Shown: positions 1-64,000 of the stretch, one piece after another
How the letters are laid out: every line of letters starts with the position of its first letter
Position numbering within the stretch: the first letter of the stretch is position 1
Origin: Fistulifera solaris
Lineage: Eukaryota
Assembly: GCA_030295235.1 (NCBI GenBank)
Contig: AP026130.1
Span: 930,001 to 994,000 of the forward strand
Reading direction: 5' to 3'
Length of the DNA stretch: 64,000 bases
The notes under the pieces: generated by a model
What the model was told of the DNA's origin: nothing
Databases searched by the model: none
Seen by the model: the letters and a program-made list of their open reading frames with translations, nothing else
Program-made: the position numbers and the translations under genes

Positions 1-703
1 TTGAAAACAGAGAGGGTTGTCGACTACGATCTTCTTCACTAAATGATCCCACTTCGGGAGGAGGGACTACTTTTGCGTGAAGGGTCTTGACAATCGCCTC
101 TCCGGACCCATTCAACGGTGTTTCTTCCACAACCTCAATGGCACTCAACAAACCATCGCGTTTCATTTGCTGCAATGCTTCTTGCACGGCGGGCATGAGC
201 ACATCACCGCGTTCGTTCAACGAACGAATGTGACAATCGGCACCTCGTCCCGATATTTCCAACGGCGGATCGACGAATCCCAACGACCAACGCGCGTATC
301 GACCGGGGAATTCGTAACTACTCATTAACAAGACACCCTTCTTTTCGTCCAGTTGATCCATGAGTTCTTCCATGACGGTCATACTGTTGATTTCATTATC
401 GTTCGCGGAAACAGTCGTCGCGTACGGCAAGGGCTCGACGGTGGCGATGATTTGCACACCGCCTTGACTCGTATATTCTCCTCCCAAGGGACGCACCGGA
501 GGCGCCCCCAGCGACAAATTGCGTCGTGCCGCATCTTGACTGGCCGTAGCGACACCACGACCTCCTTGTTTCGGAACAATTACGGCTTCGGTCGACGATT
601 GTGCGATGCACGTCTGTACTACTCGCGGTGTGTGTTGATGAGGAACGACGAAGGCGTCCGCGTGCAACGTAAGGAGTGATACGATGGCCCAAAATCGGAT
701 CAT
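1..703 (-). CDS. trpE: Anthranilate synthase, fused TrpE(G)-type, N-terminal part, plastid-targeted (runs off window edge)
   Basis: Not in ORF track. Hand translation from ATG 703 gives MIRFWAIVSLLTLHADA-FVVP (signal peptide + ASAF-like site), then YTSQGGVQI, GVLLMSSYEFPGRYARWSLGFVDPPLEISGRG and FSEEDRSRQPSLFS, motifs typical of alphaproteobacterial/cyanobacterial fused TrpE(G). Confidence 0.88.
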   Translation of the reverse strand, partial: MIRFWAIVSLLTLHADAFVVPHQHTPRVVQTCIAQSSTEAVIVPKQGGRGVATASQDAARRNLSLGAPPVRPLGGEYTSQGGVQIIATVEPLPYATTVSANDNEINSMTVMEELMDQLDEKKGVLLMSSYEFPGRYARWSLGFVDPPLEISGRGADCHIRSLNERGDVLMPAVQEALQQMKRDGLLSAIEVVEETPLNGSGEAIVKTLHAKVVPPPEVGSFSEEDRSRQPSLFS

Positions 704-916
704 GTTGTAGCCGATCAAAGAGCGGTTAGATCAATCAGTGAAACGAAAGTGCTTGTTGTTGTCAATTAATCAGTTGGAATATTGGAAGGTAATAATGAAG
801 CATGTGTGCGTTTTCATGGGAGATGTCTTTCCGACCGACCGCAAAACAAAACGTCGCTTTCAACTGCCGCCACTCACAACGGAATAGGGACTGGCAGTCC
901 CGTAAAGGATTCGAAT

Positions 917-3573
917 CCGGGTTCCCCCTCTGCCGCTAAATTTCCTTACGGAGGCCTACGTGGGTTCTACGCAAAAGTCTTACAAGCGTTGCATTGTTGA
1001 TCCTTTAGATGTTCTCGGCTCCCGTTGCGCTCAAATGTGAATAAACGGTATGAGTTTACACTGTTGGAGATGTCAGAAATGATGCCGCTATTAATGAGAC
1101 CCGAAAAATGGATCGGTCAAACTTCTTGAGTTTCCGGGTTCCCCCTCTGCCGCTAAATTTCCTTACCGAGGCCTACGTGAGTTCTACGCAGAAGTCTTAC
1201 AAGCGTTGCATTGTTGATCCTTTAGATGTTCTCGGCTCCCATTGCGCTCCAACATGAATTGACAAACTGCATTTAGACTGTTGGCGATGTCAGAAATGAT
1301 GCCGCTATTAATGAGACCCGAAAAATGGATCGGTCAAGCTTCTTGAGTTTCCGGGTTCCCCCTCTGCCGCTAAATTTCCTTACCGAGGCCTACGTGAGTT
1401 CTACGCAGAAATATTACAAGCGTTGCATTGTTGATCCTTTCGATGTTCTCGGCACCCGCTGCGCTCCAACATGAATTGACAAACTGCATTTAGGCTGTTG
1501 GCGATGTCAGAAATGATGCCGCTATTAATGAGACCCGAAAAATGGATCGGTCAAACTTCTTGAGTTTCCGGGTTCCCCCTCTGCCGCTAAATTTCCTTAC
1601 CGAGGCCTACGTGAGTTCTACGCAGAAATCTTACAAGCGTTGCATTGTTGATCCTTTGGATGTTCTCGGCTCCCGTTGCGCTCCAATATAAGCTAGCAAA
1701 ATGCATACACACTGTTGGCGATGTCAGAAATGATGCCGCTATTAATGAGACCCGAAAAATGGATCGGTCAAACTTCTTGAGTTTCCGGGTTTCCCCTCTG
1801 TCGATAAATTTCCTTACCGAGGCCTACGTGAGTTCTACGCAGAAATCTTACAAGCGTTGCATTGTTGATCCTTTAGATGTTCTCGGCTCCCGTTGCGCTC
1901 AAATGTGAATAAACCGTTTGAGTTTACACTGTTGGAGATGTCAGAAATGATGCCGCTATTAATGAGACCCGAAAAATGGATCGGTCAAACTTCTTGAGTT
2001 TCCGGGTTCCCCCTCTGCCGCTAAATTTCCTTACCGAGGCCTACGTGAGTTCTACGCAGAAGTCTTACAAGCGTTGCATTGTTGATCCTTTAGATGTTCT
2101 CGGCTCCCGTTGCGCTCAAATGTGAATAAACGGTATGAGTTTACACTGTTGGAGATGTCAGAAATGATGCCGCTATTAATGAGACCCGAAAAATGGATCG
2201 GTCAAACTTCTTGAGTTTCCGGGTTCCCCCTCTGCCGCTAAATTTCCTTACCGAGGCCTACGTGAGTTGTACGCAGAAATCTTACAAGCGTTGCATTGTT
2301 GATCCTTTGGATGTTCTCGGCTCCCATTGCGCTCCAACATGAATTGACAAACTGCATTTAGACTGTTGGCGATGTCAGAAATGATGCCGCTATTAATGAG
2401 ACCCGAAAAATGGATCGGTCAAACTTCTTGAGTTTCCGGGTTCCCCCTCTGCCGCTAAATTTCCTTACCGAGGCCTACGTGAGTTCTACGCAGAAATATT
2501 ACAAGCGTTGCATTGTTGATCCTTTCGATGTTCTCGGCACCCGCTGCGCTCCAACATGAATTGACAAACTGCATTTAGGCTGTTGGCGATGTCAGAAATG
2601 ATGCCGCTATTAATGAGACCCGAAAAATGGATCGGTCAAACTTCTTGAGTTTCCGGGTTCCCCCTCTGCCGCTAAATTTCCTTACCGAGGCCTACGTGAG
2701 TTCTACGCAGAAGTCTTACAAGCGTTGCATTGTTGATCCTTTAGATGTTCTCGGCTCCCGTTGCGCTCAAATGTGAATAAACGGTATGAGTTTACACTGT
2801 TGGAGATGTCAGAAATGATGCCGCTATTAATGAGACCCGAAAAATGGATCGGTCAAACTTCTTGAGTTTCCGGGTTCCCCCTCTGCCGCTAAATTTCCTT
2901 ACCGAGGCCTACGTGAGTTGTACGCAGAAATCTTACAAGCGTTGCATTGTTGATCCTTTGGATGTTCTCGGCTCCCATTGCGCTCCAACATGAATTGACA
3001 AACTGCATTTAGACTGTTGGCGATGTCAGAAATGATGCCGCTATTAATGAGACCCGAAAAATGGATCGGTCAAGCTTCTTGAGTTTCCGGGTTCCCCCTC
3101 TGCCGCTAAATTTCCTTACCGAGGCCTACGTGAGTTCTACGCAGAAATCTTACAAGCGTTGCATTGTTGATCCTTTAGATGTTCTCGGCTCCCGTTGCGC
3201 TCAAATGTGAATAAACGGTTTGAGTTTACACTGTTGGCGATGTCAGAAATGATGCCGCTATTAATGAGACCCGAAAAATGGATCGGTCAAACTTCTTGAG
3301 TTTCCGGGTTCCCCCTCTGCCGCTAAATTTCCTTACCGAGGCCTACGTGAGTTGTACGCAGAAATCTTACAAGCGTTGCATTGTTGATCCTTTAGATGTT
3401 CTCGGCTCCCGTTGCGCTCAAATGTGAATAAACGGTATGAGTTTACACTGTTGGAGATGTCAGAAAGGACGCCGCTATTAATGAGACCCGAAAATGGATG
3501 CATTCAAACTTCCTGAGTTTCCGGGTTTCCCCTCTGTCGATAAATTTCCTTACCGAGGCCTACGTGAGTTCTA
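917..3573. repeat. Tandem satellite array, 217-bp unit, ~12.2 copies
   Basis: Anchor CCGGGTT recurs at 917, 1134, 1351, 1568 ... 3521 (period 217). Units are near-identical except one ~30-nt segment. Confidence 0.97.
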
Positions 3574-3699
3574 AGCGTAGACATTGTTCTCGCAATCGAT
3601 GTTACGAGTAGTATTTTTCGTTCAATCATCTCTCATTGTATTGATTGTCACTTCCTCCAAGTCGATATCACTCGATAACTTACTTGTAGATCGATAATC

Positions 3700-5283
3700 A
3701 TGTCATCAAGCGAGGTGACTCCGATCGAAGGATATATCGGGGTTGACAATGGCACACAAGGACTGTCGGTCGTCCTCACCGATGCCCATCTGCAAGTTCT
3801 CGCGAAAGGGGAAGCTCGATATGATTTTGTTCCCAATTTACCCGAAGGCTGTTACGAACAGCGTGTAGAAGACTGGGATCATGCTTTATCCATTGCCATG
3901 CAGCAGGCACTGAATGAATTACAAAAGAAGATTGGTGATAAAATGTTATGGAAGCCTCTCGCCATTGGCATTTCCGGACAAATGCACGGCGAATGCTTGA
4001 TAAAGAACGATGGGTCGATATTGGGACCGGTCCGATTGTGGTGCGATGCACGGAATGCCGATACAGCGGAAGAATTGACGCAACAATTCAAAGTCAAAGT
4101 TCCCAAACGCGTGACGTGTGCGCGGTTTCTGTGGACGTGTCGGGAACGGCCGGAGTTGGCGGCGCAAGTAGCCCATATCACCACACCCGCCGGTTGGTGT
4201 GCCTTTCGCTTGACCAATGAATTCAAATTAGGAATTGGCGAAGCTTCGGGGATGTTTCCAATGGATACGACTCATAACCATTACCGAACCGATCTTTTAG
4301 AACAATACGATGCGGCATTAAGAGAGCCTGGCGTATCGCGTCGCATGGTAGATTTACTGCCGACTCCCGTCCGTGCGGGAGAAGATGGAGGATATTTGAC
4401 GGCGGCTGGTGCGGCGTTACTCAACTTGCCAAAAGAATGGGCGGGAATTCCCGTGGCGCCGGCGGAAGGAGATCAAATCGCGGCCTTGGCGGGAAGTTTG
4501 ATTGGGAGTGCGGGGACAATTTCGTGCTCCTTTGGAACGTCGGTATGTGCCAATGTGGTAGGTGATCGTCCGTTTCAGGGCGTAAGTGCGGCAGTGGATC
4601 AATACTGTGCTGCGGATGGAGCACCGGTCAACATGGTGTGGTTGCGCAACGGTACGACGTTTCTCAATACGATTGTAGAATCCTACAACGCAGGCAAGAA
4701 TGAAGATGCATTTGCCACGATCATGCCACAGTTGATTGATGCACCAGCCGATTGTGGAGGACTACTGGCACTGCCGTTTATGCATGATGAGCCGGGCCTT
4801 CATGTTGAACAAGGTGGTAGTGCTCTGATTGTCGGATGGAACACCGAAAACGCCAAAGTGGGCAACGTTGCCAAAGCAGCATTACTGTCGACCATGTTCA
4901 ATCTCAAAATGGGATGTCAGATCTTGGATGCACAAGGTTATCCACGGTCGGAATTGGTGCTGACGGGTGGACTCAGCAGAACACCTGAATGCGGACAAAT
5001 TTTAGCCGATGTATTCAACACGCCTGTCAAGCTACTGGCTTCCGCCGATGAAGGATGCTCTTGGGGAGCTGCGGTGTTGGCAAAATATCGACATTTGTGT
5101 CAATCATCAGCAACCTTTTCATTGAATTGGGCTGGCTTTCTACAATCACTGATACCACCCGAAGAGGAAACGTTACGATTCCAACCGATTGCGGACCATG
5201 TACGGGAATACGAAGCCATGTTTACACGATATCAAAAACTGATTCAGTTGCAATCACAAATTGCAGCAACCACTAGCCTGTAG
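3700..5283 (+). CDS. xylB: FGGY-family carbohydrate kinase (xylulokinase-like)
   Basis: 527 aa, intronless. Motifs YIGVDNGTQG, IGISGQMHG, LWCDARN, GDQIAA, SFGTS, LTGGLSRT and GAAVLA. Confidence 0.85.
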   Translation: MSSSEVTPIEGYIGVDNGTQGLSVVLTDAHLQVLAKGEARYDFVPNLPEGCYEQRVEDWDHALSIAMQQALNELQKKIGDKMLWKPLAIGISGQMHGECLIKNDGSILGPVRLWCDARNADTAEELTQQFKVKVPKRVTCARFLWTCRERPELAAQVAHITTPAGWCAFRLTNEFKLGIGEASGMFPMDTTHNHYRTDLLEQYDAALREPGVSRRMVDLLPTPVRAGEDGGYLTAAGAALLNLPKEWAGIPVAPAEGDQIAALAGSLIGSAGTISCSFGTSVCANVVGDRPFQGVSAAVDQYCAADGAPVNMVWLRNGTTFLNTIVESYNAGKNEDAFATIMPQLIDAPADCGGLLALPFMHDEPGLHVEQGGSALIVGWNTENAKVGNVAKAALLSTMFNLKMGCQILDAQGYPRSELVLTGGLSRTPECGQILADVFNTPVKLLASADEGCSWGAAVLAKYRHLCQSSATFSLNWAGFLQSLIPPEEETLRFQPIADHVREYEAMFTRYQKLIQLQSQIAATTSL

Positions 5284-5371
5284 CAAGAGTTGTACATTCG
5301 TTGCTCAAGTCGATCACTCTCATTCTAAAGAATAAATGCTACTAAGAATCATCTAAAATATCCAAAGTCGT

Positions 5372-5733
5372 TTACTTTTCAGAAGCAGCAGCTAGTTTGG
5401 CTTTAGAAGCGGCCATTTCCTGCAATGAGAAGAGCATAATAAATGGAATAGAAGTGAGTTAATCAGCCTTCCATGATTTTGTCGTCGTTTCAAGTATTAG
5501 CTTACCGCAGCTGTTTTGGTGCGGGGTTTATAGTAATCCGCAGATCGAACGCTTTTGCATTTTCCGAGCTATAATGCCATTACAAAGGAAAAAACAGGTT
5601 TTGAGAACAAGCGCGAGAGAATATAAAACGTGATGCGATCGATTGCTGTACAGCGACGGCGACGATGCATGGCCCGCTTTCAACTCACCTGAGCATCCAA
5701 TTGTGCAGGTACAGGAAGAACTTCGTCTGCCAT
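5372..5733 (-). CDS. Three-exon 51-aa microprotein (MADEVLPVPAQLDAQLGKCKSVRSADYYKPRTKTAAEMAASKAKLAAASEK)
   Basis: Exons 5733-5689, 5568-5506, 5419-5372. Both introns are phase 0 with GTGAGT/GTAAGC donors and TAG/CAG acceptors; ATG lies in an ACCATGG context; TAA at 5374-5372. Confidence 0.7.
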
Positions 5734-5911
5734 GGTTTACCAGGAAATTACAAGAGAGTATTGAGCAAAAGGTAGTGCTAGGGTTGCAATAGTATGCTTT
5801 CACTTATTTATGAGTCGTCCTGCGTCCTGCACGCGAAATAGTGCGAGAAAACAAAAACGCGACGCATTGCGAAATGACGTACGCCGTACAAACGTGCATA
5901 CAAAAATGGTC

Positions 5912-6412
5912 GTTCCAGAAATTCTGGATGGACTTAGTGGTTGCGATCAAACAGAAATTCTGTGGTCGGTCCAGAAGTTCTAGACTTGGTGATTGCGATC
6001 ATACCCAAATTCTGTGGTGTGTTTCATTCATACAGAAATTTTGGGGTGGTCCAGAAATTCTGGACCAGTTGTATTTCATTCATACAGAAAATTTGGGGCA
6101 GTTCAGAAGTATTGGACCATGTGTATTTCATTCATACAGAAAATCTGGAGAGGTCCAGAAATTCTACCCATTTGTATTTCATTCATACAGAAAATCTGGA
6201 GCTGTCCAGAAAATTCTGGACTAGTTGTATTTCATTCATACAAAAAATCTGGGGCGGTCCAGAAACTTTGAACCAGTTGTATTTCATTCATACAGAAAAT
6301 CTGGGGAGGTCCAGAAATTCTGGACCATAAGTATTTCATTCATGCAGAAAATTTGGGTACTTCCAGAAAATCTGGACCAGGTGTAGTTCATTCATACAGA
6401 AAAGCTGGGGCG
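5912..6412. repeat. Tandem array, ~52-bp unit, ~8 copies plus degenerate flanks
   Basis: TTTCATTCATACAGAAA recurs at ~6022, 6074, 6126, 6177 ...; units carry variants of the palindrome GGTCCAGAA-A-TTCTGGACC. Confidence 0.93.
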
Positions 6413-6691
6413 GTGCGAAAGCACAACTTTCCGGACTTGACATGAAAGCAGTCACGTACAACGCTACGTTTCATTTTATGGTTACTCCATTCGTGTCTTT
6501 TGCAATCAAGAATGCTCAAAGTAATCATTCTACAACACGGCATAATATTATAAAAACTCATAAAGATAGAAGCAACAAGTTCCTAGCTCTTAAGGGCGGT
6601 CATGCAGTTTGGCCGAACAAGAACGCCATTTGTTCTTTGACTCACTGAATTTTATAGGAACCCGTCGTCACCTCGTATATTCCAATCTTTT

Positions 6692-7219
6692 TTAGAAATC
6701 TTCCTCCGAAAGACTTAATGCTTTAGCCAAGGCAACCTCTTCGTCGTCGTCATGTATGCATTGATCGTCATAATGGACCTGACGTGACGCAGACTGATTT
6801 GACATGCTCAATGCAATAGCTTTTTGCAAATTCAAGTCCTTGGAATCTTCCACCAACTCGTTCGACTTATTCTTTTGAAACATCCCAAAAAATCCGCGCT
6901 TCTTCTTCTTTTGGGATGTCCCTTTCGTTTGTTCCGTGGGAATCATAGCCAGCGTCGAGCGCAATTCCCGGAGTTTCTCTTCGCCCCTGGCACGCATTGC
7001 CGGTGTCGCGTGTTGTACTTGACTCGCTCCCGAGGGTGGTTCGTCCCAAACACGCTCGCCGGTGCGTCGATTGCGATAATAGGACCGCAGCAACAATTTG
7101 GGGGCACCGTCTTTGGTCGCGCTTTCACAGACCGTCACCCGCTCGCACCAGACATCACCATCTTGAAGATCGGTAGCGAGATGAGAAAATCGACTGGAGT
7201 CTACCGCAGCGGAATTCAT
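6692..7219 (-). CDS. Small protein with WW-like motif and two ubiquitin-interacting motifs (UIM)
   Basis: SYYRNRRTGERVWDEPP resembles the WW C-terminal half; DLNLQKAIALSM and DEEVALAKALSLSEE fit the UIM consensus. First ATG at 7219. Confidence 0.7.
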   Translation of the reverse strand: MNSAAVDSSRFSHLATDLQDGDVWCERVTVCESATKDGAPKLLLRSYYRNRRTGERVWDEPPSGASQVQHATPAMRARGEEKLRELRSTLAMIPTEQTKGTSQKKKKRGFFGMFQKNKSNELVEDSKDLNLQKAIALSMSNQSASRQVHYDDQCIHDDDEEVALAKALSLSEEDF

Positions 7220-7591
7220 TTTTCGACAATTGCTGATAAGTAATCTTTGGTTACACAAGACTCAACGGTTGGAGGCGACTTCTTTTACAAGAATGAACTT
7301 TTGAAATTGAAAAGTTTTTGCGGTGTCGCTTCTACAAGCTATTTCCACTTAAAAGCAATAGATGAGATGAAAGAAGTTATTATTTCGAAGAATGAACGAA
7401 GAAGAAGCTCGACTTTACGAAATGGAAAGATCAAAAGAAAAAAATGATTTCGATGTCGTTTTTGCGAGATCGCATAAAATCGTCCGCTCACTGTCGACCT
7501 TAACCTCAACTCTGTTGTATCCACGATATTATGCAAAGTACATAGTTATTAACTCCTTATAGTTCTCAGATCTCAGTGCTTTCGCTGATTA

Positions 7592-8281
7592 TTAACTTAC
7601 TTTCTCATTTCCTTCTAAAGGAACGACTTTATTTCGATCAAACAAAGCCGTTTGTCCCACACGGTTCCCTTCGTTGTCGTACACATTCCACAATAAGCCC
7701 TCATTGATCTGAAATAATTGACCATGTTTGGTCACACGGACAGCTTCTGTATAAACTTGAAATCCTCGTTCCACAGACGCTTGAATTAAGGCTGCACGAT
7801 CAACCCGCAGATCCGGCGGAGCCGATTTCCGACTGGGGAGTTGATAAATTTCCTCCGGTTCATATTGGAAGGTTTCCATAGCGGCCCGATTGAAATAATT
7901 GTAAATGGGATCTTCCTGTGTTCCGTGCGATAAAATAGCGAATCGCGTGTTTTCGTGCGCCGCTTCCAAGGATGGAACTTCGGTCATGTGTTCCAAGAGT
8001 GTTTTGCCTGTGTATTGTTGCAGTGAATTGGACGAAAATAAGAGCCATTCTGTCACATTGGCCACGCGCCCTGTTGGAGATGTCATTGTATCCGTATTTT
8101 GGTTCATACAGAGTGACGATATTATACTCGGACGAGTAGTAATGCAACTAAAAACTCTTCGAGGCATCCAAGTCCAAGTTGGCATTCCTGTACGTTCTCT
8201 TCTCTCTACTGAAAACTGAAACGACACCACCCTTTGCGCGAAAAGAAAAGATAGCACGCTTATAAGACACAACGATACCAT
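7592..8281 (-). CDS. Stand-alone MEKHLA (PAS-like) domain protein with N-terminal signal peptide
   Basis: SHGTQEDPIYNYFNRAA...LPSRKSA...VRVTKHGQLFQI...LWNVYDNEGNRVGQTALF fits the MEKHLA pattern; hydrophobic N-terminus ending VVS-F. Confidence 0.85.
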   Translation of the reverse strand: MVSLCLISVLSFLFAQRVVSFQFSVERRERTGMPTWTWMPRRVFSCITTRPSIISSLCMNQNTDTMTSPTGRVANVTEWLLFSSNSLQQYTGKTLLEHMTEVPSLEAAHENTRFAILSHGTQEDPIYNYFNRAAMETFQYEPEEIYQLPSRKSAPPDLRVDRAALIQASVERGFQVYTEAVRVTKHGQLFQINEGLLWNVYDNEGNRVGQTALFDRNKVVPLEGNEKVS

Positions 8282-8433
8282 GTTTGTTATTGTATTGTAT
8301 TATCGAACAGAAAGATCAGAATGGTTGATGATCACTCGCATCCATTGTCGCATTCATCATCATCGCGATCATCGCAAAAAGTTTGGTCCGCCTTTTATTT
8401 GACGGTACCGGTACCGGTACTCCGAGTCCTGTA

Positions 8434-8911
8434 GTACATAGGAGTAAGTAGAAACCCTGGGATGAAGATATGTCTGTTTTCAACCGTTGATAGTTTCACC
8501 GCTTAAACCAACGTTTGTCCGTCGTCAGACCCTTTTGCGCTGCTGCTGCGATTTTTTCACCGCGTAACAGCACGACAAAAGGCTGACCTTAGTGGGCCTA
8601 CCTTAATACGAAAGTATGGTCCGACCCTTGGCCGTGATACTAAATTGTTTTGAAATATTAAGAAAGAAAGATTTGCAATGACGGCCAAAGGTCGGACCAT
8701 ACTTTGATCATGTTGTTGACATGCAAAGATCGATCATTTTGCCGTGATAATTACACGGTGCAGCATTTTCAAAGATCGATATTCGACTCATTTTGACCGA
8801 TGTCGCACTATGTACAGTGACAGATAAGCTCACAAGACGGAGTATCGCGTAAAAAACGGTCGAGAACAGACATATCTCCATCCCAGGGTTTCTACTTACT
8901 CCTATGTGTAC
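8434..8911. mobile_element. MITE-like non-autonomous TIR element (~480 bp)
   Basis: ~55-bp imperfect TIRs (CATAGGAGTAAGTAGAAACCCTGGGATG... / ...CATCCCAGGGTTTCTACTTACTCCTATG); TA at 8432-33 and 8912-13; no ORF; internal inverted pair at 8611-8635 / 8681-8705. Confidence 0.8.
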
Positions 8912-9252
8912 TATATAAATGTTGTCCGTTTTTGTCCAAGACTGTATTTTTAGTCATGAGTAATGAGGAGTTTTTTCATCCATCTCTCCCTTCATGCAAT
9001 TGAATAAAGTTTTTTTATAAAAAAAATTCATGTTGGTAATCAAGCTATTTTAGTGATCCGGACATTATGGTAGGAAAGAAGTGTTTCAGCGCGCGATAGA
9101 GGTCTACGTAAGATTACTTCGACGACAAACATTTCTATGGACATTAGGCCTTACAAGGACGCCTATTAATTCGGTCTACGGCTTACACTGCTATGCAACA
9201 GGTGACGAATGATTCGATGAATGGTCATATTAGTTGCGTACTACGTATTAAT

Positions 9253-9925
9253 TTACTCATAAATCCAAGCATTGGCACACGATTCCCATTCACTGATTCC
9301 CTCGGGGAACCACAAGGCAATCTCGGCATTGGCCGACTCGACCGAGTCACTGCCGTGGCAAATGTTACGACCGACTTCGATGCAGAAATCTCCTCGAATG
9401 GTTCCCATGGCACTTTCACTGGGCATGGTGGCTCCCAACATCTTGCGTCCCTCCTTGACCACATTCTTGCCTTCCCAAACCATGCAGACGACGGGTCCAC
9501 TGGTCATGTAAGCAATCAAACCGGGAAAAAACTTTTTGTCTTTAAGGTCAACGTAGTGTTTTTCCATGTGTTCCGCGCCGGGGGCGGTCAACTTCATGGC
9601 GACGAGCTTGTAACCTGTCATTTGAATCTTAGTGAGATGAGAAAGATTCGTTTTACATCAAAGAAGGTAAATAAAGCACGTACCCTTGGCCTCGAAACGG
9701 GCGATGATTTGACCAACGAGTCCTACAAAAAAGAGAAACAAGGAAATGTGAGAACAATTCGAGTCATTCTTACGAGCCGTTGGCAAATGACTCGGGGGCC
9801 GCACCTCGCTGGACACCATCGGGTTTAATCTGAAAAAATGCAGAGCGCGTGTTAGTCAAAAGTCAACAACATACCCAAAGAAAGACAAGAAACCAACGTA
9901 CCATAATGTAAGTGCGCTCCATCAT
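9253..9925 (-). CDS. ndk: Nucleoside diphosphate kinase (4 exons)
   Basis: Spliced [33 protein letters not shown]...GTIRGDF...[10 protein letters not shown]; three GT-AG introns between ~9615 and 9901. Confidence 0.96.
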
Positions 9926-10270
9926 GTTTGATTGCTTGTGGGTTAGTGTTGCAAGACGCAAAATAAAATTTTTGTGAAAAAAAAAAGCGATCGCGGATTA
10001 CGTTCGCGCAAGATGTGGCCGTTGATGAAAGGACGAAAAGGCCGTTTGCGTGCGGAACGCATGGCAGACCGAACCGTTCGCGCGCCCACTATCGCGCGGC
10101 ATCGCCGATCCGTTCCGACCGACAAAGATCTTTCGTGTCTTTACCTGGTATTCTTCCTGCACAACAACAAAGCTGCACGTGTGCGACTTTGTTCCTCTAT
10201 CATAGCCAGCCGAGCAATAGCAAGTTCTTTTCATTGTTTTTATTCAAATAGAAAATAGACGAAAGAAAAA

Positions 10271-10813
10271 ATGAAACCTATACCCGACAACATCAAACAG
10301 ATCCTTGGGCAGCTTCAAGGACCGCAACAGGTTGCTCTCAAAGGGTATATTGGTACTTTGCGTGCGGAAATGAAAGATTTGGAGGCACAATTGCACGCAT
10401 TAAAGAACCCGGCGCCGGATCATGGTCACTACCACGGACATGAACTTTGCACTGCAGATCACGGGCATTCCGAGCATGCACACGGTCACAAGAAGGAACA
10501 CGAACACCCTCCCCATCATAAAGAACATGATCAGCATGAGCACCACCATCACAAAGAACACGACCATGAACACGATCATCACAAAGAGCATCACGATCAC
10601 CAGCACAATGATCATTGCGAGCACAAAGATCACGATCATAAACACCATCACAAAGAGCATCACGATCATCACGAGCACAAGCACGAACATCATCATCATG
10701 ATGAAGTGCCGGCCTGGAAGAAAAAGGCCATGGAAAGTGATCCTTCCGCCGCACCCTTTGGTGGAAGCTGGAATGCGGAATCGAATGTGAATGCCAAGCA
10801 TGGTAAACATTAA
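10271..10813 (+). CDS. Histidine-rich protein (putative metal binding)
   Basis: 180 aa: coiled-coil-like N-terminus, HGHYHGHELCTADHGH motif, a long H/E/K/D tract and C-terminal VPAWKKKA...DPSAAPFGGSW; AAAATGA start context. Confidence 0.8.
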   Translation: MKPIPDNIKQILGQLQGPQQVALKGYIGTLRAEMKDLEAQLHALKNPAPDHGHYHGHELCTADHGHSEHAHGHKKEHEHPPHHKEHDQHEHHHHKEHDHEHDHHKEHHDHQHNDHCEHKDHDHKHHHKEHHDHHEHKHEHHHHDEVPAWKKKAMESDPSAAPFGGSWNAESNVNAKHGKH

Positions 10814-10982
10814 AAGTTTTTCAGACATTGTAGTCTTGGGGCGCGAGTGTCGATAGGGGGATGGAACGAATGCAACTTGCAAATATGGTCGGAAAGAAAT
10901 GCAAATAAAGATACTAAAAATAATTTTATTTACCCTACTAAACAAATAGACAAGCGAGACGATTCAAGAAAACGTAAATATA

Positions 10983-12108
10983 TTACTCCAAATCCGGCAA
11001 ATCATCCAAATCGTCCACTTCACCTATATCCGGAATGCCATCATCGTCGTAGCCGCCCATATTGCCGCCACCACCCATACCACCCATACCGCCCATACCG
11101 CCAAACTTGGCCATGAGCTTTTGCATGACCGGGCCGACTTCAGGATCACTCATGAGCTCTTGCATCTTGGCGGGATCGGGCATGCCTCCCGTCATGAGAC
11201 CTTGAAAGGCGGACATGACCTTGGGGTTCTGCATCGCCGCGAGCAACTCGGGATCCGACATGAGACCTCCCAACATGCTTTGAAAGTCCATATTACCCGT
11301 CATACCTCCTGGTACTCCGGGTATACCACCCGGAAAGCCGGGCATCGTACGGGGTGTCGATGATTTCTTCTTGGCTTCTTCTTGCGCCTTTTTGATTTCT
11401 TCCGCTCGTTTTCGCAGTTTCTCTTCTTCTTTGATGCGATCTTCGGCTTGTTTCTTTTCCATTTCAATGTGCTTTTCTGTCAACCATTTTAAATCTTCTA
11501 CGGTACCCTCATCAAAATCAATCGTCTGGGCTTGACTCCAAATCTTTCAAGGCCTCTTCCCACAATCCCAATTCCTTGCGCGCCTTGCCCCGCATGCGCA
11601 AGGCCTTCGCGGAATCGGGATTTTCCTGCAACGCCGCATCGCAATCGCGTTCCGCGGCCTTGGCGCGACCCAATTGCAACAAGCAGTAGGCTCGATTCGC
11701 GTACACGAGCGCGGAGGGAGGGGCGGCCACAATGGCGGCCGTGTATTCTTCGACGGCCTTGTCCCAATTTTTGGCGTCCTTAGCGTCCGCGGCATTCTGT
11801 TTGTGTTCCGCGGCCTTGTCAAAATCTTCGGCGGGAGGTTGATAGAGTGGAGGGAAATCCTCGTCGTCCGCGGGAGGTGTAGCGTCGTTCATTTCGACGT
11901 CGTCGTCGTCACTGCCTCCAAGTTGTTGAATCTTTTCGCGAAGACTTTGAATGTAAGATTCGACCAATTCTAGACGTAATAATGCGGATACGAAAATTTA
12001 ATGAATCATAAATTCTCAAAAGGTCGGAGAGATAACTCAGAAAGACGACTTACCTCGATCCGAAGAGTCAAGTTTCTCGAGGGCAGCGGTCACAGCTGTT
12101 GGTGTCAT
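10983..12108 (-). CDS. ST13: Hsc70-interacting protein (HIP/ST13)-like co-chaperone: TPR + charged region + STI1/DP domain
   Basis: Exon 1 from ATG 12108; intron 12053-11970; TPR (YANRAYCLLQLGRAKAAERDCDAALQENPDSAKALRMRGKA); MSDPELLAAMQNPKV; GGM repeats; apparent 1-nt frameshift near 11540. Confidence 0.85.
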
Positions 12109-12848
12109 ACTTTCGTTCTAAATGCGTCTTTTTTGTTACTTCGTACTTCCGGCACTAACTAAATAGCGCAATCCCGTCAACGAGCGGAATCTGAGTTGCT
12201 ATGTGGTATAAAAGCGGTTGATAATCACTCAATCAAGCAATAATGATGATGAATGATGTCAACAAAATCCTTTATTTTTCTGGTCGTGTGCGGATCGCTT
12301 CGATCCTGGGTTCGCTTACGGAATGACGTACCGGTATCCCAAGACCAGTCCAAATGTTACACGTGGCGCTCGTGAACCGTTTCGCGGTCCCGCACAAGCT
12401 ATGGCGCGATTCGCGAATATTCTTACATCTGCACAATATTACATGAGTATTCACTGATTGACGTGAGAAATGGATGACAGTTCGCATCGAAATAAAACAC
12501 GTTCTTTCTCTTAATCAAGGACAACAGAATATCGGTTTCCTATAAAAAGAAGCTCTGACAAATTCTTTCTTCAGGTACTGTATTCTTCTGAACAGATTAT
12601 CGCCACAAAAGCCTGTGATTAATTTGGTAAACGGTCTGTTAGTGAATGCAAATTCTCTACCGCACCCGTCCTACGGTTAACATCGCCTCATCATTGCGCA
12701 TCTTTCCGGAAATCGCAGAAGAAGCTCTCGTGCGACAAGTAGCATGATATCATGAAATGAAAAGTGCCTGAAGCAGCGTATTAGATCTTGATCATGCAAC
12801 TACGTCGCTCTTTGTATTTTGGGGACACTTCCGAACCTCGTATGTTCG

Positions 12849-13859
12849 CTACAATCCGTCACTATATCTCTCAAGCTCGGAATACACCACAGAATACACC
12901 GACATTGTTATTGCAGCAGATGGGATTCCTCTTCCGTACGCAACTTGCCATCCATGAAACAGCCGTTTATTAACACCCCAAAAGCCCTCTTTGGAAAAAA
13001 TATCTCGTAGAGTGGACCATGCCGAAAAACGCACACTCCAGTCAGTGGACGACTGCACCCATGTTTTCACGGTATCCAGTGGTAAACCAACCAGCCAAAA
13101 AGCAAGACCAGCAGCTCCGCCCGATGCTAGACTGGTGGCAAACTTTGGTGTTTCACCCGGAGGAGTCAATGTATTTTGCATCCCATGCATAGCACAGAAG
13201 AATAAACCACAGCCCAATCCGTCTCGCCACAAAGCCCAAGATGCGCCTCTCCAAAGAGCTCGAACACCTTCTGGTTGTTGTAAAGCATAACGAATGACAT
13301 CGGTACTCCCCTGAAACCGCGTGTGTGACAAGGATTGCTGACAAGCCTGCTGTGTATGCTGCGCAATCAATTGATTGCGCACGAATTCTACAGGTGTGAC
13401 AAATAGCACCGCATTGAACGCCCCACCCATAAATCCGCAAACAAATCGATCCCAGTAATTCAATGAAAGAGTTTCGTTGGGTGGCAAAATAGACTTTCCT
13501 GTATGATATGCAAGATGTTTCCGATCCAGTATCCACACCAGAGTCACATTGTTAACCGCAAACACCGTTGACTTGTAAACAACTTGTGCCGCGAGAGGCA
13601 AACCTATTCCGGTGTAGAGTGCGGGAATTCCTCCGTGTTGCAAGGTGTGCCGAAGTACGTATAGTGGACCGTGAGACCGATGTAGGCCCATTGTTGGTTG
13701 CACCGACGAAGCTTGCATTTTGGTCCGCAAGACATCCATCGGATACAAGACAACAGTACTGGCGATGCCGGAACAACTACCCGCTACAATGGAATTACGA
13801 ACGAGAGACGACCGACAAAGCTCGGACGACGGGGCGGACGAGGACTGTTTCGTTGTCAT
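12849..13859 (-). CDS. Mitochondrial carrier family (SLC25) protein
   Basis: Three Px[DE]xx[KR] signatures: YPMDVLRTKMQ, TPVEFVRNQL, LPLDTVKTWVQ. Confidence 0.93.
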   Translation of the reverse strand: MTTKQSSSAPSSELCRSSLVRNSIVAGSCSGIASTVVLYPMDVLRTKMQASSVQPTMGLHRSHGPLYVLRHTLQHGGIPALYTGIGLPLAAQVVYKSTVFAVNNVTLVWILDRKHLAYHTGKSILPPNETLSLNYWDRFVCGFMGGAFNAVLFVTPVEFVRNQLIAQHTQQACQQSLSHTRFQGSTDVIRYALQQPEGVRALWRGASWALWRDGLGCGLFFCAMHGMQNTLTPPGETPKFATSLASGGAAGLAFWLVGLPLDTVKTWVQSSTDWSVRFSAWSTLRDIFSKEGFWGVNKRLFHGWQVAYGRGIPSAAITMSVYSVVYSELERYSDGL

Positions 13860-14107
13860 GTCCGTGTCGGTGTGTGGGGTTCAAAGAGGTTCAAAATGGA
13901 TCTGACTGCTTTATCAAGCAACAACGAACATGCGACTAACCCAATATCCGAGGCTTGATTATGACCGAATCATGAAGAGATGAGGTGGTGAAGTTATCAA
14001 GCTACCAGTAAGTAACGAATGATAATTCGGCATTCGCATTCATTCGTCATTTTCCCATTTTTCCTTCTGGTCAAAAATAGAAACACATTCGCTAGACTAC
14101 GAAATAA

Positions 14108-15295
14108 TGAAAAACACCTGGTCCAGAATTTCTGGACCAGTCATACAGAATTTCTGTAAGACGTGATCACTATTTCCAGATTTTCTGGAATTCACGCAGA
14201 AGCGATTTTCGTCGAAAAATGCTGTCTCCTATCTTTTATGGAAGCTATCGTCTAGACTACACCATTGCAGTATGATAATACCACCGTCTCCAAATTTCCC
14301 GGACCCAGCACGAACCTCTCTGTGAGATGAAAACACCTGGTCCAGAATTTCTGGACCAGTCATACAGAATTTCTGTAAGACGTGATCACTATTTCCAGAT
14401 TTTCTGGAATTCACGCAGAAGCGATTTTCGTCGAAAAATGCTGTCTCCTATCTTTTATGGAAGCTATAGTCTAGACTACACCATAGCGGTATGACAAATA
14501 CCGCCGTCTCCAAATATCCCGGAACCAGCACGAACCTCTCTGTGAGATGAAAACACCTGGTCCAGAATTCCTGGACCAGTCAAACAGAATTTCTGTAAGA
14601 CGTGATCACTATTTCCAGATTTTCTGGAATTCACGCAGAAGCGATTTTCGTCGAGAAACGCCGTCTCCTATTTTTTTTATGGAAGCAATAGTCTAGACTA
14701 CACCATTGCGGTATGATAAATACCGCCGTCTCCAAATATCCCGGAACCAGCACGAACCTCCCTGTGAGATGAAAACACCTGGTCCAGAATTTCTGGACCA
14801 GTCATACAGAATTTCTGTAAGACGTGATCACTGTCTCCAGATCATCTGGAATTCACGCAGAAGCGATTTTCGTCGAAAAATGCCGTCTCCTATTTTTTAT
14901 GGAAGCTATCGTCTAGACTACACCATTGCAGTATGATAATACCACCGTCTCCAAATATCCCTGAACCAGCACGAACCTCTCTGTGAGATGAAAACACCTG
15001 GTCCAGAATTTCTGGACCAGTCAAACAGAATTTCTGTAAGACGTGATCACTATTTCCAGATTTTCTGGAATTCACGCAGAAGCGATTTTCGTCGAGAAAT
15101 GCTGTCTCCTATCTTTTATGGAAGCTATAGTCTAGACTACACCATTGCGGTATGATAAATACCGCCGTCTCCAAATTTCCCGGAACCAGCACGAACCTCT
15201 CTGTGAGATGAAAACACCTGGTCCAGAATTCCTGGACCAGTCAAACAGAATTTCTGTAAGACGTGATCACTATTTCCAGATTTTCTGGAATGCAC
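14108..15295. repeat. Tandem satellite array, ~220-bp unit, ~5.4 copies
   Basis: AAAACACCTGGTCCAGAATTTCTGGACCAG recurs at ~14111, 14330, 14550, 14772, 14991, 15211; degenerate CAGAAATT motifs continue to ~15790. Confidence 0.96.
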
Positions 15296-16289
15296 GTCAT
15301 GAGTCATGATCGATGATTATTGCTTGCAAAAATTGAGGTCAGGGTGCAATTGATCATACGTGAAATTTGTGCACATGACTAACAATCGGGATAGGGTGCA
15401 TTTGATCATACCTGATACACGATATCTGTTTCAGTTCGAGAATAATACAGATATTTCTGTTCTTCTTCCAGAAAAACTCGACAAGGTGCGTTGCCTACAA
15501 ATGCTTTGTGAGTTCCAGAAATTCTAAGATTAATGTGATTTGTAATACAGAAATTTTGTATAAAAACTAAAGAAATTCTGAACAAGGTTGTATATCATCG
15601 TAAAAGCTTACAGATATTCTGTGATTCGTTCGAGGATCAATCTTACAGATATTTTGGGATGGTTCCAGAACATCTGAAGACAGTGGATTTCTTAAACAGC
15701 CATTCTGTGTATGTTTCAGAAATGCTGGACTCATTGTGGGTTCTGTCACACAGAAATTCTGTATACCAGTTTTAGAAATTCAGGATAATTGGTGTCTAAT
15801 GTTTGTTAAGAGTCTTCGAAGTCCCATTATTTCTTTCAGTATCGTTGAAATTAAGCGCTTTGATTCATGTGTTGTTGATTTGTTGAGATATTTGGAATAG
15901 CTTGCTCCATTTTGTTTGCTCCTAATTTTCCCTTGACTCTGACTGCTGACTGAGGAAGGATAGGACTGAGGTTGAATGAGGTCTGTGCTTCAGCCGTCAT
16001 GAGCCTCTTAATTCTTTTCGTCGCGCGCCCATCATCACACAAAGTGGTGACTCACACTCACACCTCGCGTCAACATTTCATTCAATTTCTTCATCATTCA
16101 ACTAACAAAGCCGCTAATCCTCTTCCATAGAGAACGTTACAAGCAACCGCTATCTGTTCTCGTATATCTTTTCGAGTAAAACTGAAGAGAAAAGCGTTGG
16201 CTGTTTGTTATTTTCTATTTCTAGGAAACCGGCATCATCCGTCGTCGTCGCGTCTTTCTTATCACCATCTTCTTCAATAAGAATACAAC

Positions 16290-19200
16290 ATGCAGATAAT
16301 CATGACTGTATTTGCTTCTGTGCTTGCTGTCACATTTCAACGGAGATATCGTGTCGCCGCCTTTCAACAAGCAAGCACATTTCGCGGCTTTTCAAATTCA
16401 CGGCTGTACGCCCGAGGTAAGTTTGCATTTAATTGGCCCTTCTGGCGATAAGACAACGTTCCGCCTCACATTATTACCCCCTTTCTCAAACAACAACAGA
16501 AGAGAAAAAGGAAAAGAACATATTTGCGTCGACCATTATTTTACCCGATACGCCCTTTTCGCAAAGAGCCAACGCCGTGGTCCGTGAACCAGAATTGCAA
16601 GCCTACTGGAAAGAATCAGGTTTGTACCACAAACTCTCCGAGCAGAACGCCGCGTCGGGTCGTTTCGTACTGCACGATGGACCTCCTTATGCAAATGGAG
16701 ACCTCCATTGTGGTCATGCACTCAATAAGATCCTCAAAGATTTTGTCAACCGAAAACAGCTACTCAACGGCAAGCAAGTGCATTATATTCCCGGCTGGGA
16801 TTGTCATGGTCTTCCCATTGAATTGAAAGTACTGCAAACTATGTCATCGAAAGAGCGCAGTGGCTTGACACCCGTAACGCTCCGTCAAAAGGCGGCCGCC
16901 TTTGCCAAGGAAACGGTTGAAAAACAATCCGTGGCATTCCAGCGATTCGGTATCTATGGCGACTTTGAGAAGCCATACTTGACTTTGCAGCCAGAGTTTG
17001 AGGCAGCTCAGATTCGGGTATTTGGTGAAATGTTCAAAAGGGATACATCTTTCGCGGACGAAAGCCGGTACACTGGTCTCCGTCATCAAGGACCGCTTTG
17101 GCAGAAGCGGAGTTGGAATACCCCGACGGGCACGTTTCGAAAAGTATTTACGTAGCCTTTAATGTCGACAAGCCGTCACAGGCTTTGGAAAAATATCATT
17201 CGGCGCAAGACCCGCTCAAAGTAGCCATCTGGACCACTACACCGTGGACCATGCCCGCCAACTTGGCGGTAGCCGTTAATTCGGATTTGAGTTATTCGGT
17301 CGTATATCACGAGAAAACGGGAAAGTTGCTTGTAGCAACCGACTTGGCCGAAACTCTGGCGAAGAAATTTGCTTTACCAGAGGGAGAAGTGTTTGACGTG
17401 ATGGGGACATTCGAGGGATCGGATTTGGTGGGTACCACATACCAGCATCCTCTCTATGAGCGCAAATCTCCAGTCTTGGCCGGTGGTGACTATATTACAA
17501 CCGAGTCTGGAACTGGTTTAGTGCACACCGCTCCAGGACACGGCCAGGAGGATTATCTGACAGGATTAAAGAATGGATTAGAAATTCTCAGTCCTGTCGA
17601 TGATGTCGGAAAGTTCACTGCCGATGCGGGTGAGAAATTCGCCGGATTAAGTGTATTAGCTGAAGGTAACCAGGCCATCATAGATGCCCTTGCTGAGACA
17701 GGTGCGCTCCTGAAAGCAGAAGACTATGGTCACAAATATCCATACGACTGGCGAACGAAGAAACCGACGATTTTCCGTGCGACCGACCAATGGTTTGCCA
17801 GTGTGGAGGGCTTTCGAGAGTCAGCACTGAAAGCGATCGACACGGTAAGTGTAGCATTTGCGTCGACTACTATTTATTGTATTTTCGCGGATGAAGAAAA
17901 CTTTCATACTATCCTGAGGGTCTGAGCAACTTGCTATGTTGATCCATGTGAAACCGAGCTTTTTAACCCTGACGCATACGGTGTTTCGAATCGTAAGGAA
18001 GACTTTTGGGCTATAGCTCACCTTACTTGTTTATTTGTTCAGGTTAAGTGGGTTCCGGATGTTGGTAAGAATCGTATTACTGCATTTGTTAGTGGACGCG
18101 GCGATTGGTGCATTTCGCGCCAGAGATCGTGGGGAGTACCTATCCCAGTTTTCTACGACAGAGCAACAGGGAAGGAGGTTCTGTTGAACGAAGACACCTT
18201 GCAACACATTCAAGAGCTATTTGTAAAACATGGCAGTGACTGTTGGTGGACTATGGACGAAAAAGACTTACTGCCCGAAAGTTACAAGCCCGAAGCCGAG
18301 AAGTGGGTCAAAGGGACTGATACCATGGATGTGTGGTTCGATTCGGGTTCAAGTTGGGCTGGCGTTGCACAGTCACGAGAGGAACTGGCTTATCCTGCGG
18401 ACATGTATTTAGAAGGTAGTGACCAGCACCGAGGATGGTTTCAGAGCAGTTTGTTGACAAGTGTCGCAAACAACGACCAAGCACCGTACAAGACAGTACT
18501 TACACACGGTTTCGTCTTGGATGAGAAAGGCTTCAAAATGTCCAAGTCATTAGGAAATGTTGTTGACCCCATGCAAGTGATCAAGGGAGGCAATAATCAG
18601 AAACTGGAACCAGCATATGGCGCTGACGTCTTGCGCTTGTGGGTCGCAAACTGTGATTATTCAAGTGACGTATCAATAGGACCCAACATCATCAAACAAA
18701 CGTTCGAAAGCTATCGCAAACTCCGCAATACTGCTCGCTACATGATTGGGAATCTAGCTGACTTTGTACCAGAAGGTCAACCGGGAAGCAACGCAGTCCC
18801 CTACGACGACCTCCCCCTCGATGGATAAATGGATGCTGGGTCGCCTCAGTGCAGTTTTGAAACTTGTGGACGAAGCAATGAACGAATACCAGTTTCAACG
18901 AGCAGTCCAAGAAATTCTGCGATTCGCCACGGCTGATCTCTCCAATTTTTACCTAGATGTCGCCAAAGACCGACTTTACATTTCTGGTATTGACGATTTC
19001 CGAAGACGAAGTTGCCAGACAGTGATTCAGAAATGTTTAGAAGGTTTTGCCAAGGCAATGTCCCCGCTTTTACCTCACATGGCGGAAGATATCTGGCAAA
19101 ACCTGCCATACGAGACCCGTCACGAAAGCGTCTTTGAAGGTGGTTGGCCAGCCGATTTGGCTGCTTATCCCGAATTTGCCGTGGATGAATGGGATCTTGT

Positions 19201-19687
19201 TCGCGAATTGCGCGATGACGTTAACAAAGTACTCGAAGCAGCACGAACCGACAAACTAGTCGGAGCATCATTGGATGGTGCCGCTTTTGTGTATGTAGCA
19301 GACGACAGAAAGAGAGCTATTTTGGAGAAGCTGGTTGGCGACGACAATTTGATTTCGCCTCCTGTAAAAACTAACGGCGTCGACGAGTTACGGACCGCGT
19401 TGATGCTATCACAGGTTTCTCTTGTGGGAAGTGAAACCGCCTTGAAGGAGGCTTGCGACGAGAAATACATTTCGGGCAAGGACACAGCAAGCGGGTGTAT
19501 TGTAGGCGTAAGAAAGGCTTCCGGCGAGAAATGCGGTCGGTGCTGGTTTTATGACGAGCAAATTGGTAAACACGATCTTCCTCATGCGGATGCTTGTCAA
19601 AGATGTAACGAGGCTATTTCCATTTGGGAAAAGAAATCAGGGCAAACGTTTGTGCGTCCAGAAGCAGCTGAGCAACCCGTAGCATAA
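16290..19687 (+). CDS. ileS: Organellar (bacterial type 1) isoleucyl-tRNA synthetase
   Basis: [49 protein letters not shown] and C-terminal KCGRCW..CQRC. Introns 16417-16499 and 17845-18042; frameshifts near 17040 and 18820; signal-like N-terminus ending VAA-F. Confidence 0.95.
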
Positions 19688-19696
19688 AAACCATTT

Positions 19697-20256
19697 TTAT
19701 ATTAGACTATCTTCTCCTATCTGTAAAATGAATCCTCCCCATCTTTGAGTGTCATCTTGTTTTTGACAGTCACTCGAATGGTTGGGATCATCTCGTCACC
19801 ATCCTCCGCTTGAAAAATGCAACTCTCGGGATCGATCATACCTCGGAGAACGGCGGACCACACAATGCGACCAAAGACCGACACGCTGATTGTCGTTGTA
19901 CTGAACACAGCAGCCATGGCGGCGGATGGCTGTCCTCGTAGACCGGGAATTCGTAGTCTCGCGTGCATTTCATCCATCGTTTCGGTCCATTCGCAGCCGT
20001 CGTCTTCCACACCCGGAATGCGGCTGGTACTTTCGTATCCTGTCATGGAAAGTCCCGACAAGATACCTACCGGTAAAGGTTTTTCCAGGTCTTCCATAGT
20101 CAAGCCTAAATCACTTACGTCCACGAAAGCTGGGCTATTATCGGAAGCTCCATTCTTTAACGCGTTAGTGCTGCTTGTGCGCGTTCTTCTTACACTAAAT
20201 GCGCTTGTATTTGCAACGAGAAGAAGGTAGACTACCAGCACGTTCTTAAAGAGCAT
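19697..20256 (-). CDS. Plastid-targeted protein with CS/NudC(p23)-like domain
   Basis: Signal MLFKNVLVVYLLLVANTSA-F; CEWTETMDEMHARLRIP...LRGMIDPESCIF resembles the CS fold. A 1-nt shift in the A-run near 19762 gives a C-terminus KKQDDTQRWGGFILQIGEDSLI*. Confidence 0.6.
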
Positions 20257-20627
20257 TTTTGTTGTTTGATCAAGTAAAGATTGACGGCGTTGTTACTAAA
20301 GTAGTTACCTTACAACAATAATTGATGAGGGATGAAAGAATAATGGGAAAAAATAATTGAAAATGTGAGTCAGTTTTTTCTCGCTTTTGCGCGGTTTGCG
20401 GTTTTTGCGGACGAGAAAATTGACGGTCGACGGCAGGGTTTTGATGTGTCGACGATAGCAAAATGCACGCATTCATCGCATTTATTGTATGCAAACTTTC
20501 GTATTTGAAATGAGAAAACAAAAGTGATGCTGATTACCCTATGATATGACCAGAATACTGTGCTGGAACTAGGAAGGCGATTGCACATCATTTAAAGTAC
20601 ACGAAAGCCCAGAAGTCTCTCTCTGTC

Positions 20628-21692
20628 ATGAATTTTTCCTTCAAAAAGGTGATCAGGCTACTTCTTGCCCTGGTGCTTTTGTTTGAAACAACATACGCCT
20701 GGGAATGGTCGGACTTTATCGGAAGTCACCTGCCGTCACCGGTTGTCGCAACATTGTCATTGGAAGAAGTTTCCGATCTGCGAGCACGGGACATTAAACG
20801 GCGACTCGCCCGGAATCATGGCTACTCGGCCGAGGAATTGGCGCGCATACTCGATAAGAAAGAACTCATACATGCACTGGCTTTTGAGGAAGAAAAGATT
20901 CGTCTTAAATATGAGGATGAAGTGAAACGCGTTCTATTGAAGCGAGGCATTATCACAGCCATCCTCCTGGTTCTAGTCATTGTCTGCTGGCCTTTGTTGC
21001 AACACGCCTACGAGGTTGCTTCCGTCAACTTTGTTGTATATACCGATCGAAAGAGACATGAAGCGCATCGGTGTTGGGAATTGAAATCGTATGCTGGTAT
21101 GGTCGGATGTACGATCATGTTCGTTCTCGATTTGATGCAAGCCTGGTTGACGGCATCCATTCTGTTGTCCTGGGTCATGCGCTCCCGATATTTCTTTCCC
21201 ACTCCCTCATTACCAATAAAACCAGGTCAACTGATGGGAGGTGAGATAGCACGCTCTCCCATGGCAAATTATGGACTCAATGTTGGTCCCATGGCAGTGT
21301 CTTGGGGCATGCGGTTTGTTTATGGACGAATAGAGAGTTGGACGGGTCGTGCGCTGTCTCGAGCTCATCAGACACAGCGACGCGCGGCCCGGGATAACGA
21401 AAGCGAACAAGAGCGAGCCGCTCGAAAGGCTCGGAAACAAGCAAGGCGGGAAGAACGAGAACGACAAGCCGCGATGCGCGTTCCCACTAGCACGCTGCCA
21501 CCGGATTGGATGCAACCGAACAATAATGATTCCGATGAAAGAGGAGAAGGGCCAGCTCCATTCTCAACTGTACATAATGATCACACGGTTGGATCCGAAG
21601 ATAAGCAGTATCCTCTTCCCAGCAGCAAGGAACATGAAGAATTTTTGGAGCAACTCGACTGTCACGTCTCGGAGTTTGATGAATTAGACTAG
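20628..21692 (+). CDS. Hypothetical membrane protein with signal peptide
   Basis: 354-aa ORF with N-terminal signal, two to three hydrophobic segments and a charged C-terminal tail. Confidence 0.75.
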   Translation: MNFSFKKVIRLLLALVLLFETTYAWEWSDFIGSHLPSPVVATLSLEEVSDLRARDIKRRLARNHGYSAEELARILDKKELIHALAFEEEKIRLKYEDEVKRVLLKRGIITAILLVLVIVCWPLLQHAYEVASVNFVVYTDRKRHEAHRCWELKSYAGMVGCTIMFVLDLMQAWLTASILLSWVMRSRYFFPTPSLPIKPGQLMGGEIARSPMANYGLNVGPMAVSWGMRFVYGRIESWTGRALSRAHQTQRRAARDNESEQERAARKARKQARREERERQAAMRVPTSTLPPDWMQPNNNDSDERGEGPAPFSTVHNDHTVGSEDKQYPLPSSKEHEEFLEQLDCHVSEFDELD

Positions 21693-21857
21693 ATAGGTTT
21701 CGAGCATAGACCCTAGCTATAGGTTATAGTCGAGCGTTAACGAATGTTGAGCTAAATCAAGGTCTTTGTATTTTTCTTCTCCATACCAGGTAGAGATGAC
21801 AGATGACAGATGACGGAAAGTTGACGAAGATAGTAAAAGGGGCTTAGAGTTCCGGTC

Positions 21858-23602
21858 TAGTGGTTATACGTGTTGATAGCATTTTGAACCCTAATATGCT
21901 ACCTAAAATGCTATCCAAAAGTACATTTTTGCGCAACTCGTATTCTGTTCAATTTAAGTCCGTTGGTGCTAAACAAAGAACTAGAAGCTTGTTTTGATCC
22001 ATAAGATCAATCGTATACCCCCAGGTCAACGTTGAAAATGACCTGCTCGCGACCTGGAGGAAGTTTCGTCCGCACGTTTTGTTGAAAATTTTCACATCTG
22101 AATCCGGTACCCAAAGTACATTTTATCTCTGACTAGTTGTCTATCCGGTTTCGATAAAACGTGATTTTATCGCAAAAATCTGAAAATGACCGAAAGCACA
22201 CGTGAGCCGACGAGCGTCAAAATAGCACCTTGCGGCCATGAAGACGACGGTTCTGAGCAGCAGCGTGTCCCTTTGATCACAGGAAGACTCTGAATTCTTT
22301 CATATCACACGAAAACAAATAAATAATTGTTACAGTCGCTGAGCGATAGCAGCGTTGACGCCTTGACGACGTCGCCGTGGCATCGCCAGCATAAAGGCCA
22401 ACAGAATGAATTTGTGTGTCACAGTCAAAGCCTACAGTTTATTGCAACATTTGCTGTAATGAGAATAACCGGTATACAAGATCTGACTGTGAAAATGAAA
22501 GCAGAAGACGGTGAGACGAGTCCACACGGCGCAAATGATACTCGCTCAGCGCAATTCGTATTATAAAGAACGTCTTGACTTCCTTTACACCTTGAATCAA
22601 CGCAACTGCTTCCGTCTCATCAGCTTTTCTTACGGTTACTCTATGCTTCGACAAAAAGTTAGCGAGATCTATGTGATTGTGGATAAAAGAAGTCGGCAAT
22701 TTACTTCTCGTAGGTGAGACCGAAGCACTCGTGAAATATCTCATTTCATCATCCAGCGCTCATAAGAAGAAACAATTGCCGTGGTTCGTTTGCACATTCA
22801 AACCGTTTAAACACGGTTAAACTAACTCATAGAATAATTTGGAGGAAAAGAGGTGGTAGCAACATGAGAGTCGGCTTAAACTGAAGTAGCAATATTCAGC
22901 GGCACGTCGCGCAGCTTTTCGAGTATGAATGTCGCGCTTTTTCGTCGGAAGTACATGATGTATTACTAAAAAAGCATTTTAGCCATTAACAATAAATCTA
23001 TGGCCTTAAAAGCAGTGTGATGGCGCCAAGCGCATGAAGTCAAAGTAGCCTTCACTCGGAAAAACCGATTAATAGTAGATGAGAGCGGAATTGTGCCGTT
23101 AACATTCTTCCCCAAGCAAGGACTGCGTATTTCATAAGTTCATTAGTAGTAAGAACAGAATTGGCGAGCGATATGGACAGGAGTTAACTCGTCTCAAGAG
23201 CCACGACCTAGGAAATTTGATAGCATTTGAAATTGAATCGTTTCTTTGATACGAAAGCCACGATTTCCTGTCCCGTGAATAGCCCAGGTTTGCCTTTGCA
23301 CCCAACAGGCTTAGACAGAGAGTTTCCTGTCCTTATAGCCTTTACATTCTTGCTTTATGTCACTTTCAACGCAAGTTTTAGCTAATATGCTATCCCATAT
23401 GCTATCCCTTTCGGGGCACCTCAACTTTTGACACCGACGTCGTATCGAGCCTATTCTTTGTTATATAAATCAAGCTCAATAAGATGTTTTATTATATTGA
23501 AAAACGAAAGCAATCCGACATGTTTTCGAAAAGTTATGGTATCGCAAAAATAGTGAAATTGGATAGCATATGATATTCTACTACCAACACGTATAACCAC
23601 TA
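21858..23602. mobile_element. Non-autonomous TIR DNA transposon derivative (~1.75 kb)
   Basis: 22-bp TIRs TAGTGGTTATACGTGTTGRTAG (21858-21879 / 23581-23602), each end within CTAG; subterminal ATGCTATC/GATAGCAT repeats at both ends; no recognisable transposase ORF. Confidence 0.75.
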
Positions 23603-24185
23603 GGTATTCGTCTTTGTATATCATTCAAAGTACACAGTCATAAAAAACCGGTATTGAAAGCATATGGATCAATTACCGGACCCTAATTAAATAACGTGAA
23701 TGTCCTCTTACACTACGTATTTATGTAGACGTCATTGTCGTTCACCGTCCGTAACTCAACAGTTTGCTTTAGAGTAATAATTTACGACCTTCTCTCTACA
23801 TTGTTTCGTAGAGTGCGAAACCGGAAGACGCCAACGTGTGTCATTGTCATACGGATGATCTAAAATGATACACTTTAACGCTCGAATCTTGTCCCTTCTT
23901 CACAGGTTTACATCGTACAAAATAGGGGCGACTCTAGAGCGGTTCTTAAACTCTGACGCCAATGGTGTTTTTTCATGAAGTGACCGAACGAAAGACCAAA
24001 GACCCAACACCGCTTCGCGGCCACAGACTTTTCGCAACGGAGCGGCTTGGTGGCAGCCCCGACACTGCCAGGCGCGTTTTCAAGTGCGGAGCAGCATCGG
24101 TCATCATCTGGTCTTTTTGCTGTTGCGACCACACGTTCTTGCATTGCTGTTCTGTAATAAACGGCTTCACTAAAGAGCAATAAAA

Positions 24186-25423
24186 ATGGGAGATGAAGGA
24201 GGTGATCAGAATGGGGCGCTAATGTCGGACCCGGTCGATGTTATCATCGAGAAGCTGTTGAGGTCAGTCAGTGCCCGCGGACGGAGCAGCAGCACGAGTT
24301 GTCGTGAAAATGCCGATAAATACTGTATTGGGTCTATTGGTTAATTTTGTATTCAAATTGGTATACCGAACGGAGTATTTCGAAGGGCATTTTGAATGTA
24401 AAATCGATTGCTGCGGTGCTTTACTTTTATTCGTAATTTTGTCTGCATTGATTGCACAATAAATGCTAACTCTTTTCTCTTTCTTATTTCTTGACATCTT
24501 CAGTGTCCGAGGAGCTCGCCCAGGTAAACAAGTAGACCTTTCAGAAGCTGAAATCAAGATGCTTTGTCTTCGAGGAAGAGATTTGTTGATCGGACAGCCC
24601 ATGTTGCTCGAGTTAGAGGCACCCATTAAAATTTGCGGAGATGTACACGGACAATACTACGATTTGCTTCGTCTCTTCGAATACGGAGGCTTTCCGCCGG
24701 AATCAAACTACGTCTTTCTGGGTGATTACGTGGATCGCGGAAAGCAAAGTCTTGAGACTATCTGCTTGCTGTTGGCGTACAAGATCAAGTATCCGGAAAA
24801 CTTCTTCATTCTCCGTGGCAATCACGAGTGCGCATCGATTAATCGCATTTATGGTTTTTACGACGAGTGCAAGCGAAGATTCGGAATTAAGCTCTGGAAG
24901 ACATTTACCGACTGCTTCAACTGCTTGCCTTGTGCCGCAGTCATTGATGAGAAGATTTTCTGCATGCACGGTGGTCTCAGTCCGGAACTTACCAGTTTGG
25001 ATCAGGTAAAGCGAATTGTTCGGCCCACTGATGTTCCCGATACAGGTTTGCTCTGTGATCTTCTTTGGTCGGATCCTGATAAGGAAATTGACGGATGGGG
25101 TGAGAATGATCGAGGTGTGTCTTTCACTTTCGGAGAAGACATTGTAGCCCAGTTTTTGCACAAACACGATCTTGATTTAATTTGTCGGGCCCATCAAGTT
25201 GTTGAAGATGGATACGAATTCTTCGCTCGTCGGCAACTGGTCACTTTGTTTTCCGCACCGAACTATTGTGGGGAATTCGACAATGCCGGGGCCATGATGA
25301 GCGTCGACGAAACGCTCATGTGCTCGTTCCAGATTTTAAAACCTGCAGAAAAGCGACAACGCTTCGCTTTTCAGGGTGGCGCTCAAGGAAGGCCTGGAAC
25401 CCCCGCAGGGAGCAGGCAAATAG
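24186..25423 (+). CDS. PP1: Serine/threonine protein phosphatase PP1 catalytic subunit
   Basis: Exon 1 MGDEGGDQ...IIEKLL; intron 24263-24503; [30 protein letters not shown]. True stop is probably TAG 25421-23 (RPGTP.QGAGK*) after a C-run indel; as assembled the frame runs to 25569. Confidence 0.95.
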
Positions 25424-25938
25424 GCATCACCGGATGTGTTTCAATTTGGATCGGGTCACTTTTTCGAATTGTGCATGCCGTTGTATTTCACTCTTTCCGG
25501 TGTCCTTCGGGCACTAGCAATCTTCTGGCTCTGTGGTACCTAAACCCTTGGCTATTAAACTCTTCTTAATTATGTTTACAGACTACTAGCTTCGTGATGT
25601 TTATTTTGACGTTGATAATTTGGGAACCGTTGAATTGATTCATGTAGTAACGATCACCATTCAATAAGCCCCACTAGTCGTTCTATACGGAAGTTAAAAA
25701 TAGACAAATGGATCCAGTAAAGGTTTCCCATTTTGAATTTGAGTATGTTTGAAAACTAACTTTTACGGTACGGTGCCGTACCTAGTTTTTCGAGTGTGAC
25801 ACCGAGGTGCGCGCTCCCAAAAAATTTGGTGCGTTGAGTTTTGAATCCCGTTTTGTAGTAAAAATCGACTCTGTTACAAGATTCGCGGGGTGCGCGATGT
25901 CAAATTCTGGGCTTTAATCGGATCATTTGAAGAAAAAA

Positions 25939-26208
25939 ATGACAAGCATGTGGTGCTTGCGTATTCCTAGGCGATCTGCTATTGGCCATGTTGTGTTTGT
26001 CGTATCTGTTTATGGAAACATATTTATTATATTAGCATTTGCTTTAACAGCCATCCTCGTTTGCTTCGCGTACACCGACGAATTGTTGATTGCGATGGAA
26101 AATGACATCATGGAATCAGAGAGGGCCGTAGCATTGTCTATGATCGAGCTCTCGGCACTGCAAGACGAAATCCGACAATTACTTGCACAAAGCAAGGGCA
26201 AGATTTGA
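25939..26208 (+). CDS. Possible small hypothetical protein (coiled-coil C-terminus)
   Basis: AAAAATGA start, possible intron ~25950-26050 with a weak donor, heptad-like end ESERAVALSMIELSALQDEIRQLLAQ. The model is uncertain and may need an indel. Confidence 0.25.
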   Translation: MTSMWCLRIPRRSAIGHVVFVVSVYGNIFIILAFALTAILVCFAYTDELLIAMENDIMESERAVALSMIELSALQDEIRQLLAQSKGKI

Positions 26209-26255
26209 TCTACGGATGCCCAACTCTCAACTATGCCGTTCAGCTAGACAAGCCA

Positions 26256-26798
26256 TCAACTGCTCTTACTTCCACTTTCTTCTTTTCCCCACACTTCAAG
26301 GCGATATATGGTGACTCGACCATAGAAATCGGTAGCGTCGTCGAAGGTAAGTTTAATTGCTTTCGTAGTCAATTTCTCGACTTGCAACGAACGCGTCTGT
26401 AACTCATGGACATCATCGAACTCAAGGGTATCATCAACAAGAATCCACTCTTCTTTTTCGTTTTTGGCATAAACCGAACAGGTTTCGGCACAAAATCCCG
26501 CTTGAAATTGTATCCGTATTTCGTCGGGCTGAACGGCCCTCCAAAAGTCTACAATGAACCAGCATCCGTCATTACGCCCTTTCTGTTCCGCCATCCCCTC
26601 CGAATTCCAGCAACTAGAGCTATTTTTGGTATCCAGGGCATTCAGAGGACCGTATTGCTTCGTGTTGCGTTGCAAAATCGACGACGCCCTGCGCTGGCTC
26701 GAGTGAGAAAAGAAAATGTATGCGACTACCTTGTGAATTATTTACCTTGCTGTTGTTCCCATCGAAATGAGACTTAATATAGATCTTGCATTGTCCAT
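26256..26798 (-). CDS. NR2C2AP: NR2C2-associated protein (TRA16)-like, galactose-binding-like fold
   Basis: Exon 1 MDNARS...TTAR, short intron, then ASSILQRNTKQYG...CWNSEG...IQFQAGF...LTFDDATDFYGRVTIYRLEVWG. Confidence 0.85.
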
Positions 26799-26899
26799 TC
26801 TTCTAGTATTCTCCTCTTCAAATTGTGATTTAGTCTAGACATTCAAATAAGCTTGCAATGAGCATCACAAGCACCAGTTATTTTTCCATCGAGAATAAT

Positions 26900-27515
26900 A
26901 CACGGTAAGGCGGGCGAATAAAAGCATGTTTCGTGACTGAGTTGCAGTCCTGAACAATTGATCCGACACTTTGGCAGATAAATAGTAATTCGGAAACCAC
27001 ACGGATTATCGACATGAAAAACCTAAACGTGCATTGCAAACATTCTTGTACTCTACTCGAAAGTAACATTGCAGAAGTCAGAAAAGAGGCTTGCAAAACC
27101 GGACGGAGGTTGAATAGATCGGAGGTTGAATAAATGTTTTTCTCGGTAACATCATGATGACTCTTGACTGAAAAGCAGTCGTGTCAGCCTTAAACCAACA
27201 CTTTGGACTATAGTGATTTGGGACGACGTATTTCAAGAGGATTTTTAACATGAAAAGCCAGGACTTGCATTGCAAATACTATTGAAATCATCTCAATTGT
27301 AGAGGCAAGAAAACAGGCGTACATAACGAAGAAGGTTGAATAGATGTTTGGCTCGGAATATCGTAACTCATGGGTGAAACAATGCAGCTGTAACATCCGA
27401 AAACTAACACTCTGGACTATAGTGATTTTGGAACGGCGTTTTTTACAAGGATTCTCGCCACTTTCGCCATGAAGCACGAAGACGTGCATCGCCAACGCTG
27501 CTGAAGTCAATTGCA
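26900..27515. repeat. Old, diverged ~210-bp triplication
   Basis: ACACTYTGG(ACTATAGTGATTT), CATGAA..., TGCATYGC and GGTTGAATAGAT recur at ~210-bp spacing (~26967, 27198, 27407). Confidence 0.6.
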
Positions 27516-27722
27516 TCGTCGTAGCTACAAAATGGACCTACAAAAGCGAAGCTATTCGGTTTCCGGGTGCCGTACGTTTCTATTTTCTTTCCAGTTTCTC
27601 TTGTGAATAACTAGGTACCGCTACGATAAAAGAATACTAGACAGAAAATAAGAATTGATCGTTCAACGGAGGAGCAAGCGCGGGCTTTGCTGTCAACTGT
27701 CAACTGTCAACTGTCTCATAGG

Positions 27723-28181
27723 TCTCACGTATCGACGGACAGAAATTGGAAGTATTTTCTGTCAACCAAGTCGCTACGTTTCGCGAACAACAGAAGAGGA
27801 AGTATCTGGTAGCCTAAGACGATAAAACAGTCAAAGTTTTCCAAACAACAATATTATAAGCCTTTACAAATCCGACAAATGATCAAGGTGGAACCTCACT
27901 GGGTGATGGTTCCGCCGAGAATGTCACTCTGCCATCGGACTAGGTCTTATTTTATCTTGAAATTCTGAGCTCAATGATGTGGCTCTAACATTCTTGTATC
28001 GCGTTGCTTGCAAACTTTTCACGCCTTCACGATCAATCCAAATCGTACAAAGACCCTTGGGCCTCTCCCATGAGGTTCCGTCCCGAAGGCTTCCGATTTG
28101 GGGGTCGTGGTTCGCATTAGGTCGTGCGGCTAAATTGGGTGAGTCCCTAGTAGTCTGCCCGCTATCCGCATATCCGTGACA
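27723..28181 (-). repeat. 3' LTR (459 bp, TG...GA)
   Basis: Direct repeat of 34388-34845 with about five differences seen by eye; bounded by the PPT and the TSD. Confidence 0.95.
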
Positions 28182-31100
28182 CTCCCTCTCAGACGAAGAG
28201 GGACCACTTTCATTCCAACCCATTAACTTGTCTCGAAGATAGGTAAACGTTTCCCTAGGCAATCCTTTCGTCATGATATCCGCAAGCTGTTCTTTAGTGT
28301 CAATCTTGTTGATCTTCAATTCACCACTTTGAACATGTTGTCGGAAGAAATGATACTTGGTTGCATAGTGCTTCGAGCGAGGGGTCATCCGCGGAATCGT
28401 AGCAAGAGTGAGCGCTCCATTGTTGTCTTCAAATACATCCGAATGGGCAATGCTCTCGACTTGATCTTCTCCAGTAATAGCCTTAGCAACAGCAGTAACA
28501 AGTCTTCGCATCGGCAAAACATCGCGCATAGCAGTACTCAATGCGACATACTCACTCTCCATTGTACTTAGAGAGATTTCAGACTGTAGCTTCGATACCC
28601 AAAGTAGGGGGCAATTGCCGAGCGTCAAGATGTAGCCAGTACGCTGACTTCACACTTATCGGATCTTCAGGATCTTCAGCTCCCCACAAACCGGCAAAGT
28701 CGGCATCAACAAAGCAATCAATCTTCAACTCTTTCGTCGGACGCATCACCAAACCACGATCGGCCGTTCCTTTCAAATAGCGGACAATTCTCTTGATCGC
28801 TTTAGCATGACTTTGCCTCGGCGAATGAGTGAAGCGAAGCGCACTGATGGACAGCAAATGCAATATCCGGTCGAGAGTTTGACGACAAGTAGAGCAACAT
28901 TCCGACAACCGAAGCATAATTCCAAGACTCGGCGAACGCAGCACCAGCCAAATCTTTTCCCAATGGTTTGTTTTCAGCAGGCGTGTCGCAAGAATTACAA
29001 TCAGCCATGTCGGTAGCTTCGATGACGCGATTAATGAGACCTTTCTGGGTCAACTCGATAGTATCGCCCACGACGGGTAAACTGAATTCCCAAGAACGCG
29101 GGAAACATCTTTCGACTCCACAGTCAAAGTCAGAACCTTGTCAATAGCTTCGATCATCTCATCCATGCACTTTTCATCGAGACTGAACCAAAGGCAATCA
29201 TCGACGTAAGTCAAACAAATAATTTTCTGCACGAACAGGCAAGCATCGATATCGACCAACTGTTTGAAACCATGCTTCTCCAAAGTGTCCTTCAGCAAGT
29301 TAAAGAATCGGAGTGGACTATCGGACTTGCCATAAAGCCGTCTTCTGGAGCATCAAAACAGTATCTTCGCCATCGTCGTGAAATCCTTGAGGCATCTCGA
29401 TGTAGCACTCTTCAGTAGGCGGCAAAGGGGCTTGAGCGAACGCATTGACATAATCAACTTGGCGGGTATGCATTCCATGGACGATGGACATAATCAACAA
29501 CAACCGGACTGTGGACCACTGTACGACAGGAGAGTAGGACTCGAAATAGTCGACTCCTTTTATCTCCATATCGCCACGAACACAGAATCTCGCCTTGTAC
29601 TTCGTGGGTGTCCCATCCGGTGAACGCTTAAGCCGAAACGCCCCAAGTGGACTTTATCACGCGCTTATTTGCAGGTACAGAAGCTCGCGGAATTTTCCTC
29701 CATGTCCCCATCTTCTCCAACATTCGAATTTCTTTCACCATCGCATCTTGCCATTCTCGATATTCAGCAGACGACATAGCTTGATGATACATTGGATAGT
29801 CGGGATCGGAACCTTTCTTTGGCTTCTTTACACGCTGCATAGCGGCGAAAGCAACAGGATCTCGCAAATCAAACTCGCCGAGCTCCGAATCCCAACAAGC
29901 AACAAGGCCGGAATGAATCGACGCAATAAAGGAGAAAGTTTCGCGAGGAATCGGCGCAAGAACAACCGAAGCAACGTTGGTAATAAATTCATTGAACTTT
30001 CTTGGAGCACGTCTCTCGCGAGTGGATCGGCGAGGTTCGGTAGGAGCAGCTGGTGTCTTCTTCCGCGGCGAACTTGATGGAGGCTTGGCATCCACAGCAA
30101 CCTTGGGAGCAGGAATCGGCTCAACCGGTTTTGAATTTGGCTCAGGTAGTTTAACAGGAGTAGTAACTGTCTTTTGCTCTTGCTCCCTCTGCAATGTAGG
30201 CTCGCTTGAACTCTTTTCAGTCGTAGGTTCGGCATCTGTTCGCAGTCGCTGGTGCACCTTGTCGAAATCAACCGGGGGCTAGCATTGTCTTGAACGCTTC
30301 GAATCTTGCGAGATCGCTCTTGAATTCGAACATGCAACTCTTCTTGACTCAACCACTCGTCATCCAAGTCGATCGGATCATCCTCATCGAAAAATACTTG
30401 GAAGCGAGACGATGCGAAGATGTCGGCCCAAGTCTTCGGATCGACAGAATCATCCGCACCGACAACATTCGAAACAGTGGCAAACCAATCATCGACAACA
30501 ACATGAAACTGCGCGGAAATCCGGTTCGTTTCTAGGTTCAAAACAACAGGAACATTCGATGCATGCCGGCCGACAAACCCAAGAAAACGCCGCGTCTTGA
30601 GCGAGGTTCAAACTTCGGAATCTTGTGCCCATCTTGCAACTTCGGGTTCAGAATATACGCGGGTGATCCCCAAACATGCATATCAGCAAACACTTTTCGA
30701 TCGGTCGTTGTTCTGACGATCATATCAGCCGGAGATGTATTGTTTTCGCCGGGTCCATAGTTGAAATTTTGAACGACATAATCAATCGCCTGAGGCCACA
30801 AGTCCGAAGAAATCGCTTTCGGCCAACGCAATTTAGCATGTAGCATCGTGAGTGCGTGCGAGAGATATAATACTTCCGATTGCGCGCTCAGCAACAGCAT
30901 TTTGGTGGTGAGCACCAGGTCCACTGAGAGTCATCGACTGGTAGTTCAGTATCAATTTGCTTTGCGAACTCCTGCGCCCGTGAACGTGCCATTGTCGGTA
31001 TGATATTGGACCACCGTGATGCCGTGGTTCGCCATTGCACTTTCAAACTCCAACTTGGCGCGCAAAGCCTCGCCAGCAGTAAAATTCAAAACATGAACGA

Positions 31101-32760
31101 CATAAACAAATCCACTTGCATGATCGACAAAAATCACACCGCCTTTGAACTTCTCATCATCCTTGGTACCACCGAAACCAGAGTAAAGACGTCCTCTCGT
31201 TGAAACAGAGAAGTGATCCATTGAAACCTTCTGGCCCGGAATTAAAATATCCTTCGAGAGAACTTTGGATTGGCGATCGACGGTCAATTTCGCTCCAGTC
31301 GACTTGCTTTCCTTTTCCATACATGCAAGCAGCGCACTTGGGAATCATACAACGCCGCCGCTTGGACTTCAGCAGAATTTCCGAGAGCGCCGGTTTTGAG
31401 CAAGGCTTGAATGCTTTTCATGCTTCGGTGAACAAATCGGAAATGCAAGCGAAGAAGAAACTTCTGTGCCTCACTCAAGTTTTGATTCTCAGCTGTAGTA
31501 ACACAGTTTTGAATCTTCGCAGCATTGAGAGCAACAGATTGTTTTCGGAACATCTCCAACGTAGGCAAATTGTTTTCAGGAGAGTATGCAATATCAAGAA
31601 AGTGGCCGTCCAACAAATCGACATGAATGAGGCTCGAGTCGCCGGAAAAACGCGGTTCGTCGCTTCGCTATGCCTTCACCAATTGACAATAGGACTGTGG
31701 GCTGAAGAGTCGAACATTCTACTTCGGGCACATGTAATCCGGGAATCCGAAAAGTAAAGCCCTTGCCGTTTGACAGAGTAGCAGTCCACTCAAGAGTACC
31801 TGTGCCGGCAATCGAAGAACCTGCAGCAAAGCCAGACAAAACTGTATCGCCAGTAGTAGGGGTGTAGGATGTGAAGTCATCACGGTCGAATGTAACAGCA
31901 ACTGTGGCTCCAGTGTCCCATATAACCGGAAACAGATTCGCCATGGTCGGTTTTCCAGCGACATGGACTTGATGCAGAGCAGGGAGGGCATAAATAGACG
32001 GGGGAAGCTTCGCGTACGGTGCAAAGTAGGCTCTAGATTTGTCTACACTATTATCTCCCTCTCGGAAGCAACATCGTCTCAGTAGCTCCCTCTGGAAGAG
32101 AATGCCCGGTGGGGTAACAAAATAATGAAGTGTCATCTAGTAGGTGCCAGGGGCGTAGGATGCTCGTTCGGCGGACACGGCAAATCAAACGACTCGGTAT
32201 TCAAATGACCGTTCGATCTATCATATCCGGAAGCTCTAAGGCCCAACGCGGAATCACTTCAAGTCGTCCTCAACGTTTTTCTCGCCGCGACGCGCAGGCT
32301 CAACAAAACGATTTTGCTTTCGACGCCGAAAAACACCACCCTCACCATGCTGACAATTCGAAGCTTTTGATGATGAAGAAGGATCAGGAGGTCGGCGCAA
32401 ACGTCGGCTGCGTTCACTTGGATGAAACTGGTGGCAGCCATGCCAGGCGGGCACCAAGTTGACTCCATAAACAACACCAGGGGCTCCGAGCGTAAGCGTC
32501 ACTCGCCACATGCTCGTCATGATCGAAGAAAGCACCATGAAACGACACGGGAGAGAGATGAGACGCTCGGGCAAAGGTTTGAATCGCGGCCGAAGACCAA
32601 GAGAGCGACGATGAGCGGCACTTTGGGCACGCAACCACTTCGAAATGGTCGCGGCAACACGGAAATGACGCCACCAAGAAAAACACTCAACAATCAACCA
32701 GCAAAGAATAAAATGCTTCGGCGACAACTCCAACAATAAACGACCGATAAGGACGGACAA
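27924..32760 (-). CDS. pol: Copia pol region (protease, integrase, RT, RNase H), heavily frameshifted as assembled
   Basis: PR VIWDTGAT; IN HFRFVH..CAAC, VSMDH, FVDHAS, YHTDNG; RT QVDYVNAF, TYVDD; RH FVDADFAG, STMESEY, EDNNGA, QLADIMTK. Confidence 0.9.
28182..28190 (-). other. Polypurine tract
   Basis: GAGAGGGAG immediately precedes the TG of the 3' LTR on the minus strand. Confidence 0.8.
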
Positions 32761-32765
32761 AAGGC

Positions 32766-34285
32766 TCAGGAAGGGACCTCGATCGAAAGGTTCACCTTCC
32801 CTGCCGATTTCCTATTCGAATCGCTGTCGGAACCCCAACAGAACTGCAAGGGTGCCGTCCAAGCTTGGGCAACATTAGCGGCAGGAGCGGCGGGCTTGGC
32901 ATCAGCGGGCTTCTCTTCCTTGCTCTTGTGCTCGCCGGTTCCATGGGTCTGGTTCCAGCGCTTGCATTTGGCGCAATAATAGAAAGTCTTGCCGCACTTG
33001 GTCATGGTGGTGGGCTCTCCATCCTTCGGCGCGATGCGAGTCCAACGAGTTTCGGTCGAACCGCCGCCTTTCTTTTCGCCATCACCACCGCCAGTCTTCG
33101 TAGCAGCCTTGTCTTTGTTCGCCTTCTTGTCCTTGGTCTTCGAGGGAGGCAGTTTTAGTGCCATTCGACTCGAATTTTGACTTGAGGGTCTTGAACTCGG
33201 CTTTGAGACTCTTGATCGCCGCAGCATTAGCACTAACTTCAGTAGTAGTTCCTTTAGCCGGTCCCCAATCTTCCTTTAGGTTGCTGTAGACATCCTTTGC
33301 TTCATGGAGAATGCGGCGATAGTTGGTGTAGCCGCTCATCCTTTCAGCAACTTCCTTCGACTTTCCGGCAGAGAGACGCACAAAGTCGGAGAGGGATGCG
33401 AGCTTCGTGTGCCAGTGAACACGGAATCCTTCGACCGAGCAAGTGCACAGCTGCTGCTGCAAAATGACCAAGTGATCGCGAGGGAGCTGATCATTGGCCT
33501 CCAACTCTTGCAAAGTCTCCATCTGCGCATTCGCCCAGGCAGCAACATTTTCTCCGGGAGTTTCGACCAACTTGCGCTTGCGAACACCTCTTCGAGTTCG
33601 GAGACACGGCGAAAGGCGCTTTGGAAGAACTTCTTCGGTGATTTTCATCCAAACCAAAGGTCCAAGGCGCGCATGAGCAGAGCTCAAAGAAGTTCGAATC
33701 GTGCGCTGGAAGGAGCGCTCCAATGAGTTAAACAGAAAAGCAGCCGAATCGCTAAGCGAATTGATCATATACTGATCAAACACACCGGACTTGATCATGT
33801 CTTCGAGGGTGCTTCAGCGACTTCATCGAAGGTGAACTTGCCGTGGTAGACAAAGAGATCAATAACACGACTGAGATCGGCAGGATCGTTCATGAAGAAC
33901 GGCGACGAGACCATGCGTAATGCAATGGTTGAACGCTGCATCCGCAAGCTCAACAAGGCGATAGTCATTCGCAGTAGGACTGAACTTGGGGTCGAGACCG
34001 GAGATGCGATCCTTGAAACTTTTCTTGGCGCGATACGGATTCGGATCTCGAAAGCAGTAGGGCGTCGCAGGCACAAGGTTAACACTGCAGTAAAGCTTGC
34101 ATCCGGAGCACCGCCAATGGCTGGGATAGAACTTTGAACAAGGCCGAACTTCGCACGAGAACGGGCTCGGAAAAAGTGGCCTGAACATTCGTTTCGACTT
34201 TTGGGCGCTTCGGTGAAAACGCGAGTGTAGAACCAGTTAGAACCGGAGGAGGTTTCCTGTCATCAGCTTCGGTTTCGGAAGACAT
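32766..34285 (-). CDS. gag: Copia gag region, frameshifted as assembled
   Basis: Starts MSSETEADDRKPPP ~100 nt after the PBS; variant Zn knuckle CAKCKRWNQTHGTGEH (C-X2-C-X6-H-X4-H) before stop at 32768-66. Confidence 0.75.
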
Positions 34286-34373
34286 ATCGCGAATAACGAA
34301 GGACGACAAAAAAGGGAGTAAGTAGGGCACGTGTATCAAACAACTGCAAAAGACTGTACCAGATAGTGTAAAT

Positions 34374-34387
34374 CTGGGCTCGTAACC
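34374..34387 (-). other. Primer-binding site (initiator tRNA-Met half-molecule type)
   Basis: GGTTACGAGCCCAG directly abuts the 5' LTR and resembles the Drosophila copia PBS, which pairs with the tRNAi-Met anticodon arm. Confidence 0.75.
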
Positions 34388-34845
34388 TCTCACGTATCGA
34401 CGGACAGAAATTGGAAGTATTTTCTGTCAACCAAGTCGCTACGCTTCGCAACAACAGAAGAGGAAGTATCTGGTAGCCTAAGACGATAAAACAGTCAAAG
34501 TTTTCCAAACAACAATATTATAAGCCTTTACAAATCCGACAAATGATCAAGGTGGAACCTCACTGGGTGATGGTTCCGCCGAGAATGTCACTCTGCCATC
34601 GGACTAGGTCTTATTTTATCTTGAAATTCTGAGCTCACGTATGTGGCTCTAACATTCTTGTATCGCGTTGCTTGCAAACTTTTCACGCCTTCACGATCAA
34701 TCCAAATCGTACAAAGACCCTTGGGCCTCTCCCATGAGGTTCCGTCCCGAAGGCTTCCGATTTGGGGGTCGTGGTTCGCATTAGGTCGTGCGGCTAAATT
34801 GGGTGAGTCCCTAGTAGTCTGCCCGCTATCCGCATATCCGTGACA
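34388..34845 (-). repeat. 5' LTR (458 bp, TG...GA)
   Basis: Direct repeat of 27723-28181; flanked by the PBS and the TSD. Confidence 0.95.
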
Positions 34846-35051
34846 ATAGGACCATTATCTTTGAGATTCAATCTCCTCTCCTATCAAGCGAACCATTGTT
34901 TGAGAACTAGTTGTCACTTATCTGGCATTTTCTAGCTTTGGGGATTTCTGGGCGACTAATCGACACTATAACAAGCCCAACTTTGTGCAGAAGCAGCGCG
35001 ATTCTTTTGTTTCTCGGTCGATAGCTCAATTGAAAGTCACGATTGAAGAAC

Positions 35052-37767
35052 ATGGTGAAACGAACACGAAAGGAGCATTACGTCGAAGGGTTTGGCGACG
35101 GCTCGGCTCCTGAGGTGCAGAAGGATCACCCAAATCAAGGTCAGAAACGCGATAGACTTTCACACCACGTTCGACATGACAAACTAAAGATAACAACCGA
35201 ACAAATTCGCAATGGAAAAGCACAACAACACGCGCAAGATTTTCACGGCTATTATCCGCCCGGAGATCGATGGGACCCTTATTTAAATGGCGGACACGAA
35301 AGAATTCGCGGCTATCATCATTCAATTGGCGTAGTGGATCAGTGGCAATATTCTGTGTTTGCTTTGGTAGCGTCCGTAGTTCTCATGATCGCACTTTGCT
35401 TGCATTTAATCTCGGACGGTGCAAATGAACGAAGGAAACATAAATACGCTTCTAGAAGCCGGCGAGAAACGCCAAGTCGTATGCAAAAGAAAACAGATGT
35501 CTGGATACCCGATGTTGATGAAAAGCGCCAAAAAAAAGAACAGCAGCAACTGGATACTCAAGCGAGTAGGCCATTGCATGCGTTCCAAAATCCGTATCCA
35601 GCCCGTCTTCAACAGAGAGTACCCCAGCGTATTGCAACGCCCGATCCTTCTCCCATAGTCGTAAAAGCTGTAACAAATGCTGCTGCACGACCTACAATAT
35701 CTGGAGCATCTCATCTTTCCAAAGGTGACCCCTTCGCGACGCAAAGTACGTACATGAATACTTCGGGAGGAGGCATGTTGTATCGTGCTCCAGAGTCAAT
35801 GGTCCGAACTCCAGCTCGCACCAACATGTCTTCTTCGAGGCTACCTTCACCTGGCGATGCACTTTCCGCACATAAACGTACGCCATCACGCCACGAACAT
35901 CAATTCAATGGTCCTTCGCCTCTCCGGAACCCTCTTGCCAATAGCAACCCGACAACACCGATTTATGATAAGCCACTGAACCAAATGTATGCCAGCCAGC
36001 GAGCCATTGCACTGGAAAGTCGTGTCTCGTCATTTGGATCACTGGTAGGAACAGATTCGCTAGATGATAGTGGTCCTCTGGATGAAGAAGCGGGGACACC
36101 TAGTGGAAAGCTACGATACGCAGATCCATTGGACTTTGGGGGTTCCGCTTCATTCGAATGTTCGCATGGAAGTGATGATGTCGATGAAACCGAGCGAATG
36201 ACAGGACGCTCGAAGCCTCGACCTTTCCATGGCATGCCGCCAGACTGGACGCAAGAAACGCCCCGTGCTACGAATTCGAAATCGATTTTACCATCTGGTT
36301 GTCTCAATGTAACTTCGACACGCAATAACGATCCGTGGCACAATATCAGTCTCCAGCCACCTTCAGGTGACGGCTCTTTGGCATTCGCCTCTCCTCCGGC
36401 TGCGAAACGTCGCCATAACGATGCAGATGAATCTGATTACCGCATACCATTCGTTCCTCATTTGGGTCCAGAGATTTCTGCACCTCCGGCATCGATAAAC
36501 ATCAATGCCCTTCGGTTGCATCAAATGGAATCAGGCAGCGTCCCGCACTGGGCAGCGGAATCATTTTCAGAAGCTATTCTTGGAAACGAATATTCAGAAG
36601 AATCGTCCTCGTCAAGTTCGGCTGTCGATAAGATACCGTCGAATGACCCAAGAGCTGGGATAGATCACAAACGAAAATCGCTTATCGATTTTACTAACTC
36701 AGCCGCTTCTCTTCAAGGAGCCATTGATTTTGAAAAATTGGAGTTGATTGAGGTCATCGGCGGCGGCGGTTTTGGGCAAGTATGGAAAGCAAAGTGGCGC
36801 GGAACACCCGTTGCAGTCAAGATACTTACAGGTTCAGCACAAAGTAAGCATGTGCCCAGAGCAGTGCTGGAGGAATTCGCCGCTGAGATCAATTTACTAA
36901 AGGGCATGCAACACCCCAATATATGCTTATACATGGGCGCTTGTGTGGTGCCTCCAAACCGTGCAATTGTAACGGAACTAGCTGCACACGGATCTCTGTG
37001 GGATGCGTTGCGTTTACCTCTGGACTCACCATTTACTGCGTGTGACGGTGTAACACACAATGGTTGGCCGATTTCATTATTTGAGCCGGATCCTCGCTAT
37101 GGTACACCCCCATCACATCGATATCCCAATCAACCTCCTGTTCCTCCAAAGTATCAATGGCCTTGGGTACTGGTAAAGAAAGTTGCAGTTGGTGTCGCTC
37201 GTGGTATGGCGTATCTGCACGGAGGTGATCCCCCTATTCTGCATAGGGACCTCAAGTCGGTAAGGCACATCCGCATTGTTTCGCTTGTTATATTTTTTGC
37301 GATGAATCCAAATGCTGTTTACTCAATTCCCCGCATGACTTCATATTTAGGCCAACATATTGCTGGACGAAAGTTACAATCCGAAAGTATGTGATTTTGG
37401 GTTGAGTCGTCTGAAGGCTCAAGAACGTAGCATGACAGGCAATTGCGGAACAGTCCAGTGGATGGCTCCAGAGGTTCTTGCTAATCAATCCTACAATGAG
37501 AAAGCCGATGTTTTTAGTTTTGGGATCATATGCTGGGAATTATTGACGAGGCAATGTCCGTATGAAGGAATGACAGCGATTCAGTGTGCACTGGCTGTTC
37601 TCAATCGCGATAGCAGACCTGAAATGCCAAAATGGTGCCCTCCTTGCTTGTATGCTATCATTCGATCTTGTATCAAAAAGAATCAAGACGAGCGACCAAC
37701 TTTCGAGCAATTACTGCGAGATTTCGAAGGACTTCCCGACTCCTCACCTGTCAGTGGTCGTATTTGA
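35052..37767 (+). CDS. TKL-family protein kinase with one N-terminal TM helix and long disordered linker
   Basis: IGGGGFGQVW, VAVK, HRDLKS|ANILL (intron 37260-37350), DFGLSR, GTVQWMAPE; TM segment YSVFALVASVVLMIALCLHLI. Confidence 0.92.
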
Positions 37768-37897
37768 TGTAACACTACTGTTTTATTCGATTGTTGCTAC
37801 TATTTTATAAGGATATTCTATCTTTGCTTTGTGGTGCGTATCTGCTCGAGCTTCTCTCTATGACGTATTCATGTTCCGGTTATGCAAGGTCAATTAT

Positions 37898-38890
37898 TCA
37901 TGTAGACGCCATTATAGCACGTTGCTTGCCGTTGTCATGAATTTCACCAAAGGCAGAAACGTTCTGATCAAGAGTCGCCTGCCCAAAGTCATCCTCGCAT
38001 TGCGACATGACAATTTGCAACGGTTGGACAGTAGCGTACGCTATGTCTTGTGTGATAGCTCCTGATTCAGCAAGATTACGAAACCAAGACGGAATCTCTT
38101 CTTCCTGAACATTCATCCGCAAACAAACATCTCGCGCAAACGTACAACAGTTCTTTCTCAACAAGTCATAATCGACACCCATGTACTCAGGAAGCATTTC
38201 TTTTATTATCTGACGACCGTCGATGTACTTCTCAACTTCTATTCGATCTTCACCGGAATTGTCCGGTCGGGGAACTCGTTTCCACTTTCGTCTCGTCACA
38301 ATGCGCTGTCCCAAATCGATTGTGGTTCGGTATTGGTAGCCCAAAGAATTCTTAGGCTTGCAGGTGAAGATACCCGTCCGTCCTGGGATATCAGTGGAGC
38401 CGAAAGCGTATTCGATACCATTGATGTCTACTCCCACATGATAGGCCCCAGTCCCAAGTTCATGCAAAGCCGAGTTTACTTCGCTAAAACACTTTCCTAT
38501 GGCGCACACGCAGCCCCATGGAAGTTCCATTAAAGTGTCGTTCGGTATCAGGTCATAAATATGCAGCATGACCGAGTTTGAATGAACAGGGCCAGAAGCA
38601 ACAACACGGTTTTTTCGGTAGGTTCTGCGTGTTGTTCGTGTCGATGTACTTTCAAATGAATTCTTGTCAAGGCCCAAAAGAGATTTTGATGATGCTGGAC
38701 CAAGGGAAAGGCTTTCATCATTAGACGTCACCCCATCGATCGACAATGAATACGAACAGCTCGACGCTGGAGAAGAGAGCGATAGGTCAGCATCGATGGA
38801 GCGACCAAACCTTTCGCGCGTTTTAATGAATCGACCGAGGGATCTTTCATCCTTGTCGAAAGTACTACCCGACTGGCTCTTATCCGACAT
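37898..38890 (-). CDS. PPPDE/DeSI-family isopeptidase
   Basis: VMLHIYDL, GAYHVGVDINGIEYAFG (catalytic His) and YDLLRKNCCTF (catalytic Cys). Confidence 0.88.
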   Translation of the reverse strand: MSDKSQSGSTFDKDERSLGRFIKTRERFGRSIDADLSLSSPASSCSYSLSIDGVTSNDESLSLGPASSKSLLGLDKNSFESTSTRTTRRTYRKNRVVASGPVHSNSVMLHIYDLIPNDTLMELPWGCVCAIGKCFSEVNSALHELGTGAYHVGVDINGIEYAFGSTDIPGRTGIFTCKPKNSLGYQYRTTIDLGQRIVTRRKWKRVPRPDNSGEDRIEVEKYIDGRQIIKEMLPEYMGVDYDLLRKNCCTFARDVCLRMNVQEEEIPSWFRNLAESGAITQDIAYATVQPLQIVMSQCEDDFGQATLDQNVSAFGEIHDNGKQRAIMAST

Positions 38891-39406
38891 GGCTTTTACA
38901 GCAACGAGAAACCCCTTGAGTAACTTTCTCTATCAAGTAAGTGCCCGATGACTCTTTGTGTTGAATTAAAGCAACTTTTTCAAGCACAATGTAACGCATT
39001 GAGTTCATGCAAAAACATCTGCAGAATGTGTGAAATGTGAAACGAAAATCGGATCCGTTCCATAATAAATACAAATATACTTACACCTATGTAACTGTCC
39101 AACAGGTCAGTCACTTACAAAAAATGTATCTAAGTAAGATTAAATGCGATATTCAACGTTTATTTGATATAGATAAGGTTGTGACATGAATTTTTTCAAC
39201 CGCCTGTGCGTGACATCCGTTCAGGCAATCTGGCATCCGTTGGAAGCAATCCTTCTCCTTAATGCCCTTGCTGCGCCGTGGATGTGGATCTTTATTATTT
39301 TTGCTTTTGCAGTTTTGTGCACCTCCTCTTGTTGCGATGCTTCGTTGTTCGAAATACGGCATTGATCATTCACTTCTTCTTCCCCTATTCCCAACAGAAC
39401 ATACAT

Positions 39407-41062
39407 ATGGGCTGCTGTTACAGCTCACCGCATTCCAAGCGAAAGTACCGTCGTGTCGATCCGGGCGATCTGGACGAAATCGATGTTCCTCTTCGGTGCG
39501 TCTCATCGTAATTTCGCTCATCTACAACTCGAACAAGACTTTCTCACATTCATTGACGGGCCTGCTAGATATTTCGGTACAAATAGAGCCGGTTCGAATC
39601 TAGTACCTGATGATTGCAGCGCTTTCTATTCAGCGTATCTCGATGATTTTTTGCCTGTGAATGCGGAAGTGGTTCTTTATGAAGCAGAAATTGATCATGG
39701 CCAGGCATTTCGCTGCTGCAGTGCACTGACCCTTCCACTACAATTCTTGTTCAAAGTACCTTCTGCTGTGTTTTCGGGTTTGGTTTCCACCCTACTCCAC
39801 TGCTCCTTTGATCAACCGTGGTGTTGGGTTCGTAAGGAGTACAGTTCGAGGACATTCTTTCGAGTCTACGGGAACCGTATTGAGATCAATCAGCCGCAAT
39901 TACGCATTCCGTTCGGTTTTCTTGGGTGTGGAAGTTGGAATAGCGACCAGAGTGTGAACCACGCTTTCGACCGGGGTGCGTTTGGATTTTCGGTGGTGAG
40001 AGGCTATTCCAGTGAGCACGCTTGTCTCGTCTTTCCTGTTTTCGGTGGCGTCGTAGCTCGTCATAGATGTCAATGTAACGGGCCCGTGTGGAATAGGATG
40101 TTTACAGATTGCGGTAAGAGTGTTGTGCCCGGTTCGAGATCACTTAGTTTTGTCGCTCATCATTGATTCACGATATGATTTCGTGTTCAAAGGTGGTTGG
40201 TGGTAGGTCGCCAATAAAAAATCTGTATGAATATCGGTTCTGTCCATTTAGAGCTTACCATTTCACTTTGTAGGTGTGACGAGTGGCTCTGCCTTTATTG
40301 TTGCTGTACGTACAAGTATAGGGGACTAGCTCATCCAGATGAAACAGCATTTGCATCTTCGATTGCTTTGCAAGCGTTTTTCGAGGGGCGGAATCTTTCC
40401 AAGGAAGACATGGATAAGTGTATCGCATACTGGAGGGATAATATCTCGGAGCAAACGGACCCTTCGAGACGAAAGCGACCCGTATGTTGCGAGCCCTTGT
40501 GTGCTCCGTGCTGCACTCTATCTTGCATTCAACGCCTGACACACCCGAAACGCAATATACCGTACAAAGGCGATGATGTTACGGATGAATTAGAGGAGGT
40601 GCGTGTGAATTGAATGTGATTTGGAGCCTGTGGATGTGTATGTCATAGTCCTATCGGCTGACCCTCTGTCTCCAGGTATATCGGAGATACAACGCCGAAG
40701 CGGAGAGTCAAATACAATATTACAATTCGTTCTATGCACCTGTTAGACTGTCTACATTTTGCCGTGCCTGGGGATGTCGTCGAGTGTGTGGACGCAAGGG
40801 TGTCTGTTTCTGTACGGAAGGATGCAATCATTGCGATCGCAAAGCTGGTGATCCAGCTCCTCCTTTGGATGTCCACGACTTTGATGATGAATGCGATGCT
40901 TCTACCATCCTCATAAAAGTTCTTGGTCCTCCTCCTGCCAATGTTTGTATCCGTCGGTGGCGGTGGGATCCAGAATTGCAGAAGAATGTGCTAGATGAGT
41001 ATTCCACGGTGCAACGAGCTAGATTGGAGATCGCGATTGGAGAATTCGAGAAAGATGAGTGA
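39407..41062 (+). CDS. Cys/Trp-rich hypothetical protein with MGCC dual-acylation motif (5 exons including a 10-nt micro-exon)
   Basis: Introns ~39496-39568, 40114-40192, 40203-40273 and 40599-40675 join four ORF-track fragments into one frame. Confidence 0.75.
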
Positions 41063-41406
41063 TGCTATTCATAACGAAGAAGCAAAATCTTCGTAGCGAT
41101 TTTTCTTAAAACAGTGTTGCAACCTATCACTAGCTTGACTAGAAATTTTTGGTGTGGAAGTATGTGAAATAGCAAGATGCGCCCATCGAAAGTACGCTAA
41201 GGATACGAGTGGTGACGTGTTGCGTTCGTCAGTCAGTTTTCGCCCGTGTGGCCTCATCGCCGCAAGCATGTGATGTGTGCGACGATGCATGGATGCAAAA
41301 GAGGAGAAAGCAAGGAATGAATCATCATCATAATCTATGAAATAATAAGCCGTGCATGCGACCCCTTCGGTTCTCTTACAAACATATTTCTGCTCGTCTT
41401 GATTCG

Positions 41407-43352
41407 ATGAGACTTCGATATTCCCTTTGCCGGCAGCGCTTGCTGTATTTCCTCCTCCTGCGATGGGATGGACGCAATTCTCTATTACTGCACGCCACTC
41501 GTCGTCGCTTGCATCTGTAGTAAGCGTAAACGCATTAAAAGCTACAGTAGACACATTAGATGAAGTCGTACCTGCCTTAATGCAGAAAGACGAAACGCCG
41601 ATTGCTCGAGGTACTGTGGTAGCCAATTTTCCGGGAGGTTTTGCGGCGATCAAGCTCGACGACGGCGACGACGAAGCAAAATTAACTGCACCCGAGGTGA
41701 TTGATTTGACGAACAGTGCTGCCGCTGTAGCTGCTGCTAAAGCGGCAGCGAGCGAATCGGGTAGCTCGTATGGCGACTTACAAGGAAAACGTGTACAGTT
41801 CTCTCACGGATCGTCGGGTGTCGTTGTCTGCCATCGTCCTCCGATTGCTTTCGTGCTAGCCGCCGACGAAACATCTGCCGAACACATGGAAAACGCTCAA
41901 ATTTTTAGAGACATGACAAACGTTTCCGTCTTCGACAAGGCTTGTATAGTGGACTGTTTTGGAAAGGCTATCGATAGCGCGGTAAAACAGGGATCAATGG
42001 AACGTCCTATTTTTGCCCCAATCCCTCAAGTAAAAGATATTGCACTCATCAATAGCCCGATGCTGACAGGAACAACCATGATTGATTCCCTAGCTCCTAT
42101 CGGGCGAGGGCAAAATATGCTCTTTGTTACATCGGACCGGGAGAGTGCGCAAGGATACGCAATGGATCTTATGCGGACACAATTGAGAAACGGAGGAAGC
42201 ACGAAGTGTGTCTACGCGATCACAGATGGGCAAGAGAACATTCTTCAACAGTTGGAAAAGCATGGTATTGCCGACAAAGTGACTGTGATTGTCCCCAATT
42301 CGAGAGGGGGCAAGAGCGAAACCGCTCAAGCAGCCGAGGCAGTTACAATGGCCGCCACGGCGTGCGCCATCGGAGAAGCCTTCGCGCTGGAGGAAGGGGC
42401 ACACTCGCTGGTTATAATTGATACTATTGATCAGCATAAGAAGCTGTGGGATGCGACTACTCGGACTTTGGTTGACGTGTTTGGTCTTGAGGCGGTCGTG
42501 GAAGGTGACCGAAATGGCGGAGCGTCTTCTGAAATGCGCTCCTTTTACTCATCATTGATACAGCGATCCGCACAATATAAAGCCAGCAGAGGAGGAGGGA
42601 GTGTCACACTACTTCTATTGACGACGGTGCCTGAGCCAAGTGTGGATGAGAACACGGTCTACGACGAGAGTTTGTTTGAGGGAAGCCCAGCCAAAATTTT
42701 AGAACGCATCAATCTACTTACCAAGCGTGGAATCCCTTTAACTGCTGCAAATCTGAGAAAAATTGACATTCCTATACCGTCGACAGCTGAAGGAGCCCGC
42801 CGCTTTGCTTTGCAGCATGTAGACGATCTAATAAGTATGTCAGATGGACAGATCTGGATGGATGATCGTCTGAAAGGAAAACAAGAACCCCCTTTAGACC
42901 CCCAACGTAGCGTCACTAGAATTGGTATTGGAGCTGATACCGATTCAAGAGCAGATGCGCCAGCTCTGAGACGAGTTGTGGAAGGCCTACGCCTCGACCT
43001 TTCACAAGCTGCCAATATGGATGGAGCAGAAGCAACCGCTGCGTCAAAAAAGCAAATACAAAGACAGCAATCACTTATATTAGCCATGTATCAGAAACCT
43101 GGCAGCGGTGGACGCAGGCTCTCCGAATCCTGCGTAGCGCTCCTAGCGGCATACAATGGGTTCCTCAATGATTCCATCGAAAACGGGGCCGTTTCGGGAT
43201 CGACCGCAGGGCTCCAGCTGATGGAGGATCTTTTGCGGTATGTGGGAACAAAGGAAGCTAAGTGCATGGATGAAATCGACCAATCTATGGATTTATCCGC
43301 AGAATCCCGGGACAAGCTTGCAAAAGCAATCGAATCATTTTTCGACAAATAA
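41407..43352 (+). CDS. F1-ATPase alpha-subunit-like paralog lacking Walker A
   Basis: PMLTGTTMIDSLAPIGRGQ, AIGEAF..EGAHSLVIID, FYSSLIQRSAQ..GGGSVTLL and LISMSDGQIW..SVTRIG track F1-alpha. The start at ATG 41407 requires a 1-nt indel near 41425. Confidence 0.8.
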
Positions 43353-44808
43353 TTTCAATAGACTAGGTGGAACATTACACAATCCAATGTATTGGTAGTT
43401 TTTTTAGTATTCATTCCTGCGAACGCTTATGTATCAGGACGGACATAAGAAGCTCGAAGCACATTAGGAGCTAGTTTCAAGCCAAAGATACGCAGCTAAG
43501 AAACCTTAGTGGCTAGCTAGAGAGAACGTTGGATGGTGCCTCGTCCTTCACGCGGAAGTAGACTATTGCTCCAGTCTCAACCACCTAGAAAATGCCGGTC
43601 TTAGTGTCCCGAACTGTGGCTTTTGTAAGCCGTTGTTATTCAAATGAAAGAAACACACGGCAGCAAAGGCACATGCTACTATCCGGGATCCAGTCTCTCG
43701 AGTTATATTATCCCGGACAACCTTAGCTAACGAACCTAGGCCGTGAACCGTAAACGAGAATAATCATCATCGGTCATCGGTCATCGGGAATCGGAAAAAT
43801 GACTGAATGAATAGTCCGGCCCTGCAGACTTTAAAACATTTGATATATTTTATGGTGTAGTGCTAAATTTGGACGTTGAAGTAACGTGCAGTAGTAGAAG
43901 AGGAGAAAAGAACGTTCGTTTTTGGCTTTGAATTTTCTAGTATCGACTGTGGATTGTGCAGTGACATATGATTGGCGACATGTGACCTATTTATGACCCG
44001 CTTGTGACCATTTTCAATTATGCCTGCTGAATTTTACTATGTTTCACCTACTTTCGGCTTGATACTTTTTCATATTTTACTCCTACCAGCTCCGGCCTTT
44101 TAATAATTAATTTCTGTATGCGTACTTATGTATTATTAAGTCACATTTAGCGATTCAATCTTCCGTTGAACACAGCTTAACTGATAGTCCTACTAACAGG
44201 TCGTGATTTGTCTGGCGAAGTAAAAAAAATCGCACAGTTTTCTCTATAGTCTTAAAGGAGGCACGGTTACGTTGCGTTAAACAAAGAAGGCGACGCGAAA
44301 GTCGTGAAAAGACCTGGTACTTTTCTACGTGTCTTGGCGTTGAAAATGTACTGAATGAAGTAGGGTTCGGACTTTTTCGTCGCCAAACCCGGTAATGCAC
44401 ATCTATGCGAAAAATTTAATGAAATTGTTCTGTTTTGATAACCCTAGAGCGATATTTTTAGATAGAGTCTATCTTACCCAGTTTCCTAATTACAACGAGC
44501 ATTATCGACGCTGCCGGCGTTTTAGTCATAAGTCCCCTAAAATTCAGTGAGGAATTGGCTTGGACACTTACGGAGTTTGCGGTACCGGTACGTTGGGTGT
44601 TTCGGGGACGTATCCCACAATGAATATAATTTTTATTCGTCGTTGTTCGAAGCGCGTAGCGACGATGCAAACCATTCGGAACCGCTCATCACGCTGCGGC
44701 GGGCCAAGCACGAATTGCGAACCCTTGTTGCAATCCAAGCCTTTCAATTCAAAGAATAAAGGAACTCTTAGAAAGCGTAGAAGAATAGTAAATAACGGCT
44801 CTCCGCAA

Positions 44809-46866
44809 ATGACAAACGCAGCAAACACAAAGGCGCAAGGAAAGGCGATCGCTCCTTTGATCGAGTCTAAGGGTCCGGCGATCTCGAGTGAGATACGGGT
44901 CCTTCTATATACAACATGTTACAATGTCATCGATGGCGTAACTCTGACGATCCGGAAGCTTGAACAGGAGATCTTGGCGGCCGGTCATCACGTATGTATA
45001 CTGTCAACTGCCTCGGGGGACCCTGCGAATACAAACATGGACGGAGTACATCCGAATAGGCGAGTTGTATTTATCGATGACTCTGTACCTATTCCCTTCC
45101 TGCACGATGAAAACAACCCAGATTTGACGTATCACGTCGGCTTCGCGCTGTCACGGTCGGTTCGAGCACAGATTGAAGAGTTTGAGCCAAGCATTATTCA
45201 CATTACCGTTCCAGATTGCACAGGATGCCACTTAATTCAATACGCTCGAGAGAAGGAACTCCCGATCATGGGAACATATCACTCGAACATTCCTGAGTAC
45301 ATGGAGCATTATCCGGGCTTATCATGGTTGAAAATCATTCTGGGTCGCTACTTCCGGCATCAATATAACTTCTTGCAGACCCTCTATGTCCCCACTCCTT
45401 ACATTCAAAAGCGTCTCGTTGACTCCTACAAGATGGACAGCGTTACCAATCTCGGCATTTGGGGCCGAGGTGTCGATATAAACAGCTTTCACCCCTACCA
45501 CCGTTCCCTGAAGTACCGTCACAGCCTTGGCATTCCCGATGATTGCCCTGTGATATGTTGGGTGGGACGCTTAGTTTCAGAAAAGCGCCCTGATATCTTC
45601 GCCAACGTTGTTCGCCGTCTCCATTCCGCCGGTGTGAACTTTCACGCGCTTGTGATTGGTGCGGGGGCCTGCGAAGACGAGATCAAGCAACTGCCGAACA
45701 CGACATTTTGCGGCTGGATGAACATGTCGGAACTCGCAGTTGCGTACGCTTCATCCGATGTATTCTTGTTCCCTTCCGCAGTCGAGACCTTTGGAAATGT
45801 AACTCTTGAGGCTGCGTCCAGTGGACTGCCTGTTGTTGTGGAAGAGGGGTGCTCTGGTCATCTAGTTAGTCAAGGAGTCAATGGCTTTGCTTGCCCTGAG
45901 GGTGACTCCGATGCGTTTTACGAAGCAACACTTCAGCTCGTTACGGATGCCAAGCTTCGAGACGCATGTAAAATTGCCAGCAGAGAAATCGCCGAAACCA
46001 TGGAAAAGCGATCGGTGGTACGGGCCATGTTAGACAACTATGCCCAAGTCACCGATCAGTTCTACACCGAATACGGCGGTCACCACGCCAATCGCGACCG
46101 TGTGTATCGCAAGCCAAACTCATTTGTCGCCGGAAATCACCCAAGGCCGCTTATCTTTGTCATGGTTGAATACCTAACGATCGTGCTGTTTCAAGTCATT
46201 TGGAACATGACCAACTTTTTCATGTCCATGCAAGAAATGATGCTTTCGTTCGCTGGTTTTGCCAATGTGAGCCATCACATACCTCAACAGCTACCATTTC
46301 ACAGCGTTTACGTGAGTTCAATTGAAGAAACGGTTGGAATGTCAACTGAAAGCGAAACAAGTTCAAGCTCGGGTTCTCCAAGAACCGTCCCCTCTGATAG
46401 CCAATCTCATCAGACGGATGGCTCAAGTCCTTCCATGTCACGTATCTCTTCAAGCAGTTTAGCGGACTCCACTACAGAATGCAATAACAGCATCAGTGAC
46501 GACGAGCTATCTGAGACCGAAGAGGGCGTCCTTGGTCACCAAGGGTGTGCTCCCGAGTTCAACTGCGCCCGCGTTGACGGACGCAGATTCAGTCATGGTG
46601 TTGCTTCAGTGTTTGTAACGTTTGTCGAGTTCCAATGTCTAATGGAGAGTCACATCCGCAACGCGGTCAGTGGCTGCTGTATTCCGACTTTTAAACGGGC
46701 AGTCAAACGCAAGAACAGCAGTGGTGACCTACAGCATCTAGTTGAAGACTCAACTCACGGAAGACCGCTCCGAAGTCGACTGGAGATGTCTGGCTTGATT
46801 CAACCTGACGGCCACCGTTTACGCCGACAAAATCACCATACCTTGGAAAGTATTACCACGGTATAG
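44809..46866 (+). CDS. GT4-family glycosyltransferase (PimB/MgtA/SQD2-like)
   Basis: DGVTLTI, GTYHSNIPEY, WGRGVD, VGRLVSEK and YASSDVFLFPSAVETFGNVTLEAASSGLPVV (EX7E). Start uncertain because in-frame ATGs exist upstream. Confidence 0.87.
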   Translation: MTNAANTKAQGKAIAPLIESKGPAISSEIRVLLYTTCYNVIDGVTLTIRKLEQEILAAGHHVCILSTASGDPANTNMDGVHPNRRVVFIDDSVPIPFLHDENNPDLTYHVGFALSRSVRAQIEEFEPSIIHITVPDCTGCHLIQYAREKELPIMGTYHSNIPEYMEHYPGLSWLKIILGRYFRHQYNFLQTLYVPTPYIQKRLVDSYKMDSVTNLGIWGRGVDINSFHPYHRSLKYRHSLGIPDDCPVICWVGRLVSEKRPDIFANVVRRLHSAGVNFHALVIGAGACEDEIKQLPNTTFCGWMNMSELAVAYASSDVFLFPSAVETFGNVTLEAASSGLPVVVEEGCSGHLVSQGVNGFACPEGDSDAFYEATLQLVTDAKLRDACKIASREIAETMEKRSVVRAMLDNYAQVTDQFYTEYGGHHANRDRVYRKPNSFVAGNHPRPLIFVMVEYLTIVLFQVIWNMTNFFMSMQEMMLSFAGFANVSHHIPQQLPFHSVYVSSIEETVGMSTESETSSSSGSPRTVPSDSQSHQTDGSSPSMSRISSSSLADSTTECNNSISDDELSETEEGVLGHQGCAPEFNCARVDGRRFSHGVASVFVTFVEFQCLMESHIRNAVSGCCIPTFKRAVKRKNSSGDLQHLVEDSTHGRPLRSRLEMSGLIQPDGHRLRRQNHHTLESITTV

Positions 46867-47562
46867 TTCATAAATGAGTTGTTTGTAAGACTCCGTGAAC
46901 ACGGGTTGGACTTCAACAATCTAATAGCTAAAACAATCATTTACAACAACTTTTTTGAGCCTAGTTTCTTTTCGAAACCATTCAATCACAGCAGAGCTAT
47001 CGCGCCGGCAACATTCATTTCACCAAAGGAAAGACGAGGTAGTCTACAGTGATGAGTGATGATAAATTTATCTTTTGGGCTTGGACGAATAAGAAAATTA
47101 TGCGTTAAAAATTAGCTTCTGATTCTTCACTCATAGAAAAATTTGTCTTTACAACGATTTTCTGCTGAATATAGAGTCTAATGGTATGTATTGAACGTCA
47201 GACTTACATGCAGATTACTCCACTATAAACACTTGCGACCTACCTAGCGAAACCTCGCGCAATCTTGACTCGAGCAAATCCGGGATTCACTGTACGACTG
47301 GTCGCTCGGAAGTCAGTCTTGTATCGCACCAAAAGGGGCAGTTTTTACTGTGAAGTAGAAAGAACAATGATTTTCAATGGACGAAAAAACAAAAGCGGAT
47401 CATCACGATTTATAGCATCGATAGAACATGGACCAAAAACAAGTCATAACATTCTTCGTTATCGGCATCTCTTTCTTTAACTGGGGATTTACCAAATCAC
47501 TGCTCACGCGTTAACTTGCGGGCGACTAGTGGGTGCAGAGACTGGCTTGAAAAATCGTTTGA

Positions 47563-49071
<1,509 letters not shown>

Positions 49072-49434
49072 AGTCTCTCTTGCTCCGGGGATGATCAAAT
49101 TGACGAATTGTAGCTATTTTCTACCTTTAAATGCAAACTACTGGAATCGCTTGTAATTAGTTTCTCTCTAAGATTTACTAACTCCTGAGTGTCTTAGTCT
49201 ACGTGACTTGATGGAACGCCGGATATCAAACACAGCTTTAGGCTTTAGTAGTGAGTATGAGCTAGAAGGCGTTCTCGCCGTGCGATGTTCGATTGTTTGA
49301 GTCACGTGTCGTTCGCCGGACGGGCGCTCGAATGAATTGTTTCGCGTCGTCGTTCATGCTGTTGACCACAAACTATTTTTTTTTCTAAAAAGGGATCGTC
49401 GCTTTCGTAATAAAACAAGTCAAACCTTTCAGCA

Positions 49435-51769
49435 ATGTCTTTCAGATATAAAAACATTTTACGTGATCAGTACTCACAGTTTGCGAAGCTGTCGGCGGCG
49501 AGGTTTTACCCTTGCGGAACGACGATTACTACCTCCAAGCGACGACTTACAGCACCATCGCCACGCTTTTGGGTTCCCCCGGCTTATCAAGGCGGATTGC
49601 GGACAAGTAAGGCATATGAACAACGCACGGGCAGCAAGAAATCACGGGATATCAAAGGTCGAAATGAAAAAGGTCGACCTTCCAGTTTCAAGGTAAAGAA
49701 GAAACGTAATACCGAAGACGCGGCTGCGTTGTTGACAAACGATTTCGAAGAGAAGAAGGCGCGTTTTGCGGAGACATGCAGCAATCTTTTACTTTTCTCG
49801 CGTCGGTACAAAGAACATCTTGCTAATGGATCCGTGTCTGCGATTGACAAAAACATCGATATGCCGTCCACATCGATTACGTTTCTTACCAAACAACTGA
49901 AGGATGCTTTCCATGATATCCATAGCACTGAGACTACGCTCACGTGGAATCATATCATTAGCACCGAATTGATTTTTCGAGAAATTGCAGCTGCTCTTCA
50001 AGAAGCGATCGTTTTGCCTACGCTCTTAGCGAAAGAAGAAAGGTCTCTGATGAAACGCAAGGAATATGCCGATCTAGCAGAATTTGCCTTGTCTTCGTTG
50101 CTTTCCCTTCGATCAGAACGTGCGTTGCTGGTGAAGTCTGTGTATCATTGGAGCTCTAAGGTCACCCCACCCTATCATCGCAAACAAACAAAGTCTTCGT
50201 CCATTAAAGCTTGGGTAGCCACCCTGTTTGAGACGGCAGCCCGAGATATTCCCGAAGCGGGGCCGTATACGCAAGCACTTCAGATGTCTGGCTCCTTTGC
50301 TCACGAAGATCATTCCCTAGGAGTATCGCAATCCATGTTTCTCGCAGTTATGGAAACCATTGTTTCGACTATTCCGAGCTTCAGACTTGATAGTATGACA
50401 TTGGATCCGCACGTAGAGCCCGAGAATGTTCATCAAACTTTAGATCGCCTTGTGAATTTGTTGGACAAGCTTCCTTCTCCAGATTCGGAGCACGGTGAAT
50501 TGTTTGCGTTTGTGATGTCGATCTTTGCCAGCGTGGGAACATTGGAGAGTGCCCGAAACAGTTTTGACTATTATCGACGGTATAGCCACATAGTACCATT
50601 TTCTTTGGTCTTGAATGTATATTGCGAAGCCGCGCGACGAGAAGAAGATCACGAGCTTTCTAATGTAATTGCGGATGAATGTTTCAATCTTGTTCAGCAA
50701 GAATGGGACGAAAGCTTACCGGAAGAGCCACTGGATGGGGTGAATCATCTTTGCTTGGCGCTGGAAAGTGTATTCTTGGCGAGAGGGGTAACAGAAATTG
50801 ACATGTGTGACCGTGTTGAAACACTAGTGAGGCGCGTCTTAGCAAGTGGAGAGTATGACAACATTTTGAGCAATGCAAAGACACAGAATGTGGTGTTGCC
50901 GCCGGAAGGCCCTACCATCCACCTTCTAGATTGTCTAATCAAAGTGTTGGGAAATTGCCAGGAAGAGCAACGCATCAGACGCGCGCAAAAATTGCTGGAT
51001 TACTTGCTGTATTATACTGGGTGGGGAGGAGCGACGCCATCGTTTCCGAGCACTGATGCATGCAATCAACTACTCGATGGTTTGTGTTGGCTACATCGAG
51101 GCAAACCACAAGCCGTTCACCAGGAAATAAAAAAGAATGACCTGGAGTACTCTTCTTCGCTTCTAAAATTTATGCAGACAACAGGTAAAAGGTGTTGCTG
51201 GCCGACCGACTCCACTTTCCAGTCCATTTTTAGATTGTTGTCAAGTGTGGCCCCCGATGACCTCGGCGAACAAGCCGAGTACCTGCTATCGAACATGGAA
51301 ATGAGGAATCCCATTTCTTCTGATCCCATTCACATATCCCTAGCAATGTACCATAGAGTCATCGGTTGCTGGGTGGAGGTGGCGAACAAAAAGAGAACAA
51401 CTGGTAATGCTTTTGAAAGGTGCATGTTTCTTCTTGAACAGATGGAGATCCAGTCGATGCCCCTACTTTTGACGGAAAAGAAATACGTACCGCAAGCGTC
51501 AAAGGTCTTTACCATACTGAGCTTCAGCCGACCGTACGAACGTACAAGCTTATTCTTGGCATTTTTCAAACAGAAGCAAATAATGTTGGTGGTGAAATAA
51601 GTGAGAACACGGAGCAGCTCTTTTTGCTCTTGTCGATAGCATCAATTTGCGCGGTATACTAGCGAGCGAACCTTCGTTAAGGAAGCGCGTCAGGAATTGC
51701 GTACAACTTATAGCACGCGAATCAGAGGAGAAGCACCGCGTTCAGGCATTACTTGAAGATTTGAAGTAA
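49435..51769 (+). CDS. Helical-repeat (PPR-like) protein, probable mitochondrial presequence
   Basis: 721-aa ORF with Arg/Ser-rich N-terminus; PPR-like motifs (PSTDACNQLL, PTDSTFQSIF, and PTVRTYKLIL after a frameshift near 51480). The 3' end is uncertain. Confidence 0.55.
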
Positions 51770-51817
51770 AAATCATAATTATCACTTACAGAGTCGACTA
51801 AAATTTAAGAATCTGTT

Positions 51818-52898
51818 TTATGAAAGTGTTCTTTGGCACGCATCTGGAATTTCATCGAATGGACAAGAACCGTACTTGTCGCCGTTTCTTTTCACTACAC
51901 TTCGAACCTCGTGCTCTAAACTGAGAATAGGCCCTGCTTCTGGCTGGTAAGGGTCGACGATATCAAGAATGCGAAACATGCAATCATCTATCGCCTGATC
52001 GAGTGTATATGCCTGGCGTCTGAAGCGTGGGTTAACGTACACCAGCTTCAGTGCATCGGCTTTTCTATAGCATTCGCTGAACTCGGCCAGATAAAGCGAA
52101 ATGTGTGGACCGTAGTTCGAAGGAAAGGTCGGATAGCCCGATGCCGGTTCTGTTTGTTCGTCACGTAAATCAACATGTAAAACAGCAGTCTCCGCCCGGT
52201 TAGGCGCAAAAGTAAGTGTTTGGTAAGGCCCGACGGAAACCACCACCGATTGTGAAGAACAATGGAGAATCGGAGCCCCCATGATCTCTTCATAAAAGCG
52301 CGCAATTCCCTGCATGTTGCAACCCGGAGGCGTATGAATTGTCAAGTCGCGTAGAGCCAAGCCGTCTTTTTCCTTTGATCCTAGCTGCAATCCCCGTGAA
52401 TCCCTTTCCGCGTTGTCACCTTGCACAATTCGAAAAACATTGCCCCATGGATCGTTCACCGTAAGGCATTCGTCGTCCTCAGCTCGCACTGCAAACTTGG
52501 TCTCCAGAAGCGAATGCTTGATTTTCTCATAACGTTGAACAACCGCGGATAAATTGGGATATGATAATGTAATGACGCCGTTCAAAACTTGTGCATCGGG
52601 TTTTCCTTCCGGCAAGTGAAACTGATTTGCACCAATGTTGGCCCATAGTGTTTTTCGACCTTGTATTATATTTTCTTGTTTCCTCGGATCAACGGCACAA
52701 TTCAAAAAAATCAAAGTAAAATGCTTTCAACCAGTCGTGTCGACCTTTCTCGTGATTAATATTGAGATGGTCTAGAATGAGAATGTTGCCCACGGGCTGC
52801 TGTGTTCTGGGTAGATATTTGGATGATTGACTCGCAGCGAAAGCGTCCGTGTTCGATACCTTAGCCGCTAAGAAGACCAGCAACACTAGAGAGACCAT
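51818..52898 (-). CDS. Glyoxalase/VOC-superfamily protein, plastid-targeted
   Basis: Signal ending TDA-FAA; LDHLNIN, LWANIGANQFHLP, DPWGNVF, IARFYEEIMG, HISLY, LEHEVRS; one frameshift in a homopolymer near 52705-52711. Confidence 0.75.
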
Positions 52899-53778
52899 TC
52901 TTTGTTCTATTTAAGCGAGGTGCCGATACTTTGTTGTTATTTTTCAACTATCTTTTTACAATATAATCTGTTGCGATCTGCTTACCTGGTTATTTTCATT
53001 ATTGTCGCAATTTTTTTTATAACAATACAGCCGGGACTGCAATTTCTTTGAGTCAAGGACGGTCGCCTACTGTTTGCATTATTGTACGCAATCATCTTTG
53101 AGACAAGATCTCCCTGTCCAAATCAAGCAAGCCTTTCTAGACGAAAGAAAAATACCTCTTTAGCCAACAAATTACCTGCAAGGCGGCCCGAGCTCTTTTT
53201 GTTCTCTGTTTTGGTTGCTAGCCGAGATTCTCACTCATGACTAAAATCCAGTCCTGGTGAAATCGGACAACACATTGGATCTTAGTAAATGCTAATTGAA
53301 TAACTTTCTGCGTCTACAATCGAAAGTTAGATCGAAGAGGCAACAAACGTCAACGCTTTGCATTTCTAGATAAGGAAGCATATCTCTTTCAGGAGAAAAA
53401 GGTTGATCATGACGTTTGTCGAAACACAAAACGGGTAACTTTACCAAGCTCATGACTGAAAAAGGTAGTCACGGAAAAGTTCTCCTACACTCTATATTAT
53501 AGTAACACATGTCCGTCTGTCCTCCGAGCGTCGCCGTTTGAATTTTGACGATGCAATTATTTTCGCGCCAAAAACCTTTCTCCGCTTTTTTTTTCTCGTG
53601 TTCGCCGATGTGTTGTTGATTGTTGATCCCTTCTTCTTGTCTCTACCAGTATTAGTGTATTTTATTTCAGGGTTGGACCTTGTCGGCTCATCATGGGATT
53701 GCATTGTTTCAGCAGGAAGAGAAACGTAGTTGCTGCGCGTGAACGATTGTAAGATAAGACCGCAACGGAAAAAGTGGA

Positions 53779-56700
53779 ATGAAAGCGGTCTGGAGTTGCA
53801 TTGGTTCTGGCTTTTGGTTCTGGCTCGCAATGATACGAGGCGTCGGCAGTTTTCGAGGCCATTGTACTGCGCTCGCCAGGCCTTTACAAGATTATGCAAG
53901 AGTTACTTCTATACTTGCTCACGCTTCTTCGACATGTAGTTCGAACGACGATGAAGATGAATTGCTGACCATTCAGCAACGCATTGCTCACTTAAACGGA
54001 GGAACTAAAGTTAATTTGAAAAGCCCCAGGCAAGTTTCTCATGCCATTTTCGGCGATAAACGGAGTACCGAAAAGAAAGTGCTGGAACTTGCTGCGAAAG
54101 GGATGATCGCCGGATTGGATACATCGCGGCAGGAACTGGCTCGGCTCGTATTGCGGCATCGGGAGTTGATCAGCACTACTGCTTCGATTGCCAAAGTCGA
54201 CAATTTTCAACGACGGAGCATGTCGACTGCTGCTCAGAATAATGTTTCCGATAGTGATGCTTTTGAAAGCGGGCCGGATACGATCGCTGAAAATTTACCG
54301 TTAGTACCAATTGAACATAAATCTGCCGATCCCCTCGAGCAACAATCTCCGTTCGAATTGGCTGTGCACAACTTGTTTAATAACAAGAAATCAAAAGTAT
54401 CGCATCACTGGCGAGAACCACTCTTACAACTCAGGCGACCTTCTTCTCAGGCGCTCGTGTTGCAGTTGGATTCGGGACAGTGTCCAATGGGGTTTGATCC
54501 TTTAGCACAACCGTTCGATCCTCTGCGGGGGACTACGGATACTTTGGAAGAAGAAGCGACGAGGACTACGACGGCTGGTAAAAGGGCTCGTTCCTGGGGT
54601 TCTGTCGAGAACAGAAAGAGAAATACCCAGATTGCGTGCTGTTAACACGATGTGGTGATTTTTATGAAGCGTTTGGAATTGATGCCATTATGCTCGTCGA
54701 ACATTGCGGATTGAATTCAATGGCTGGCAAAGCAAGAGCTGGATGTCCAATACGAAATGTTCAAGCAACAATAGACGGTCTTACGAGCCAAGGATTCCGT
54801 GTTGCTGTGTATGAGGAAGGGACTGACACGGACGCATCATCTGGTGCTGGAGCCTCAGCGGGTGCAAAGTCGCGGATCAAGCATCGCTTTCTCTCTCAAA
54901 TTGTATCGCCTGCTTCGCCGACGTATCTTTATGACTTGGTGCTGTCTGGAACAGCTGACACCTTGGCTATGGCAGCTCCCTCTCGCCCGTACGTCGGTGT
55001 ACTTTCGCTGGCGTCGGGATACACTCTGGTCGAAGTCTCTACCGAGGAAAGGAGCGTAAGAGTATCAGAACGGCTGACGGCTGAAGCTGTGGCTTGTAGG
55101 ATTGCGGCATACCCTCCGACAGATCCGTTGATGTATATGCCTACTCCCGCTGAATATGCTGCAAAGCGATCAGGATACTCGCTTCCATTTCTACCAACCC
55201 GGCGACATGGCGAATTCGACTCAGGCTCGCGGCTGCGCATGCAAATCATTCCACCATTGCTATATCCTGAAGCTCGGCCTGGCGTTACCGACGTTGAGCG
55301 TGCCAAGGATATCGTTTTAACAACCCTTCTCCGTGCGACTGGAAGCCGAGATGACAGTGACAACCAGCAAGATAATCTTGCAATATCTGATTACACCCTT
55401 TTCGAGTCGTCGGATACTCGTGAATTGGAAGTTACGTACACGAATCCGTTGTACGTAGAAACTGCAACTCAGTTGGGATTGATGAATGACCCTACGATGC
55501 CATCCCTGATTGCCTCTCTTTTGCCGCACTCGGCTCCTGCTTCAACGCGCCGTTTTCTTCGTCGTCTACTACTGAACCCTCCGCCTCCGACGGTTTCTGA
55601 CTCATTGCGGAATTTGGTTCGTTTCTTAAAACAAGATTTTCGTAACTCTCTCCCTCCACTTGCAGTGTAAGCAAACTCTTTGTTTTGATGATAAGTCCTA
55701 TACATTGTCTTACATGTGTGTGTCTTGCGCTTTTCAGGCCTCCATTAGGAAAGATGTTGTCGCTTTTGAGGGCTGGACAAGCGAGTGCGCAAGTTTTGCT
55801 GAACTGCTAAATGTTTTGCATGGAACAGTTACTGCGCTTGACACCTTTGAACGAGAGCCCCAGGCCTTAGATTCGCTTCTTATGCTGATTCAGTATGAAA
55901 GTGGTTTAGCAGCTGATGCGTCGTCGTTACGTAAACGCTGCGCCGATGCTATTGAATCCATAGAGAATGTATTAAGCCCGCTTCATCATGCGAGGTCATC
56001 CTCGTCCGCTATGACGGAAAAAGCTGATATGTTCAGCGAGTCCTGGGATGTAATTCCTCAATCTTTCTTCGAAAGAAATGAAGCTTCTTGGCGAGGTCGA
56101 GTGCACGAAGAGGCCGTTTCAGACGCGTATCACGCTGTCGGTGAATGCGCGAAAAAGCTGGCCGAAGTGGTTGCCGAAGATTTCTGGGGTTCAAGTATTC
56201 AAAACCTTAGTAAATCGGAGAAAATTCGCAATCCTGTTGTGCAAGATATCTTCAACAATCTCATCGCTCTTAAGGAAATTCCGAAATTTTGTTCTGGCAG
56301 CGACAAAAGCAGGTATTTTCATCCAAGAGATCGAAACGGAAAACTATTGAAGACTCGCTATACTACTGAGGCTGTGCAATTGGCCCTGGCTGACTATATC
56401 GCTGCTTGTGACGAGGCCTGTAGCGAGGTTGCATCTGTTCTCGTGCAACTGAGTAGAACTCTCCATGATGGAGGTCATCTTCCTGCAATTGTTCAAGCAT
56501 CCCACGCCAATCTCGTTCTTTCGTGTGCATACTTTCACGCATGTCAGGCCAACAGGTTGGGGTGGAACGTTGCCGAAACATTTGAACCCACTCGCGAGAA
56601 AAACTCCGCTCTTTCGTTGAAGGGTGTGTGGCCATACTGGATAAACAAATCAAATGCAGTTGCCAACTCTTTCGATTTATCAGGTATCTACTTATTAACT

Positions 56701-57699
56701 GCACCAAACATGAGCGGTAAAAGTACGCTGATGCGATCGACCGCTGCCGTTGCGCTCCTAACAGCCTGTGGTCTTTGTGCGCCGGTCGAATGTGGATCGG
56801 AGATACGGCGGTTCGACAACATTTTTGTGCGTGGAGCATCTTCTGATATTCCTACTGAACAAAAATCTGCGTTTGGAGCTGAAATGGGCGACATCGCAGC
56901 CATGCTTCGTTGTTGTGGCCCTAAGTCCCTCGTTTTTGTCGACGAGCTTGGGCGGGGGACATCTCCCCGAGAGGGAACTCAACTTGCTGGAGCTATAGTT
57001 GAATCGATGGCAAACGCAGGTATAAGTGGAATATTTGCAACACATTTGCATGATATCCTCCAGTTGCCTTTAAGTTGTTGGAATATTGTGGCCCTCAAAC
57101 GTATGGCCGTCGATGAAAGACAATCATCCTCTGCTAGATGGAAATTTAAATTGGAAGATGGCGTCTGCACAAATTCAATGGCACTTGAGACTGCTGCACA
57201 CTTCGGTTTGCCATCATCCATCATTCAGCGGGCTCAAGAGCTCTCTAACTTCGACCTTCGTTCTGATAATACCGGGTCGACTGAAGTTTACAATATCGAT
57301 CAAAAATCTGTTTCAACGCTACAGGATATTGTGCCCGTTGCAGAGAGTATAACTCAGCAATCGAGCATTATAATTCCTCCGGAATATCATCCGCCTGCGT
57401 TTTTGGATGGGAGGTCTATTGTTTATATATTGGAGCTCGATTCGACCCCTCGAAAGTATTACGTCGGCGAAACAGATGATGTTAGATCAAGATTATTGCA
57501 GCATCGCAGAAAAGGGGGAATGTGGTCTAATATGACCACTATCGTCGTGCCAGCTCCAGGGGGCAAATCTCAGGCACGTGCCTGGGAGAGTAGTCTCATC
57601 CAGTCATTGGCGAGCAAAGGATTGTTTCTAGAGAGTGTTAGCGACGGAAGGTCCATCAGATCTAGTATCACTTATGGAAGCTACTTAGAACCAAGTTAA
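53779..57699 (+). CDS. MSH1: MSH1 (organellar MutS homolog with C-terminal GIY-YIG endonuclease)
   Basis: Domain I LLTRCGDFYEAFGIDAIMLVEHCGLN..RAGCP; ATPase TAPNMSGKST, VDELGRGTS, FATHLH; GIY-YIG VYILEL...YYVGETDDVRSRLLQHR. Intron 55667-55737; frameshifts near 54580 and 55795. Confidence 0.93.
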
Positions 57700-57736
57700 A
57701 TTATTCGTCTCAAGTGCACCTCCTAAAAAAACTGGA

Positions 57737-59968
57737 CTATTTTTGTGCCTGAAGACGCCGGCGCTGATGACTGAGCAGTTGCTTGAGCATGCCACGCATA
57801 TCCTTGCGGTACGTGTCTCTGGAACCAGCAGGAACACTCATGCGGTAACGCAACTCATCAGAAGTCAGACACTCCCCAAGCTCCAAGAGCGCACCAAGAA
57901 CCGTCGATATGTGATTTGGGGCTACCTTGTCCGACCGCATGGTCAAATAATACCACTCTCCAGTCTCAGGGTCAAAGCCCACCTCGGCAATACGATCACC
58001 CGACTCGAACCGGTCGGCTTCAAGACGCATACGTTCACTCAACGGCAATAGAATATGCCTTGTCATATCGACCCTTGTCTGCTCTTCTCCTAAACAGCCC
58101 ACGCGCAACGTATCGTCATCGTCATTGTGTAGCAGTGGAAGCAACTCAACATCAATGGTCACAGTGTCCAGATATTTCCATTTCAAAGATGAACATCCGT
58201 TCCGCATACGTACGGCCGGTTGGGCTGGAAGATTATACCATCTGTCAGATGAAAATGTAAATCGCCTTTATGGTAGCAACGCATACCCCGTTCCTCGACC
58301 ACATTAGATAGTAATTCATCCACTTCCGTTCGCTTGACAAAATTTTTTCGCACAAGAGGTAGTGGGATAGCAGGATCCGCAACGTACCTGGGATCGAACA
58401 TATCCCGATTCGCCGTTGGTGTTCGAAATGATGCCTTTCGTAAGTGATCAAGTCGGCGATCAAACGGCAGTTGCAAGACAGGTTCTGTTGTGGATATCGA
58501 CATGACGTCAAACACAATAAAAATGGGCCGCGGTTTACGACCTCGCCGATTCATCACGACCTCTCCATCAAACACAGTTCCGGGCTTGATAAGGTCAATG
58601 ATGTGACCGAAAGGATCTTGGTCAGCTTTCGTGGGTATCGGTTGTTTTGCTTTCATGGCCCGATCAACAAGCACCGCAGTTTTCCCCGTAAACACTAGAA
58701 AGTGACGAACCCCGTCAGTCTTTTCACTTATATAGTAGGCATCATTGGCACCTCTTTGTATTTCATCAATGTTGTGGCGAGAAAAGTTCACCGGCATACA
58801 TCCAGGAAACTTGATATTCGAAAGAGCAGCCGATGGCGTATCGTTGGGACGCTCAATGGGTGATTCAAACCTACTGGTGCCACGAGCATCCATGAACTTT
58901 TTGAGCGCCCCACATTGTGCCAACGCCAACTGTACCGCGTGTTTATCCGGGTGATCGCGCAACATTTCTTCCACATTCAATGCATCTACTAAGGGATTGA
59001 TCTGACTCATGATCCACCACAACTGCTGTGACAATTGATGAGTCATTTTCTTTGAATTTTCTTCGTTTTCTTCATTAATAAGCTGCAGCAAAACTTTCTC
59101 TTGCAATTCGACTTCAATTTCAAAATCTACTTCCGTCGTTGTTGGTGTCGAGCGAGAAGTTGTGGTCACTTCTGTGACATCAATCTGCCACGCAATGGAT
59201 CTATCACGACGAGTGTAAGACCGTCGTCGCTTGATTCGCATCACACTCCAACCCGGCGGTGGATCATTCGGGACCGCAGGATCTACAATGGTTTCGGAAG
59301 CCAACGCAATGCGCAAATCATAATTTGCAGCGGGTATCGTCAAGTCCATCGTGACGAGCTTCTCCTTCGATTCCATTATCCCAACTAATGGCTTGTGCGA
59401 CGACCCATGCAATCCAGGATAGCAAACACGCCGGTCATTTGGATACCCCGAATACACTGTTTCTACATATTCTTTTTCTTCCAAATCCTGTTTGAGATCC
59501 CCTCGTTCCGCTGTTACCCCCCAAAGCGTAGGCCAAGGGCGACAATTCACTCAGACCCGACGCCGTCCATTTCGAAAAGTGTGTACGACTGACTCCCGAA
59601 ACCATTTGACAGCGGGGATTTTGATGACTGCATTCAAAGGCCTTGACCAAATTCCCATTGACGTGCTTGGCTCCCGTCGATGTGAGCCCGCCGGGGCGGA
59701 ACGGAATGCGGCACTTTGAGGATACCGAGACGCGCTTCGACTTCGCAGAATGGCTTGGAAATGGGAATTGTCTGTGCGGGGTTGTATTTTCTCGCTGCAT
59801 TGCGAACTTGTGTCAAGAATATTTGCAGTGATTGTTCGGGATGTACAGGAGTCGAGAGATAAATGTTTTTGGGTGCATTGCCGTGCTGTGGTGCCGTCGA
59901 TGTTTCCTCGTCGAGTTTGGCCCTTTTGTTATGAAAGCGTTGATATCGAAATTGGGACGTTTACTCAT
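57737..59968 (-). CDS. Bifunctional mRNA capping enzyme: CYTH/TTM RNA triphosphatase fused to guanylyltransferase
   Basis: TTM motifs EVEARLG, DLRIALASE, RIKRRRSY, WQIDVTEV, FEIEVEL; GTase motifs SEKTDG, FDGE, FIVFDV, DGIIF, LKWK, and an OB fold MRSDKVAPN. Several 1-nt frameshifts. Confidence 0.88.
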
Positions 59969-60195
59969 GGTGCACTAGAAAGTTTTTTTGCAAACAATGC
60001 CATCTTTAGGCACAACTGATCAAACTCTTGGTTCTTTTTAGAGAAGACAACTGTCTTGCATGAAAAAAAAAATAATGAATGGAGGCAACAGCGAAAAAAT
60101 AATAAGGTCAGGTCTAACCTTGTAAGTCTACACTTCCAGATTTTCTGGGAGCTTGAAAACATTACAGTACTGTACACGCCCATCTTCTTCATGAT

Positions 60196-60490
60196 TGTCC
60201 AGAAAATGTGGGAGAGTGCTTTTTCACGTGTCCAGAAAATGTGGGAGAGTGCTTCTTCACTTCTCCAGAAAATGTGGGCATGTATTGTTTGCACGTACCC
60301 AGAAAATGTGGGGGTGTGTTATTTGCACGTACCCAGAAAATGTGGGGGTGTGTTGTTTGGACGTACCCAGAAAATGTGGGGGTGTGTTATTTGCACGTAC
60401 CAGGAAAATGTGGGCGTGTGTTATTTGCACGTACCCAGAAAATTGTGGGGGTGTGTTGTTTGGACGTACCCAGAAAATGTGGGGGAGTGT
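60196..60490. repeat. Tandem array, 33-34-bp unit, ~9 copies (further degenerate copies 60635-60725)
   Basis: CCAGAAAATGTGGG recurs at ~60199, 60232, 60265, 60299, 60333, 60367 ... Confidence 0.92.
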
Positions 60491-60836
60491 TATCGACAAA
60501 ATGCCAAATTGGAATCGGAATATTTGTGACAAAAGAGAAAAAACAGTGGAAAATTCAGTCGAATGAGAAAATTCATTCGTACTTTAGGAAATTAGGAATA
60601 AATATTTAGGATTGTGTTTTCTGGTAAAAAAAAGTGTTATTTGCACGTACCCAGATAATGTGGGAGTGTGTTGTTTTCAAGTACCCAGAAGATGTGGGCA
60701 CATTCTTCCATGTCCAGAAAATGCAGGCGGCTGCTCAGCAGCAAAACAAAAATTACGTCAACAATGCGTCCTAAACAATAACAACAAAATACACAAAATC
60801 ATTTCCTCCATTACAACAAGTAAACCACAAGAAGAA

Positions 60837-61502
60837 ATGGCGGAAGAATTCTATGTACAAAGTGGTGAAGCGGCGGATTTGTCGACAGTGAGAGCCACCA
60901 GTGGGGACAGCTTGACGATTGCGCTTCAACAACTCATGGACGAAGACGAAACGATCCTCTTTGGTCCTTCCGAGGTACAACTGATACGCAGCAGTGACGA
61001 AGAGGAAAATGCAAAAGAAGTTGTCGGTACGCTTTTGATTACAACAATGAGCATTTTGTTTTGGGCTACCGACAAGGCTTGCATCGACAACGATCTTGTT
61101 GTGCCTGCTGTATGCATTGACTTGCACGCCATGGCGGAAGATCCTGTGTCAGTTTATATACAAATCAGACCGTCCTCCATGTCATACGACGAGCCTTCTA
61201 TAGAACTTACGATTCTTTCGTCAGAAGAAGAGAAAAATGAAATGATCTTTGCGGCATTATGTAAACTCGTTTCTCTACACCCGGTCGATGATGGGGAGGA
61301 CGATGACGAGGGGTTCGGACAAGATGATGAGATGATAGTCAGGTCTTCCACGCCCCCACCAGCAACGGAACAAGACCGGGAATCAATGCTGGAATACTTG
61401 GATAGTGTCTTGGTGGTCCCTCCAGAATTGGAAATACAAGAGCAGCAAATTGCCTCGGGGCAGTTTGACGACGCTGATGATGACGATGACGCTATGTTAT
61501 AG
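60837..61502 (+). CDS. CLNS1A: pICln/methylosome subunit (Voldacs domain)
   Basis: GTLLITTMSILFW, IDLHAM, VYIQI, IFAALCKLVSLHP, acidic tract and C-terminal GQFDDAD; ATG 60837. Confidence 0.8.
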   Translation: MAEEFYVQSGEAADLSTVRATSGDSLTIALQQLMDEDETILFGPSEVQLIRSSDEEENAKEVVGTLLITTMSILFWATDKACIDNDLVVPAVCIDLHAMAEDPVSVYIQIRPSSMSYDEPSIELTILSSEEEKNEMIFAALCKLVSLHPVDDGEDDDEGFGQDDEMIVRSSTPPPATEQDRESMLEYLDSVLVVPPELEIQEQQIASGQFDDADDDDDAML

Positions 61503-62276
61503 TCTTCTGCAAGAAACAAGCGGGCCTTATTTCTAGAGTAGTTACTGTTTAAATTGACGACGAACCAATGTTAACAAGCAAGGCCAACTGATGCTGCTAA
61601 TGACGCCGACGACAGCCTCATGGTAATTTTCCAATGCAATAACGTTACAAAGAAAATTTGGTCCAACAAAGCCTCTTTTGACAACAGTTTGAGTATTAGA
61701 TGATGTAATTGGTGCCGAAACATAGAATGCAACAAGCAATAGTGTTCGGTCGACGATTCACGGGACTGGATTATGGTGAGTCGTAGAAAAAAGTAATCCA
61801 CACTTTATGACATACTATCGACGACGGTCTGACGATTTTTCGACAACAGAAAGTACAGTACCGAATCGGATATCGGATCACGCTAACTATTCATAGACTC
61901 TACGAAAACATGTATCCAATCCCCTTTTCTCGATAATATTAGTACTTTTAACCATTGGCATTTCAGCTAAATAATAATTTGATATTCTACAAATAGTACT
62001 TTATCTTGAGTGATGAGAACCGTTGCAGCAATCGCGGCATTCCAAGCGACTGAGGTGCAAGGTGCAAATGCGCTTGTGCATCGCCGTTTTTTCTTCAATC
62101 CTCATGCATCACTTGATGCTGTTCTTGTTGTGCAGTAAACACGCTTTGCTTACAGCTACAGATCATCCTTCTGAAATAACATCGCTAACAAGCTTCTCTT
62201 GTAAGCGCGCGCCTTTCCACTTTGATACCGGTGTCCCGAAATTCTCCAATTAGTTCGAATTACAGAGGTCACAACA

Positions 62277-64000
62277 ATGCAGGGAAATACTCCGCAACCT
62301 TCGGCGTCTTCGTCCTACTCGTTTGATAACATTGAAAGCATGGAAACATCCCTCCACGAACATCCCATGGGATCTAAATACGATCTTCCTGTTACGTCAT
62401 CGGACGTTGTGGATACTGAAGCCGCTGTCGGTCCGGACATTGAAAGTTTCGAGGTAGACGGAGACACCAATCGCATGAACCCTTTCGCTGTACGAGACAG
62501 CCGCACGCTGACATGGAGAAATGTGCACCTGACTCTGGTAAGAAAGTGATCTACTTCTCGCTCCGTTTCACCTACAAGTCTCACAACTCATGCTTTCGAA
62601 AGGTCGGCACCAAGTATAGAGAAGAAAAGAAAATTCTCGATAATGTTTGTGGTGAAATTCCAGAGCGAAAGACAACAGCCATTATGGGAGCCAGTGGGGC
62701 CGGAAAAACAAGTTTATTGAACGTGTTGGCTGGTCGATTGCAATCGAGTCGAGAATTGCGTGTCGAAGGAGAAATTCGCATCAACAATGAGTTGGTCGAG
62801 CCCACCGATATCAATGTTCGCCGTCAGATTGCCTTTGTTGCACAAGATGATAGTCTGCAAGTCACAGCCACTCCCCGAGAGGCGATTCGGTTCTCGGCGC
62901 GGTTGCGTTTGTCCAGAGACGTGTCCAAGGAAGAAATTGATCAATTGACGGACCGGATGTTACTCGAACTTGGATTGACGGATTGTGCGGATACTATCGT
63001 AGGAGGTGCTTTGATCAAGGGCATTTCCGGTGGAGAGCGCAAACGCACTAGTGTTGGTGTAGAGCTAGTGACAAGGCCGGGGGTTGTTTTCCTGGATGAA
63101 CCGACATCCGGCTTGGATTCGTACTCGTCTCTGCAATGTTGCAATGTGCTTCGCAAAGTGGCACAAGCTGGCGCTAGTGTACTGTTTACAATTCACCAAC
63201 CCTCCTCGGAGATTTTTGAGTCAATCGATCAACTCATCTTGATGAATAAGGGGCGGGTCATGTTTCAGGGAGCAGTAAAGGATATGCCTGCCGCCTTTGG
63301 GAAATTTGGCTATCCTATACCCAACAACTACAATCCAGCCGATTTTGTCATTGTAAGTACAACCTGCTATTAGATTGCTGATACGGTGCAATACAGGTTT
63401 GCTCACAAATTATTCAATAACTCAGGATCTTGCACAAACCGTCTCTATCACCGAACTGGAGAAAGCTGGTTTCTTTCAAAATGATTCATTGGATGGAAAG
63501 AAAGACGACGGCTTATGTCACAACAGTTTGAACACAGAAACTAGTGTTGTCGACGCACCGCCACCCGGAATCGCAACACAGAGCCGTTTGCTTTTTCTGC
63601 GTGAGCTTCACCACATGCATAGGGATTGGACTGTCACTTTCTCCAGAGTTGTGGTTAGCTCGGTCGTCGGATTGTTCCTGGGCATGCTTTTTCTCGATGT
63701 TGGAGATACAGATAGGAGTGATAGAATTCTTCTGCAAAGTTACCTGGGAGGTGTTATGATCATCCTTTGTGCCATGATGATCGTCCAGATGCAAGTTTCT
63801 ATGTTCGTCATCCCCGACGAACGACCCATCTTTCTTCGCGAGTTCAGCACAAATCATTATGCAGTTCTCTCGTACATGGTATCACATCTTTTGGCGGAAG
63901 CTGTGCTAACCGCAGTGCAGGTGTTTATCTTGCTTTCCTTGGTGTATTGGACGATGGGGTTGAGTGGCAGGTTTGTCGTTCACTTCTTGTCTACGTTTGC
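62277..64000 (+). CDS. ABCG (White-type) half transporter, partial at window end
   Basis: GASGAGKTS, ISGGERKR, FLDEPTSGLD, TIHQP followed by the TM domain; introns 62538-62602 and 63353-63425. Confidence 0.93.

Follow-up and report, generated by a model that had tools for sequence, protein, structure and literature searches.

A very probable xATPA gene in the diatom Fistulifera solaris: a nuclear F1 alpha paralogue without its own ATP-binding loop

Results

The locus and its genomic setting

The window analysed here, by which is meant the whole stretch of 64,000 nucleotides at positions 930,001 to 994,000 of the forward strand of contig AP026130.1 (Fistulifera solaris, assembly GCA_030295235.1), carries on its plus strand an uninterrupted ORF of 629 amino acids plus a stop codon (41463..43352), for which no intron needs to be invoked. 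In a database search this ORF was 100% identical over 100% of its length to a deposited F. solaris protein of 665 amino acids, GAX15727.1 (P0001 in our set), the record of which is labelled “F-type H+-transporting ATPase subunit alpha”. F. solaris has a homeologous pair of this gene, GAX15727.1 and GAX15762.1 (P0407), the members of which are 93% identical. Protein-kinase, PPPDE peptidase and GT4 glycosyltransferase domains are found in the neighbouring ORFs; judged by these domains the surroundings are an ordinary nuclear context, in agreement with the first-pass annotation, which had described the gene as nucleus-encoded.

A probably missing T and the N-terminus

In the window as given, the frame of the long ORF is closed by a TGA at 41400-41402 and contains no in-frame ATG upstream of the ORF, and the two ATG codons at 41356 and 41407, which share a frame of their own (ORF 41356..41520), lie one base off it. 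Contigs from four public runs, whose RNA status is a guess and which covered the flanks too, were aligned to positions 41000-43700. A 542-nt public contig spanning 41213-41753 shows no mismatch to the window except for an extra T “behind 41425”, at a depth of 14.3 of 14.3 in this one contig, that is, in a plus-strand run (41426..41428) which has three T in the window and four in the contig. With four T in 41426-41428 the ATG at 41407 comes into frame with the long ORF and the resulting N-terminus is letter for letter that of GAX15727.1; the homeologue GAX15762.1 has the same N-terminus, already in frame. The extra base in the contig, the match to the deposited protein and the in-frame homeologue together make it most likely that the window carries a one-base homopolymer error, an assembly deletion, within the T-run. 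The N-terminus had previously been reconstructed as MRLRYSLLPAALAVFPPPAMG-W and taken for a bipartite plastid presequence; these residues are upheld by the contig and by both deposited proteins once the extra T is read, whereas they cannot be read from the window as given, in which a change of frame is needed downstream of the ATG at 41407. A single base, very probably missing from the window, would thus mask a putative plastid presequence, and this local correction of the assembly is reported here for the first time.

The signal peptide of the presequence, followed by W, can be placed at 41407..41468 on the plus strand and is readable only with the one added T; after that addition the order is a predicted signal peptide, then G, then W. 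The deposited model GAX15727.1 begins further upstream, at the ATG at 41356, which is in frame with the ATG at 41407 and so defines a possible 5' extension (41356..41406, plus strand). This extension probably lies outside the signal peptide, as most diatom homologues start their signal peptide at the methionine matching 41407. A Ser/Thr-rich, transit-peptide-like region follows at 41469..41597 on the plus strand (residues 3-45 of the long ORF); it is predicted to be disordered, with pLDDT below 50 at residues 1-35, and the homologues have a comparable non-conserved stretch.

The same layout recurs among the diatom homologues, whose N-termini comprise a short basic start, a hydrophobic stretch, Ala, Ser or Gly with a following Trp (or Phe), and then a Ser/Thr-rich stretch. 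An aromatic residue directly after the signal-peptide cleavage site is a hallmark of plastid import in diatoms (the “ASAFAP” motif). Counting as N-extended those diatom homologues with at least 45 residues ahead of the barrel (n=62), [AGS]W occurs within the first 75 residues in 50 of the 62, where shuffled presequences have it 16.6 times on average and never more than 26 times, and seven of the remaining 12 have Ala-Phe in its place.

The alpha fold

Pfam recognises the central domain of the window ORF as PF00006 (E 9.7e-11, 42.1 bits, cut-off 29.5). The C-terminal domain PF00306 gives a weak match at residues 501-626 which, at 22.8 bits, stays under the cut-off of 27, and no Pfam match to the N-terminal beta-barrel PF02874 is listed for the protein. 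A phmmer search against the PDB returned 84 distinct sequences at E<=0.01 (best E 2.9e-24), of which the top matches carry the names ATP synthase alpha subunit or F1-ATPase. The AlphaFold2 model has a mean pLDDT of 88.6 and a pTM of 0.87, and is poor only at residues 1-35 and in an insertion of the N-terminal barrel, or crown, domain. With this model the best Foldseek match in the PDB was 7njq_A (E 9.5e-32), and the yeast chain 2hld_A was also among the best. The best matches listed bear the chain letters A to C, plus one S, one T and one K, which by the naming conventions for F1 we take to be alpha chains.

The crown domain occupies residues 46-156 (41598..41930, plus strand) according to DSSP strands at 46-65 and 109-156, between which lies the poorly predicted insertion (residues ~66-108, with low pLDDT in the blocks 70-100); the domain is too divergent to be recognised by PF02874. 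At the other end, a C-terminal helical bundle (residues ~500-629; 42960..43349, plus strand) is indicated by the weak PF00306 match and by modelled helices at residues 500-628 with pLDDT above 90. The modelled protein therefore retains the three-domain fold of an F1 alpha subunit, and the PDB matches, Foldseek and the model all agree with the earlier observation that the F1 alpha motifs are present in order in an alpha-type fold. Its sequence is nevertheless only 23-24% identical to the four canonical alphas compared, including the mitochondrial alphas of Eimeria and bee.

Loss of the Walker A motif and retention of the catalytic-side residues

In the phmmer alignment to the PDB the window sequence PIGRGQNMLFVTSDRESAQG lies opposite the canonical PIGRGQRELII-GDRQTGKT. 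The Walker A motif GDRQTGKT is replaced by T223-SDRESA-Q230 (42129..42152, plus strand), and in an alignment of 74 sequences its G, K and T correspond to T223, A229 and Q230; both alignments support the original reading, that the motif has been replaced after IGRGQ. Even the first glycine of the motif is gone in Fistulifera, which has TSD as opposed to GHD in most diatoms.

A Walker-B-type aspartate, the nearly invariant D320 in LVIIDTID (42420..42422, plus strand), is retained; of the two Asp of canonical YDDL, the second is replaced. The arginine-finger motif QRSVTRIG (42903..42926, plus strand) contains R486, which corresponds to the arginine that alpha inserts into the catalytic site of beta; conservation at S483, R486 and G488 is 90% or more across the 74 sequences, and the motif is present in 116 of 119 close homologues. 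Columns conserved between the 74 family members and the canonical alphas are G203, D208, G214, G216, Q217, S458 and D461, and G462, S483, R486 and G488 are nearly invariant within the 74-sequence alignment.

In F1, alpha contributes the SxxDGQ strand and the SxxR arginine to the catalytic site on beta, whereas Walker A forms alpha's own, non-catalytic site at the opposite interface. Read by alignment, the window protein is thus one that keeps S458, D461, G462 and R486, the alpha residues which serve the catalytic site of beta, and has lost its own nucleotide-binding loop. This combination fits a protein which still docks on beta via a catalytic-type interface, the opposite one having become unnecessary.

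The bump insertion

A helical insertion of ~55-65 residues, the “bump domain”, is placed by the alignments and the model at residues ~389-452 (42627..42818, plus strand), with the conserved core IPLTAANLRKIDIPIPS. In the phmmer PDB alignment the query runs from 386 to 454 where the matched chain runs from 326 to 340, so that ~54 residues are added in the stretch that links GGGSVT with SMSDGQ. Measured from GGGS.T to S[ML][ST]DGQ, the median distance is 76 among 117 close homologues and 21 among 95 canonical alphas. The ~60-residue insertion before SMSDGQ reported in the first-pass annotation is therefore confirmed by both measures. The AlphaFold2 model renders the bump with a pLDDT of 90-97 and helices at 402-405, 410-421, 428-433 and 441-459.

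Twenty bump positions are invariant in nine diatom sequences, and the motif can also be made out in the haptophyte Diacronema and the P0172 clade. The preprint describing the xATPA family (bioRxiv 10.64898/2026.07.08.737214) rates the conservation of the bump, in its available text, as very poor; that the bump is, by sequence comparison, well conserved within diatoms is new here.

Two further observations touch on the bump. The P0172 clade has a diatom-type bump motif, and Chlorophyta is the commonest phylum among the nearest Atlas clusters; these had been the basis for the idea that the bumps of green-type and SAR-type xATPA are homologous. That idea was dropped, the named green algae (Bryopsis, Chlorella, Chlamydomonas and Tetraselmis) and Euglena having a different bump sequence.

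Distribution of Walker A across the family

Among the 120 closest homologues GxxxxGK[ST] is absent from all 119 that could be scored. Most of the close homologues have GHDxxxMR instead, and those of them with a taxon name all belong to pennate genera. In the diatom section of the tree the motif survives in P0128 as GQKGTGKS, the one named centric, Stephanopyxis, has GANGTGKR, and P0142 has GEEGTGRR. The motif is also kept in P0166 and in the P0172 clade, which like P0128 have a SAR-type bump, and in 59 of the 76 scoreable green-type sequences. Chlamydomonas ATP1B (Cre10.g419050) and four of six other volvocine or sphaeroplealean sequences keep it in a slightly different context (GRGAS...GxxGxGKT). 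On the FastTree of 86 rows Walker A is intact in 21, not intact in 60 and unscored in five, a distribution that requires no fewer than five changes of state.

Judged from these sequences, the loss of Walker A is graded across the family, a result that is new here; the preprint describes the P-loop, in its available text, as “not consistently” present. The pattern suggests that individual lineages have lost the nucleotide loop and that its absence does not characterise the family at large. Some relatives do have an intact P-loop (P0128, the P0172 clade and most green-type sequences), which in part is the case that the first-pass annotation had named as evidence against its reading, namely P-loop-bearing orthologues that group as the ordinary mitochondrial Atp1. 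However, they do not group with ordinary Atp1, and that reading stands unrefuted.

Apparent constraint on the two homeologues

Co-occurring contigs that are presumably homeologous were compared over the gene, and of the 40 differences listed, which are part of 118 reported and leave the other 78 outside the count, 29 fall at third codon positions and 30 are synonymous when each is judged singly. The family as a whole is strongly conserved, both in the nine diatom sequences and in the 74-sequence alignment. F. solaris is allodiploid, and on this sequence evidence both of its homeologues look to be under constraint, which has likewise not been reported before.

Discussion

Identity of the gene

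The window protein is 50% identical over 605 columns to the Seminavis robusta protein Sro536_g162070.1 (P0079), and Sro536_g162070 is named as an xATPA in the available part of the family preprint (Penot-Raquin et al., bioRxiv 10.64898/2026.07.08.737214, July 2026). On this basis we have very little doubt that the window gene is the F. solaris xATPA, a nuclear alpha paralogue without an ATP-binding loop of its own. In the FastTree of 86 rows, which was built with no beta outgroup and has long branches and no labelled cyanobacterial alphas, the window protein falls in a starred clade of 38 rows, apart from the four canonical alphas. The available text of the preprint defines xATPA as a family of 222 nuclear homologues across many microalgal groups, all of which carry a targeting sequence at the N-terminus, a ~60-residue “bump domain” in a constant position and the conserved arginine finger but no P-loop that is consistently present, and reports members also in the non-photosynthetic labyrinthulomycetes. 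The name Fistulifera does not occur in its main text. The kind of protein is thus already described by the preprint and the F. solaris gene is no new kind of thing; the available text of a further paper, PMC6723447, discusses only the retention of ATP synthase in colourless Nitzschia.

The closest described relatives are Sro536_g162070 and the Phaeodactylum tricornutum protein Phatr3_J31465 (UniProt B7FRE6), with which the F. solaris gene shares a nuclear single-exon structure, the alpha fold, the absence of a P-loop, a ~60-residue bump at the same site, the arginine finger and an N-terminal presequence, predicted to be of plastid type in F. solaris. Unlike these, F. solaris, another raphid diatom, has two homeologous copies. 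The erosion of Walker A, in which even the first glycine is lost, is extreme relative to most diatom xATPA, the comparison with B7FRE6 being by description. With canonical AtpA and Atp1 the protein shares PIGRGQ, the Walker-B Asp, SxxDGQ and SxxR(V/I)G in the same order, as well as the three-domain fold. It differs from them in having no Walker A, NML for RELI, extra segments of ~9, ~55 and 6 residues, a divergent crown domain and, in contrast to the plastid-encoded atpA of diatoms, a nuclear gene with a presequence (the plastidial diatom ATPA is given as A0T0F1 in the available part of the preprint). Neither PF02874 nor PF00306 scores above its cut-off, and this, together with the missing Walker A and the low identity, sets the protein outside the canonical alphas.

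The green-type xATPA, represented by Chlamydomonas reinhardtii ATP1B (Cre10.g419050) and Euglena gracilis seqid 3018, are likewise divergent nuclear alpha paralogues with an insertion at the same position, and the preprint, in the part available, places them in the same family. However, their BLAST identity to the window protein is 24-29%, no higher than that of canonical alpha, their bump sequence is of the TLS.E..AKL type and most of them have an intact Walker A. That the two types form one family accordingly rests on the phylogeny of the preprint.

Two other readings of the gene can be set aside. The window as given does present a frameshift between the ATG at 41407 and the body of the ORF, as a decaying duplicate of an alpha gene might, but the independent contig removes it and the 629-codon ORF is intact, the homeologues are 93% identical with mostly synonymous differences among the 40 of 118 that were listed, and the motifs are conserved in hundreds of orthologues; the chance that this is a pseudogene is negligible. 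The label of the deposited record might in turn be taken to mean an ordinary mitochondrial Atp1 that has been mis-read or mis-annotated. That reading is scarcely credible and was rejected, as Walker A is missing, identity to mitochondrial alphas is as low as to the other canonical ones, the tree sets the protein apart from them, and the presequence, a signal peptide followed by [AGS]W, is not of the mitochondrial type.

What xATPA may do

The functional evidence comes from the Phaeodactylum orthologue and is taken from the available text of the same preprint (bioRxiv 10.64898/2026.07.08.737214). A GFP fusion of that xATPA gives a signal in the plastid, and the protein pulls down plastid ATPB and ATPC from whole-cell lysate. 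Surface plasmon resonance gave a Kd of 1.2e-8 for xATPA:ATPB versus 2.3e-9 for ATPA:ATPB, i.e., binding some five times weaker. In AlphaFold 3 models, which are predictions only, the bump blocks a third beta, and the preprint also finds the arginine finger to be conserved in xATPA. Knock-outs grew poorly only under the combination of 6 deg C, half salinity and constant light; Fv/Fm, photosynthesis genes and ATPC expression are reported as unchanged, the proteasome, ribosome and translation gene sets as altered, and the rank of the ATPB transcript as raised. According to the same text xATPA is not co-expressed with energy metabolism, it did not behave like ATPA in a yeast delta-ATP1 test, and a labyrinthulomycete xATPA failed to complement. 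A 70-kDa F1-associated protein of Chlamydomonas thylakoids is linked there, as a suggestion, to ATP1B.

The best available explanation of these results, and one which we put forward tentatively since it is slightly more likely to be wrong than right, is a beta-capping or regulatory mechanism. According to this, xATPA would be imported into the plastid by means of its signal peptide and transit peptide and would dock on plastid AtpB through a catalytic-type alpha/beta interface, whilst the bump would block the opposite interface and so prevent closure of the ring. The protein would then sit in incomplete, non-productive F1 sub-complexes (with beta, gamma and possibly alpha2beta2), where it would buffer or regulate the pool of unassembled beta instead of making ATP. 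We infer by analogy that the F. solaris protein behaves like its Phaeodactylum orthologue, and the role of its bump, along with any regulatory role, is to be understood in the same way. The first-pass annotation had proposed an alpha mimic tied to CF1 as an assembly factor or regulator. The mimicry stands, as does the link to CF1 in so far as the orthologue is localised to the plastid and binds ATPB and ATPC; the assembly or regulatory role, given knock-outs with no photosynthetic or ATP-synthase phenotype in the available text, is kept as a conjecture only. Identity, anatomy and mechanism taken as one account are, in our judgement, highly probable, the more guarded view expressed above applying to the mechanism on its own.

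A different possibility is that the protein has a role unrelated to ATP synthase, the alpha fold serving as a scaffold on which the bump recruits different partners, e.g., for protein homeostasis in the plastid, with the binding of beta in vitro a relic. The shift of the proteasome, ribosome and translation sets in knock-outs whose photosynthesis is unaffected would suit such a role, as would the presence of the family in labyrinthulomycetes, both as reported in the available text, and the conserved bump core, with its 20 invariant positions in the nine diatom sequences, suggests a specific contact and not mere bulk. The residues conserved family-wide are, however, precisely those of the catalytic interface of alpha toward beta, the partners recovered from whole-cell lysate were ATPB and ATPC, and it is the ATPB transcript whose rank rises in the knock-outs, and we regard this reading as unlikely. 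It could also be supposed that xATPA is an alternative working alpha which replaces at least one AtpA in complete CF1 and alters its regulation, e.g., by removing non-catalytic nucleotide sites. This would account for the conserved arginine finger and SMSDGQ strand, the binding of the orthologue to ATPB and ATPC and the suggested link between ATP1B and the Chlamydomonas F1-associated protein. It is hard to reconcile with a sequence only 23-24% identical to canonical alpha, a crown domain unseen by Pfam and a bump predicted to stop ring closure, nor is it favoured by the reported lack of a photosynthetic phenotype, of alpha-like behaviour in the yeast delta-ATP1 test and of a comparable affinity for beta; it appears decidedly improbable.

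It is possible, with a somewhat greater chance of being mistaken than of being correct, that not every xATPA is a “dead” alpha and that an ancestral paralogue able to bind nucleotide gave rise to two classes of differing function. The binders would comprise most green-type members, Chlamydomonas ATP1B among them, as well as P0128, P0166 and the P0172 clade, in which Walker A is kept, and the non-binders would have come about by stepwise decay of the motif within the diatom clade. Where erasure is complete, nothing would ever occupy the non-catalytic interface on the side of the bump, and the protein would have become a beta-capping subunit pure and simple.

The xATPA family is only recently recognised and is widespread in microalgae; its members resemble a subunit of a very well-studied enzyme and bind the catalytic subunit of that enzyme, yet seem to be dispensable for photosynthesis. 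The F. solaris gene provides a clean second diatom example in which two homeologues have been retained, and the census of Walker A bears on the choice of model species in which the function of xATPA is to be studied.

Relatives of the P-loop-less F1-alpha paralog

Eight homologues of about 600-670 aa from outside the window (P0172, P0173, P0174, P0178, P0188, P0192, P0200 and P0222), here termed the P0172 clade, were found in the protein searches. Within this clade an intact Walker A and the motif of the diatom-type bump, the helical insertion before SMSDGQ, occur in the same proteins. The commonest phylum in the nearest Atlas clusters of the clade is Chlorophyta, but the bump of named green algae differs from the diatom-type bump carried by the clade. 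P0287, a 935-aa protein also placed in the P0172 clade and lying outside the window, has PF10294 recorded besides PF00006, which could reflect either a gene fusion or two gene models joined into one.

A further group from outside the window, P0508 and P0511-P0524, is abundant in marine metagenomes, with clusters of up to 115 members. In these proteins GEPGTGLSEL stands at Walker A, so that the lysine alone is replaced.

In section 7 of the preprint describing the family (bioRxiv 10.64898/2026.07.08.737214), the text calls the Phaeodactylum xATPA gene Phatr3_J31465, whereas the Fig. 3E legend has Phatr3_J31645; one of these identifiers is a misprint.

Genomic context and gene copies

The xATPA gene (41463-43352, forward strand) is flanked by ORFs in which Pfam domains of a protein kinase (35052-37394, forward), PPPDE (Peptidase_C97; 37898-38890, reverse) and GT4 glycosyltransferases (44620-46866, forward; more than one domain) were found, and by two, 39483-40166 and 49435-51600, for which the Pfam search returned no match. 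No link was seen between the gene and any of these five ORFs.

A public contig spanning 43227-43700 has an extra T directly behind 43398, a one-base difference approximately 46 nt 3′ of the xATPA stop codon. Taken together, this site and the T-run at 41426-41428 (three T in the window vs four in the public contig over 41213-41753) suggest that homopolymer runs have been given the wrong length in the assembly.

Across 41500-43310 the gene is covered by two sets of contigs from the four public runs aligned (X1-X4), one showing no difference from the window and the other differing from it in 5-10% of letters, chiefly at third codon positions. This pattern fits an allodiploid in which the gene has two homeologues, GAX15727.1 and GAX15762.1, whose proteins are 93% identical.

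Follow-up and report, generated by a model that had tools for sequence, protein, structure and literature searches.

A family-A DNA polymerase thumb module, and putative duplex-DNA grip, on a diatom plant-type MSH1

Plant-type MSH1 (Arabidopsis CHM/MSH1) has been reported to hold the rates of point mutation and rearrangement in plant organelles very low. Relatives are described in stramenopiles, alveolates, haptophytes, cryptomonads, a few bacteria and giant viruses, and the accounts consulted treat a C-terminal GIY-YIG nuclease as the defining feature of the family. The gain of an N-terminal accessory domain by an organellar MutS protein is described for the DPD1-MutS1 fusions of green plants, according to the consulted sections of that study (Plant Cell 2024, PMC12292046). 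Here we describe a diatom MSH1 that carries, between its presequence and its MutS domains, a module related to the thumb of family-A DNA polymerases. The literature search returned no description of a polymerase-thumb module on MSH1 in the sources it covered, in line with the preliminary description of this DNA, which had called the architecture possibly undescribed.

Layout and continuity of the MSH1 gene

The window is the whole stretch of Fistulifera solaris DNA that was analysed, 64,000 nucleotides in length. It contains a nuclear gene for a plant-type MSH1 of diatoms, an organelle protein that comprises ~1283 aa, with MutS domains I to V and a C-terminal GIY-YIG domain. Its features are as follows.

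53779..53940, + strand: start codon (the first ATG past the upstream stop) and N-terminal presequence, residues 1-54
53941..54231, + strand: mini-thumb module, residues 55-151 (Pfam PF00476, PDB profile matches, AlphaFold, VIA-align)
54226..54327, + strand: variable tether from the module to the MutS core, predicted disordered, residues 150-183 (pLDDT, conservation)
54331..54528, + strand: conserved helical segment before domain I, residues 185-250 (pLDDT, invariant columns)
54580..54583, + strand: A-run in which the window is short by one base (contigs of four runs; P0003; orthologues)
54606..54914, + strand: MutS domain I, mismatch-binding, with GDFYE motif (Pfam PF01624, E 1.1e-13)
55667..55737, + strand: inferred intron of 71 nt, GTAAGC...CAG, phase 2 (restores the reading of the orthologues)
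55794..55797, + strand: T-run in which the window is short by one base, the second homopolymer deletion (contigs X1, X2)
56692..57243, + strand: MutS domain V, ATPase with Walker A (Pfam PF00488, E 5.2e-39, 134.6 bits)
57418..57525, + strand: C-terminal GIY-YIG nuclease motif region (Pfam PF01541)
57697-57699, + strand: MSH1 stop codon (reading frame)

Sequence comparison assigns the protein to plant-type MSH1 through a MutS domain I with GDFYE, a MutS domain V ATPase and a putative C-terminal GIY-YIG nuclease. The GDFYE motif comprises residues 293-297, of which F295, Y296 and E297 are invariant across 45 orthologues. The candidate GIY-YIG region of the window protein scores 18.3 bits against PF01541 (E 0.0029; cut-off 22.6), and orthologues with 37-56% identity exceed the cut-off (P0033 27.6, P0040 27.2 and P0045 25.4 bits). 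Ahead of domain I, W211, Q229, L230 and C235 are invariant, with pLDDT ~95 for residues 190-250. The presequence is poorly conserved and variable among orthologues, and is predicted to be disordered, with pLDDT <50 at residues 1-4 and 6-53. In the window protein it contains a tryptophan-rich hydrophobic stretch followed by Gly-Ser|Phe, and it reached 1.7 in a crude hydrophobicity test with a cut-off of 2.0. The crude test detected a signal-peptide-like hydrophobic stretch in 48 of 82 orthologue N-termini, 20 of which also contain small-x-small-[FWYL]. This MSH1 may be targeted to the plastid, as the preliminary description had suggested.

The preliminary description had also noted an indel at 54580, between the module and domain I. 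The frame break is real in the window, where the reading apparently shifts from frame 1 to frame 3; as a biological change it did not survive the comparison with other sequences. Contigs of all four public runs compared carry one extra base at 54580-54583 (X1 10.5/15.6, X2 11.1/11.1, X3 17.9/17.9, X4 24.5/24.5), X1 also containing a second allele with another one-base insertion. The protein P0003, which is 100% identical to the N-terminal 268 aa of the window protein, reads uninterrupted across 54580, as do the orthologues. The window assembly has dropped one base of the homopolymer here, which is an error; since the extra base occurs in the contigs of all four runs, the indel needs no biological explanation. 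Likewise, contigs contain an extra T behind 55793 (X1 11.1/11.1, X2 102.5/102.5). Given the missing T at 55794-55797, the inferred intron is the only splice that restores the conserved orthologue reading. The contigs of the four runs contain no splice joints; one contig of X2 reads across the inferred intron with no splicing and has a linker-like loose end, and the runs therefore look like DNA. Once the missing A is restored, module and MSH1 share one continuous exon. An allele or relative with ~8% divergence differs in the module by changes of which 7 of the 10 listed are synonymous, and two of its three amino-acid changes there shift toward the family consensus, in keeping with selection.

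Homology of the module with the polymerase thumb

The thumb of family-A DNA polymerases spans residues ~554-658 of Klenow and is present also in Bst, Taq, M. smegmatis Pol1, T7 and Pol nu. In these polymerases it binds DNA jointly with the palm and fingers. When the N-terminal 268 aa of the window protein were searched against Pfam, DNA_pol_A was the sole family found, residues 59-135 matching profile positions 12-90 of 381. The score of the window module (E 2.5e-4, 20.5 bits) is below the curated cut-off of 34.3, which is reached or exceeded among orthologues and exonuclease-type modules (P0009 38.6 and P0096 42.5 bits). A single-sequence phmmer search of the PDB was not significant, with Pol I appearing only at E ~1.3 and an unrelated oxygenase as the best row (E 0.14); for this reason profiles were needed.

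A profile built from six MSH1 modules returned family-A polymerases for all of its best 31 PDB matches, namely 30 Bst-type entries (E 5e-5 to 1.3e-4) and DpoZ (E 0.0039). When 48 modules were used, with no true polymerase among the sequences, Bst Pol I was matched across the whole thumb with E 4.7e-9, and Pol I entries made up 55 of the 56 matches at E <= 1. Searched against 1.84 billion proteins, the six-module profile recovered three complete polymerases (E 3.5e-7 to 3.1e-5), and the window protein is the best match of the module profile (E 2.0e-31). As a lead only, the nearest feature clusters in the Protein Atlas are DNA_pol_A fragments, with scores of 0.91-0.92.

The likeness ends with the thumb. 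We found no palm, as the Pfam match stops at profile position 90 of 381 and P0001 and P0003 contain no motif A or C pattern, and no fingers, as there is neither a motif B (O helix) pattern nor any Pfam coverage past position 90. MutS domain I occupies the place where the palm would follow. Conserved in the module are N79, S82, P83, Q85, V86, S87, F91, G92, S96, L102, A121, L123, L125 and R128. These belong to a pattern, Asn-x2-Ser-Pro-Lys-Gln-Val-Ser, Phe-Gly, Ser-Thr and Leu...Ala-x-Leu-x-Leu-x2-Arg with a shortened tip, to which the window protein conforms. We defined the mini-thumb family by this pattern together with a location on the N-terminal side of either MutS domain I or a 5'-3' exonuclease.

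The fold prediction agrees with the profiles. Modelled alone by AlphaFold, the module forms four helices (pLDDT 90.3, pTM 0.78), the counterparts of thumb helices H, H1, H2 and I in family-A polymerases. Foldseek ranked the Bst thumb at the top for the predicted module (probability up to 0.96, rmsd 1.9-3.1 A); none of the matches reached E <= 0.001, which is common when the query is small and helical, so that the ranking is informative and the E-values are not. The best nine VIA-align matches are all PolA thumbs. In a 630-aa model (pTM 0.56), pLDDT is ~97 in the module, <50 at residues 150-183 and ~95 from residue 190. Residues 150-183 also show the lowest conservation, with ~20 residues of insertions per orthologue, and a linker of ~35 residues or more, predicted to be disordered, connects the module to the MutS core.

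Sequence profiles and predicted structure together indicate that residues 55-151 and the thumb of family-A DNA polymerases are truly homologous. The module, an autonomous unit of ~95 residues, descends from that subdomain. The preliminary description had proposed a PolA-thumb-like segment from the letters of the DNA, and profile, predicted fold and conservation all bear this out. The residues it quoted are found at the claimed place in the translation of 53779-54582 (+ strand), and its interval 53959-54170 encodes residues 61-130, inside the module as delimited here. Pfam likewise agrees with its placement of the segment between the presequence and domain I of a MutS + GIY-YIG protein.

Distribution of the module and a second host family

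We examined the best 120 of 268 MSH1 relatives, 90 of which carry the module. When only diatom MSH1 proteins from this set with at least 180 aa ahead of the GDFYE motif were considered, it was present in 74 of 76, so that the conservation expected by the preliminary description holds for other diatoms. The link between module and MSH1 is also present in proteins that other diatoms contribute from transcriptomes (P0228, P0168). Among the named sources of module relatives, the best 120 of 268 MSH1 relatives included, all are diatoms except for one protein labelled Alexandrium.

A second diatom family, which the preliminary description does not mention, carries the module ahead of a flap/5'-3' exonuclease (PF02739 + PF01367). 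The best 150 profile matches comprise 53 MSH1, 64 exonuclease and three polymerase hosts and 30 unclassified proteins. Examples of the exonuclease type are P0109 from Nitzschia sp. Nitz4, P0370 from Fragilaria crotonensis (annotated '5'-3' exonuclease') and P0344 from Chaetoceros neogracilis; Nitzschia sp. Nitz4 has both the thumb-MSH1 and the thumb-exonuclease. Some sources label this exonuclease family 'DNA polymerase-1'. More generally, partial DNA_pol_A matches on diatom proteins should not be taken for polymerases.

A tree of 113 modules (64 exonuclease, 46 MSH1, three polymerases; the 30 unclassified proteins and seven MSH1 with incomplete profile coverage were left out) groups them by host class with the smallest possible number of changes, two, on key branches that are unsupported (SH-aLRT 0 for the exonuclease split). 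P0105, a small polymerase of bacterial appearance whose tip is just as short, was considered as a possible donor type, and we found no evidence for it. Searching viral contigs with the module motif pattern gave 46 pattern matches and three confirmed relatives, all of them genes for polymerases, of which two are complete and the third is truncated by the end of its contig; this motif search found no viral MSH1 with a thumb.

Putative function and comparison with known systems

In the M. smegmatis Pol1-DNA structure, as described in the consulted parts of the report (PMC7102940), thumb residues N558, S561 and Q564 touch template phosphates and T586, T587 and R611 touch primer phosphates; a tip hairpin supplies T581, K582 and T583 as part of the primer-strand contacts, and the thumb tip is disordered in the apoenzyme. 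The module retains these phosphate-contacting residues as Asn-x2-Ser-x2-Gln, invariant in 48 of 48 modules, a Ser-Thr pair (Ser in 37 of 48) and an Arg (44 of 48), where R128 was matched to R611, and S96-T97 to T586/T587, by inference from motif spacing and not by residue-by-residue alignment. The tip hairpin is deleted, and the module hence has no counterparts of T581, K582 and T583. Most modules carry a net positive charge (37 of 46 on MSH1, 53 of 64 on the exonucleases), those on MSH1 only a mild one (median +2; zero or negative in 9 of 46). The invariant residues also cap helices or sit in the core, and could be conserved for folding alone.

Because the module has kept residues with which M. 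smegmatis Pol1 contacts DNA phosphates, we lean, on balance, towards the module being a tethered duplex-DNA grip derived from the PolA thumb on diatom plant-type MSH1. Such a grip would lie across the minor groove and hold the backbone of both strands, N79, S82 and Q85 gripping one strand and S96-T97 and R128 the other. As a disordered tether is predicted to join it to the MutS core, the module would act as a sequence-independent anchor that raises the residence of MSH1 on organellar DNA, and it may also steer MSH1 to duplex beside primer ends and nicks. In the exonuclease family, the module would grip the upstream duplex and so stand in for the polymerase body, which has this role beside the 5' nuclease in bacterial Pol I. 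Since a polymerase thumb works together with palm and fingers, and the tip is disordered in the Pol1 apoenzyme, an isolated thumb may bind weakly. A bolder extension, which we consider quite unlikely, is that the mini-thumb serves as a transferable label that directs its host to duplex next to nascent 3' ends and nicks in clamp-less organelle replisomes; shared by MSH1 and the flap exonuclease, it would link the sensing of mismatches with the excision of the strand on freshly synthesised organellar DNA. If true, diatoms would have an organellar mismatch-repair pathway peculiar to their lineage, with a polymerase subdomain in place of the clamp-binding motifs used elsewhere.

The module might instead bind protein. 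In a free thumb the surfaces that pack against the palm are exposed, and the base of the helical hairpin could bind a partner shared by both hosts, such as the organellar replicative polymerase, another replisome or nucleoid protein, or the sister module, which would couple MSH1 as mismatch sensor to the 5'-3' exonuclease for excision. Closely similar modules occur on exactly two hosts, a MutS and a flap/5'-3' exonuclease (53 and 64 of the best 150 profile matches), both present in Nitzschia sp. Nitz4, and the recruitment of both MutS homologues and flap nucleases by the sliding clamp in nuclear and bacterial systems would be a parallel. However, no partner is known, and conservation is highest at the positions which in polymerases face DNA and not at the hairpin base; we consider a protein-protein adaptor rather unlikely. 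It is very unlikely, in our view, that the module is a folded relic kept for neither DNA nor partner, for example as an import or maturation spacer or as an autoinhibitory lid on domain I. Its position directly behind the presequence in both host families would suit this, as would green-plant MSH1 being reported without such a module in the domain descriptions consulted, and the function proposed here is a candidate read from sequence. On the other hand, the conserved positions agree with polymerase thumbs over ~95 residues and are retained in both host families, and in the exonucleases 200-500 residues often precede the module, which places it well away from the cleavage site.

That the feature is not real, either a chance likeness or a polymerase remnant fused to MSH1 by annotation or assembly, has a negligible probability. 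The sub-threshold Pfam score, the non-significant phmmer search and the frame break between module and domain I could each suggest it. They are answered by profile E-values down to 4.7e-9 with a fold match specific to PolA thumbs, by the missing base of the window, which is present in the contigs of four runs, and by the fusion in 74 of the 76 orthologues with a sufficient N-terminus (within the best 120 of 268), transcriptome-derived ones included. The module offers a concrete and mutable handle on how MSH1, which lacks the usual clamp and MutL partners, locates its substrates. The handle applies to diatoms, a major group of primary producers, in which the module is conserved and separately folded on both MSH1 and an organellar 5'-3' exonuclease. 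The module also represents an unusual path of protein evolution, in which a subdomain of an enzyme, and not a whole domain, was freed and reused on two unrelated hosts.

Compared with known systems, the diatom protein resembles plant-type MSH1 in its GDFYE domain I, domain V ATPase, C-terminal GIY-YIG and the conserved helical segment ahead of domain I, and it differs by the polymerase-thumb module after the presequence, which the published MSH1 domain descriptions consulted do not include. We know of no plant MSH1 with a thumb module. In contrast to the family-A polymerase thumb, the module stands alone without palm, fingers or exonuclease, lacks a tip loop or hairpin of ~11 residues, reads Gln-Val-Ser where Bst Pol I has Gln-Leu-Gly, and has a median net charge of +2 to +3 against -1 in polymerases (only three polymerases). 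The thumb-exonuclease proteins share the shortened mini-thumb and presequence-like N-termini, and their named sources are all diatoms; unlike MSH1 they continue after the module with PF02739 + PF01367 instead of MutS, often have 200-500 low-complexity residues before it, and score higher against Pfam DNA_pol_A.

The N-terminal region of eukaryotic MSH6 is flexibly tethered, has a recruitment motif and binds duplex DNA in a non-specific manner. It serves here as a working analogy only, since its fold and origin are unrelated and it is nuclear and not organellar. As in the DPD1-MutS1 fusions, so far as the consulted sections describe them (PMC12292046), an organellar MutS protein has been combined with an N-terminal accessory domain tied to a polymerase-associated activity. 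There, however, a cyanobacterial-type MutS1 is joined to a DEDDh 3'-5' exonuclease, which is an enzyme, while in diatoms a plant-type MSH1 is joined to what is probably a DNA-holding subdomain.

The MSH1 gene and its reading frame

The MSH1 open reading frame contains, in its translation from the first ATG, the thumb-like residues that the preliminary description had placed on this gene. The frame is interrupted at an A-run, after which MutS domain I lies in another frame. In the window's protein Pfam matched this domain (E 1.1e-13) and, downstream of it, MutS domain V (E 5.2e-39) and weakly GIY-YIG (E 0.0029, under the Pfam cut-off). This domain content identifies the predicted product as a plant-type MSH1.

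Features of the MSH1 region (window coordinates)
51818-52726, - strand: open frame of 302 aa lying upstream of MSH1, without a Pfam match at E <= 0.001
53779, + strand: first ATG of MSH1
53941-54231, + strand: thumb-like module, residues 55-151
54580-54583: A-run with the frame break
55667-55737, + strand: putative 71-nt intron, GTAAGC...CAG
55794-55797: T-run
58183-59550, - strand: mRNA capping enzyme frame (PF01331 catalytic domain, E 3.5e-20; mRNA triphosphatase match, E 1.7e-10), convergent with the 3' end of MSH1

Contigs of four public sequencing runs (X1-X4) were compared with the window over 53700-55900. At the A-run, where a frame indel needing correction had been suspected, one base is missing in the window relative to the contigs of all four runs (depth 10.5/15.6 in X1, beside a second allele whose one-base insertion differs; 11.1/11.1 in X2; 17.9/17.9 in X3; 24.5/24.5 in X4). 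The interrupted frame is an error of the assembly. Contigs of X1 and X2 have an additional T behind 55793, in the T-run. The A-run site is read continuously in all orthologues and is unbroken in the database protein P0003 (630 aa), which matches the N-terminal 268 aa of the window's protein at 100% identity. The extra bases and the uninterrupted proteins together indicate two homopolymer deletions in the window's MSH1. More errors of this kind are therefore probable in this assembly, and a frameshift that seems to occur at another place in the window calls for the same caution. With the T restored, a single splice recovers the conserved reading of the orthologues; spliced sequence across 55667-55737 was not seen in the run contigs, so this intron is given as predicted. 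The corrected protein has about 1283 aa, and the module shares one exon with MutS domain I, in agreement with the proposed thumb-on-MSH1 architecture.

Runs X2-X4, and partly X1, also contain a second allele or close relative of the window's sequence (53836-55621) with about 8-9% DNA divergence. Among the differences listed, synonymous ones make up 7 of 10 within the module and 19 of 21 within MutS domain I; 84 more across the whole compared stretch lie outside the list. Two of the three module replacements, R84K and H127Y, are toward the family consensus.

Polymerase-thumb homology of the N-terminal module

DNA_pol_A was the sole Pfam family for the N-terminal 268 aa, with residues 59-135 on profile positions 12-90 of 381 (E 2.5e-4; 20.5 bits, under the curated cut-off of 34.3). 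Single-sequence phmmer against PDB found nothing significant. The 31 best PDB matches of a profile from six MSH1 modules were family-A polymerases (Bst Pol I, E 5e-5), and among 1.84 billion representative proteins this profile had 192 matches at E <= 1e-3, including 3 complete polymerases (E 3.5e-7 to 3.1e-5). A 48-module profile, from which true polymerases were deliberately excluded, matched Bst Pol I across the whole thumb (E 4.7e-9), Klenow (1.8e-4) and Taq (~3e-4); 55 of its 56 PDB matches at E <= 1 were Pol I entries. The suspected homology to the PolA thumb is thus borne out. Palm and fingers are absent: Pfam coverage ends at profile position 90, and the patterns of motifs A, B and C were not found.

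AlphaFold2 on the 48-row module alignment predicted four helices (model residues 3-20, 31-39, 47-54 and 63-95; pLDDT 90.3, pTM 0.78). The structural search proposed in the preliminary description favoured a thumb in its ranking but not in its statistics, since Foldseek put thumbs of Bst at the top (probability up to 0.96, rmsd 1.9-3.1 Å) with E-values that are not significant. This MSH1 carries an exapted polymerase subdomain.

Predicted anatomy of the N-terminal region (segment; residues; conservation; pLDDT)
Presequence; 1-54; variable; < 50
Module; 55-151; conserved, peaks 81-90 and 121-130; ~97
Tether; 150-183; variable, ~20 inserted residues per orthologue; < 50
Helical segment; 185-250; conserved, W211, Q229, L230 and C235 invariant; ~95
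MutS domain I; from ~265; conserved; ~95

Distribution in diatoms and a second host

The module is conserved in other diatom MSH1 proteins. A full-length diatom orthologue served as the reference for the best 120 MSH1 relatives: 90 of these have the module, and where 180 residues or more precede the GDFYE motif the figure is 74 of 76. Most of the 30 that lack it are models truncated at the N-terminus. Named sources are pennate and centric diatoms (Mayamaea, Seminavis, Cylindrotheca, Nitzschia, Epithemia, Thalassiothrix, Skeletonema, Thalassiosira, Discostella, Detonula), and the transcriptome-derived proteins P0228 and P0168 have the module joined to MutS. A precomputed PF00476 label on 15 of the 120 means that annotation pipelines had already flagged it. 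The portions of the literature searched held no description of a polymerase-thumb module on MSH1, which supports the apparent novelty suggested earlier.

Thalassiosirales-type MSH1 of centric diatoms (P0125, P0287, P0294, P0308, P0124, P0135) has a long variable thumb-tip insertion after Phe/Tyr-Gly and the motif Leu-Leu-Tyr-Gly, so that only the first half of the module is matched by the profile. P0289, a module-bearing MSH1 with 46% identity to the protein of Mayamaea, bears the label Alexandrium tamarense (dinoflagellate); diatom contamination of the source data or a true occurrence outside diatoms could explain this.

The best 150 module-profile matches, sorted into host classes by local profiles, comprised 53 MSH1-type proteins, 64 with the module directly before a 5'-3' exonuclease (PF02739 + PF01367; for example P0044, P0055, P0101, P0109, P0344, P0370), 3 complete polymerases and 30 unclassified (29 pieces ending at most 136 residues past the module, and one low-complexity false match). 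The exonuclease proteins look eukaryotic and have presequences and low-complexity N-termini. Their named sources are all diatoms (Nitzschia sp. Nitz4, Fragilaria crotonensis, Chaetoceros neogracilis), and Nitz4 has both host kinds. Often 200-500 low-complexity residues precede the module, and some sources name these proteins 'DNA polymerase-1'. Modules of both hosts have a shortened tip (lacking ~11 residues present in the Pol I loop) and a Gln-Val-Ser motif variant. In a tree built from 113 modules, those of each host fall together at the lowest possible number of changes, with support too weak to show which host came first. Beyond what the preliminary description had claimed, the same module in diatoms also marks another organellar repair enzyme. 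Phage contigs L002 (1759-4104) and L003 (1537-4296) encode family-A polymerases with an N-terminal uracil-DNA-glycosylase-superfamily domain; their thumbs have the same Gln-Val-Ser variant as the diatom modules.

Targeting and proposed function

Of 82 orthologue N-termini put through a rough scan for hydrophobicity and motifs, 48 look signal-peptide-like, 20 of them with a small-x-small-[FWYL] site; the window's tryptophan-rich N-terminus lies slightly below the threshold chosen. The window's MSH1 may be plastid-targeted. In the Skeletonema menzelii cluster, the longer form P0167 adds a signal peptide and an Ala-Ala-Ala|Phe site, an extension preceding the methionine that begins the shorter, mitochondrial-looking P0125. 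P0307 versus P0309/P0311 likewise represent one MSH1 with a longer versus a shorter N-terminus. These pairs hint at dual plastid/mitochondrion targeting by alternative starts.

According to PMC7102940, the structure of M. smegmatis Pol1 with DNA has the thumb straddling the minor groove, with N558, S561 and Q564 contacting two template-strand phosphates and T581, T583, T586, T587 and R611 contacting primer-strand phosphates. The Asn-x2-Ser-x2-Gln triad (N79, S82, Q85 in the window) is invariant in 48/48 modules, and a weak PDB match places it on Pol1 558/561/564, assuming that the POL chain starts at residue 304. The helix-I Arg (R128) occurs in 44/48 and the Ser of Ser-Thr (S96) in 37/48; judged by spacing, they would correspond to R611 and T586/T587. 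The modules have a slight net positive charge (median +2 in MSH1 modules, +3 in exonuclease modules). The module may thus bind DNA, and we lean somewhat towards a module that, on a flexible tether, grips duplex DNA irrespective of sequence. The main rival, in which the module common to MSH1 and the exonuclease is a protein-protein adaptor, seems to us rather improbable. As a duplex grip, the module would in the exonuclease host hold the upstream duplex, by analogy with what is established for Pol I, where the polymerase body does this for the 5' nuclease. The diatom modules differ from Pol1 in that the hairpin with T581, K582 and T583 is deleted.
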